Source: Macrostomum lignano
Lineage: Eukaryota
DNA length: 64,000 nucleotides
Direction: 5' to 3'
Assembly: GCA_002269645.1 (NCBI GenBank)
Contig: NIVC01002918.1
Location: 62,001 to 126,000, forward strand
Under the pieces are notes generated by a model. The model saw nothing but the letters and a program-made list of their open reading frames with translations, was not told where the DNA came from and made no database searches. The position numbers were made by a program, and so were the translations under genes. Shown here piece after piece: positions 1 to 64,000 of this stretch (its first letter is position 1; each line of letters starts with the position of its first letter).

Positions 1-1740
1 CCGGCAGCCGAGGCTGCCTTTGCCGAAGTAAAAGCATGTCTTGCCTCCGAGCCGTGTGTCAAGCCATACGACATCAATGCGCCAGTCTGCCTTCGTGTTG
101 ATGCTAGTGAAAAATCTGTAGGCGCTGTTCTGACTCAAGCAGGTCACCCGGTGATGTACCTATCGAGGATGCTCACCTCCGCGGAGTCCAACTACTCTAA
201 CATTGAAAGGGAGCGCTAGCCGTAGTTTGGGCAGTTGAGCGAGCGAAGAAAATGTTGATCGGGAAAAAAATTATCTTGCAAACGGACCATGAGCCTCTGA
301 GATTTATTTTCAACCCGAGCAAAAGCCTGTCAAAAACAGCATCAGCTAGGCTGACTAGATGGGCCTTGAGACTGTGTGCATTCGATTACTCTGTGAAATA
401 CATTCCAGGAAAGCAGCTACTGGACGCTGATGCCTTGTCAAGGCTCAACTACACTGCAGAAGTCGACGAGGACACGGTGCATCAAGCGGATTCAGTGCTG
501 AGCGCAGATGACTGCGGCGCGTCTGGGCTGGTGACTCGGCAGGAGCTCCGGGAAGCTACCCTGAACTGCTCGGTGCTGAAGAGACTGCAACAGAGAATCC
601 GAACCGGGCGTTGGGGTCAGGTTTCCCAGGTTGAGCGACCCTTTAAAGCCTGTAGAACTTCCCTGTCGACTGATAACGGCTTGGTGATCCATGGAACTCG
701 AGTGGTACCTCCAGCAGTGCTTCGTCGGCGGATTCTGGAAGCGGCTCATGATGAAGTGCATCCTAGCTTTGAAAACACTAAGGCCCACATCTGCAAGGAA
801 TTCTGGTGGCCTGGATTGGATCGAGATGTGCGACAGTATGTGGAGAGATGCCGGACATGCGCTGAGTCCCGCCCACTGTCTAATCGCAAAATCGACATTT
901 GGCCACCGGAGACAACTCCATGGAACCTCGTCCACATGGACCACTGCGAAGTCTCGGGAGTCGGCCTGCTGCTGCTACTGTCGGACGCTTACTCAGGCTG
1001 GCCTGAAGCCATTCCTGTTCCGGACAAGTCGACGGACACTGTCGAGAGTCCTGAGAGCTGTCTTTGCTCGCAACGGTGTGCCGCAAACCTTGGTATCCGA
1101 CAACGCACCAGAGTTTAAATCGACCCGACTGTCTCAGTGGCTGAACTCAATCGGCTGCAGGGAGGTCCACACTCCGCCATACCACCCGGCATCAAACGGA
1201 CAGGCTGAACGGCTCGTAAGGAGCCTGTAGGACGGCCTGAGAACCTGGAACCGAGTTGTCCCATTTCAACAATTCCTGCAGAAGCTGCTCCTGACCGTGA
1301 GGACTGGCCGGCCGAGTGGATCTAGACCAGCGTCACCGGACATCATGATGCGGGGGAGGAGGCTGCGTCATCCTCTATCAATGCCTGAACAAGTCGGAGA
1401 TGCTATCTAGCTTCGGATGCGCCCAGAGACCGGACCCGTCAAGGCTAAGTTCGTGGTTCAGCATGGCCAAAATACTGCTCTGGTGACGCCAACTGATTTG
1501 CCGTCTGGAGGACTGCGTCTGGCCCACCGCAACCAATGGAGCGACTGTTGGTTCTTGAGGCACAGACACTATAACACCAATTTTGATGTAGCCTATAGCT
1601 AACTCGGTAATTTCTTAAGTGCTCCAGTTGAGCAGCTCTTACTATCACTTTTATTTATTGTGGCCTTAGAACGAGGCACCGCTCATTCAAGTTGTACTGT
1701 AATGCTAGTGGCGGTCATGCCATAGATAAAAGCCTATATC
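1..1740 (+). pseudogene. Ty3/Gypsy LTR retrotransposon pol, 3' part (RNase H + integrase), disrupted
   Basis: RNase H motifs (LRVDASEKSVGAVL, YSNIERE, QTDHEPL), integrase HHCC (HDEVH...CRTC) and DDE (HMDH, VSDNAPEF, NGQAERLV). These are split across frames near 215 and 1045, with a stop at 1228-1230. Confidence 0.88.
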
Positions 1741-1936
1741 AAATTAAGACATCTAACAGCGACCGTCCAGAGCGACCGTCCAGAGCCTGAGCATCTGCAG
1801 CCCCCAGCTGGTACGCCCAAGATGGTCGTTCCGGAACCAGCTGACAAGCCGACGGTTCAGAATGACAGCGCGAATACTGGTGGGCCTTCCTATGAGCTCC
1901 AACCAAGACGTCCGGTCTGCTACAAGTGCTAATTTG

Positions 1937-2196
1937 ATGGGGGGGGTAGTGTTGGACTCTGACTGACTGATCATTTATGAACTTTGGGCTCTGGGGTCAG
2001 TGTTTGGGGTGGGTTTTGTCTGGTGAGGGTTTGCGTACTCTGTGTACATCGTTGCTCGTTCTCCATTCCCTCGTGCATGTCTTATCTCTGTCACCCATCC
2101 CAAAGCTATGCTGCGATGCTTATTAAATGTGTTCTGATCTAAGGTATACTTCAATAAACTTTTGTCACTACTGAGTGCTAAAGCTATTGACTTTCA
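1937..2196 (+). repeat. Polypurine tract and probable 3' LTR of the left Gypsy element (right end uncertain)
   Basis: G-run ATGGGGGGGGTAG immediately followed by TGTTGG at 1950, and AATAAA at ~2154. The partner LTR is outside the window. Confidence 0.5.
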
Positions 2197-2849
2197 GTTT
2201 CTAAATTCGCAAGTTTGGGACTGAATTTCCTATGCTTTTCGGTTGTTCAGGGACTGCTGAATTTGTCCTTGAGCTATGTGGCTGCGATTTGTAAGCAGCC
2301 AATTCGAAATTTCAGATTCAAATTTTCAGCTAGCTTAAAGTTTCCGACAATAAAAGGCTAAAAAACAGATTATTTTTCACAATATGAAAGTTCGATACTG
2401 ATTCGTTCTAGCACTACTTACAGTAGGCTTTCAAAAACACCAACCTGAGCTGCCTGAATGGCTACCGCTATTATTATTATCAACAGTGCGCTGGATTATT
2501 AGTAGAATATTCAGGTACAGAGAATATTGAAAGATAACAATTGCAAGAGGAGCTGTTCTTGTAGGTGTGAATTGCAGTTAAAATTTCGTGCACAGGCCCA
2601 GATATACGAGTTGCTCCTTGTCCTGGGTATACATGGAAGTTTAGCACCCAATGGCAGGAGTATATTAATCAGTGACTCAATGGTTCAGTTTTAATGTTAT
2701 TCTATTTTTGTTATGAAATGTGTTGCATTATTGCTAACCCTTGAACACCTGCTGTCAACTCGGATGAGCACAGCAAGCAGCTTCAGGCGGTCTGAGTCCT
2801 TCTGGAGGACTCAGAAGGACTCAGCGAAAAGAGGCTGACAGTGCACCAG

Positions 2850-3095
2850 GAGAAATGCCAGGCCGAGTTCCTGGGCCCTACGGGATTTCAGCTGGTGGAG
2901 TTCGACCGTCAAAGAGGTGATCCGCATCCCAGCGCAATGGGGATTAATGTGTCATTTCATCCCTGACTTTGCAAAGACAGCGAGACCACTGCGAGAGCTG
3001 TAGGACACCGCGCCTTCCTCTGGAAGAGCGAGTGCGACTCTGCCTTCGCCGAGCTCAAGCGACAGCTGGCTATCTACCGGTAGGCCTGCATCTAC
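2850..3095 (+). pseudogene. Short degenerate Ty3/Gypsy RT-connection fragment
   Basis: Translates in pieces to HFIPDFAKTARPLREL and FLWKSECDSAFAELKRQLA, typical of the RT/RNase H junction, with a stop and frameshifts. Confidence 0.55.
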
Positions 3096-3131
3096 CGATA
3101 CATCTACAGCCTAGGCTGCGCAGGGGTTTTT

Positions 3132-3137
3132 GGTGTT
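3132..3137 (+). other. Left target-site duplication GGTGTT
   Basis: Identical to 25552-25557; a 6-bp TSD is the Polinton hallmark. Confidence 0.95.
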
Positions 3138-3593
3138 AGTAGAAGGCATGAGGGGGCTTCTAGGACAAAATTTTTCACGTCCTCCATAATCCACCTAAAT
3201 CCATCCATATTATCCCTGACAGAATCAGAAAAAAAGGGGGGTCGCACTCGCTCACAAAACGTCCTCCATAATCCCATAAAATCCATCCATATTGTCCCCG
3301 ACAGAATCATGAAAAAAAGGGAGGGGTCGCACTTGCTCCGAAAACTTCGAACATAATCCCATTAAATCCATCCATATTATCCCTGACAGAATCAGAGCAG
3401 GTGTCCACTAACACCTGTTATGTTCACTGACACTGACATAATCCACTGACATCCACCCATAGCATCTTCGAAACAATCAGAAAATAATCTGCATTCTTCT
3501 CCCCACATTCAATTCGCAACATGAAACCAGATCCCTAAGACTTTAAATCATCAGCGCAGGGTCCTTACCCATTGAAAAAATCTAAATTTTTTC
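3138..3593 (+). repeat. Left terminal inverted repeat (~455 bp), with three internal ~115-bp sub-repeats
   Basis: Reverse complement of 25096-25551; the mismatches I found lie in the innermost ~90 bp. Confidence 0.95.
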
Positions 3594-3599
3594 TGAATC

Positions 3600-4905
3600 T
3601 TGATTGTCTTTTAATGCTTACGAAGCTTCGTAAATTGAAATTTTCTGTCGCTAAAAATATTCATTCTGAACTACTACTTCTACTAGCTCGTAGGAGTAGG
3701 TTAAAAATATATTTTAGCATTTTATGCTTTTTCATTAAAGAGTTTACAAAGCTTCGTAAATCGAAATTTTCTGTCGCTTAAAATTTTCATTCTGAACTAC
3801 TACTTCTATTAGCAGTAGTTTAAAAATATATTTTAGCATCTTACGCTTTTTCATTAAAGAGTTTACAAAGCTTCGTAAATCGAAATTTTCTGTCGCTAAA
3901 AATATTCATTCTGAACTACTACTTCTACTAGCTCGTAGGAGTAGGTTAAAAATATATTTTAGCATTTTATGCTTTTTCATTAAAGAGTTTACAAAGCTTC
4001 GTAAATCGAAATTTTCTGTCGCTTAAAATTTTCATTCTGAACTACTACTTCTATTAGCAGTAGTTTAAAAATATATTTTAGCATCTTACGCTTTTTCATT
4101 AAAGAGTTTACAAAGCTTCGTAAATCGAAATTTTCTGTCGCTAAAAATATTCATTCTGAACTACTACTTCTACTAGCTCGTAGGAGTAGGTTAAAAATAT
4201 ATTTTAGCATTTTATGCTTTTTCATTAAAGAGTTTACAAAGCTTCGTAAATCGAAATTTTCTGTCGCTTAAAATTTTCATTCTGAACTACTACTTCTATT
4301 AGCAGTAGTTTAAAAATATATTTTAGCATCTTACGCTTTTTCATTAAAGAGTTTACAAAGCTTCGTAAATCGAAATTTTCTGTCGCTAAAAATATTCATT
4401 CTGAACTACTACTTCTACTAGTAGTAGGTTAAAAATATATTTTAGCATTTTATGTTTTCTCATTAAAGAGTTTACGAAGCTTCGTTAGTTGAAATTTTCT
4501 GTCGCTTAGAATTTTCACTCTGAACTACTATTTTTACTAGCAGTATGTTAAAAATATATTTTAGCATTTTCTGCTTTTCACTCTGAACTACTACTTCTAT
4601 TAGCAGTAGGTTAAATATATATTTTTGCATTTTCTGTTTTCTCATTAAAGAGTTTACGAAGCTTCGTTAGTTGAAATTTTCTGTCGCTTAGAATTTTCAC
4701 TCTGAACTACTACTTTTACTAGCATTAGGTTAAAAATATATTTTAGCATTTTCTGCTTTTTCATTAAAGAGTTTACGAAGCTTTGTAAGTTGAAATTTTC
4801 TGTCGCTTAGAATTTTCACTCTGAACTACTACTTTTACTAGCATTAGGTTAAAAATATATTTTAGCATTTTCTGCTTTTTCATTAAAGAGTTTACGAAGC
4901 TTCGT
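3600..4905. repeat. Subterminal AT-rich tandem array, ~11 units of ~120-127 bp, alternating A/B variants in the first part
   Basis: Recurring GAAATTTTCTGTCGCT...CTACTACTTCTA...AAAGAGTTTAC.AAGCTTCG. Confidence 0.92.
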
Positions 4906-5212
4906 CAATTAGCAAAAAACCGGAATATGTTGATTCAGTTATCATTTATTTTAATAAGCAGGCTTTGAAGTTAGAAGAGGCTTAAAAATTACAACCATAG
5001 TGTATTTAGATTAGCGACTTTAAGTCCTATCAATGCTCAGTTGTTCAAAAGAGCTCAGTCATCCATAGCTGCTTGACCGTCTCCAACACCAGCAGGCTGG
5101 CCAGCTTCATCATCTGCAGCAAAAAGTTGAGTGGTAGTATTCACATTAGTACTATATTTTTATAAAAGAGAGGCAGTGGGGAGAGCGCAGTACACATATT
5201 GGTTCTACCAAT

Positions 5213-5775
5213 AATACACACGGTTTTTCCATTGTCCCACACATATTGGTGCTACCAATAATACACACGGTTTTTCCATTGTCCCACACATATTGGTTCT
5301 ACCAATAATACACACGGTTTTTCCATTGTCCCACACATATTGGTTCTACCAATAATACACACGGTTTTTCCATTGTCCCACACATATTGGTTCTACCAAT
5401 AATACACAAGGTTTTTCCACCACCTCACATATTGGTCCAGCTACAGTTGAGAAAATCTCCCCCCCACGTTCCACATTCCACACTGTCGCGTGCTTTTTTA
5501 CACAGCAAGCTCTGGCTATTTTTAGCACAAGACACACATATTGGGTGGGCCAATAATACACACGGTTTTTTCCTTCATTTCACACATATTGGGTGGGCCA
5601 ATAATACACACGGTTTTTTCCTTCATTTCACACATATTGGGTGGGCCAATAATACACACGATTTTTTCCTTCATTTCACACATATTGGGTGGGCCAATAA
5701 TACACAGTTTTTCCTTCATTTCACACATATTGGGTGGGCCAATAATACACACGGTTTTTTCCTTCATTTCACACA
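5213..5775. repeat. Two related 47-48 bp minisatellite blocks (5 units each) built on TATTGG-N5-CCAATA
   Basis: CACATATTGGTTCTACCAATAATACACACGGTTTTTCC x5, then CACATATTGGGTGGGCCAATAATACACACGGTTTTTTCC x5. Confidence 0.9.
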
Positions 5776-6491
5776 GATAACTCACAGTAAGCATCGAGAA
5801 GGCCCTGAAGTTCAGCCGCCGATGGAGGTCTTGTTGGGGGAGTCGGATCTAGCCAATCTGCTGCATCCGTTTGCCACCACCTTTCGCTCCGAATCGTCCT
5901 AGAGTTGTCATGCAGGAATGTAGCCGAAACAGAGCAAAAGCGGAGCCGTGGAAGCTCGGTCACCAGAGTATAGATGTTATGGCGGGATTGCACGTGGTAG
6001 TAACTCACGCTGAATAGTTCCGCCAGGCTTGTTAATGTCTGCTGATGCCTCGTAATAAATTGGTCATACACTTTTCCAAGAAAAAATGCTGCCACCCAAG
6101 TTCGCCGGTTGTAAATTTGGCCCTGCTTAACCAGGTTTTCATGCAGTTCCGGCACCCCATTGTCAACAGGACCTCGGTTTGTGATGTCGTTGCAGATGGC
6201 TTCTAACTCCCCCTCACTAATTACCTCTGCCTGAGCCGCTTGCTCGTTCTCATATTGAAGCGAACTTCGAAGTTTATGGAATACATCCGTGGCTCTTTCC
6301 TTCATCTTCCGTATTTTCATTTCTTCACTGACTCGCAGATGCCTTTCTTCATCTTCAGATAATCTTTCCCAGAGTTCTCGAACCATGTCTTTAACGTCAT
6401 CCTTATGCTCCTCAACAATAAATTGATCGATGGAATCGATAAAACCTGTGAGATCTTGCATGGTGATTCTGGCTGTAGTTGCATTAAACAT
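5769..6491 (-). CDS. Polinton hypothetical protein (240 aa, helical)
   Basis: Open ATG-initiated ORF with A-rich start context like the other element genes; no recognised motif. Confidence 0.65.
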   Translation of the reverse strand: MFNATTARITMQDLTGFIDSIDQFIVEEHKDDVKDMVRELWERLSEDEERHLRVSEEMKIRKMKERATDVFHKLRSSLQYENEQAAQAEVISEGELEAICNDITNRGPVDNGVPELHENLVKQGQIYNRRTWVAAFFLGKVYDQFITRHQQTLTSLAELFSVSYYHVQSRHNIYTLVTELPRLRFCSVSATFLHDNSRTIRSERWWQTDAADWLDPTPPTRPPSAAELQGLLDAYCELSV

Positions 6492-6619
6492 TTTGTCTAC
6501 AAATATATGAGTAGAGTGTTTTAAATAGTTTAGAATTAAAAAAGCAACTGAAAGTTACAGAAAAAGGTTTAGTAAGTCAGGATTTACTTACGAAGATACG
6601 ATGCGAATTCGAGCGTCTG

Positions 6620-6868
6620 CTAGAAACAAATTTCTCCTATTTCTTTCAGCAGTCTGCTTATTTCTTTATTAGAAGCATATAATACAAACCCCCCCCCCAC
6701 CACCCCCCCAAGGAGAAGCATGGTGGAAAGAGAGATTGTAACCGAAACCAGTGTGCTCAAGACTGTACACTTGTGTGGAGAGAAGAGAAGCGAAGGCCAG
6801 AAGGCCAGAAAACTTAACTCTTCTCCCAAACAGCCGCTAATCCAGCTGAATTTTCTTGCTTGAATCAT
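6620..6868 (-). CDS. Small hydrophobic ORF (82 aa) overlapping the PLA2 stop codon (ATGA)
   Basis: Its ATG overlaps the TGA of the upstream gene. Its C-terminus GGGFVLYASNKEISRLLKEIG resembles the PLA2 tail GAGFALHAPRKELGRLLKELG. Confidence 0.45.
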   Translation of the reverse strand: MIQARKFSWISGCLGEELSFLAFWPSLLFSPHKCTVLSTLVSVTISLSTMLLLGGVVGGGFVLYASNKEISRLLKEIGEICF

Positions 6869-7314
6869 TCTGCTTTCTCAACCCCCAGCTCTTTCAGCAG
6901 TCTTCCTAATTCTTTCCTTGGTGCGTGCAATGCAAAGCCCGCCCCCAAACAGCCGCCGACCCCCAACCCCAGTTTTGTCTTACTAAAAATAACAGCTTTA
7001 ACTAGCTTCCGAGCGATCGATTCCCTCCACCCGCTTGAAACCCCTATATTGTCTAGTCTCTTAAGCATTTCTTTGTCCCAACGATTCTTCTCCTCAGGAA
7101 AATCTCTATATTTAACGTCATGCCACATGCAGACAGAGTCTAGCTCGTTCACAGGCTCATGCCCAGGATTTGGATTATCGTTTGTATCTAACTGAATTTC
7201 AAGTGGATTCAAAGGCCCGCAATATTTGTACCCGGGAATGGTCCAGCCTTTGTTTGGATGAGGAAGCTTTTGTATCAGTCCATGTGAATCTAACTTACCA
7301 CCAGAGCGTTGCAT
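6865..7314 (-). CDS. Parvovirus VP1u-type phospholipase A2 (PLA2X-like entry protein)
   Basis: Ca-binding loop PGYKYCGPLN and catalytic helix ELDSVCMWHDVKY (HDxxY). Confidence 0.88.
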   Translation of the reverse strand: MQRSGGKLDSHGLIQKLPHPNKGWTIPGYKYCGPLNPLEIQLDTNDNPNPGHEPVNELDSVCMWHDVKYRDFPEEKNRWDKEMLKRLDNIGVSSGWRESIARKLVKAVIFSKTKLGLGVGGCLGAGFALHAPRKELGRLLKELGVEKAE

Positions 7315-7344
7315 TATTTTATTTTAAATTTTCTTTTTAAAAAA

Positions 7345-8382
7345 ATGACAGATCAGAAACTTAAAAAACTCTACTACAGCGACAAAGGATTCTTTGTAGG
7401 AAAAAATGCAGTCACCAAACTCGCAGAACTAAGTAAGGAACCAAAAGCTACAGTAGAAAAGTGGCTCTCTAAGCAAGCAGTCTACCAAGTCTATTTCCCA
7501 CCAGTAAAATTTGAAAGGCCCCATTTCAGTATTTATAAACCTAATGAGGCGCACCAAGCAGATCTTCTGTTTCTCCCCAATGACTCGGGCTACAAGTATG
7601 CTCTCACAATTACAGATGTTGCCTCCAGATATAAGGAAGCGAGACCGCTTAAGACGAAGAAGTCAGAAGCAGTTGCAGCCGCCCTCCAAGATATTTATAA
7701 AAACTCACCCCTTAGCTACCCTGAAACCTTTATGACTGATCCTGGCAAAGAATTCATGGGTGCAGTGAAATCACTTCTACATAAGCATGACACAGAGATT
7801 CGCTATGGCAGAACAAACTTGCACAGAGATCAGGCTTTTGTGGAAAGATTCAATCTAACTCTAGCCAAGAGGCTATTCACTAAGCAGACAGCAGAGGAGC
7901 TGAAACTAAAAAGTGGCCAATACTATACCAAGTGGACAGACCGGCTCCCCACTGTTATAGAGCAACTGAACAATGAAGTCACGCGCATGACTGAATTGAA
8001 ACCGTCCCATGCAATTAAACAAGACACTGTCGAACTTAAGTCATCTCATAAAACAGACAACAACACGACAACCCCACACAACACACACAACACAAAACAC
8101 ACCTCAAACTACCCTAAGCTTCCAGGAGTTGAATCACCATACATACTGACAAACTCTGAGTTTCTACGCTTTTTATATCTACCTGGAGAGCTAGAGAAAG
8201 ACACTAAAAGAAGAGCTACAGATCCATACTTCAGCCTTGATGTACATAAAATAGACAGACATTTTACCTCCGACTCTGGTGACTATTACTTTTTATCTCA
8301 GGCCTTTAACCCTAAATCCCCCACACGGTCATTCACTAGAGCTGAACTCCTAGTGATACCGGCTGACACGGAAATTAATTAA
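7345..8382 (+). CDS. INT: Retroviral-like DDE integrase
   Basis: HQADLLFL, FMTDPGKEF and QAFVERFN triad. ATG at 7345 in AAAAAATG context (the ORF track starts at a TTG). Confidence 0.95.
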   Translation: MTDQKLKKLYYSDKGFFVGKNAVTKLAELSKEPKATVEKWLSKQAVYQVYFPPVKFERPHFSIYKPNEAHQADLLFLPNDSGYKYALTITDVASRYKEARPLKTKKSEAVAAALQDIYKNSPLSYPETFMTDPGKEFMGAVKSLLHKHDTEIRYGRTNLHRDQAFVERFNLTLAKRLFTKQTAEELKLKSGQYYTKWTDRLPTVIEQLNNEVTRMTELKPSHAIKQDTVELKSSHKTDNNTTTPHNTHNTKHTSNYPKLPGVESPYILTNSEFLRFLYLPGELEKDTKRRATDPYFSLDVHKIDRHFTSDSGDYYFLSQAFNPKSPTRSFTRAELLVIPADTEIN

Positions 8383-8398
8383 AATATTAAAATAAAAA

Positions 8399-8845
8399 AT
8401 GACAAAGATTGAAACCAGAACCATCAATAAACTCAATAAAATCATTGAATCAAAGAAACCAGGTCTTATATCAATTAAAGGTGTCAAAGTAAAAATCGAT
8501 CCCACGCAGCAAATAGTTGAGTGTAATGAGCAAAGACACAGCATAACAGATGAAAAGTCAGGAGGAATCCTACCATTAGCAGCTCTTATTCCGATCATTG
8601 CAGGCGCTGTAAGTGCCGCAGGTGGTGTAGCTGGAGGTGTAGCAACTGCTGTTAAAGCTGGGAATGATAGAGCCCACCAGCTAGAATTGCAAAAGATTGC
8701 AAGAGACAAAGGTATAACAATTAAGGCAGGAGAGGGCTGCCCCGATCGTGATGATTGTGAGCATGAAAATTCTGTAAGCAAGTCTGACATTGTCAAAGCC
8801 ATCATGACACTGCACAATGCTGGGTTTACAATAATGCGGATGTGA
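8399..8845 (+). CDS. Adenovirus pX/pre-Mu-like core or membrane protein (148 aa)
   Basis: SGG-ILPLAALIPIIAGAVSAAGGVA resembles the adenovirus pX C-terminus RGG-ILPLLIPLIAAAIGAVPGIA. Confidence 0.65.
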   Translation: MTKIETRTINKLNKIIESKKPGLISIKGVKVKIDPTQQIVECNEQRHSITDEKSGGILPLAALIPIIAGAVSAAGGVAGGVATAVKAGNDRAHQLELQKIARDKGITIKAGEGCPDRDDCEHENSVSKSDIVKAIMTLHNAGFTIMRM

Positions 8846-8969
8846 TGAGGTTTAAAATCCCACTTTATCCAGCTTCATAAACCTAACGCTACTTATAGTA
8901 TGTAGAAACAGTTCAACTTTTCTATCAGGGTGGTCACCCTCAAAATTTTTTTTTATTTTAGAGAAAAAA

Positions 8970-19800: not shown

Positions 19801-21836
19801 TCGGCCTTTTTCCAATTCCACCGCACCAGCTTCTTCACACGGCACTCCTGCTCTAATCTTCCGCTTGTGATCAAGATCGGCCAGTGGTCGGAGCTCAGTG
19901 CCTTGACAACCTCCCAGCTCCATCGCTGCTCGCGGCTGCCATGGCAGAAGGTGACGTCGGGTGTAGATTCTACGTCCGTGCCCCTGCCGACTCTCGTCAC
20001 TTTGCCGTCGTTGAGGCAGATCATGCCGTGCGCATCCGCCCAATCCGTCAAATCGTCACCTCTGGCATTTTCCGCAGCGCTGTTATCCCAGGCCGCGTCG
20101 TGGGCGTTGAAGTCGCCTCCGACAATCCAATCCTCTCCTGCTGGGATTCCAGCTGCTTCGATCTGCTCTTTTCCACCAGGCGGCATGTAGCAGTTAGCAA
20201 TCTTGATCTTATTGCCGCCCTTGCACACCTCCATCGCCATCACTTCTAGCCGACCATCCCTTCCTCTCCTCTCCACCTCAATCATTTTGAAGCTGATCCC
20301 ATTCTTTATCACCATAGCAATTCCCCCTCCACGGGCTTTCCAACACCCTTGCGATCTCCGCCTGTCTTGCCTCACTACAGCGTAGCCTGGAACGACCGGG
20401 TCCTCGTCCTCCGCCCTGAGCTTGGTCTCCTGCAGCATCGCCACGTCCACACGCCTTTCCGCCAGCATCATACGCAGCTCTTCTCTTTTAGCCCCCATGT
20501 GATCGCAGTTCCACTGCATGATGACCCAGCTCGCGGTGCCTTCCTCTTTGGTCTCCACCGATTCCATCTTCTTTCCGCCCGCTGCACTGTTGCCTTCTTT
20601 CCCCTTATACCAATCATCCAGGCACTCTTTGCATTTCCATCCACCAGCCCTCTTCCACTTCGCCAACAGCTCCCGACTAACCTCCCCCGTGCAGCACCAG
20701 TGCACTCTCTTCTCGCAGAGGCTGCAGCTCGCACCGACTCCTCTGCGGCAGTACCTCTTGCACTCCGCACATCTAACTGGCCTCGGTTCCACCAGCCTCC
20801 TGCCCATTTCCGGGGCTACGTCTGCGATGCCACGGCACTCAGTACAGTTCCAGTGCTCTTGCTTAACCGCTCTCCATCTGCTGACCCCCGAGCAGCTCCT
20901 GTGCGCCGTTCTACCGCACTTGCTGCAGCTCAGCCCCAGGAAGTCAGCTCTCATGGTCCTCGTACATTCCGTGCAGCTCTTCTTGCTCCTGCTCGGCTTC
21001 TCTCCTGGCTCAGCGGCCTCATCACCTTCCCTGTCCACCTGCAGCTCCTCCTCTCTTTTTGAGTCGTTTCCGCTGTTTTTATGGGTTTCTTTTTGGATTT
21101 TTCGGCTTTCGCTTTTCTTCTGGGCCTCCACACTGCTAGTCCTGTCTCCTGCCGTGGCCTCCCGTTCGCCGGTGCCGTCCCTTCTCGGGCTGAGGTGCTC
21201 CCTCAGCTTGCTCACAAGCTCTCTCTTCTCGACTGCCCGCCAAGCTTCCGCCGTGGCCTTGTCATACGCCCCGCGCTTCCCCTTCTCGTGCCTCCTGCTG
21301 TAATTCTCAACAAAGCTTTCGGCTCTGCTGCTATCGATCCACGACGTTAGCTGACACCCAAACCACTGAATCTGCACAGATTCACGGCCTCTGTCCCGCT
21401 TCCTCCGCTCCAGCACTTCGCCCGGCCACCATGGCCAACCGGTGAGCTTGGCCCAGACCACCTCTCCCTCCGGCTGTCTCACTTCGCGTTCCTCCTCGTC
21501 CACCATCGCCTCCTCTCTCATCTCCTTATGCTCCTCTTCCTTCTGCGTTCTTCCTTCCTTACTCCTGCAGCACGGCCCGATCCACTCCTCCTCTCCCTCT
21601 CCTTGTCTCGGTCCTTTTTCCCTCGCGTAGAACCTGGCCCTGCACAGCTCGCTGCATTTTAAATGTAATTTGCCTTTGCAGCACGCGCATTCTGGGCCTC
21701 TTCCGCGGATTCGGCCCCCGCATCTGGCACAGCTCCTTTTATCGCTCTCGCCCCTCGCTGCTGGTCCTGGGTTCGTCTCCACGTCTCCCGCTTTCAACAT
21801 CTCCTTGCTATCCTTGCATCCTTGATTGCTAGACAT
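16854..21836 (-). CDS. LINE polyprotein (1660 aa): 2A - PHD - PWWP - PHD - PHD - APE endonuclease - RT - RNase H - CCHC-like zinc motif
   Basis: QWNC..., LQETK, GGDFNAH, SDHWP (APE); YRPVSLTS, QAGFR, LFDFERAFD, PQGSVLSP, FADD (RT); FTDGS, AELYAL, TDSKS, WIPSH.G..GNE.AD (RNase H); CRHC...H...C. No stops. Confidence 0.95.
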   Translation of the reverse strand: MSSNQGCKDSKEMLKAGDVETNPGPAARGESDKRSCARCGGRIRGRGPECACCKGKLHLKCSELCRARFYAREKGPRQGEGEEEWIGPCCRSKEGRTQKEEEHKEMREEAMVDEEEREVRQPEGEVVWAKLTGWPWWPGEVLERRKRDRGRESVQIQWFGCQLTSWIDSSRAESFVENYSRRHEKGKRGAYDKATAEAWRAVEKRELVSKLREHLSPRRDGTGEREATAGDRTSSVEAQKKSESRKIQKETHKNSGNDSKREEELQVDREGDEAAEPGEKPSRSKKSCTECTRTMRADFLGLSCSKCGRTAHRSCSGVSRWRAVKQEHWNCTECRGIADVAPEMGRRLVEPRPVRCAECKRYCRRGVGASCSLCEKRVHWCCTGEVSRELLAKWKRAGGWKCKECLDDWYKGKEGNSAAGGKKMESVETKEEGTASWVIMQWNCDHMGAKREELRMMLAERRVDVAMLQETKLRAEDEDPVVPGYAVVRQDRRRSQGCWKARGGGIAMVIKNGISFKMIEVERRGRDGRLEVMAMEVCKGGNKIKIANCYMPPGGKEQIEAAGIPAGEDWIVGGDFNAHDAAWDNSAAENARGDDLTDWADAHGMICLNDGKVTRVGRGTDVESTPDVTFCHGSREQRWSWEVVKALSSDHWPILITSGRLEQECRVKKLVRWNWKKADWQGYKQRIEESCEKEAVDCSSTRSVEEAMRSIITRAARQTVGTKTVASRNRNLMDEEVVQMLKERDEAWEGADDEERQRRDEEVRELISKKKREEWNYLLEKNGTAAKMWTVLNRLKGRKSNEDSRVLLHEGKEYKSSTAKAGAFAREYKRVSNIKTPVGFRWARRAVTRRLAEAGPDGRDAQEISVEEVYNALEELDGSKAAGEDNIHPKLLRALPGCMIEAIQVLFNQSYDEAQVPQNWRRARIIPLLKPGKDAALVGSYRPVSLTSCLGKWMERILSKRIQYHLEDKALLSDSQAGFRAGRSTEDQLLRLTQAMEDAFQKGEKGVLALFDFERAFDKVWRHGLLWKMLELGLSRKLVKWVRSWLVNRMARVRYQDRDSAGVVMRQGLPQGSVLSPILFIIFINDLLRRIEGMPNMEVSGFADDLACWSCSKDEEVAASSIKQAVEVVQEWSTQWRLPIAAKKCTLTLFGLSSKCKEPKRINIRINGEDMEWVPHPRFLGVTYDRRLNFAKHVQEVAQACKSRIQMMRRLAGSDWGWRSGLLRQTYVALIESKIMYGATAWMPWISRACWRKLEVTQRRATRIIGGLLATTPIDGVREESGTEELEALARWRVVRKMDSLLRAKVGSIRWKLASEGPACRLRRESWRTWARRYMLEWEVDLPRLSEAEREPPWIKLRHVTFDDGGGRPDTEEECRKMGERRLREAGGEADILIFTDGSVDKEGKGGGSLVVLRYDSGEVIEKRMVAGGQLASSMQAELYALKEAIEWLEANNNWQKAVVATDSKSGIQAIKRASRNPIVCSIRKALSEMEGREMVLLWIPSHCGIVGNEVADEWANRAVREVSSEGIGVMASTMARLARRRCRRKVWRHERMRETYGGSEGPRKEPEFASRKMEVSFRRWRTGHSLELAAFRKRIGLQQEGKCRHCGMEEETIEHVVACPVLDSCWRGWRSGILSEVHTNAEEALKVWEWWKRKPPENC
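21762..21836 (-). other. 2A-like ribosomal skipping (StopGo) peptide
   Basis: MSSNQGCKDSKEMLKAG-DVETNPG/P matches D(V/I)ExNPG/P. Confidence 0.85.
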
Positions 21837-21839
21837 TAT

Positions 21840-21921
21840 GCCCTCCTTCGTCTGGCTTTCGTTGATTTCCAACTTCGGCCAGTCTACAGCACACCGCGTA
21901 GAGGTGTGAGGGCTGTGCTGC
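21840..21921 (-). ncRNA. HDV-like self-cleaving ribozyme at the LINE 5' end
   Basis: P1 GCAGCAC:GUGCUGU (G1-U wobble), P2 GCCCUC:GAGGGC, P3 ACC:GGU, L3 UCUACGC, P1.1 CU:AG, P4 CUGGC:GCCAG, J4/2 ACGAA. G1 coincides with the TSD-defined boundary. Confidence 0.85.
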
Positions 21922-22646
21922 TGCTGTTGTTGTTGTTGTTCTAGATATTTTATGACTTCCGCCTGATCTGGCAAATCGAACCATTGTTTAAAGTGCTTGT
22001 ACTTTTTGAATCTAGTCAGGTTGACACCGTTATCATACATAAGTCTCAGGACTTCTGGGGCCTTTAGTATTTCTATATCTCTAGCAAGAGCAAAAGTCAC
22101 TAGATCTCTATAGTTCTTTAGCTGTTTGTCCGAGATTCTCTCTTGGTTCTTGGTCATAAAAGTCAGTAAGGTTTCTGTGAAAGGAATGCTCTTAGTTTCC
22201 AAGCCTTTGACAACAGAAATATGTTTCTTATTTATGTCGATATAATATTCCACTGGTTCATTATAAATGTTTTTTCTCCACATACTTATTCCAAATACAT
22301 ATTTCCCATCATGTTCGACACGCTCTACTGGTCCAAAAATGTTATCTGTCACTTTTAGTTGTGATTGATGTGGTTGTGATTGTTGTGGTTGCGGCTGTAT
22401 CTGTGGTGCTTCTGGAATTTTGCCCAAAACCTTTTGCACTTGGGTTTCCTGTATGTCGTCGATAGTTTCTTTGACCTGATCAATATTTTTCTTAGCTTCT
22501 CCATACCCGGGTTTATGAAACTCTGTGGCTGCTTGGACAAACTCATTGTAGGATTGTTGCTCCTTATTTATTAGCCCGGTAACTCGTTTCTCTGCTTGTG
22601 CTAGCTTCTCCAATTCAGATATCTGCTGTGTACTTTTCCGCTTCAT
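21922..22646 (-). pseudogene. N-terminal part of the interrupted Polinton gene (ends ...IKYLEQQQQQ), fused in frame to the LINE ORF
   Basis: First ~241 codons of the 1930-aa ORF have Polinton-like AT-rich composition and an A-rich ATG context. Confidence 0.85.
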
Positions 22647-22676
22647 TTCTTATTTTATTTTATTTTTAGTTAAAAA

Positions 22677-23963
22677 ATGAACGACCCACTGACACCAGTT
22701 TTCTACAAGATTAACAAGCCTATTTTGAGTGATGATAGCACAATCAAAGCGACTCAGGTAAGAGTTCCCAGTCAGGAAAATCAGAATGAAACTAATCTTG
22801 GTCCTGGTCAAACACTGACATTTACATACAATGGATGTTCGTCTCTGGTTAGTGTGCACAGTCTTAAGAGCGGCTTCCATATGACATTTCAATTCAAGAC
22901 AAAAGGTGGTGCGGATGCGGCTCGTGCTAACGTTGACAAGCATGATGCGGATGTGGCTCTGATCAGTAACTTTTGGGCGTACATGTTCAAGGAGTTTAGT
23001 GTATCGAATGGGAGCACAGAGTTGGAGCGAATCGCCAACTTTGGAATTGTCTATGACGCTCATTGTTTGATCGAGAATCCTGATTTTATTCAGTTGGGAA
23101 GTGGTGCGGGTTATATTGCAGATGAAAAAGAAGGAGACATCAATGACAGTGGCTATAAAAAGAGGAAGAAGAGATACAACTATGCATTGCAAGGTGCTGA
23201 TGATGCTGCTAAGAACCCGCAGTATCGGTCTGTTGATGTATTTGTACCATTGAGATTCATGAGTGGATTCTGTAATACATTTAATCGACTGACTAGTAAC
23301 TTTAGCTACACCTTTAGGATGACTAGAGATGATCGCAGTAGAGTGTTGTGGACTGGGGCGGACCACACAAGGATGGAGGTGAAGCTAACCGGAATCGAGC
23401 TGTATTTGGAAGTCATTGAGCCAAAGACCGCACTAAAAGCAGACTATCTTAAGGCAATAGAGAAGGACATTGATGTTGCATACACGGCCTACATGTGTCG
23501 AGATGAGCGAAACGAAACTAGAACAAACATCTGCATTAAAGAGGGATCATGCAGCAATCCAAGGTATATTATTATTAACATAAGAAACCCAAATAGCATT
23601 ATACGCTACATGCATGGAGACGTGCGGTCCATTCAGCATGAAATCAGTGATAATCTTTACCCTGCACTGCCACAAAATGGAGATTTCAGTCAGAACAAGA
23701 TTAGCAAATTTTATAGCGAGTTGGTCGACTTGGCTGTGAAAGAGAACAACGGAATTGCTATCACTGCTCTTCAATATGGAACTCTATATCCAATGTTTGG
23801 CGCTGATGTGTCTGCCAGACAAATGCCTACTGATAACAGCCCTGTGAATATCGTGACTAACATTGAGAGGACTGCCGCAACACCCGTGGACCTGTACATT
23901 ATCTATGCATTTGAGAGGAAGGTGAAGCTTAACATGATCAACAATTCATCCAGTAAAGTTTAA
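22677..23963 (+). CDS. PY: Major capsid protein (double jelly-roll)
   Basis: 428-aa beta-rich ORF in the usual position upstream of the penton gene; N-terminal DDSTI...N.....LTF pattern. Assigned by size, context and pattern. Confidence 0.8.
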   Translation: MNDPLTPVFYKINKPILSDDSTIKATQVRVPSQENQNETNLGPGQTLTFTYNGCSSLVSVHSLKSGFHMTFQFKTKGGADAARANVDKHDADVALISNFWAYMFKEFSVSNGSTELERIANFGIVYDAHCLIENPDFIQLGSGAGYIADEKEGDINDSGYKKRKKRYNYALQGADDAAKNPQYRSVDVFVPLRFMSGFCNTFNRLTSNFSYTFRMTRDDRSRVLWTGADHTRMEVKLTGIELYLEVIEPKTALKADYLKAIEKDIDVAYTAYMCRDERNETRTNICIKEGSCSNPRYIIINIRNPNSIIRYMHGDVRSIQHEISDNLYPALPQNGDFSQNKISKFYSELVDLAVKENNGIAITALQYGTLYPMFGADVSARQMPTDNSPVNIVTNIERTAATPVDLYIIYAFERKVKLNMINNSSSKV

Positions 23964-23984
23964 ATATTTTTTTAGGACAAAAAA

Positions 23985-24848
23985 ATGGAAGCTATAGCCG
24001 AAAGACTAAATAACATTGTTTCACACTCTAAGGAGAGCATTCCTATTACAATAACCGGGCGAATTAATGACTCAAACGGGATGTTTGTTGAAAAATTAGA
24101 GCAGGCGATTCGCCTGGATCCAGGCGCTAATTACCATGTCTATCTTAACGACTTCACTGGTTGGTCAAACGTTCCCAATGTGATGGCAGCAAATAATAAG
24201 TTTTATTACAAATGGAAAGGTGCAGCAGCAGACCCTGTGGTATTCCATGTGAGCACGCAAAGTGTGGATACCTACAATAACTTTCTAGAAAATGTCTTTA
24301 CTAAGAGAGGCCATTTTGAGACACCTGATGCGAGTAAGCCAGAGAAGAAACTGTTCCCTGTCAAACTAACCTATGATCTCACTGTAATGAGAGTGGTCAT
24401 GCAAGTTCACAAAGATGCGGAGGTTGAGTTTAAAGATGACACTTGGTATAGGGAACTGGGATTCGAGAAGAAAGTTTATAAGGCAGAATCCGCGGCGCGG
24501 ACCGCCACTCAAGCATCGGGGACTGTTACAATGGTCCGGGAAAGTGTACGCGGTTTGTTCTTAGCACCCAATATAGCAGACATTGTAAAGGGTTTGAATA
24601 TTCTAATCAGAAGCAATCTCAGTCTTGATTGGGTATTTAAGGGAAAGCGAACGAATATTTTGTACAACATCTCCAACTCTGTTGCTGGAGGACAGATGGT
24701 GGTAGAGAAACCAAATCCAGTGAAAAGAGTTGTATTGAGTAATAAGGAGATTCACGAGATTGTGCTACAGTTTGAGACTGAAGATGGGATGGGTGTTGAT
24801 TTCAACGGTGAAGAGTTTGTATTGACGTTGATCATTGAGAGAATGTAA
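23985..24848 (+). CDS. PX: Minor capsid protein (penton, single jelly-roll)
   Basis: PNV..ANNKFYY, ELGF, NILIRSNL and the C-terminal EDG..VDFNGEEFVLTLII pattern of Polinton pentons. Confidence 0.82.
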   Translation: MEAIAERLNNIVSHSKESIPITITGRINDSNGMFVEKLEQAIRLDPGANYHVYLNDFTGWSNVPNVMAANNKFYYKWKGAAADPVVFHVSTQSVDTYNNFLENVFTKRGHFETPDASKPEKKLFPVKLTYDLTVMRVVMQVHKDAEVEFKDDTWYRELGFEKKVYKAESAARTATQASGTVTMVRESVRGLFLAPNIADIVKGLNILIRSNLSLDWVFKGKRTNILYNISNSVAGGQMVVEKPNPVKRVVLSNKEIHEIVLQFETEDGMGVDFNGEEFVLTLIIERM

Positions 24849-24852
24849 GAAA

Positions 24853-25089
24853 TCACAATTGCCTAATGATTTCTGCAAAGTTATAGTAGCTGTCGTAATC
24901 GTTAATGACTACTCCATACTTATGAAACCAGTGTCTTTGAAGAGCTAGATTAATATTAGGGGCATTGATATCAACATCGGGCCAATATTTTCTCATGTAC
25001 TCGCTGCATTCCTTCTTGCATTGGTACTTACTCTTGTAATTAGGCTCGTGCGCTTTGTAATAAGAACCTGGAGAGACAACTGGAAACAT
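24853..25089 (-). CDS. Small aromatic-rich ORF (78 aa) starting at the inner edge of the right TIR
   Basis: ATG preceded by TTTTTCTCTAAAA, the same start context as other element genes; converges on the penton gene with a 4-bp gap. Confidence 0.5.
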   Translation of the reverse strand: MFPVVSPGSYYKAHEPNYKSKYQCKKECSEYMRKYWPDVDINAPNINLALQRHWFHKYGVVINDYDSYYNFAEIIRQL

Positions 25090-25095
25090 TTTTAG

Positions 25096-25551
25096 AGAAA
25101 AATTAGATTTTTTTCAATGGGTAAGGACCCTGCGCTGATGATTTAAAGTTTTAGGGATCTGGTTTCGCGTTGCAAATTGAATGTGGGGAGAAGAATGCAG
25201 ATTATTTTCTGATTGTTTCGAAGATGCTATGGGTGGATGTCAGTGGATTATGTCAGTGTCAGTGAACATAACAGGTGTTAGTGGACACCTGCTCTGATTC
25301 TGTCAGGGATAATATGGATGGATTTAATGGGATTATGTTCGAAGTTTTCGGAGCAAGTGCGACCCCTCCCTTTTTTTCATGATTCTGTCGGGGACAATAT
25401 GGATGGATTTTATGGGATTATGGAGGACGTTTTGTGAGCGAGTGCGACCCCCCTTTTTTTCTGATTCTGTCAGGGATAATATGGATGGATTTAGGTGGAT
25501 TATGGAGGACGTGAAAAATTTTGTCCTAGAAGCCCCCTCATGCCTTCTACT
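25096..25551 (-). repeat. Right terminal inverted repeat
   Basis: Reverse complement of 3138-3593. Confidence 0.95.
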
Positions 25552-25557
25552 GGTGTT
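25552..25557 (+). other. Right target-site duplication GGTGTT
   Basis: Identical to 3132-3137. Confidence 0.95.
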
Positions 25558-26577
25558 TGTTAAATCATGCCAGTTATCTTTCAACTATAAATAAATGTGC
25601 GCTCCAGCCTTCCAGGCCTCTGTGACTTTTCTACCCTGCAATCGCTTCTCGCATCTGCGTTATTTGGCTCGCAGTAGTACAACATGGCTGTACAACATGG
25701 CTGTACAACATGGCTGTAACCGGGGAAGTTCCGTTTCTCTGTATCCCAACATGTTCCCAAAATACTCACGTTTACACTTAGACTAAAGCAGATAGATAGT
25801 TTAATGATAACTTAAGTGACAACAAAAAGGACCCGAAGAGACTACTGCTAACAGATGAGTAGCAAGTGTATATCGAACGAAGTTTATTAGTGTGTGAAAA
25901 TCACGCAAACTTTCCGTTCAGGCACTGCAAAGGCAGTAAAAGCACTGCAGTTCTGCAGCACTACTGAGATCGCTATGATAGCCACCCAGCCATTGCCAGC
26001 TGGATGCGCAGAAATATGCGCAGGTTTTCTAAAGAAACAGTCATAAAGATTTGCTATCAGCCAGCATCAAAGCCTTTCGCCTGAAACAAGGAGTGGAACT
26101 TCCATCTCAGCTTCCGGTGTCTGCTGCATATTGGCAAAGCATTTCATAATTTGTTATTGTTAAACTGGCAAGAATAGATTTCGAAAGCGAAAATTATCAA
26201 GAGTAATGTTTGAATTTTAGCAAAGTTATAAAATAACAAGTTACAAAATTACTAGTATCAAAAGTAGTCATCTCGGTGGGAAAAAATCGCAAGTTTTAAA
26301 TTAATTCAGGTTTGCATTAGAATATAAAACAGAAATATAATTATGATTTACTGCAATATGATTGGTTATCGTGCGATCGCCAGCTTGCAAATCAATCGAT
26401 AATTCGATGTCCTCTCTCCGACAGCTTCTCTTATTAGACCCCAAATGGTATTTGTATTTGCGGGTCAACACAAGGTTAGTAGACACAAAACTGAATAAAG
26501 TTTGTCACAATTGGGCACGGCTCAAAGCTCCGATGCGATTTTCCGAATGGAAGCTTTCAATATAAAATGCCACTGCG

Positions 26578-28959
26578 CTACTGCTGTGTCTTCTTATCCC
26601 CTTTGTGCAGCAGCGAGGTGAGGTACAGGTTCAGCGCCAGGTCGCTGCCCGCCAGGTTCACATTGAAGCTGCGCCTGCATTTGGGACACCTGGCCTCCAG
26701 CGTGTGTCCCGAGAACTCCGACACCAGAGACTCCCTTTTGCAGAGCGGGCACCTGTACTTGCATGTCTGCAGACCCTTCAAGGACTTAAACAGTCTCTCA
26801 GCGACGCCCGGTCCGCGCTCTTTGAAGGCGGCTCTCTCGGCCTCAGTCAGCTGCTCCTCGGTCCAGAACACATCGATGAACTTCATCCTGAGCACGGCTG
26901 CGCTCTGCACTCTGAAGAAGCCGCCGTCGCCCCAGCCGGAGCCCCACGAGTTCATCAGCCTCAGGCTGTGTCTGTCGAAGCTCAGCAGCACCACCGCGTG
27001 TCCGAACAGCTCAGAGTCTCCCCGAGCTCCGAGTCCACCGGTGAGGTCGGCCTGAGTGAGAATGCCTTCGGGATTTTGCTTGAAGAACTGCTTGAAGCTG
27101 CCCCACTCGCTCTTAGTGAGGTGGAACCTCGCCACGACTGGCTGCTTGGCGATGACGGCGTCCAGCGCGGCTTTCTCATCGACCTCCTTGCACTGCAGCC
27201 GGTACTCCGGACACACTGTCCGCAGCACCTCGACTGTGCGGGCTCTGCGCTGTCCGAACTGAGCGACGATCTCGTCTCTGAGCTGGAAGAAGTCTGGATA
27301 TCCGCCGTCCCGACCCACAACCCTGAGCATGCTCAGGTGCATGACGGTCGCCGACGCGACTGCATAGCAGGTGAGCTCCGACTGTCGCTGCGGCTCGAAG
27401 CCCTCGTTGGCCCTGTTGATGTACAGATCGAGGTCCACGTCGGCCAGCACGTCCGACAGCGCGTCCTGCGAGCACACGCAGCTCTTGGCGATGTCGCAGA
27501 CCTCATCGATGAGGTCGGGGTGATTGATCTGGAAGAACAGTCGGGTCTCATTGTTGTCGGTGTCGATTGTCCAGCCCTTTCGGATGAACAGGGTTCTGGG
27601 GATCTTCTGGGTGGAGACTGTCGAGGCCATGTCGAACATGAACTTTGCAGGTCGATTCCAGCCGCTGTCGAGTGTGCTGTAGAGCCGTCGCGGGTCAGAG
27701 ATGTCTCTGTCCGTGATGAAGCAGGACACGACCGTCACCCCGAGATTGTGCAGTGCCTGTCGCATCTCAGTGTCTCGGCTGCCGCTGTTGTCCGACGGCG
27801 CTCCATCAGAAAGGATGAAGAGCAGCTTGAACTCAGTTTTGTGTTTCTCGCTACAAAAAATATTTTCAGACGTCTCGAGAGCCTGCATCAGCGGGGTGCC
27901 TCCGTAGATGAAGGGTTCGATGGTGTCAATGAGCTCGTTGATTCGCTGGTCAGTCAGCTCAGCGTCTTCGTTACAGGAGCGCAGGATTTTCTGAGCTTCA
28001 TCTGGGGCAAAGACTGACAAAGGAGTCAGTGCAGTGAGATTTGCAGTGAGATTTTTCGTCAGTGCTCTGAGATCTTCAGCCAGTGCAGTGAGACTTGTAC
28101 TCAATGGCCTCAGCTCATTCTCCGCTCTCCTTCTTTCTGCTTCTTCTTCAATTCGAAATTTGTCGTTAAGGAAGTTTTCACATTTGTTCACAACAGCTCT
28201 TACTTCGGAGTCCGTCCCCAGCAACGGGTCTTCAGACCCCACAAACGAACCAAGAAATCCAGAAGTGACTCTCGCGGCTTCGCTCGCCCAGTGAAAATAT
28301 CGGCACTGCTCTGGCAGATAATCATCAACAACTTTTCGTTTGAATTCCGAGTCGGTTTGCAGAGCGTCCAGAATGACGCAGGCAGTTCGCTTGTCGCTTA
28401 TATTCCTGTCCACCATGTCCGCTGTGGCCCAACTCCGAACTCTCGGCGCTCCACTGGACTCAAGGATGGAGAGAGCTCGGTCAATGATATTTTCCTTTGA
28501 AGAATATTCAAGCCTATTTATTCGGTCTTCATACTCCTGCTTCTTTCTTCTGGCCTCATCTTCCAGCTCCTGCTTTTTCCTATCCAGTTCTTGCTTTCCC
28601 CTCTCCAGCTCTTGCTTTTTACGGTCCAGCTCTGGTTTTCTCCTCTCCAGCTCTTCCCTTTTTCTCTGCCCAGCCTCCAGTGAGGCCAAGATGTCGAACA
28701 CTGTGGGCTGTGACTCAGCTCCCACGCCGCCCAGGAACACCTGGTTGGTCGGTGACACGTCGTGCTCGACCAGCTGGTCGGCCACCTGGAAGATGGAGCG
28801 GACCCACTTGTTCTTCGATGCGTAGCTGGCCGCGCCCGCTGCCTGCTGGCAGTCGAAGCTGCGCTGCATGGAGCCGGAGACGTCCAGCAGAGCTCCGGTG
28901 AGCACCGACCTCACGTGACGCTCCTGCAGTTGCGGTGGAAAGTTCAGCTTGACATGCAA
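26578..28959 (-). CDS. Intronless vWA domain + coiled coil + papain-like (C1-type) protease + C-terminal zinc ribbon (793 aa)
   Basis: MIDAS DVSGS...GGTPL...SDG; QRQSELTCYA (Q, C), GHAVVL (H), MNSWG..WG..GFF (N); CPLC...CPKC. Confidence 0.85.
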   Translation of the reverse strand: MHVKLNFPPQLQERHVRSVLTGALLDVSGSMQRSFDCQQAAGAASYASKNKWVRSIFQVADQLVEHDVSPTNQVFLGGVGAESQPTVFDILASLEAGQRKREELERRKPELDRKKQELERGKQELDRKKQELEDEARRKKQEYEDRINRLEYSSKENIIDRALSILESSGAPRVRSWATADMVDRNISDKRTACVILDALQTDSEFKRKVVDDYLPEQCRYFHWASEAARVTSGFLGSFVGSEDPLLGTDSEVRAVVNKCENFLNDKFRIEEEAERRRAENELRPLSTSLTALAEDLRALTKNLTANLTALTPLSVFAPDEAQKILRSCNEDAELTDQRINELIDTIEPFIYGGTPLMQALETSENIFCSEKHKTEFKLLFILSDGAPSDNSGSRDTEMRQALHNLGVTVVSCFITDRDISDPRRLYSTLDSGWNRPAKFMFDMASTVSTQKIPRTLFIRKGWTIDTDNNETRLFFQINHPDLIDEVCDIAKSCVCSQDALSDVLADVDLDLYINRANEGFEPQRQSELTCYAVASATVMHLSMLRVVGRDGGYPDFFQLRDEIVAQFGQRRARTVEVLRTVCPEYRLQCKEVDEKAALDAVIAKQPVVARFHLTKSEWGSFKQFFKQNPEGILTQADLTGGLGARGDSELFGHAVVLLSFDRHSLRLMNSWGSGWGDGGFFRVQSAAVLRMKFIDVFWTEEQLTEAERAAFKERGPGVAERLFKSLKGLQTCKYRCPLCKRESLVSEFSGHTLEARCPKCRRSFNVNLAGSDLALNLYLTSLLHKGDKKTQQ

Positions 28960-29629
28960 AACCTTTTAGCTACAAAATGTGTGTTTAAAATCTGTAGAAC
29001 ATGAAGTAGTGCTCATTTATGTGGTTCATTGTATAATGAAATGATTTCAATTCATAAATTCTATAAAGGTGCTTTTGAACCCATTAATTATTTCTTGTAT
29101 TATTGTACTTTTAATTCTATTTTAGCGTCTGATACATAAATAACTTTATTATAAAATATTTGTACTTAGTGAATTTAAGATATAGAAATTATGATAATGA
29201 AAAAATATTTCATTCTGTTCAAGAGAGGAAGAACAACCAGTTCATTCTGTTTAATTTTTCCTAAATTTCGGAAAGCAGAAAATTCGTGCAGCTTACCATT
29301 GAGAATCCTTTCAATTTTTTTTCTCAAGTTGTGGCTTAACTGAAGGAGAACTGGCAGCACTGACTGGATTAATTCAAATTTTGTATAAAATAATTATCGC
29401 AGCAAATAGAAAATGGGAATATTCAATTAGGCCCAATAGTTAAGGTAAATGGAAAATATTTCTAATATGCTTTAACAAATAGCATTCAAACGTTGATTTC
29501 CTTCCAGTGAAATTAACGTTTGTTTTAATAAGTTAAAAAATCCGGAAAAATTATTTAGAATTTGAAACAGTATCATGCACTGGTTGTGCGAGATTGAGTG
29601 AGTGCTGACCGGGTGCGCCTTCACCTCTG

Positions 29630-30725
29630 CAGTGTACATTGCATCATTCGCCTCCACCTCACTAATGCAGCATCACATCATTCACCTTCTCCTCACTAAT
29701 GCAGCATTGCATCATTCACCCCACCTCACTAATGCAGCATTGCATCATTCGCCTCCACCTCACTAATGCAGCATTGCATCATTCGCCTTCACCTCACTAA
29801 TGCAGCATTGCATCATTCGCCTTCACCTCACTAATGCAGCATTGCATCATTCGCCTTCACCTCACTAATGCAGCATTGCATCATTCGCCTCCACCTCACT
29901 AATGCAGCTTTACATCAGTCGCATTCACCTCACTAATGCAGCATCACATCATTCGCCTCAACCTCACTAATGCAGCATTGCATCACTCGCATTCACCTCA
30001 CTAATGCAGCATTGCATCATTCGCCTTCACCTCACTAATGCAGCATTGCATCATTCGCCTTCACCTCACTAATGCAGCATTGCATCATTCGCCTTCACCT
30101 CACTAATGCAGCATTGCATCATTCGCCTTCACCTCACTAATGCAGCATCACATCATTCGCCTTCACCTCACTAATGCAGCTTTACATCAGTCGCATTCAC
30201 CTCACTAATGCAGCATCACATCATTCGCCTCAACCTCACTAATGCAGCATTGCATCACTCGCATTCACCTCACTAATGCAGCATTGCATCATTCGCCTTC
30301 ACCTCACTAATGCAGCATTGCATCATTCGCCTTCACCTCACTAATGCAGCATTGCATCATTCGCCTTCACCTCACTAATGCAGCATTGCGTCATTCGCCT
30401 TCACCTCACTAATGCAGCATTGCATCATTCGCTTCCACCTCACTATGCAGCATTACATCATTCGCCTTCACCTCACTAATGCAGCATCACATCATTCACC
30501 TTCACCTCACAAATGCAGCATTACATCAGTCGCCTTCACAACACTAATGCAGCATTGCGTCATTCGCCTCCACCTCACTAATGCAGCATTGCATCATTCG
30601 CTTCCACCTCACTATGCAGCATTACATCATTCGCCTTCACCTCACTAATGCAGCATCACATCATTCACCTTCACCTCACAAATGCAGCATTACATCAGTC
30701 GCCTTCACAACACTAATGCAGCTAA
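29630..30725. repeat. 34-bp minisatellite (~30 copies)
   Basis: CACCTCACTAATGCAGCATTGCATCATTCGCCTT. Confidence 0.95.
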
Positions 30726-30904
30726 TTAACTAATGGTTAACCACTTGCAGTCATGGCAGATTCTATTCACAGCACATTGCATTAAAAAATTTACAAGTCA
30801 GTAAACATTAAAATAACATTAATCAAATTCGATAAATAACTGCGATTCACAGAGATGCCTTAGGGAAAAGAAAGTACATTGCAGTGTAAAAGTACACTCA
30901 CTAT

Positions 30905-31115
30905 AAAATTGCAGGCCGCTAAAATGGCAGCGGAGCCGGCGTGCACCTACAAAGCATCGCGCAGCTCGGCAGTGGAGGCGCAGACTTCTGCCTCTGCGCC
31001 TCAGGCGGCCAGGTCTCCGCTCGGCGCAGCTTGATGCTATCCAGCAGCTCCGCCTCATCCTGGAGCGCCAGGTCGACCGGGCCCAGCCAGCTGCGGAAGC
31101 GGCGCTGCTGCAAGT
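30905..31115 (-). pseudogene. Degenerate partial duplicate of the SPT3-like last exon
   Basis: RRFRSWLGP...LLDSIKLRRAETWP matches 43323-43560, with deletions. Confidence 0.75.
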
Positions 31116-31133
31116 GACTTGGCTGGAAAGCTG

Positions 31134-31455
31134 CTACTCTGATTGGAAATCTGCTACTCTGATTGGAAATCTGCGACTCTGATTGGAAATCTGCGACTCT
31201 GATTGGAAATCTGCGACTCTGATTGGAAATCTGCGACTCTGATTGGAAATCTGCGACTCTGATTGGAAATCAGCGACTCTGATTGGAAATCTGCGACTCT
31301 GATTGGAAATCTGCGACTCTGATTGGAAATCTGCGACTCTGGTTAGAAATCTGCGACTCTGGTTAGAAATCTGCGACTCTGATTGGAAATGTGCGACTCT
31401 GGTTAGAAATCTGCGACTCTGGTTGGAAATCTGCGACTCTGATTGGAAATCTGAC
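31134..31455. repeat. 20-bp minisatellite
   Basis: CTGCGACTCTGATTGGAAAT; related to the 43815-44900 array. Confidence 0.95.
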
Positions 31456-32695
31456 AATCGAGAAATCTGTTTGGAAAGTTGAGGATGATTTAACAACTTC
31501 TCGTGTTATTTTCTCGAATTCATCCTAAAATTGCTAACTACCTTGACTTATTGATTTACGAGCCTCGTATAATGTTTAAGGGTCTCCAACCCAGCTACAA
31601 AGATACAATAGGGATACGATCGATCAATAGTAGTATAAATTGGCATTTTATTGTTATTAGTTGTAGCACGTACTAAAACAGAATCACCAAATATATTTAT
31701 ACAGAGCTACCTCTCATTTATTCAAAATCTGTTTGCTTAATGATTTTCTTAGTTATGAATGTTGATCAGCGAAGGCTGAGGGGGTTAATAATTATTATTC
31801 ACATGTAAGTTCTTGTTTTGCTGACGACTAGAAACTTAAATTCATATAGAAGGTCGAATGCAGTCTTTGAAGCCCTCAGCAGTCAGCAGCTCGCCTCTGA
31901 CTGACGCCCCATCGGATTTGCCAATCACACCGAGCGTCTGTTGGGTAGCGTTGGGATTTCGGCATGGCATGTGGCTTTGTGAATAATAATAAGCTGGTTG
32001 CAAACAGACTTTCATGCTGTAACTGCTGTTGTAGCAGTGCCTAATGCTTGCGAGGCAATGACAAGGGTGCCTGGAATGAAGCATTGCGTTGAGCAGTGAT
32101 CTTTTTCTGAAATGAAAGTGAAATTTTGGAAACAATTATGAGCAGCACCTGCATCGGCTGATGTATTGGGGGAGAGGCTTCAGCTTCACAGCGTCCAAAG
32201 TCTGTCATGAGCATAGGAGTGAGACCGCATAGCAGCAAATGCAGAAGTTTTGACACCCTGAATGTCTCCCTGCTGCACTGCTGCTCAGATCGGCTTATCT
32301 GAGTCCATGATCTGCGGTCAGACTGAGACTGCGATAACCCTGTGTGCAGCGGTAGTGAAAAGCCCGCCAAGAGAAAAGTAAGAGAGGGGCAGTGCAGGTG
32401 GGCATGACAACCAACTATGAGTTTACAAGGGCAACCAAAAGAAACGGTTTCCACAAAACATTCACTGGCGTCTTGGCTGCTGTTTTCATTTTGCGACAGA
32501 CCTTTCTGATACGAGCGGCACACGCGGCACAGTGAGGGACCAGACGGAATTTCGGACTTCGGAACTTCAAACGTGAAACGAACGTACATTGAGCTGCCTC
32601 ATTGGCATGCGCATTGGATCTGCATAAAGGCTGTGGAACTCAAATTTCAGTTAAAGTTGCTCCGGCTCTGTAGGCACTTAAAAGCAGAAGTAAAA

Positions 32696-34048
32696 ATGAC
32701 GGAGAAGCTTGCAGAGATCAGCGACGTTCTGGCGGGAATTCGAGATGCCGTCCAGACGCTGAGGTCTATCGGAGGTAAGAGTGATGAGCTGCTGAAGGTT
32801 ACTGAGCTCACCAAGGCTCAAGCCAGCGAGGTGGAGCAGCTGAAGCTGGCCAAGGAGCCTCATCGGGAGGAACTGCAGCCACAACTTGACGGACTGAGTC
32901 TCTTTCTCAAGAAACTGAAGAAAGAGCTCAAGAGAGTGCAGGTAACGGGATCTCACCTAGAGGTTTGGATAAACAGTTTTGAAAGGCAGATCGATGAGTT
33001 TGAGACATTCTGGAAGGCCAGGATCCAGGCCAATATTGAGCCAGATTTGCTCAAACAGCTCTGTGAAAAGCTGGACCAGCTGCACACAATGGCCTGTGAT
33101 TTCTCGGAATCGCTCGCGACCTTCACCGGTCAGCTGAGCAAGTCGCAGGAGCTCGCCAAAACTCTGTCTGACGGGCTGAGTCAGATACAGAAGGGTTCGA
33201 GCAGGCAGGCAGGCCAAGCACAGCTGCTCGGGCTGATTGCTTGCGCAACAGTCGGAGCCCTCGGTCTCGCGGCACTTCACTTCTTCGATGGCGGAGCTGC
33301 TTTTATCGCCAGCTTTGCCACAGGCATTTTGCTGGGCAGCGCGGCCGTGAAAACAGCGACGGATTTGAAGGAGCGGCGAGAGCGAGCCAGGTGCGCTGGT
33401 GCCTGCCGCAGGAAGCTGGACTCGGTCCACAGAATGCTGCGGATCGGCTGCGACACCGCCAGGACCATCCAGGTGGACGAGGCAGCCATCAAGGCGTTGC
33501 GGACTGCTCTGCAGTTTTTCACTCGAGACGTGGAGAGGGACGACCGCATCGCTCAGCTGGAGACGGAAGGCTTTGAGAAGGACGACCGCATTGCTCAGCT
33601 GGAGACGGAAGGCCTTGAGAAGGACGACCGCATCGCTCAGCTGGAGACGGAAGGCCTTGAGAAGGACAACCGCATCGCTCAGCTGGAGACGGAAGGCGTT
33701 GAGAAGGACGATCGCATCGCTCAGCTGGAGACGGAAGGCCTTGAGAAGGACGACCGCATCGCTCAGCTGGAGACGGAAGGCCTTGAGAAGGACGACCGCA
33801 TCGCTCAGCTGGAGACGGAAGGCGTTGAGAAGGACGACCGCATCGCTCAGTTGGAGAAGGAAAATGCCGAGTTGAAAATAATGAGGAATCGACCAAGTGA
33901 AAAGACGTCACGCAATGAGCTGGAGTTCGAGAATCAATTTCTAGGCGAATGCTACGCAATGGTGAGAAGCTTAGTGACTCGCTTGAACAAAGCCCTTGGA
34001 TTAGCCGTATTTGCCAATGGCAACGACAAATTTACCTTCTCGTCATGA
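32696..34048 (+). CDS. Intronless coiled-coil protein with hydrophobic hairpin and eight 14-aa repeats (~450 aa)
   Basis: ATG at 32696 (AAAAATG); hydrophobic segment LLGLIACATVGALGL...FATGILLGSAAV; (EKDDRIAQLETEGL)n; GC3-rich coding pattern. Confidence 0.7.
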   Translation: MTEKLAEISDVLAGIRDAVQTLRSIGGKSDELLKVTELTKAQASEVEQLKLAKEPHREELQPQLDGLSLFLKKLKKELKRVQVTGSHLEVWINSFERQIDEFETFWKARIQANIEPDLLKQLCEKLDQLHTMACDFSESLATFTGQLSKSQELAKTLSDGLSQIQKGSSRQAGQAQLLGLIACATVGALGLAALHFFDGGAAFIASFATGILLGSAAVKTATDLKERRERARCAGACRRKLDSVHRMLRIGCDTARTIQVDEAAIKALRTALQFFTRDVERDDRIAQLETEGFEKDDRIAQLETEGLEKDDRIAQLETEGLEKDNRIAQLETEGVEKDDRIAQLETEGLEKDDRIAQLETEGLEKDDRIAQLETEGVEKDDRIAQLEKENAELKIMRNRPSEKTSRNELEFENQFLGECYAMVRSLVTRLNKALGLAVFANGNDKFTFSS

Positions 34049-36619
34049 AGCGAACTGTGACGCGGTTAGAGTTATGGATATATTTACCCTGAAAGTCAAA
34101 AAGCATGTAGATTAACTTCCTTAACTCCAGATAAACCCAGGATAGTATGCGATCCATTGAAAACGAGTGTTAATCTTGAAAGGAAATAAACGAAAAGTAA
34201 ATTTTGGTTTTACCGCAATTTAACTTTCTAAAGCGAATTTGATTTTATTAAACACATTAACTTTGTAGCTTAATTTCTATTAACAAACTGGTAAATCAAT
34301 GTAAATTTACCCTCCGTAAAGTAAAGTGACAGAAAGTAACGTCAAGTAACGTTCATTTATCTAAAATTACGTTAATCAACCTTCAGGCTATTAGTTATAT
34401 AGAATCCCCTATATTAACCTTTTTTCAATGGGGAGCTTCTTTGTGCTCATCTCATCTTAGTTATTGATCACTTCAGCTAAATTCACGGGTCAGTAAGAGA
34501 ATGAGACCAAGTGGTGCTGAATCACTGCTTTTGACGGCAATTTTTTATTATAAACTCAACTCGTCCATGTAGAAATGTCTTCACCGCTACTTTCAGCAGA
34601 GCGCATTGTCGCTTGAGCGAACTTCTCCACTGCTAAGGAAAATATTCGATATCAAATTATCGAAGATAATGCTTGGGGTGGAGCAGACAAACAAGACTCA
34701 GCCAATTACGAGCTAGAATTTAGCAGGCTGCGTGCACTGATAGGGTGGCGGAAGCCAACGTACACAACAGTAATTCACAGCACGTGTACCATAACTATAT
34801 ACAGATGATTTTCATGTACAGACAGGTACATTGTTCAGGTTAAAAAATTTCCGTAGCAGGCGGCAGTTGATAGCACCATTTATTATCAGTAAGCATGAAT
34901 ATATCAGAACCACTAGTGAAGTTCTGGAATGGCAACAATCTAAACGCCATGCTAAGGGCCAAGGCATTTTGCAAGTAAACGCATACTAGACCAGATTTAC
35001 TGGTCATGTTGCACCCATCTTGCCGATCCATGGCCAAAACAAACAGCGCCGTTGTTACACTTTAGACTATCCGGGGTTTTTTTGTCTGGCCCGTATATCC
35101 GAACGCACTTACGATATCCGCCCGGATACTGCCAAGCAAAAAACCTGCTTTGTTTTCTCCTTCCCGGATATCTTGAGCTGCTTTGCATTGTCCGGGCACT
35201 TTGAGATGTCTCTCCCGGACATCCTACGGCACTGACTCTGCTATCCGACCCGGAGATCACAAGAAGGGAAGTTGTCTTAGGACATCCGACTGTAGGTTGA
35301 AAGAGAGGGGTCTGTCTGAAGAGACAGAGGTTTGCTTTAGGACATCCGGCTACTGATATCCGGGGTTTGGAATAGCAAAATTTCGAAATCAATTTTCACA
35401 AAGTAGAAAAAATTTTGCTAATTTTTCAATTGGCAAACATCTGCGTCATGCTTCTTTAACCGAGTATATTTTCAATCACTATTTCGCATTTCCCACTCCA
35501 AAAAGAAATAAATTAAAGCTACCATTGTCAACCGAAAAACAGTTTGTTACTCCATTCACCAATCTAATTCGATAAATAAAAAACTGGCGATCCGCTGAAT
35601 GAAGCTTGATGAGTCACGGCCTTCTTCCGATGCTTTGATTGGGATGCCTTCCGTTTTCACATTTTGAGAAACCAACCAGCTGATAAGTACGAGCTATTTT
35701 TGCCGAGACATTTGATGATTTGGTAGACCCGCGAACTCCACCTCTTCTGCAGATTCGTATCTCACTCTTTTGTACTGGAATGTTCCGGCAGCTTAACCTG
35801 CTCGTCGCTAAAAACAGAAAAAACTTGATTTAGCGTTACTTTAGCCATCGAATGAATTTTTTTTCCAAAACGTAGGACGTGGACAAGAAGTATATTCCAA
35901 CTATCTGAAAGAATAGGTGTATTATAATTTGCGCAACACATTACTTTGAGGGTTATTAGCTCGTACACTGATATTCATGACATGTACGCTTGTACGGTAC
36001 TTTTAACAACAGTCTATTATCGATTTATTTTTAGACTGCATCTCATCTGCCCCTCCAAGCAGCTTAATGATGTCCTTCTGCCCCACATATTCACATGCGC
36101 CTTATCTTGTAATTTGACTAACTTGCCACCCAATCTTTACTCACCCCGGACAATTTAAGACCCAGGATATTTCAAAGCCCGATTTTGTTGTGCCTTGGAT
36201 TATCCAGGGTAGGTTATCGCAAAGCGACAATAATTTTGCTTTGCGATGTCCCCCGGACAAATTAAGACCCCGGTGAACAGAAAGCCTAACACCGTTTTAC
36301 AAGGCGATCCATCTGAGCATTGCCCTTGATGCTTCGGACGTGCGCGACTGGACGTACGTACGAGCGTACTAAAAGATCCCTTAATGACAACAATGGAAAT
36401 GAATTTGCTCCGCTGGCATTAGCCGTGGAGACAGCTAGCGCCAGCGTCAGTACCGGTCGTGGCAGTAGCCAGTCTCGAACTCAGACCCTCCAGATTATAG
36501 ATATTATGGTTAATTAGTGTTTTGGCCTCAGCATCCAGCCCTTGCTTTTAGAGCATCCAGTCAGAATTTTTCAGTGGGCGTCTTTGCTGGTGCACCGTAT
36601 CGTTTGAAGGGCGCCTTGC

Positions 36620-36860
36620 CTTTTCAATGGCTACACCCTGCTCTTGAGCTCCGTTTTCCCTGCCGAGCTCCCAGAGAGGCCAGGATGTCGAACGATATCG
36701 TTAGTTTTTCGGTGACACGTCGTGCTCGACCAGCTGGTTGGCCACCTGGAAGATGGAGCGGACCCACTTGTTCGTCGATACGTATCTGCTGGCAGTCGAA
36801 GCTTCGCTGCATGGAGCCGGGCACGTCCAGCAGAGCTCCGGTGAGCACCGACCTCACGTG
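36620..36860 (-). pseudogene. Fragment duplicating the 5' (vWA) end of the 26578-28959 gene
   Basis: RSVLTGALLDVPGSMQRSFDCQQ, with the MIDAS serine changed to proline and an internal deletion. Confidence 0.85.
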
Positions 36861-37874
36861 GTGGCACTCTACTCAGAATTCGATAATTTCAATGACTGTT
36901 TGAACCGATAGAGGTATAAGTTAAAGCCTTTTATAGCTCGCATTCGATTGCCTACTTACAAGTAGTGTAAAGTGACCGCATTTGAATTGCTTCGATATTG
37001 CTAAAATGCAGCTGATTTTTATAATACTACATCGTGCATACAATGTACGAGCAAATACAAAGTACAATGCGTGTCAGTTATATCACTGTGTGACCCACGA
37101 AACAAACAGTAAATATGGAGCGGATAATTCATTGCGATACTTGTTGAAAATACGCTGGTTGTTACCGGACTTATTTACTCATTTAGTATTTTTAGATGAG
37201 TAAATATTCCTCTACAAGCAGGTGAAACTCATCTGCAGTGTATGAGACCTGCCGAGAGCCCAAAGGACATTGCCAAGCAAGACGGAACTTTCGTCAGGAC
37301 TAAAAATAAAAGCATTCCGACTGCCCGTCGCCCCATCAGCAGGATAGAAGTCCAGCTCTCACATCACGTGCCTCTGCTGAGTAGCCGTACAGCCTGCAAA
37401 ACACTAATTTCTGTACAAAGCATTTTTACTTTTTCTGCTTGCTGCCTGGCATTGCTTGTCATGCAAAAGGGAACTTCGTCAGTGCTCTGGGGAGAAGCTC
37501 TGCATCTCTGTGCTTTACAATCCTTTAAATGCACGTTTTTGAGCGCAATTCTGGGTGCCAAAATGTACGCGTTTTAGGCTGAGCGTACAAATGCGGCCGT
37601 GCATTTTTGAGGCGCGCAGATGAATTGCAGATGAATTATTTTTTTTTGTCTTCCGCTAAACGATTCAGTCAGGCTTGGCAGGTTTTGCTTTTGCTGAATA
37701 AATGAATAATTAAGCCAGTTTTAATTGTTTTGCTTACAAAGCTGTGAAACACTGATTGACTGCAGGTAAATTAAGCGGACAGATGGCTCGTAAATATGCA
37801 ACTGCAGTAATCTAAAAATCAGAAGGGCTCTTCACATCCAAGCCTAGAAATAGGAACATCTACTGCTGCCTGCG

Positions 37875-39430
37875 TGATCATAGATCTTGATTCACGATTT
37901 GGTCATAGATCTTGACTCCCGATTCGGTCATAGATCTTGACTCCCGATTCGGTCATAGATCTTGATTCCCGATTCGGTCATAGATCTTGATTCCCGATTC
38001 GGTCATAGATCTTGATTCCCGATTCGGTCATAGATCTTGACTCCCGATTCGGTCATAGATCTTGATTCCCGATTCGGTCATAGATCTTGATTCCCGATTC
38101 GGTCATAGATCTTGACTCCCAAATCGGTCATAGATCTTGATTCTCGATTCGGTCATATATCTTGATTCCCGATTCGGTCATAGATCTTGATTCCCGATTC
38201 GGTCATAGATCTTGATTCCCGATTCGGTCATAGATCTTGATTCCCGATTCGGTCATAGATCTTGACTCCCGATTCGGTCATAGATCTTGATTCCCGATTC
38301 GGTCATAGATCTTGATTCCCGATTCGGTCATAGATCTTAACTCCCGATTCGGTCATAGATCTTGATTCTCGATTCGGTCATAGATCTTGATTCCCGATTC
38401 GGTCATAGATCTTGATTCCCGATTCGGTCATAGATCTTGATTCCCGATTCGGTCATAGATCTTGATTCCCGATTCGGTCATAGATCTTGATTCCCGATTC
38501 GGTCATAGATCTTAACTCCCGATTCGGTCATAGATCTTGATTCTCGATTCGGTCATAGATCTTGACTCCCGATTCGGTCATAGATCTTGATTCCCGATTC
38601 GGTCATAGATCTTGATTCCCGATTCGGTCATAGATCTTGACTCCCGATTCGGTCATATATCTTGATTCCCGATTCGGTCATAGATCTTGATTCCCGATTC
38701 GGTCATAGATCTTAACTCCCGATTCGGTCATAGATCTTGATTCTCGATTCGGTCATAGATCTTGATTCCCGATTCGGTCATAGATCTTGACTCCCGATTT
38801 TATCATAAAAACTTAGTTCCCTATTCGGTCATAGATCTTGATTCCCGATTCGGTCATAGATCTTGACTCCCGATTCGGTCATAGATCTTGATTCCCGATT
38901 CGGTCATAGATCTTGATTCCCGATTCGGTCATAGATCTTGATTCCCGATTTGGTCATAGATCTTGATTCCCGATTCGGTCATAGATCTTGATTCCCGATT
39001 CGGTCATAGATCTTGATTCCCGATTCGGTCATAGATCTTGATTCCCGATTCGGTCATAGATCTTGACTCCCGATTTTATCATAAAAACTTAGTTCCCTAT
39101 TCGGTCATAGATCTTGACTCTCGATTCGGTCATAGATCTTGATTCCCGATTCGGTCATAGATCTTGATTCCCGATTTGGTCATAGATCTTGATTCCCTAT
39201 TCGGTCATAGATCTTGATTCCCGATTCGGTCATAGATCTTGATTCCCGATTCGGTCATAGATCTTGATTCCCGATTCGGTCATAGATCTTGATTCCCGAT
39301 TCGGTCATAGATCTTGACTCCCGATTTTATCATAAAAACTTAGTTCCCTATTCGGTCATAGATCTTGATTCCCGATTCGGTCATAAATCTTGATTCCCGA
39401 TTTTATCATAAATACTTAGTTCCTAATTCG
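37875..39430. repeat. 25-bp minisatellite (~60 copies)
   Basis: GATTCGGTCATAGATCTTGATTCCC. Confidence 0.95.
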
Positions 39431-39621
39431 GTCATAGACTCCTCCTTCTCGATTTGGTCACAAAGACTTCGTTCCCGATTCGTGAAAGAATTTCTGTTTT
39501 TAACAAATAACTGAAAACAGTGATTTTGTAAAAAAACATCTCCGTTCAACACTAAATGATTAAGAAGTTCCAATTTATAGAGTAATCTTAGCTTAAGCAT
39601 AAAAGACAGACAAATAATCGG

Positions 39622-39925
39622 AGCCCCACGAGTTCATCAGCCTCAGGCTGTGTCTGTCGAAGCTCATCAGCACCACCGCGTGTCTGAGCAGCTTTGCCTC
39701 AGAGTCTCCACCGGTGAGGTCGGCCTGAGTGAGAATGCCTTCGGGATTCTGCTTGAAGAACTGCTTGAAGCTGCCCCACTCGCTCTTTGTGAGGCCGAAA
39801 GTGGCCACGACTGGCCGCTTGGCGATGACGGCGTCCAGCGCGGCTCTCTCATCGACCTCCTTGCACTGCAGCCGGTACTCCGGACACACTGTCCGCAGCA
39901 CCTCGACTCTGCGGGCTCTGTTCGG
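39622..39925 (-). pseudogene. Fragment duplicating the protease domain of the 26578-28959 gene
   Basis: VLRTVCPEYRLQCKEVDE...HAVVL.SFDRHSLRLMNSWGS is near-identical, then diverges abruptly. Confidence 0.88.
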
Positions 39926-40743
39926 TCTGCATGATCAGTTGTACAGTACTGATGGTTAGTCACCAGTGCTTGTTGAAACGAATGTTTTTTATAAAATATT
40001 GCTTGGTTCCTCTCCCCAATTTTAATACGAGCGTACAAGGGTAACCCAACTGGATTGCCTGCCGTATAACTGGGTAGAAACCTTGGGACATGCTCCTCAA
40101 TATTTACATGTTATATGTATCGCATGGTGATGCATAGCATCGAATAAATGAAGAAAATAGTCGATCAGTGAAGTCGATTTGACATCACTTTGCAAACCGA
40201 GTCAGTCATTCTACATTTCAAATACGAGCTTAGAATAGAACAAATGCTGCTCTGAGAAGCATACAGTACATCAGCCTATCGTTCATTTTAAAACTTCTAT
40301 GTTACACTGTCTTGATGGCGCCAAAACGAGTGCCTGACTGCGGCGCCAAAATAAGTGCCTGCCGACAACACCGATTTCCAAAATAATGTATAGGGATTCA
40401 GTCATGTAGAATTCTCGGCTTTGTCCCCCACCATAAAATCCATGGCGACGCACTTGCTAAACTCAGTGAGATTTTCTTCCTCGCTGCCAGGGACAACTAA
40501 AACCTTAGGTTTTATTTGTCCCTGCTCGCTGCTTTAATTAAACCCTCACTCTTAATACTCGTACGAGAATAAGATATACGAGAGTCGCCAAAGCCACAAT
40601 GAAAATAAACTTGGTAGTACCCGGCTTTCCCCTAACCTAAGTGGCTTCTAATTTTGGCTCTGATGCAAGATATCTTCTATAAGAATGCGTGCACTGGTGA
40701 AGCACTTGGCATTCTAGACAGCAGCTTGTAATCCTGCCGAGAA

Positions 40744-41499
40744 ATGTCCTGGCTTACGTTTGCAATAAAGATCGGTGCGTGTACAGCAGCGACTGTGGTT
40801 GGCGGCCCCATTGGTGGAGCTGCAGTCAGCTTGGCATTCAACGGAACCAGCTTGGTCTCCAATGTACGCAATGGAGACATGCTTGGAGTTGCAATTGATG
40901 CAGGCTCATGCATTTTAGACGTCTATACTATGGGGTCGGCTTCGTCGGCGGTTTCCGGTGCGAAGGAGACTGGCAAGAAGGCGGTGGTTGATTTCACAAA
41001 AAAGGCGACCAAGCAGGGCACCAAGAAGATCGGACAGGAAATGGGCAAGAAGATCGCGCAGGAGGGGTTGGAGGGAGCCGCCAAGAACGCGGCTGTCGCA
41101 AGCGCCAGACAAGCATCGAAGGCCATGAAGAAGCAGATAGGGCGCGAGCTCGGCAAGGAGCTCGGCAAGGGAGCGATCGATTCATCGGTCAAGTCAACTA
41201 TGAAGGAGGTGTTTAAGACGAGTGCTGGGGATGTACTGAAGGACACAGCCAAGTCCATGGCTGCTGGCGGAGCCAAAGAAGCGATGGAAACCTTTGGTCA
41301 AAAGTCCGCAGTTTATATTCTGGAGGAAGCTCTGGCCGACACTGCAAAAGAGGCAACGAAGTCGCAAGTTGCTCAACTGGCTGCGGAGGCGGCGAAGCCA
41401 ATCATGCAGAACGCGAGTGCGAAGATCGCTAGGGCTGAGGCGACCAACATGATCGCCAAAACGACTCTGCGAGTTGCATTAAAAGTATTGGACAAATAG
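40744..41499 (+). CDS. Intronless Ala/Lys/Gly-rich amphipathic helical protein (251 aa) of unknown function
   Basis: Clean ATG-TAG ORF; N-terminal hydrophobic GxxxG segment (VVGGPIGGAAV). Confidence 0.7.
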   Translation: MSWLTFAIKIGACTAATVVGGPIGGAAVSLAFNGTSLVSNVRNGDMLGVAIDAGSCILDVYTMGSASSAVSGAKETGKKAVVDFTKKATKQGTKKIGQEMGKKIAQEGLEGAAKNAAVASARQASKAMKKQIGRELGKELGKGAIDSSVKSTMKEVFKTSAGDVLKDTAKSMAAGGAKEAMETFGQKSAVYILEEALADTAKEATKSQVAQLAAEAAKPIMQNASAKIARAEATNMIAKTTLRVALKVLDK

Positions 41500-41894
41500 C
41501 AGCCGAGCTCAGTGCAAACGAAGTAATTCTGTTAAGATCAGACAGCTTTAAGGATAACATACTAAAAACGGAATAATCCAATAACTACTCGTAGAAAATA
41601 AATCTTTTGGCGATTGGCCCCATTGACTCGTAGTTAATTTCCAGCCTTGAGAATAAGCTGTAAAATCGTTGTCTATTAACATATCTTAGTTTATCGATGC
41701 TTCAGTGTGGTCAGATTTTTATTTACTGACAAAGCACCTATTTCTGTGAAAGCTATTGCAAGGATACGCAAATTTCCTCATCGCACCAACAGTATGTAGC
41801 TCACATATAATGGCTTTTAGAACACAAGAAAACTCTGCCTGTCTGTGTGGGTGTGCCGGGCAGCAACAGTAATGATGAAATACGCTCGATCCGG

Positions 41895-42115
41895 TGAAAG
41901 AGAGGAGAGGGGAGAGGAGAGGAGAGGAGAGGAGAGGAGAGGACAGGGGAGGAGAGGAGAGGAGAGGAGAGGAGAGGAGAGGAGAGGAGAGGAGAGGAGA
42001 GGGGAGGAGAGGAGAGGAGAGGGGAGGAGAGGAGAGGAGACGAGAGGGGAGGAGAGGAGAGGAGACGAGAGGGGAGGAGAGGAGAGAAGAGGAGAGGAGA
42101 CGAGAGGAGAGGCCG
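41895..42115. repeat. (GAGGA)n microsatellite
   Basis: Direct reading. Confidence 0.95.
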
Positions 42116-43322
42116 CAGCTATCCAGACAGACCAGCTCTAGACTAGCCGATTTCAATGCCCAAAAGGAAATAACGAAGCTGAGGTTTGAGGGCCAAGCAA
42201 AAGTTTTTGGGGGGGGGGGTGGATAGTTATTTAAACAACGGTACAAAGAGAAACTACTTAGGCGCAAACCCTCCCCTACCCATTAATTGTTTTGAATTAT
42301 GCATTATACGTTCTCGTTGACTATAAAATTAGTCTTGAATACGGTATGGCGAGTTTGAGCTGTGAGCCTCACTCATAATAGGGCCGGCCTTTAGAGGCCT
42401 GTGTGTAAGCTATCACTGTCCCATGCTGTACGCCCATTACTCAACGCTTCGAAATCATTAAGGCTACTAAAAATGCATCCATGAAACAATGGTTAATTTT
42501 AGTCACGAGAGAATGAATCATGATTATTTATACATATTCTGTCTACCTCCAAAACCATATATGCAAAATCTACCACGGTCTATCATGTAAGCATAAGATA
42601 GTTGCGGACTGGACACCTGACTCACTATATTTGGTATTATCTAGCAAGCACAAAATAAAATTCTGCCACGAACCGCAACTGCGAGTTTCTTTGGTTACCA
42701 AAATTAATTTGAAGGTTCTCGCGATAAGCCAGGACCGATTCCCGAGTTCTTACTCGGTGTCAGCTGGTCTCAACCGCTGAGCCAGGACCTCACCTGAGGA
42801 CAAAAGATCGATTTAACTATTAGTACGCAACCTTTTTGCAGACACCGCAAGGGATTCGCTTCTTTCCTTTTGACAGGCAGCTCTGAGCTAAAAAAATATG
42901 TTTTAAAAGGCAACAGTAAGTTTTAGAAGCTGCGCATGTGAAACTTGTGGCGTGAACTGGCTGTATTTAAGAGCTGAATGCAAAAATCAAAGGCAAAATG
43001 CAACAGGAGGGCGAAAGCGAAATTATGTAACATTATGCAGCATACGTAATAATGATTCTAAAAGCACAGCACATTCTTACCATGCAAAATATGAACACAG
43101 TCCAAAGTACACAATACTCGTAAAAGCCGACGTCAAGTTAATTACGTTATAAGTCAATGCACATTACAATCGCCACCCACAGAAAATGCCCGAGCTTGCA
43201 ACTCGTAGAAGTACATGTGCACTAAAATTTACATAATTCATATGCACTATAGAAGTGCATGAGCACTACAAAAGTGCATGAGCACTATAAAAGTGCATGA
43301 GCACTATAAAAGTGCAGGCCAA

Positions 43323-43761
43323 TTATCTGGCAGCGGAGGCGGCGCGCAGCTGCATGGCCTCGCGCAGCTCGGCAGCGGAAGCGCAGACCTCGGCCTCCAG
43401 CAGAAGCGCCTCAGACGGCCAGGTCTCCGCCCGGCGCAGCTTGACAGTGTCCAGCAGCTCGGCCACGGCCTGGTGGGCCAGATAACTGAGCAGCCGGCAG
43501 GCGGCGGAGCTCAGGCGGTGGCCGGCCGGGCCCAGCCAGCTGCGGAAGCGGCGCAGATCAGAGCGGCTGGCGGCGCCCCCGCCGTGTCCGACAAGGCAGC
43601 AGCGGCGGCTGCGGGCGAACCGTTCGTAGTCTGCGGGGCTGAGGCCCTCCGAGCACCGGTTGAGCCGCTGCAGCCGCTGCTGCTGCTCCTCCTGCAGCTG
43701 CGCCAGGGCGTCCGCCGCCTCCGGCAGCGCCGACTCCAGGAAGGGCGGTAGGGAGCGCTCG
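43323..43761 (-). CDS. SPT3: SPT3-like (SAGA histone-fold subunit), last exon
   Basis: RLQRLNRCSEGLSPADYERFARSR...FRSWL...LLSYLAHQAVAELLD...LREAM resembles the SUPT3H C-terminal fold; polypyrimidine tract + CAG acceptor at 43762. Confidence 0.72.
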
Positions 43762-43814
43762 CTGCGGGGGTGAAAGTGGGGCGGGGGAATTGAGGTTGGG
43801 TAGTAGTGGGGAAT

Positions 43815-44900
43815 CTGCTGTTCTGATTGGGAATCTGCTGATATGATTGGGAATCTGCTGATATGATTGGGAATCTGCTGTTCTGATTGGGAATCTGCTG
43901 ATATGATTGGGAATCTGCTGATATGATTGGGAATCTGCTTTTCTGATTGGGAATCTGCTTTTATGATTGAGAATCTGCTTTTCTGATTGGGAATCTGCTT
44001 TTATGATTGAGAATCTGCTTTTCTGATTGGGAATCTGCTTTTATGATTGAGAATCTGCTTTTCTGATTGGGAATCTGCTGATATGATTGAGAATCTGCTG
44101 TTCTGATTGGGAATCTGCTTTTATGATTGGGAATCTGCTTTTCTGATTGGGAATCTGCTTTTCTGATTGGGAATCTGCTTTTATGATTGAGAATCTGCTT
44201 TTCTGATTGGGAATCTGCTTTTATGATTGAGAATCTGCTTTTCTGATTGGGAATCTGCTGATATGATTGAGAATCTGCTGTTCTGATTGGGAATCTGCTA
44301 TTCTGATTGGGAATCTGCTTTTCTGATTGGGAATCTGCTGATATGATTGAGAATCTGCTGTTCTGATTGGGAATCTGCTGTTCTGATTGGGAATCTGCTT
44401 TTCTGATTGGGAATCTGCTTTTCTGATTAGGAATCTGCTATTCTGATTGAGAATCTGCTATTCTGATTAAGAATCTGCTATTCTGATTGGGAATCTGCAG
44501 TTCTAATTGGGAATCTGCTATTGTGATTGAGAATCTGCTATTCTGATTGGGAATCTGCAGTTCTAATTGGGAATCTGCTATTGTGATTGGGAATCTGCCA
44601 TTCTTATTGGGAATCTGCTTTTATGATTGAGAATCTGCTATTCTGATTGGGAATCTGCTGATATGATTGGGAATCTGCTGATATGATAGGGAATCTGCCA
44701 TTCTGATTGGGAATCTGCAGTTTTAATTGGGAATCTGCAGTTCTAATTGGGAATCTGCAGTTCTAATTGGGAATCTGCAGTTCTAATTGGGAATCTGCAG
44801 TTCTAATTGGGAATCTGCAGTTCTAATTGGGAATCTGCAGTTCTAATTGGGAATCTGCAGTTCTAATTGGGAATCTGCAGTTCTAATAGGGCATCTGCTA
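43815..44900. repeat. Intronic 20-bp minisatellite (~54 copies)
   Basis: GGGAATCTGCTGTTCTGATT and variants. Confidence 0.95.
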
Positions 44901-45189
44901 TTATTCGAGAAGCAGCCGTCATTCAGATTTTCTGTTTATTGGAAAAATTTGCACTAAAACTTGCTTAGCGCTTTACTGGCAGTAGATAAGCGTGTTGCGT
45001 GCATGATCCAATCGGTAATGCCCAAAACCTGAACTCTTGCAACCCCCAAACTTCGAATCCGATATACTAAAAATTAATATTTAAAGTTATTAATGGCCTT
45101 GGTTGGATTTATAAGCGGGAGGACATGACCCACAGCCAGTTAACAATAAGCTGACTTTGAAAACGTAGTGCTCAGGGCTCAGCTCTGCT

Positions 45190-45336
45190 CACCCACAGCA
45201 GCCACCCGCTGCTCACCCACAGCAGCCACCCGCTACTCACCCACAGCAGCCACCCGCTACTCACCCACAGCAGCCACCCGCTACTCACCCACAGCAGCCA
45301 CCCGCTACTCACCCACAGCAGCCACCCGCTACTCAC
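45190..45336. repeat. 24-bp tandem repeat that reiterates the splice donor
   Basis: CCACAGCAGCCACCCGCTACTCAC; each unit carries GGTGAGT on the minus strand. Confidence 0.85.
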
Positions 45337-45750
45337 CCGCAGTCAGCGCCCTCTGCCAGCTGCTCAACCAGCTCAGGTCCGTCGATCTCAGCGGCCTCCT
45401 CAGCCCCGTCGCCGCCGTTCTCGAGGCGGCAGGCAGCGCGCCTCTCGCCAGCAGGCGGTGGTAGCGGATGCAGTGCGCCAGCGCCCGCCTGTTGGAGCGG
45501 AGGGCCGCCACAAGGTCCGCCGCTGACACCTCCGCCTCATGCGGGCCGTCCCCCCGCTCGTGCGCAGCCACGGCGGCCGCAGCCCAGCGGGAGAGCCGCA
45601 GGCGGAGGAAATCCTCCACCAGGTCGAGGCTGCCGCTGCAGGGCTCGGGCAAGTCGCCAAGGCCGAACATCATCTGCCGAAGCTGCTCAGCGTACTGGCG
45701 CTGCGGCTGCGACTCTGCGGGTGCGGCGGCGAGGGATTTTGAGTCTGAGC
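45337..45750 (-). CDS. SPT3: SPT3-like N-terminal histone-fold exon (5' end not located; apparent 1-nt frameshift near 45430-45460)
   Basis: YAEQLRQMMFGLGDLPEP...LVEDFL...RG...ADLVAALR..RRAL...IRY matches the TAF13/SPT3 fold; donor G/GTGAGT at 45336. Confidence 0.75.
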
Positions 45751-46149
45751 AGGGCTGCCCCGGAGATACGTGAGTGACGCTCTGGTCACTGGGCCTCCGC
45801 ACACAACTGTCGCTAACTTGACTGTGACAAACTTGACGGATTTTATGGGGGGGGGGACAAAGCAAAGAATTTTACACGTTCATATACCTGAATACTAAAT
45901 TCCTACATGTACATTATTTTGACAATCGGTGTTATCAGCGCTTTTTGGCACCGCAGGCACTCATTTTGGTACCGCAGGTGCTATATTTTAGCGACCGGAA
46001 ACAAGATTATCGCTTTCCACAACGGGTCACCATCACCAATCAACTTCACAAGGTGGGGTGGGGGCACAAAGCATTGTCATGCCACTCCCATAGCTTTTAC
46101 TGGGGGACATGTCCTCCTGCCCCCCGGTGACGACGCCCCTGAAAATTGG

Positions 46150-47045
46150 GTCTCAATCCTGGACGGGCAATATGGACTGTGCCAAATTTGAGTCTCAATC
46201 CTGAACAGGCAATATGGACTGTGCCAAATTTGAGTCTCAATCCTGAACAGGCAATATGGACTGTGCCAAATTTGAGTCTCAATCCTGAACAGGCAATATG
46301 GACTGTGCCAAATTTGAGTCTCAATCCTGGACAGGCAATATGAACTGTGCCAAATTTGAGTCTCAATCCTGAACAGGCAATATGGACTGTGCCAAATTTG
46401 AGTCTCAATCCTGAACAGGCAATATGAACTGTGCCAAATTTGAGTCTCAATCCTGAACAGGCAATATGGACTGTGCCAAATTTGAGTCTCAATCCTGAAC
46501 AGGCAATATGGACTGTGCCAAATTTGAGTCTCAATCCTGAACAGGCAATATGGACTGTGCCAAATTTGAGTCTCAATCCTGAACAGGCAATATGAACTGT
46601 GCCAAATTTGAGTCTCAATCCTGAACGGGCAATATGGACTGTGCCAAATTTGAGTCTCAATCCTGAACGGGCAATATGGACTGTGCCAAATTTGAGTCTC
46701 AATCCTGAACGGGCAATATGGACTGTGCCAAATTTGAGTCTCAATCCTGAACGGGCAATATGGACTGTGCCAAATTTGAGTCTCAATCATGAACGGGCAA
46801 TATGGACTGTGCCAAATTTGAGTCTCAATCCTGAACAGGCAATATGGACTGTGCCAAATTTGAGTCTCAATCATGAACGGGCAATATGGACTGTGCCAAA
46901 TTTGAGTCTCAATCATGAACGGGCAATATGGACTGTGGCAAATTTGAGTCTCAATCATGAACGGGCAATACGGACTGTGCCAAATTTGAGTCTCAATCAT
47001 GAACGGGCAATATGGACTGTGCCAAATTTGAGTCTCAATCATGAA
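46150..47045. repeat. 42-bp minisatellite (~21 copies)
   Basis: CTGAACAGGCAATATGGACTGTGCCAAATTTGAGTCTCAATC. Confidence 0.95.
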
Positions 47046-47619
47046 TGACTATCAAAGCGTAGCTTCTTATTTTGCTCAGAAATCGAGCTGGAGACCTCAG
47101 CTAACACAAGAGACATGCCGCTGTCACAACCCCTATGGAGATAGAGAGAGCTGCAGAAGCAGAGCAGCTCTGACCGAGAATTCAATAAAAGCTGTAAAAC
47201 ACGGACTGAGAAGGCCAGCCCTGGCCATGAAGCCATGGCTAAAATTTCGAAGCCGCTCGCAGACTCCGCGGAATGGCAAGCCAGGCAAGCCAGTATCAGT
47301 GACACACAAGTGAAGCTCGCAGATCTGCCGCAAGATAAACACACGGAGCAGCATTAAACGGCAAGTTTGCGCTGAGCGAATTCTGCGCAGCCCCGCCGCA
47401 GGCTGTGCCGCAGGCGGCTGGCAGCAGATCTTGGACACTCTGCCTGCCAGGGGCAAATTGTAAACAAAAGTTTGCCAACTGCAGCCTCTTGCAAAGCTGT
47501 TCGCGCAGCAGGACCTCCGAAGCGCAGCGGCAGTGACTAATTGATGCCAAGAAGTGAAACTTGAATTACTAAGGCGCTAGATTTTGATGACGTTTTCAAA
47601 GCATTGCAGCCTGCGCTTT

Positions 47620-48890
47620 GCTGGTTGGGGCTGGCCCAGAAACACAAACTGGCCCACAAGCTGTCCTGGAAACACACAGGCTGGCTCAGAAACACACAGG
47701 CTGGCCTAGAAACACACAGGCTGGCCCAGAAACACACAGGCTGGCCCAGAAACACACAGGCTGGCCCAGAAACACACAAACTGGTACAGAAACACACAGG
47801 CTGGCCCAGAAACACAAACTGGCCCAGAAACACACAGGCTGGCCCAGAAACACAAACTGGCCCAGAAACACACAGGCTGGTCCAGAAACACACACAGACT
47901 CACACAGACTGACACAGAAAGACATAGGCTGGTCCAGAAACACACAGACTGACACAGAAACACACAGGCTGGCCCAGAAACACACAGACTGACACAGAAA
48001 CACACAGGCTGGCCCAGTAACACACAGACTGAAACAGAAACACACAGACTGACTCAGAAACACGCAGGCTGGCCCAGAAACACACAGGCTGGCCCAGAAA
48101 CACATAGGCTGGCCCAGAAACACACAGGCTGGCCCAGAAACACACAGGCTGGTCCAGAAACACACACAGACTCACACAGACTGACACAGAAAGACATAGG
48201 CTGGTCCAGAAACACACAGACTGACACAGAAACACACAGGCTGGTCCAGAAACACACAGGCTGGCCCAGAAACACACAGACTGGCGCAGAAACACACAGG
48301 CTGGTCCAGAAACACACAGACTGACACAGAAACACACAGGCTGGTCCAGAAACACACACAGACTCACACAGACTGACACAGAAAGACATAGGCTGGTCCA
48401 GAAACACACAGACTGACACAGAAACACACAGGCTGGTCCAGAAACACACAGGCTGGCCCAGAAACACACAGACTGGCGCAGAAACACACAGGCTGGTCCA
48501 GAAACACACAGGCTGGTCCAGAAACACACAGGCTGGCCCAGAAACACACAGGCTGGCCCAGAAACACACAGACTGACTCAGAAACACATAGGCTGGTCCA
48601 GAAACACACAGGCTGGCCCAGAAACACACAGGCTGGCCCAGAAACACACAGGCTGGCCCAGAAACACACAGGCTGGCCCAGAAACACATAGGCTGGTCCA
48701 GAAACACACAGACTGACTCAGAAACACATAGGCTGGTCCAGAAACACACAGGCTGGCCCAGAAACACATAGGCTGGTCCAGAAACACACAGACTGACACA
48801 GAAACACACAGGCTGGCCCAGAAACACATAGGCTGGCCCAGAAACACACAGACTGACACAGAAACACACAGGCTGGCCCAGAACACAAGC
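47620..48890. repeat. ~20-bp minisatellite
   Basis: GGCTGGCCCAGAAACACACA with GACTGACACAGAAAC variants. Confidence 0.95.
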
Positions 48891-51800
48891 AGAGTCGGCA
48901 GTGCAAATCCCGAGCATGCCAGGCCAGTCCCAGAGCGCCATCCCCAGCTCCAATTTACGCAGGCTTAAGCAGCGCCATCAGCATGAATTTATCAGTGAGC
49001 CGGGCGAATCCCTCGCCCTCTCTCTTACATCCTCGCTGATCGATCAAGTGATTTTCTGACCAAGAAATCGGGCCGCAGAGAGGAGCTGGGAGTTAGGGAG
49101 GCTGGGGGAGCTCAAGGCCGGTTGCTGAAGAGAGGAGGGAACAGAAGATGACCAGGCCGAGCTGAATAATTTACGGCAAAGCCCGAGACCCGGGCTCATG
49201 CTGTCCAGTACTGCTGCTGCAAGCTCGAACTGCTATTCAGCTAAGCTTAATATTTACTAAAGTGCGCAGGTCTTGAAGGAGGACCCGGGCTCGATTTCTG
49301 AAGTCGCCGCATCAATAAAAGTGCAAACCTCCTGTGCAGTGAGGAGTTTTGCCAGCTCTTTTCAAAGAAGTTCAGGCCCTGCTGGGCATTCTGACGTCCG
49401 CTCAAAACTGCAGGTGGCTTCGAACAGACGCGAGAGCGATCAGAACTCGAGACTGATTTCTAGGAAACACGCGGACTCTGGACTGATAATTGGCAGCTCA
49501 GCGGGGGTTAGGGGCCGGGGGGAGGTGGCTGGCTGAGAAGGCGCCAGCGATTCCGCGATAACTCGGGGCGAGCGGGAGGGGGTGGCGGAGCTGCTGCTGC
49601 TGCACTCTGGTAGGAGCAGAAACTGCAGCAGGGGGCGAATAGAGGCTAGAGAGAGAGGGTGGGACCGGATGCCCCCAGGCGGTGTTATAAAGCCCGCCGC
49701 TGCTCATGGCGGGCTGTACGCACGCACGCGCGCTCGCTGGCACGCGGCAGCTGCGGACAGGCGGGCTGGATGGAGCCGCTGCAGACTGACGGGGCCGCAC
49801 CGGTAAGAGAATTCCTGAGCTGCTTGCTCACGGCTGTGTGAGATGCCAAATTGCTCTATACTTATGCTACACTATAATAATACCAAAAGCAGAAACAAAG
49901 ACAGCAACAGACACAACCCAGTTCTAAATGTCCTTGCTTGAACCTCCTTGGCCAGCTGCCTTCCTCAGGGGATCCCGCGCACAGCCCGCCCGCCTCTTCA
50001 CCTTATCTGAACAGTTTGTAAAACTAGTTTGGGAAGTTATGGGAAAATGGGGAAGCGCTGGGCTGGGAAGGAAGCAGATAGGGGAAGTTTAGGGCGCAGT
50101 GCGACAGACAAGGCAGACACCTATGCCTATAATGCCAGTAGCATTCCGCCCAATGAAAGGCGGCAGGTAACTCCGCCACCCCAGGCCGGGAATTCGGGAG
50201 AGGGGCAGGAGATGAAGCGGGCTATAAAACAGCGGAGGAAGCCCACGGACCAAAGCCTCGGACGCCAGGGAGAGAGAGAGCAGCCAGGCCCGAATCCCAG
50301 ATCCCCCACTTCCGGCCAGAGGAGCGCCGCCTCCAGGGGACGTGCTTCTTTGCATCCGCATGCCGCCAGCCCAGCGCACCTGACCATGGAATGTAAAGAA
50401 GTATGTTCTCTGGCCGCGCTGAGCAGCGAGGCCCTCGTCCAGACTCTTCCCCATCGCATCAATCCCACTAGCGGTCTCGGAGGCTCTGGGATTAAGAATT
50501 TGAGAATCAGAGAGTCAGTGAGGCCGAATCAGTCGGCAGGTTGGCACTGCAGAGCACACCGTAGAAATTAGAAACCAAAACTGAGGGCACTCGCGGTGAC
50601 GCATGCCTGCCCTGTGCCCTCCCCTCAGCTTCGTCTTGAAGCAAAAAAACACGCAGAGGCCTCCGCTCCCCCCGATCGATACGGGATGCGGCGCACTCGG
50701 GTGCGAGCGGCCAGCCACTGTCTGTGCGCTGCCACGCATCCCCTGCGCAAAACTGGCCAATATTCCCCCTTCCAATTTAACCCATATTCCGGACCCGCCA
50801 TCCCCATACATTCCTTCCCCCCCCCCACAAGCATGACTGACTGGGAGGGCAGGCAGTTCAGCGGGCCACCGCAGGCCCTGGGCCGCCACGCCGCTGCCGC
50901 GTGACTGCAGGGCCCCGCAGGCCCATCTGTGTAAACAGAAGCGGCAGCGCTCAGATTCAAATCAGCGCCACCCCAATTGGGCCCAAATTGTGTGAGAGAT
51001 GCGTTTTGGTTTGACATCTCGCTGACCAATTTCGGTGTGAAAGCCGTGAAAGCCGAGGCCGAGACAGTTCACTGGCTGGCTGCTGGCGACAGGAAGCGGG
51101 CAGCAGCGGCAGATTGCCGGGCCTGATAGGGACTGCTGTGCGAGTGAAATCGGGGCCGAAATTGACGCTACTTAGCAACAGTAGGGTGGCGCGAATGTGC
51201 TTACTTAGAGTACTATATAGGAATGTATGACGGTTCCAGTTCGCATAGTAAAAACCAAGTAAACAGACAGCTGGAGTGCCATAAAGTTGGTCAGCCCAGT
51301 TCCACTTCAGATGCCTTTCCCAGCCAAGGGCTGAATAACAAAGACCCGGGGATACAATAACCAAGCTTGTTCATGCGTGGGAGGTCATAAATCTATAACC
51401 ATTTTTCCCACTGTGCAGCCCTGTGACTTTGTTTATCTCCCCGTGACACCACTGAGACTGGCGCCTAGCGCAGGCAGATGCCGCGAGCCTTATCGATTAT
51501 TTTCGAGCCTGGCTAGATCAGGGACTATTAGTTTAGGAACTTGGACTGGAAGCAAGTAATCGGGGACGTCTTTAATTAGTCATATGTATGTGTGTGACAA
51601 AAATTAAAACCATCTCAAATTCTCTCAATTACAATTCAGAGATAAGCTTTTATCCTTTGATTAAGCTTTCAGACTATTAACTACAGTGAGCACGAATTTT
51701 GCTTTTGATATTTCTAAGAGTTTCCGAAAATCACATGCACTGGGCATTACAAAGACCAAAGAGCATTCGCTTGAAGATATGGACGGGCAGTTTTATAAAA

Positions 51801-51899
51801 TGCTAATATCACACAGCAGATGCCCTTCCGATCCAGGCATTTTATAGGAGCGGAAGTCCCTGACTAGACTCTGGGACAAAAACTGGCGGCAAACACAGA

Positions 51900-52730
51900 A
51901 ATCTGCTTCTGATTTTGATGGGGATGGGAGATTCTGGGAGATGGAGCTGCTTCTGATTCTGATGGGGATGGGAGATTCCGGGACATGCAGCTGCTTCTGA
52001 TTCAGATGGGGATTGGAGATTCTGGGACATGCATCTGCTTCTGATTTTGATGGGGATGGGAGATTCCGGGAGATGCAGCTGCTTCTGATTCTGATGGGGA
52101 TGGGAGATTCCGGGAGATGCAGCTGCTTCTGATTCTGATGGGGATGGGAGATTCTGGGACATGCATCTGCTTCTGATTTTGATGGGGATGGGAGATTCCG
52201 GGAGATGGAGCTGCTTCTGATTCTGATGGGGATGGGAGATTCCGGGAGATGGAGCTGCTTCTGATTTTGATGGGGATGGGAGATTCTGGGACATGGAGCT
52301 GCTTCTGATTTTGATGGGGATGGGAGATTCTGGGACATGGAGCTGCTTCTGATTCTGATGGGGATGGGAGATTCCGGGAGATGGAGCTGCTTCTGATTTT
52401 GATGGGGATGGATGGGAGATTCTGGGACATGGAGCTGCTTCTGATTTTGATGGGGATGGGAGATTCTGGGAGATGCAGCTGCTTCTGATTCTGATGGGGA
52501 TGGGAGATTCTGGGACATGCATCTGCTTCTGATTTTGATGGGGATGGGAGATTCCGGGAGATGGAGCTGCTTCTGATTCTGATGGGGATGGGAGATTCCG
52601 GGAGATGGAGCTGCTTCTGATTTTGATGGGGATGGGAGATTCTGGGACATGGAGCTGCTTCTGATTTTGATGGGGATGGGAGATTCCGGGAGATGGAGCT
52701 GCTTATGACTCTGATGGGGATGGGAGAGTC
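51900..52730. repeat. 44-bp minisatellite
   Basis: GATGGGGATGGGAGATTCCGGGAGATGGAGCTGCTTCTGATTCT. Confidence 0.95.
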
Positions 52731-54177
52731 TGAGAGATGAAGCAACACAGGGAGATTCTGAGCGATGGGGCAACACAGGGAGATTCTGGGGCCGGAACGC
52801 AGAGCAGATGACCTGTGATCCGTGCAGCAGGACGGCCCATCCGATAGAAATTCTGCAGCCGGCAGTCGCTAATTAAAAGCGGCCGCCGTGGCGTCCCGGC
52901 GAGACCGGCAGCATCCCGAAGCTCGGCAGTCCGCCGCTCCAGTCCCGGCCTCCCAATTCCCCACCTCCCAGCCCTGCTCAGCTCCCAGCCCCCATTCAAT
53001 TAGCCTCCGCTCTTGGCAGTCAGCCAGCCAGTTTTGCCAGGCCAGTGCGGCCCTTCAAAGCAAAGCATTCTCTAGAGGCGTGGGAGCCGGCAGAAGCAGA
53101 ACTCCTGGCCCGGCCATGGACTTCTAGACCGAGAGTCCAGATTGGAAGCCTTAGGCCTTTTTTATTGTGCATTATCAAGCAAAATTATCAAGCAAGTCGG
53201 AGTTGAAAAAAAGCACGAAAACCGGGATGCCAGACTGTTTGCTCCTTTCCATTGAAAACACAGAGGTTTGCCTGAATCCAGAGTGCAGACTCCAGGGCTC
53301 CATGGCCCAAATTTGGTCAAATAATAAGGGAACTCGCTGCATTCGGTGGGAATGGGGAGCCTCCTCAGAGGGAGGGTGGGGAGGTCGCGGGGTCCAACGG
53401 GAGCGGCCCATTGAAACTCGATATGAGTGAGGTGCAAGGGCGGGGGCAGATAAGGCCATGCGGAGCGGCGGGGCCACCAAGGCTTCTTCAGCGGGAGCTG
53501 CAGCTACAGACAGGAAAGGTGAGTCGGGGCTGAAGCAACTCGATAGCCTTGGAAATCGCATTAAACAGCCGTGAGTTTCCTCGCAGAGTAAATTGGCACT
53601 TGAACCGGAAGAAACCCGAGAGGTGCCACCAGGAAGCCCCGTTTGCTGAGCTGGTTTGAGGGCCGGCCAGAAAGGCTTTGCATGCCGCTTTTGTTTTGGC
53701 AGATTTTGTCTCCCTTGGAGATGCAAATTGTGCTTTTTGGTCCCCTTCAACCAGTTGCTCAGACGGGGCGGCGCGACCAGAGGACGCCCCTAAGATTTCA
53801 TTTCCCGAAATTAATTCCCCGAATCTTCCTACTCTGTCATTAAATAGGAACAAAAACTATCAATACTACTGCTGGCTGCTTCAACAGTAGCACACAGGCA
53901 TTTAAATAGAATTCAAATAAATTAGCAAGCTGTTCAGCTCACCCATTCCAGGCTCGGGATCCACTTCGGCAGTTCTTTCTCGAGTTGAGCGCGGCAGGCT
54001 GCAGAATTCAGGCTGCAGGGTGAGCTGAAAAGCCGGGGAGATCAGAGAGCGAATGCCAGGCCTGCCAGTCCATTGCGCTTCAAACTGCATCATTTGTGCG
54101 GGCACAGAAAGTGGTGCCCATTTTGCATGAGCACCTCTCCGTCCTCTCGGTACCCAAGCCATCGTGAGTTCTACCTA

Positions 54178-54702
54178 GCCCACAAGCTCACTGTAAATTG
54201 AAACTGTCAGTCTCACAGCCCACAAGCTCACTGTAAATTGAAACTGTCAGTCTCACAGCCCACAAGCTCACAGTAAATTGAAACTGTCAGTCTCACAGCC
54301 CACAAGCTCACTGTAAATTGAAACTGTCAGTCTCACAGCCCACAAGCTCACTGTAAATTGAAACTGTCAGTCTCACAGCCCACAAGCTCACTGTAAATTG
54401 AAACTGTCAGTCTCACAGCCCACAAGCTCACTGTAAATTGAAACTGTCAGTCTCACAGCCCACAAGCTCACTGTAAATTGAAACTGTCAGTCTCACAGCC
54501 CACAAGCTCACTGTAAATTGAAACTGTCAGTCTCACAGCCCACAAGCTCACTGTAAATTGAAACTGTCAGTCTCACAGCCCACAAGCTCACAGTAAATTG
54601 AAACTGTCAGTTTCACAGCCCACAAGCTCACTGTAAATTGAAACTGTCAGTCTCACAGCCCACAAGCTCACAGTAAATTGAAACTGTCAGTCTCACAGCC
54701 CA
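54178..54702. repeat. 40-bp minisatellite (~13 near-identical copies)
   Basis: CACAGCCCACAAGCTCACTGTAAATTGAAACTGTCAGTCT. Confidence 0.95.
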
Positions 54703-54839
54703 AAGCAACAAGCAAGATGGCTGCAATTTGGAAATATTTGGCATGGAACTTAAATTGGTATTTCAATTGAAGCTGAGCACTTTGATGGGGCATTGCAGAT
54801 TGCGTTTTGGGGGCTGTGGTGCTGGAGATTGTGAATGTT

Positions 54840-55315
54840 AGGGATTGTGGTTGCGGAGTGTGGTTGGGGATTGTGATTGAGGATTGAGGTTGTGGATTGT
54901 GGTTTGGGATTATGGTTGGGGATTTGGGGATTGTGGTTTGGGATTGTGGTTGGGGATTGTGGTTGTGGATTGTGGTTGGGGATTGTGGTTGTGGATTGTG
55001 GTTGGGGATTGTGGTTGGGGATTGTGGTTGGGGATTGTGGTTGGGGATTGAGGTTTGGGATTGCGGTTTGGGATTGTGGTTGGGGATCGTGAATGTTAGG
55101 GTTGTGGTTGGGGACTGTGGTGTGGGATTGTGGTTGGGGATCGTGAATGTTAGGTTTGTGGTTGGGGACTGTGGTTTGGGATTGTGGTTGGGGACTGTGG
55201 TGTGGGATTGTGGTTGGGGATCGTGAATGTTAGGGTTGTGGTTGGGGACTGTGGTTTGGGATTGTGGTTGGGGATCGTGAATGTTAGGGTTGTGGTTGGG
55301 GACTGTGGTGTGGGA
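54840..55315. repeat. G/T-rich degenerate repeat
   Basis: GGGGATTGTGGTT core with GATCGTGAATGTTAGG inserts. Confidence 0.9.
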
Positions 55316-55817
55316 TTCCAAGCCAGGAGAGGCATCTGCCCAGTTTTCAAAGTGAAGTAAAATAATTTGAACCCACGAGCTGCGGCGAAGCTGCATGCAA
55401 ATAAGATTAACAAAGGCAGGTCGTGCAGAGTTTTACCGCCAAACTAGAGGCAGACATCGCAACAGATCTGCTCCGGTGTATTCTAGCGATTCAGTAATAA
55501 TAATAATAATCTATTGTCAGGGACACTGAGTGACAGCTGCAGCAGCAGGGGTTGTCCCGTCTGTCAGCGTCTCTACCTCACGGGAACAACCCCAGTTGCC
55601 ATGCCAACGGAATGCTCAAATTAATACACGGACAGGTGAGAGATCAGCACTGCTTGAGATCTTGAGGCGAGCATGCAGAAATTAGCAGCGTGGGAATGAC
55701 GGCGCGACTGACTGGCTGGGATAATGGAAAAATACTAGCACCTGCAGGAACGGTTAGCATAGCAACCGAGATTTACGTACGAAATAACTGAAAACCCCGT
55801 TTGTTCTGATAAAATGA

Positions 55818-56182
55818 TGTATCCAAGGCCAGAACCCCTGTTGCTATAGTAAAGTGCCGTATCCAAGGCCAGAACCCCTGTTGCTATAGTAAAGTGCCGT
55901 ATCCAAGGCCAGAACCCCTGTTGCTATAGTAAAGTGCCGTATCCAAGGCCAGAACCCCTGTTGCTATAGTAAAGTGCCGTATCCAAGACCAACCCTGGTT
56001 GCTATGGTAAAGTGCCGTATCCAAGACCAACCCCGGTTGCTATGGTAAAGTGCCGTATCCAAGACCAACCCCGGTTGCTATGGTAAAGTGCCGTATCCAA
56101 GACCAACCCCGGTTGCTATGGTAAAGTGCCGTATCCAAGACCAGCCCCGGTTGCTATGGTAAAGTGCCGTATCCAAGACCAG
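55818..56182. repeat. 38-40 bp minisatellite (~9 copies)
   Basis: GTATCCAAGGCCAGAACCCCTGTTGCTATAGTAAAGTGCC, grading into a shorter variant. Confidence 0.92.
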
Positions 56183-56827
56183 AACCTCAGACAACAGCAA
56201 GCCAACCGAAAACGCAGAACAAGTACCCTGCAGGGCTAAAATGAATTAAAAAGTGAGAATCACAGTAATCAATAATTGTTAACATTGGCCAGAAAGTCAG
56301 TTTTGCACACAAAAGTGACACCAACAGGTAATCGCGCACGAGAAGCCAGTGTTTTGGCCTCTCCATGGCACTCTGAGCTTGAAAATAAAATTTGACAGGT
56401 GTGTAAGAGGCGTGACAGAAAATTCAATTTACATTAGACAATAAAAGGTGACAAGGCCATTTAGTGCGAATGCTGCTGTGACTGCACCTAAAAATCACAT
56501 CTGAAGCAAAATTTCTGGCGGTGAAATACAAATTTTCAGACACAATTTTCTACATTTGAAATAAGAAGTTAATGCACAGCGTGACACTACTGGATTGAGT
56601 AGTGCAGAAAGCATGAGCAACAGTGGAAGTCAGGCCTATATTTAGCGTGAGAAATGGATAATTATCAAAACAACTGGAATGACCCTGGTAGGGTGCTGCA
56701 ACAGGTGCGAAAAAATCAATCAGTGATCAGTACAGCAATTTTAGCACAGTCAAATAGGGTCTCAATTCTAGCTCTCTACAGATCTCAGGAGCCGCAGCTT
56801 TGCAACGTGAAATGCGGGTGGATGCAG

Positions 56828-57100
56828 TGTCAGCTACCTACTGCTGTTCAGTAGGCTGTGTCAGCTACCTACTGCTGTTCAGTAGGCTGTGTCAGCTACC
56901 TACTGCTGTTCAGTAGGCTGTGTCAGCTACCTACTGCTGTTCAGTAGGCTGTGTCAGCTACCTACTGCTGTTCAGTAGGCTGTGTCAGCTACCTACTGCT
57001 GTTCAGTAGGCTGTGTCAGCTACCTACTGCTGTTCAGTAGGCTGTGTCAGCTACCTACTGCTGTTCAGTAGGCTGTCAGCTACCTACTGCTGTTCAGTAA
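56828..57100. repeat. 31-bp hairpin-containing minisatellite (~9 copies)
   Basis: GTGTCAGCTACCTACTGCTGTTCAGTAGGCT. Confidence 0.92.
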
Positions 57101-57469
57101 GCAATGAGAGGAGCATGGGATAAAACAGCCGCTGTCACGTGCAACTAAAACAATAAGTAAAATCTACTTCAAAATCCTCAATAGTAAAATCCCAAAAGGC
57201 TACAAAAGCGCTCAAAAAGGAATTCTGTATGAATAAAAAGCACAGTTGGGAATGACACGACAGCAACAATAATAAGGCGGAGACATCAAAAGACAGCTAT
57301 TTTAACCATGTAAGACAAAGAAATTGACAGCTTAACGATCATAAAAATCTAATTTTTATAAGGCAAACTGCATCAGAACCCGGTGAAGATCGCAGAGATC
57401 GCGGCAGTTAGAAACCCAGAAGGCTAAAACTTTTGTTGGCATTAATAAAAACAAGCTCGACTGAGGGCT

Positions 57470-58025
57470 TAGGATGGCTGGGAAGCGAGATGGGGAGGGA
57501 GAGGCTGGGGAGCAAAGATGGAGAGGGAGAGGCTGGGGAGCAAAGATGGAGAGGGAGAGGCTGGGGAGCAAAGATGGGGGAGGAGAGGCTGGGGAGTAGA
57601 GATGGGGAGGGAGAGGCTGGAGAGCGGAGATGGGGAGGGAGAGGCTGGGGAGCGGAGATGGGGAGGGAGAGGCTGGAGAGCGGAGATGGGGAGGGAGAGG
57701 CTGGAGAGCGGAGATGGGGAGAGAGAGGCTGGGGAGCGGAGAAGGGGAGGGAGAGGCTGGGGAGCAAAGATGGGGGAGGGGAGGCTGGGGAGTAGAGATG
57801 GGGAGGGAGAGGCTGGAGAGCGGAGATGGGGAGGGAGAGGCTGGGGAGCGGAGATGGGAAGAGGCTGGGGAGCGGAGATGGGGAGGGAGAGGCTGGGGAG
57901 TAGAGATGGGGAGAGAGAGGCTGGAGAGCGGAGATGGGAAAGAACAGGCTGGGGAGCGGAGATGGGGAGGGAGAGGCTGGGGAGCGGAGATGGGGAGGGA
58001 GAGGCTGGGGAGCGGAGATGGGGGG
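57470..58025. repeat. ~29-30 bp purine-rich minisatellite
   Basis: GGGGAGCGGAGATGGGGAGGGAGAGGCTG. Confidence 0.92.
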
Positions 58026-58136
58026 GGGAATCAGAGCAGGATATTGTGGCCTCAAAGGCTCCCTGAAGTGAGGATTTGCACGGACGCATTGCCCTGACCA
58101 ATCCGCAATGAAAGTCACAGCCAAGCCACTCGCGGC

Positions 58137-59320
58137 TCACTTGGCCGCCTTGAAGAGGAATTTGCGCGCCTCGCGGGACCGGTCAGAGGCCAGCGCCCGC
58201 GCCAGGTCCGCGAGGCCGACCCGGAGCGGCGGCGCCTGCGGGGATTCCGTGGAGTCGCCGGCGGCTGCAGCGAAGGCGCGATCATGCCGGCGCCAGCGAA
58301 GGCCGCGACGGCCGCCTTCGGTGAAGGCCACGACGGCGAGGGAGCCGGGCGCGGTGGCGGAGGCGGAGGCTGACGCGGGCTCGAGGCGGTGCTCGGCGGC
58401 AGCGACGGCACCCTCCAGCAGGTCGAGGAGGCGGCGCTCAACCGCGGCGGCGAGGAGGGCGGCCGCCGATTCGGCAGCGTCGGGGAGGCCGCGGTTCGCG
58501 CCGCATCCTGCAGGCGCAGCCGTAGCGCCGCCGGGCAGAAAACGGAGGCCGCGGCGGACCGCAGCTGCGGAGGAGGCGTCGGCGGCGTCAATGGAGGAGC
58601 AGGCGGCGGCTTGGTGGCAGGCGGCGGTGGCGGAGCGGGTGGCACCCGGGGCGCAGGCGGCGGCGGTGGCAGCGGCGCGAGTCCCTCGAGGCGGACGCGG
58701 CCCTGCCGGAGGGCGCGGCGATATTCGGGCAGGTGCTGACAGAAGAAGTCCATGAGCTGATTTGAGTCCTGTTTGGAGTTGAGCGCCACTTTCAGCTGGG
58801 AGACAAAGTAGGCCGCATCGATGCGCTCGGAGATGAGGCCGCGCACCAGGCCGGAGATGCGGCGCCAGCGCTCGTCGTCCTCGGCGGAGCTGCCGGCGGT
58901 GCGCGAGCGGCGCAGGAGGGCGCCGAAGAAGCCGGAGCAGCGGGCCGCAGACTCGCTCAGCTCTGGCGGTGTGGGCGCAGGCGGCGGCGCGGGCGGAGCG
59001 GGCGTTGGCGGCAGCCTCTGCAAGGCCGCAGGCGGAAACTGATGCCGCTGCACATACTGATACGGCTGATGGGGAATGTGATGCTGAGGAGGCTGCACTA
59101 TCACGTAATTGCTGGGCTGCACCGGCTGCGGGTAGCGGAAGCCGCCGAATCCGGCCTGCGCGTAGCCGGGGCCGCCAACGTAGGTGGGCTGCGGCATCGG
59201 CGGCGAGGGCGACGGCGCCAGGCCTGCGCCGGGCGCCACAAGGCGGAACTGCGCGGGCGCGCCTGGCGAAGGGCCGCGCGCGCTCACGGGGGCCGCGTAG
59301 GCGTGGCGGCTGTCCGCCAT
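58137..59320 (-). CDS. TAF4: TAF4-like protein (TAFH domain + histone fold + conserved C-terminal motif), intronless, with a 1-nt frameshift near 58495
   Basis: RCSGFFGALL...LVRGLISERIDAAYFVSQLKVALNS...LMDFFCQHLPEYR (TAFH). After the shift: GLPDAAESAAALLAAAVERRLLDLLEGAVAAAEHR and RVGLADLARALASD...LFKA. Confidence 0.75.
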
Positions 59321-59559
59321 CAGGCCAGGCCTTCCTGGCTAGGACTGGCGCCGCAGCCAGTCAGCAATGCGAGCAGCCGCCTGCAGCAGAGCAGCGAGTT
59401 TGGATGTAAAATAGAATTGCAGTTCACCAGCTCCCACTGTCACTCTGTGCACATGAGAGCCAGCAATAAGGCTGTGATGTTGGTTTAATCTAATTGTACC
59501 TCCGCATGTGACTGTGCCCGTGGCCCCGTGCAGTGCTGATTTGGATGACAAATACTTTG

Positions 59560-61050
59560 ACCAAATCTGACTCAACCAAAAACTTGCCTATTATATAACC
59601 TAAAATCCTACTTGACTTATTCAAAACCAAGTGTCATATAAAAACCCAAAACCCAAAACATTAAAACCCAACATAGTGTATCCAAAATAAAATTTGTTTG
59701 TATAATCATAATTTAATACTTGAGTTTATGTAAAAAAACTGCATTAGATTTTAAAAAGGCACTATATAGTTTTATCTTAGACTAAGCAAAATAGGTTATA
59801 TGAGTACATATAGATTTTAGCAAAGACTGAATTTATATTTGTCTTTTTAGTCTCAATATATGGAACTCTGCAAAACTAAATCCAATAGTGATAAGTATAG
59901 TTTATTATAATATATATTAGTTTTACTATAATAAATAAAAATATATGACAACCCATATATAACAATAGAATATAAAACAAAGAATAGATACATTCATTAG
60001 TTAGGTACTTCAGTGAGATTGTGAACAAGCAACCAAAAAAGAAAATTATAAAAAGTGCTATATAAGCTACTTTGAATTAAAAATTTGTTTTATTTTAAAA
60101 GATTAGAAAGAAAATATTTTCAAATACACATATACAATATAGCTCAATTGGATTATTGTTGCATTTATTCAAAAAGAAAGTTAAAATAGGCCTACTTTTG
60201 AAAGAATGTCAAAATTGAAGATTTTTTGCAAAAAATAGATACATTTAAAAAAATTAAGTAAAAACTACATATTTAAGCAGTGTTTAACAAAATATATTCT
60301 AGAAAAAATTGTATATTGTTTCTAAAATTTTTGAAAAAAAATTACCTTCTTTATATTTTGCTTTTAACTTTTTTGTTTCTATTCTAGCACTTAATAGTTC
60401 AATGCTCACATGCTATGATATATTCCCTAGCCAAATGCAAATCAGTTTGAATTTATTTCTGCAAAACTGATGCATTACTATTTTGATTATAAAACAATAA
60501 AAAAGAACTACTAATATATAGTAATAGTAAAATTATTTTGTCAACTCTTTTTTTACTATTATTTTTTGTAATTGCATTTTTGAATTTTTTATTTATATAA
60601 ATTACTCATATCAAACATGTAGTATTAACTATATTTAATGACAAATTAATTGTAAAAAGTCATTTTAGAGATTTTTTATAGAAAAGACAAAAAATTAAAC
60701 TTGACAAAAAATGATCACAAATTGTTGAAAAAATCCATTGAAAAATAACACAAATTGTAGCTACTAAAATAGTTATAACTGTTTTATATTTAACCAAGTC
60801 AAAATTTTAAAAGTAAAGACTTTTTGGAAAAAGGAAAATATGATCTAGTATATCTATTATTATATAAAATAATAACAATTTTTTACTTTAATTTTCTTAG
60901 TAAAAGCTTTTACTTTAGTAGTTAAAACTATAAAGAAAAAAGTTTTAACTAGCTGTAACTACTATAATACATTTTTGAATTCATTAATTATTAAAATGAA
61001 TCTATAGTACTAGGCCTAGTAGTACCACTACTAGAAATTTATTAAGGGAT
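59560..61050. other. Very AT-rich non-repetitive tract
   Basis: Visibly dominated by A/T runs, with no ORF of 60 aa or more in the track. Confidence 0.7.
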
Positions 61051-61952
61051 TGGGGAAGGGCAGATTCTAGACAATAAAGACCCAAGCCCAAGGGTAAAGG
61101 GTAAGGGGGCAGAATGAGAAGGTAGGTACTTCCCTTTAGGCAAAGACCAGAAAAAAATCAAAGGGGAGCTAAGCAAATTTACACCAAAAAACAGAACTGC
61201 ACCCCTTCTGCAATGAAATTTTGGCAATGACTAGGGGCCTATATCATATGCACTATGTGCTAAAAATAAAATCTTGTGAAACTTGTAAAACATTTGGTTG
61301 CTGGTTGCCAGTAAAAATTCTCTTCTGTGCTTGATGCCATTCTGTAAAATGCCCCTATGCCATGCCATCATTGCCATGGCCTAACCATAATGGCATAAAG
61401 GCTTTCCCCAGCTTAAAAAATGTTAGCCCCCCTAGGCTAGGCCTAATAGAGCTACAACTAAGCAAACACATTTATTAAGGTAAGGCTCAGTCATGTTCAC
61501 TTAACAGATCAGGTGCAATGCTATGTTAAGCCAAATTTTTCAATCAAAGAAAAATAGAAGATAGAATCAAAAACTCATTTATTCGTTTATCCAATATTTA
61601 GGGACTCCAGTGAGATTTCGAAATATTATAATATTTTGTAAACACTATAGGCAGAAACTCATCATAATTACTTATGTAATGTGTGCAGGTAACTGCTTTC
61701 TAATTTCAACAATCCTGCTTCTGAATTGAGATCCTCCGGTTTCGCAACTTTGGCCAAAGTCACTGAAAAGCCCCTGACAACTACTTTTTTTCATTGCTTT
61801 TTTTTAATTGTGCTTTTCAGTAAGTAGTAAGTAGTAAGAATTTGGCTCAGGCAATTAGCCTGTTTGGCCAATATAGTATAGAGCTATGTATTTGGAAGGA
61901 TTTTCGAAATAGAAGTTTATAAAGACGACTTGACGAGTTATTGTAAAAGATG

Positions 61953-62310
61953 TGTAATAGTGCTCAATTTGCGTGCGCGTGCACTTCTAGTGTTTTCTCC
62001 GTATTTCTTTCTGCGTCACCCCACCCCTGCGTATAGCCTTTTCTAGAAATTTCTTTTTGTTTCTGATTGGCTGAAAACGCGTGAATAACGAGCCCCAACC
62101 AATAGAGTGCTTAGTGCCTACCCTATCGGCGAAATCCGATTGGTTAGGATTTTCTAAGCTGCGTTTTTCACCCTGCCCTCCCCCATCGCGGTCAGTCTAT
62201 TTAATCAAGCAAGCTGGAACGCAAATAAATCAAGTTTTGAAGTTGAAGTTGAAGTTTTTTCTCTGACTAAAGAAGTCCCGGCAGTTCAAACTCAAGAATA
62301 CGCGGCTACA
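61953..62310 (+). repeat. 5' LTR of a second Ty3/Gypsy element (start approximate)
   Basis: TGTA...TACA ends; followed after 1 nt by the primer-binding site. Confidence 0.7.
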
Positions 62311-62311
62311 T

Positions 62312-62322
62312 TGGCGACCACG
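62312..62322 (+). promoter_or_regulatory. Primer-binding site TGGCGACCACG (probably tRNA-Arg)
   Basis: Complementary to a tRNA 3' end ...CGUGGUCGCCA. The isoacceptor assignment is from memory of tRNA-Arg(UCG) stems. Confidence 0.7.
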
Positions 62323-62334
62323 CCAGTTTTCCAC

Positions 62335-64000
62335 ATGTGGAATAACGACGACTACCTGGAACTACGTGGACGTCTCGTCGGACGACGGCGCAACGCAGGC
62401 GACGAGGCAGCTTCCGTTTCTACAGAGTCTACGAACGCGTCCAACCCCTTCGTGTCGATGACCACAGTCAGCGAAGCCACAAATCCCTTCCTCGTTGCCA
62501 ACGACCTTCAGAGGGCACACTCGGCGGAAGTCTCAACCAACCCGTTCCTTGAAGACATCGACCAAGCGTCAGGGCAGGCCTCAGCAATGCAGCAGTACGC
62601 CTATCCTCCAGCTCACGGATACGCAGCGCTGCCAGACTACAATCCAGTACCGGCTCTTCCGCCAGTACCTAAGCCTGCACCGTACAACGGTCGGGAGGAT
62701 TTCGACGACTTTCTCATCAGGATCAGCGCCTATATTAGCCGGTTCCCAGGCCTTCGAGACGCCGACAAGATCAACACCCTGACTGCGTTCCTCGGACCGG
62801 CTTTTGCAACGTACACCACCTGGCTGGCGATCCAGTGTGCCTACGTCGGACTGCCACCGGGACAACCCTGGACCAGCTACCTGGTGTCCGCTATGAGGGC
62901 CTCGTTGAACACCTCCGGTCTCGTCACGGCGGGGCCAAGAGTGCAGCGTTACTTCGCCGCGAGTTCCGTGCTCGGCAGCGTCGACCAGAGGAGAGCTTCG
63001 AAACGTACCTGACGGAGCTTCAACGGCTAGCTGCAAGGGCATACCCGGACCCAAGAGCTCAGGCTTACGTCCAACAGACAGTTAGCGAGCAGTTCATGCA
63101 TGGTCTCAATGACGGCTACGTCACCGAGCGACTACTGAATCAACCAACACCACCAAGCACTGTGGAGCAGGTTCTACGAATAGCCCAGCAGCTTCGAGAA
63201 ACCCGGGCCTACATGGATGCTGGCCGTGGCGAAATCCAGCCCCAGCAACCGAGACCACCACAGAGCCAACTTTCAGCGCCACCGAAACCACTAATGCCTC
63301 AGCAGCCTGCCTCATCTGGCGGTCGAGGACAGCAACGACAGCAATCACCGGCTAGTTCCAACTGTTTCGGCTGCGGTCAGCCGGGCCACATCCGACGCAA
63401 TTGCCCAAACGCCGAGGGGGCTGGTTCACGAGGCCAGCACCGGCCCTCTCAGCACTAACGCATTCGGCCTCAACACCACGCCTCAGCAGCTGCCAGCCTG
63501 GCCAGGTGCGCTTCGTCACAGCGCGCATCCTTAGACGACGGCGCCACTGTCTGATCGACACCGGGGCAGAGGTGTCCTGCATCAGCGATGACATATGTAA
63601 GAAAGCTAGGCGGCGGCTGCAGCCCAGCAGCATCATCATAAGAGGCGTGGATGGCAACCTACAGTCTGTGCTGGGCGAGACTACTTTGGCAGTGACTCTG
63701 GGAACCGTACAAGTCCATCATCGTTTCGTCGTACTCGAGAAGCTTCACCCGACGTCCGTCATCCTGGGCTGTGACTTCCTCAGTGAACACGACGTCTCGG
63801 TCCATCTCCAAGCCGGTTGCATCACTTTCAACAGCCTAGGCGTGTCGATTCCAGCTCGAAAAAGTAAAGAGGCAGCACAGACCTGCAAGCTCGTATCAGC
63901 GGCCTCCGTGCAGCTGCAGCCAGGGAGCGCTGGATAATCCCCGTTAAACCAGCAAAGTCGGCCTCGTGGACGCGATCGGAGTGTCCAGGAGTCGTCACCG
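62335..64000 (+). mobile_element. Ty3/Gypsy gag and aspartic protease (5' part, frameshifted, runs off the window)
   Basis: PYNGREDFDDF, RQRRPEESFETYLTELQRLA, zinc knuckle CFGCGQPGHIRRNC, protease LIDTGAEVS. Frame change inside gag near 62830 and a stop at 63935-63937. Confidence 0.88.

What the first reader, a model, noticed from the sequence alone, without database searches (positions are those of the whole stretch)
21840..21921. Complete HDV-like ribozyme defines the LINE 5' end
Seen on the minus strand: GCAGCAC A GCCCUC AC ACC UCUACGC GGU GUGCUGU AG ACUGGC...GCCAG ACGAA G GAGGGC. All helices form (P1 with a G1-U wobble, P1.1 CU:AG, P2, P3, P4), and a candidate catalytic C lies in J4/2. 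The core CACCUCUACGCGGUG resembles the trypanosomatid L1Tc/ingi Pr77 core CACCUCAACGUGGUG. The predicted cut coincides with the boundary derived independently from the TSD. HDV-like ribozymes are established for R2, RTE and L1Tc/ingi; this instance is invisible to the ORF track.
Basis: partly seen in the sequence, partly recalled or inferred. Interest (0 to 1): 0.82.

Follow-up and report, generated by a model that had tools for sequence, protein, structure and literature searches.

The report
Self-cleaving ribozyme heading a LINE retrotransposon
An 82-base RNA fold of the hepatitis-delta-virus ribozyme type sits at the first base of an intact jumping gene (a LINE); nine related elements keep the same fold through matching base changes, so it is very probably a real self-cutting RNA that trims the element's transcript to its exact 5' end, a known trick in a lineage where it had not been annotated.

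Summary
On the minus strand, 21921-21840 folds into the full HDV-like double pseudoknot. P1 is 7 bp with a G1.U wobble, and P2, P3, P1.1 and P4 all form. L3 reads U..CG and J4/2 reads CGAA, with the candidate catalytic C at 21850.

Rfam's curated thresholds miss it. A permissive local scan gives only RF02682 at 25.5 bits against a cut-off of 44.

Comparison with relatives settles the matter. Nine related LINEs from metagenomes (33-46% protein identity) carry the same fold just upstream of the ORF. In a hand-built helix-only alignment, 99% of pair cells are paired and 16 of 21 pairs show compensatory changes. A covariance model built without the window finds this site as the only significant hit in 64 kb (37.3 bits, E 2.6e-6).

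The element spans 21921-16828. It is one intact ORF with 2A, PWWP, APE, RT and RNase H, a (CAA)n tail and a 12-bp direct repeat at both ends. It sits in a polyglutamine-coding tract of a Maverick/Polinton-like element.

The resemblance to Pr77 is real (13/15) but generic to the active site. A bacterial HDV-like consensus matches 14/15.

Verdict: a new member of a known kind. Cleavage itself is untested.

The parts
21840..21921 (-). HDV-like self-cleaving ribozyme (82 nt); predicted cleavage is 5' of G21921
   Evidence: Manual parse and descriptor. Leave-one-out covariance model: 37.3 bits, E 2.6e-6. Covariation in 10 homologous sites.
21915..21921 (-). P1 5' strand GCAGCAC (G1 = 21921)
   Evidence: Pairs with 21892-21886 (GUGCUGU): 7 bp including the G1.U wobble. 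4 of 7 P1 pairs show compensatory changes among relatives.
21908..21913 (-). P2 5' strand GCCCUC
   Evidence: Pairs with 21845-21840 (GAGGGC), 6 bp. All 5 aligned P2 pairs covary.
21893..21905 (-). P3 (ACC/GGU) enclosing L3 UCUACGC; L3 positions 2-3 (CU) form P1.1 with AG at 21885-21884
   Evidence: Among relatives P3 varies ACC/GGU, GCC/GGC and CCC/GGG. P1.1 varies CU:AG, CC:GG, UC:GA and UC:GG.
21886..21892 (-). P1 3' strand GUGCUGU
21852..21882 (-). P4 (CUGGC ... GCCAG) with an inner hairpin GUUG-GAAAU-CAAC
   Evidence: P4 differs in sequence and length in every relative but always pairs.
21846..21851 (-). J4/2 ACGAAG; candidate catalytic C at 21850
   Evidence: CGAA is invariant in all 10 sites.
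16828..21921 (-). Full-length LINE (5094 bp), the only copy in the window
   Evidence: The boundaries come from the ribozyme start and the direct repeat. blastn and tblastn find no other copy. GC is about 0.56 against 0.40 in the flanks.
16854..21836 (-). LINE ORF, 1660 aa, uninterrupted: PWWP (21467-21240), APE endonuclease (20519-19875), reverse transcriptase (19043-18288), RNase H (17666-17277)
   Evidence: Pfam hits above the curated cut-offs. The first AUG lies 4 nt after the ribozyme.
21762..21785 (-). 2A 'ribosome-skipping' motif DVETNPGP, residues 18-25 of the ORF
   Evidence: Read directly from the translation. The motif is present in all 10 related elements, 49-129 codons after N1.
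16828..16853 (-). Short 3' UTR and tail: ACATCAG(CAA)6C
   Evidence: Relatives have the same layout: stop codon, then 0-25 nt, then a tail that is mostly (CAA)n.
21922..21933 (-). 5' copy of the candidate target-site duplication ACAACAACAGCA
   Evidence: Exact 12-bp direct repeat ending at the base before G1. Low complexity.
16816..16827 (-). 3' copy of the candidate target-site duplication ACAACAACAGCA

Best explanation

The proposed mechanism, with each step marked shown or inferred:

- Transcription probably starts upstream, as read-through from the host gene or from a preceding tandem copy (inferred).
- The nascent RNA folds into the double pseudoknot (fold shown).
- The C at 21850 in J4/2 catalyses cleavage 5' of G21921. 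This releases an RNA that starts exactly at the element's first base and keeps the whole ribozyme (inferred from the family's known chemistry).
- That RNA is the template for target-primed reverse transcription. Priming uses the (CAA)n tail at CAA/CAG-type repeats (inferred from the flanks).
- The ORF stays open from N1 through the ribozyme to the 2A motif (shown). Translation therefore starts at or just after the ribozyme, and 2A discards the leader peptide (inferred).
- In head-to-tail arrays the same cut also makes the 3' end of the upstream unit. This follows if the ribozyme is active.
For: 1. The complete canonical topology is present: 7-bp P1 with G1.U, 3-bp P3, L3 of the form U..CG, 2-bp P1.1, and J4/2 reading C-G-A-A.

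2. Nine related LINEs (33-46% amino-acid identity over the ORF) have the same fold at the same place: L001, L003, L004, L008, L011, L014, L015, L016 and L017.

3. Covariation is strong. 99% of 210 pair cells are paired and 16 of 21 pairs carry changes on both sides. None of 500 shuffles reaches these values, and slid controls give 36-47% paired.

4. The leave-one-out covariance model scores the site at 37.3 bits, E 2.6e-6.

5. Ribozyme lengths run from 62 to 82 nt and do not differ by multiples of three. The 2A frame relative to N1 differs in 2 of 10 elements, yet the RNA pairs are kept. The constraint is therefore on the RNA, not on a peptide.

6. Position: N1 abuts the 12-bp direct repeat, and removing the insert restores the host ORF. 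In four loci N1 lies 22-32 nt after the stop codon of an upstream copy's ORF.

7. The copy looks recently active, with an uninterrupted 1660-aa ORF.

8. There is precedent. HDV-like ribozymes process R2, L1Tc and other LINEs from co-transcripts (PMC3774820, PMC3185411, PMC4035085, PMC7761336).
Against: - No cleavage assay or RNA-end data exist for this element.
- Rfam's curated models do not reach threshold (25.5 against 44 bits).
- The P2 and P4 columns of the covariation alignment were chosen by me on the basis of pairing, which inflates the percentage paired. The P1, P3 and P1.1 columns are fixed by position and agree with the unguided MAFFT alignment.
- Only the window and L004 have the G1.U wobble. 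Six relatives have G-C and two have A-U at the cleavage-site pair, which may lower activity or shift the site in them.
- Nested-only MFE folding of the 82 nt is unremarkable (z -1.56), as expected for a pseudoknot.
- More distant relatives that carry 2A (L005-L007) show no such motif in the sequence available.
Confidence: 0.85

Rival explanations
1. Chance look-alike: a GC-rich stretch next to a CAG repeat that happens to satisfy an HDV descriptor and has no function.
For: The loose descriptor hits 0.79 times per shuffled 64-kb window and once more in the real window. Four of the six metagenome pattern hits are evidently chance, lying in bacterial-like coding sequence.
Against: The leave-one-out model gives E 2.6e-6. 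Nine relatives have the fold at the homologous position, with 16 of 21 covarying pairs. CGAA is invariant in J4/2.
Confidence: 0.02
2. The conserved element is a protein-coding constraint, an N-terminal leader peptide such as QH.PQPSRGVLR, and not an RNA structure.
For: The 2A frame is open through the motif in 10 of 10 elements. A similar peptide is encoded in several of them.
Against: Changes come in complementary pairs rather than at synonymous positions. The window has one extra base in J2/3 and encodes a different peptide (HSPHTSTRCAVDW) with the same RNA pairs. L008 and L016 read the motif in another frame. Motif lengths differ by non-multiples of 3.
Confidence: 0.03
3. The fold is real and conserved, but its main job is not cutting. 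It could act as a cap-independent translation initiation element, as a DNA-level internal promoter like Pr77, or as a protein-binding site.
For: L003 and L004 have no in-frame AUG between N1 and 2A. Reviews cite translation initiation of the uncapped R2 transcript and a possible IRES-like switch in L1Tc (PMC8256844). Pr77 is both a promoter and a ribozyme (PMC3383444).
Against: The invariant positions are those of the HDV active site (J4/2 CGAA, L3 U..CG, P1.1). N1 coincides with the element boundary. These roles would add to cleavage rather than replace it. Outside the 15-nt core there is no similarity to Pr77.
Confidence: 0.08
4. The family's ribozyme is genuine, but this copy is catalytically dead or misfolds. 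The upstream CAG repeat could compete for the P1 3' strand.
For: The upstream ACAGCAG can pair 6 of 7 with GUGCUGU. The nested MFE structure uses other pairings.
Against: This copy has every consensus feature, including the G1.U wobble that most relatives lack, and it has an intact ORF.
Confidence: 0.1

Closest known systems
[quoted passage not shown]
   Same: An HDV-like ribozyme occupies the first ~77-82 nt of a single-ORF APE-RT-RNase H LINE that also has an N-terminal 2A peptide (PMC3185411, PMC3708506). The layout is the same, including the ACC/GGU P3 and a UC.ACG. L3. The core is 13/15 identical.
   Different: There is no detectable similarity outside the 15-nt active-site core. P1 here is GCAGCAC with G1.U, against CCCUGGC with C1-G. 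Here the tail is (CAA)n and the flanks are CAA/CAG repeats. Promoter activity is unknown. RT-based clade membership was not tested.
R2 retrotransposon 5' ribozymes (insects and other animals)
   Same: A 5' HDV-like ribozyme releases the element RNA from a co-transcript. The ORF is open far upstream without a conserved AUG. The P1 5' strand can match target sequence, and the cDNA end is thought to anneal to the target for second-strand priming (PMC3774820).
   Different: R2 has a restriction-like endonuclease and inserts in 28S rDNA. This element has an APE endonuclease, RNase H, 2A and a microsatellite-like tail and flanks. In the window the P1 5' strand is carried by the element and is not supplied by the target.
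Rfam RF02682 (HDV-like ribozyme of Faecalibacterium prausnitzii, drz-Fpra)
   Same: It is the best Rfam match. P1, P3, L3 and P1.1 align, the core is 14/15 identical, and P1.1 is likewise C-G plus U-A.
   Different: The score is below the family's gathering threshold (25.5 against 44 bits). P4 and J4/2 are not aligned by the model. The organism and context are unrelated.
Metazoan Ingi-clade and other 2A-bearing LINEs (for example Ingi-1_AC of Aplysia; Odon et al. 2013)
   Same: A single ORF with an active 2A-like sequence 40-80 aa from the N-terminus, sometimes followed by a PHD-type finger before the APE domain (PMC3708506).
   Different: That paper does not mention ribozymes (0 occurrences of the word). 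The element here also carries a PWWP domain.

Membership tests
HDV-like self-cleaving ribozymes | Nested double-pseudoknot topology in the order P1-P2-P3-L3-P3'-P1'-P1.1-P4-J4/2-P2' | tested here: met
   All five helices are fully paired.
HDV-like self-cleaving ribozymes | P1 of about 7 bp starting at the cleavage site, typically with a G1.U wobble | tested here: met
   GCAGCAC/GUGCUGU, 7 bp with G1.U. Relatives have G-C (6), A-U (2) or G.U (1).
HDV-like self-cleaving ribozymes | Catalytic cytosine in J4/2 followed by purines (C-N-A-A) | tested here: met
   ACGAAG with C21850. CGAA is invariant in 10 of 10 sites. Its catalytic role was not tested.
HDV-like self-cleaving ribozymes | 3-bp P3 closing a ~7-nt L3 (U at position 1, CG at positions 5-6), with 2-bp P1.1 between L3 and J1/4 | tested here: met
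   ACC-UCUACGC-GGU, with CU:AG as P1.1. P3 and P1.1 covary.
HDV-like self-cleaving ribozymes | Helices supported by compensatory substitutions in homologues | tested here: met
   16 of 21 pairs have changes on both sides, and 0 of 500 shuffles match. Caveat: the helix-only alignment was hand-built.
HDV-like self-cleaving ribozymes | Match to a curated Rfam HDV-type model at gathering score | tested here: not met
   There is no gathering-level hit. The best is RF02682 at 25.5 bits against 44. Rfam's models are narrow and omit the P2 pseudoknot, so this lowers database membership, not the fold assignment.
HDV-like self-cleaving ribozymes | Mg2+-dependent self-cleavage giving 5'-OH and 2',3'-cyclic phosphate ends | not testable with these tools
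   Needs a bench assay.
Pr77 hallmark of trypanosomatid L1Tc/ingi elements | Sequence homology across the 77-nt hallmark | tested here: not met
   Only the 15-nt core matches (13/15). With the core removed, 75 of 300 shuffles score as well. A bacterial consensus matches the core better, at 14/15.
Pr77 hallmark of trypanosomatid L1Tc/ingi elements | Internal RNA polymerase II promoter activity of the same DNA | not testable with these tools
Ingi-type (I-group) APE LINE | Single ORF with APE, RT and RNase H, no ORF1, and an N-terminal 2A | tested here: met
   Pfam hits are above cut-off. DVETNPGP lies at residues 18-25.
Ingi-type (I-group) APE LINE | Placement of the RT domain inside the Ingi clade in an RT phylogeny with reference elements | not tested
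The closest named relative is a Macrostomum lignano protein (46% over 53% of the query).

The most novel reading that the evidence does not exclude
The ribozyme and the 2A peptide may work as one module that lets the element borrow host polyglutamine ORFs.

- The P1 5' strand (G|CAG CAC) is in register with CAA/CAG codons. In 8 of 10 elements the 2A frame is that same register.
- A sense insertion into a polyQ-coding tract is then automatically in frame, as it is in the window (243 host codons fused to the LINE ORF).
- Uncleaved, capped co-transcripts would be translated from the host AUG through the stop-free ribozyme. 2A would then release the LINE protein.
- Cleaved RNAs would serve as retrotransposition templates.
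- In tandem arrays the same cut would yield unit-length RNAs, defining both ends.
Probability: 0.12. Interest if true: 0.75.

Novelty: new member of a known kind. Interest (0 to 1): 0.5.

Why it matters
It adds a well-supported lineage to the LINEs that carry 5' HDV-like ribozymes. The lineage is not in Rfam and was not found in the literature I searched. Its closest named relative is a protein from the flatworm Macrostomum lignano.

The pairing of a 5' ribozyme with an N-terminal 2A, known from trypanosome L1Tc/ingi, also occurs in animal-type elements. Either that architecture is old or it evolved twice.

The family gives ten naturally varied sequences for studying what the HDV core tolerates. 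They include G-C or A-U at the cleavage-site pair and a hairpin inserted in L3.

The ORF is open through the ribozyme, and two members lack an AUG before 2A. This makes the family a convenient system for asking how uncapped, ribozyme-headed LINE RNAs are translated.

For annotation, it explains a 1930-aa chimeric ORF that would otherwise be read as one gene.

Tried and rejected
- Rfam at gathering thresholds found nothing at the site; the only hit in the window was mir-1 elsewhere.
- The plain nested MFE fold is uninformative for a pseudoknot (z -1.56).
- The 15-nt core as a search pattern is not selective: 0.73 matches expected per window at 3 mismatches.
- My loose HDV descriptor is not selective either (0.79 per shuffled window). 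The strict version was defined post hoc and I give it no weight.
- The exact core pattern CCTCNACGNGG missed the relatives because L3 varies. The Rfam permissive scan found them instead.
- The metagenome pattern scan gave 6 loci, of which 4 (L009, L010, L012, L013) are chance matches in bacterial-like coding sequence.
- The viral-contig scan gave 0 hits.
- The more distant 2A-bearing relatives L005-L007 gave no HDV-like hit with my model or with Rfam.
- The Pr77 sequence is not in the main text of three papers. I found it in a supplement.
- Ruminski et al. 2011 (PMC3308841) is not held, so its list of LINE clades with ribozymes rests on reviews.
- Two literature searches for this family or for flatworm HDV-like ribozymes found nothing relevant.
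- The idea that the host-frame fusion is a general rule was considered and left as unproven. In solitary insertions, open lengths upstream in the ORF frame (243, 58, 12, 17, 94 and at least 122 codons) are not clearly longer than in the other frames.

Full report
**Observation.** Read on the minus strand, 21921-21840 is GCAGCAC A GCCCUC AC ACC UCUACGC GGU GUGCUGU AG A CUGGC (21 nt) GCCAG ACGAAG GAGGGC.
- P1 is 7 bp and opens with a G1.U wobble.
- P2 is 6 bp and P3 is 3 bp.
- P1.1 pairs CU of L3 with AG of J1/4.
- P4 is 5 bp plus an inner hairpin.
- J4/2 reads A-C-G-A-A-G, which puts the candidate catalytic cytosine at 21850.

**Is it more than chance?** Single-sequence tests are weak.
- The nested MFE fold is unremarkable (z -1.56), as expected for a pseudoknot.
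- The 15-nt core is expected 0.73 times per window at three mismatches.
- My loose HDV descriptor hits 0.79 times per shuffled window and once elsewhere in the real window.
- Rfam at curated thresholds reports only mir-1 at 50331-50415.
- A permissive scan of 361 bases gives RF02682, the Faecalibacterium HDV-like ribozyme, at 25.5 bits (E 0.008), below its 44-bit cut-off.

**The element.** Four nucleotides after the motif an AUG opens a 1660-aa uninterrupted ORF (21836-16854). It has PWWP, APE endonuclease, reverse transcriptase and RNase H domains, all above Pfam cut-offs. Residues 18-25 are DVETNPGP, a canonical 2A ribosome-skipping motif.
- After the stop codon come ACATCAG(CAA)6C and then ACAACAACAGCA. 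The same 12 bases end at 21922, directly before G1.
- Removing 21921-16828 plus one copy of the repeat joins the two flanks into one continuous host ORF from the ATG at 22646 to the stop at 16344, through a polyglutamine run.
- Because the tract is low-complexity this is supporting rather than decisive evidence.
- The insert is the only copy in the window. Its GC is about 0.56 against 0.40 around it.

**Relatives.** A protein search found relatives at 31-46% identity. The best named one is from the flatworm Macrostomum lignano, and the rest come from environmental assemblies.
- Fetching their contigs and scanning with Rfam, a DNA pattern and a core regex gave nine further sites with the same fold just upstream of the ORF. 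They are L001, L003, L004, L008, L011, L014, L015, L016 and L017.
- P1 varies as GCAGCAC/GUGCUGY, GCAGUAC/GUACUGU, ACCACAC/GUGUGGU and GUCACAC/GUGUGGC.
- P3 varies as ACC/GGU, GCC/GGC and CCC/GGG.
- P1.1 varies as CU:AG, CC:GG, UC:GA and UC:GG.
- P2 and P4 differ in sequence and length everywhere. CGAA in J4/2 never changes.

**Covariation.** I built a helix-only alignment of 47 columns.
- 99% of 210 pair cells are paired, 16 of 21 pairs have changes on both sides, and none of 500 column shuffles reaches any measure.
- Sliding the partners by 1-3 columns drops pairing to 36-47%.
- I chose the P2 and P4 columns by pairing, which flatters those helices. The P1, P3 and P1.1 columns are positional and agree with an unguided MAFFT alignment.

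**Leave-one-out test.** A covariance model built from the nine relatives alone, with the window left out, finds 21921-21841 as the only significant match in both strands of the window. It scores 37.3 bits, E 2.6e-6, and the next hit has E 0.31.

**RNA or peptide?** The 2A frame is open from N1 through the motif in all ten elements, so a coding constraint had to be considered. Three things argue against it:
- The motif lengths (62-82 nt) do not differ by multiples of three.
- The window's extra J2/3 base changes the encoded peptide but not the pairs.
- L008 and L016 read the motif in another frame.

**Where translation starts.** The open frame is still informative.
- The spacer between the ribozyme and 2A is stop-free in 10 of 10. 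The naive product of chance values is 7e-10.
- L003 and L004 have no in-frame AUG before 2A.
- Translation therefore seems to begin at or near the ribozyme, with 2A shedding the leader. This recalls what is reported for R2 and proposed for L1Tc (PMC8256844).

**Context of the family.**
- In L001, L008, L011 and L014 a LINE C-terminus lies directly upstream, and its stop codon is 22-32 nt before N1. These are head-to-tail tandem copies.
- Tails are mostly (CAA)n or (CA)n-type repeats directly after a very short 3' UTR.
- Eight of ten sites are preceded by CAA/CAG repeats.
- The P1 5' strand resembles the tail: GCAGCAC with (CAA)n(CAG)n, and ACCACAC with CCACCACACAC in L015. This parallels R2, where target-like sequence at the RNA 5' end is thought to help second-strand priming (PMC3774820). 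I infer, but have not shown, a preference for CAA/CAG-type microsatellites.

**Pr77.** Pr77 is given in Table S3 of PMC8190864 and contains CACCTCAACGTGGTG, 13/15 identical to the window. The Rfam consensus of the bacterial ribozyme is 14/15 identical. With the core removed, the window and Pr77 align no better than shuffles (75 of 300). The resemblance therefore reflects the shared active site, not demonstrated kinship. The architectural parallel with L1Tc/ingi is real: a 5' ribozyme, 2A and a single APE-RT-RNase H ORF (PMC3185411, PMC3708506). Clade membership needs an RT phylogeny that I could not run.

**Verdict.** This is a new, unannotated member of the known class of LINE 5' HDV-like ribozymes. 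Cleavage, promoter activity and the mode of translation remain to be tested.

Noticed in passing
window 21762-21785 (-): There is a canonical 2A ribosome-skipping motif (DVETNPGP) at residues 18-25 of the LINE ORF. The motif is present 49-129 codons after N1 in all ten related elements, and in 25 of 136 homologous proteins fetched.
   Followed up: partly
window 16854-22646 (-); loci L001-L017: The 2A reading frame is open from the ribozyme's first base in 10 of 10 elements. In 8 of 10 it reads the upstream CAA/CAG repeat as polyglutamine. In the window this fuses 243 host codons to the LINE ORF, giving a mechanical 1930-aa ORF. L003 and L004 have no AUG between N1 and 2A.
   Followed up: partly
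window about 5700-25000: The LINE sits inside a Maverick/Polinton-like element with GC 0.40. That element has an rve integrase (7309-8382, +), a Pox_A32-type packaging ATPase (14950-15750, -) and a double-jelly-roll capsid-like ORF (22677-23963, +). The interrupted gene (22646-21922 and 16815-16344, -) has a polyQ tract at the insertion point.
   Followed up: partly
window 21240-21467 (-): The LINE ORF has a PWWP chromatin-reader domain (Pfam 44.5 bits). Among the hits, a precomputed PWWP domain is listed only for the Macrostomum lignano protein P0001. Other relatives have PHD/C1-type fingers there. It may steer integration.
   Followed up: no
L001 299-1367; L008; L011; L014 3-2733: Head-to-tail tandem LINE copies occur here. 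An upstream copy's C-terminus and stop codon are followed by 22-32 nt, mostly (CAA)n(CAG)n, and then by the next copy's ribozyme. If the ribozyme is active it would also set the 3' end of the upstream unit.
   Followed up: partly
L004 148-229 and 4793-4830: This relative's L3 carries a 14-nt insert that can form a GAUG-GAAA-CAUC hairpin, which is unusual for HDV-like ribozymes. Its tail is (GAA)n followed by ACAGCAGTAC. That repeats the P1 5' strand and the bases before it, so it is either a target duplication that includes P1 or the stub of a next copy.
   Followed up: no
L015 188-194 and 4943-4965; all loci: The P1 5' strand tracks the element's own tail: GCAGCAC with (CAA)n(CAG)n tails, and ACCACAC with a CCACCACACACACAG tail. 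This suggests that the 5' end and the tail or target co-evolve.
   Followed up: no
L005 about 300-375; L006 about 262-335: More distant 2A-bearing relatives lack the HDV-like motif. They share a conserved ~75-nt 5' UTR block (AAGGGGACTTCAACTCCGTACGT.CGTCTTCGACGTCAGGAGGGCT.GTCCCAC) with nested hairpin potential. Its function is unknown and it has no Rfam match.
   Followed up: partly
protein P0001 (Macrostomum lignano, UniRef A0A1I8J844): The annotated protein reads ...QHSPQAFKWRAVLRQ...TKEDIM... about 50 residues before its 2A. This looks like a translated ribozyme (CAG CAC AGC CC., then ..UGG CGU GCU GU.). If so, the database protein may be a host-LINE read-through chimera like the one in this window.
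   Followed up: no
window 50331-50415 (+): A mir-1 microRNA precursor scores above Rfam's gathering score (48.8 bits). This shows that the window is from an animal genome.
   Followed up: no
window 17301-17395 (-): There is a weak second hit of my ribozyme model (13.2 bits, E 0.31) inside the RNase H coding region. I take it as chance.
   Followed up: no
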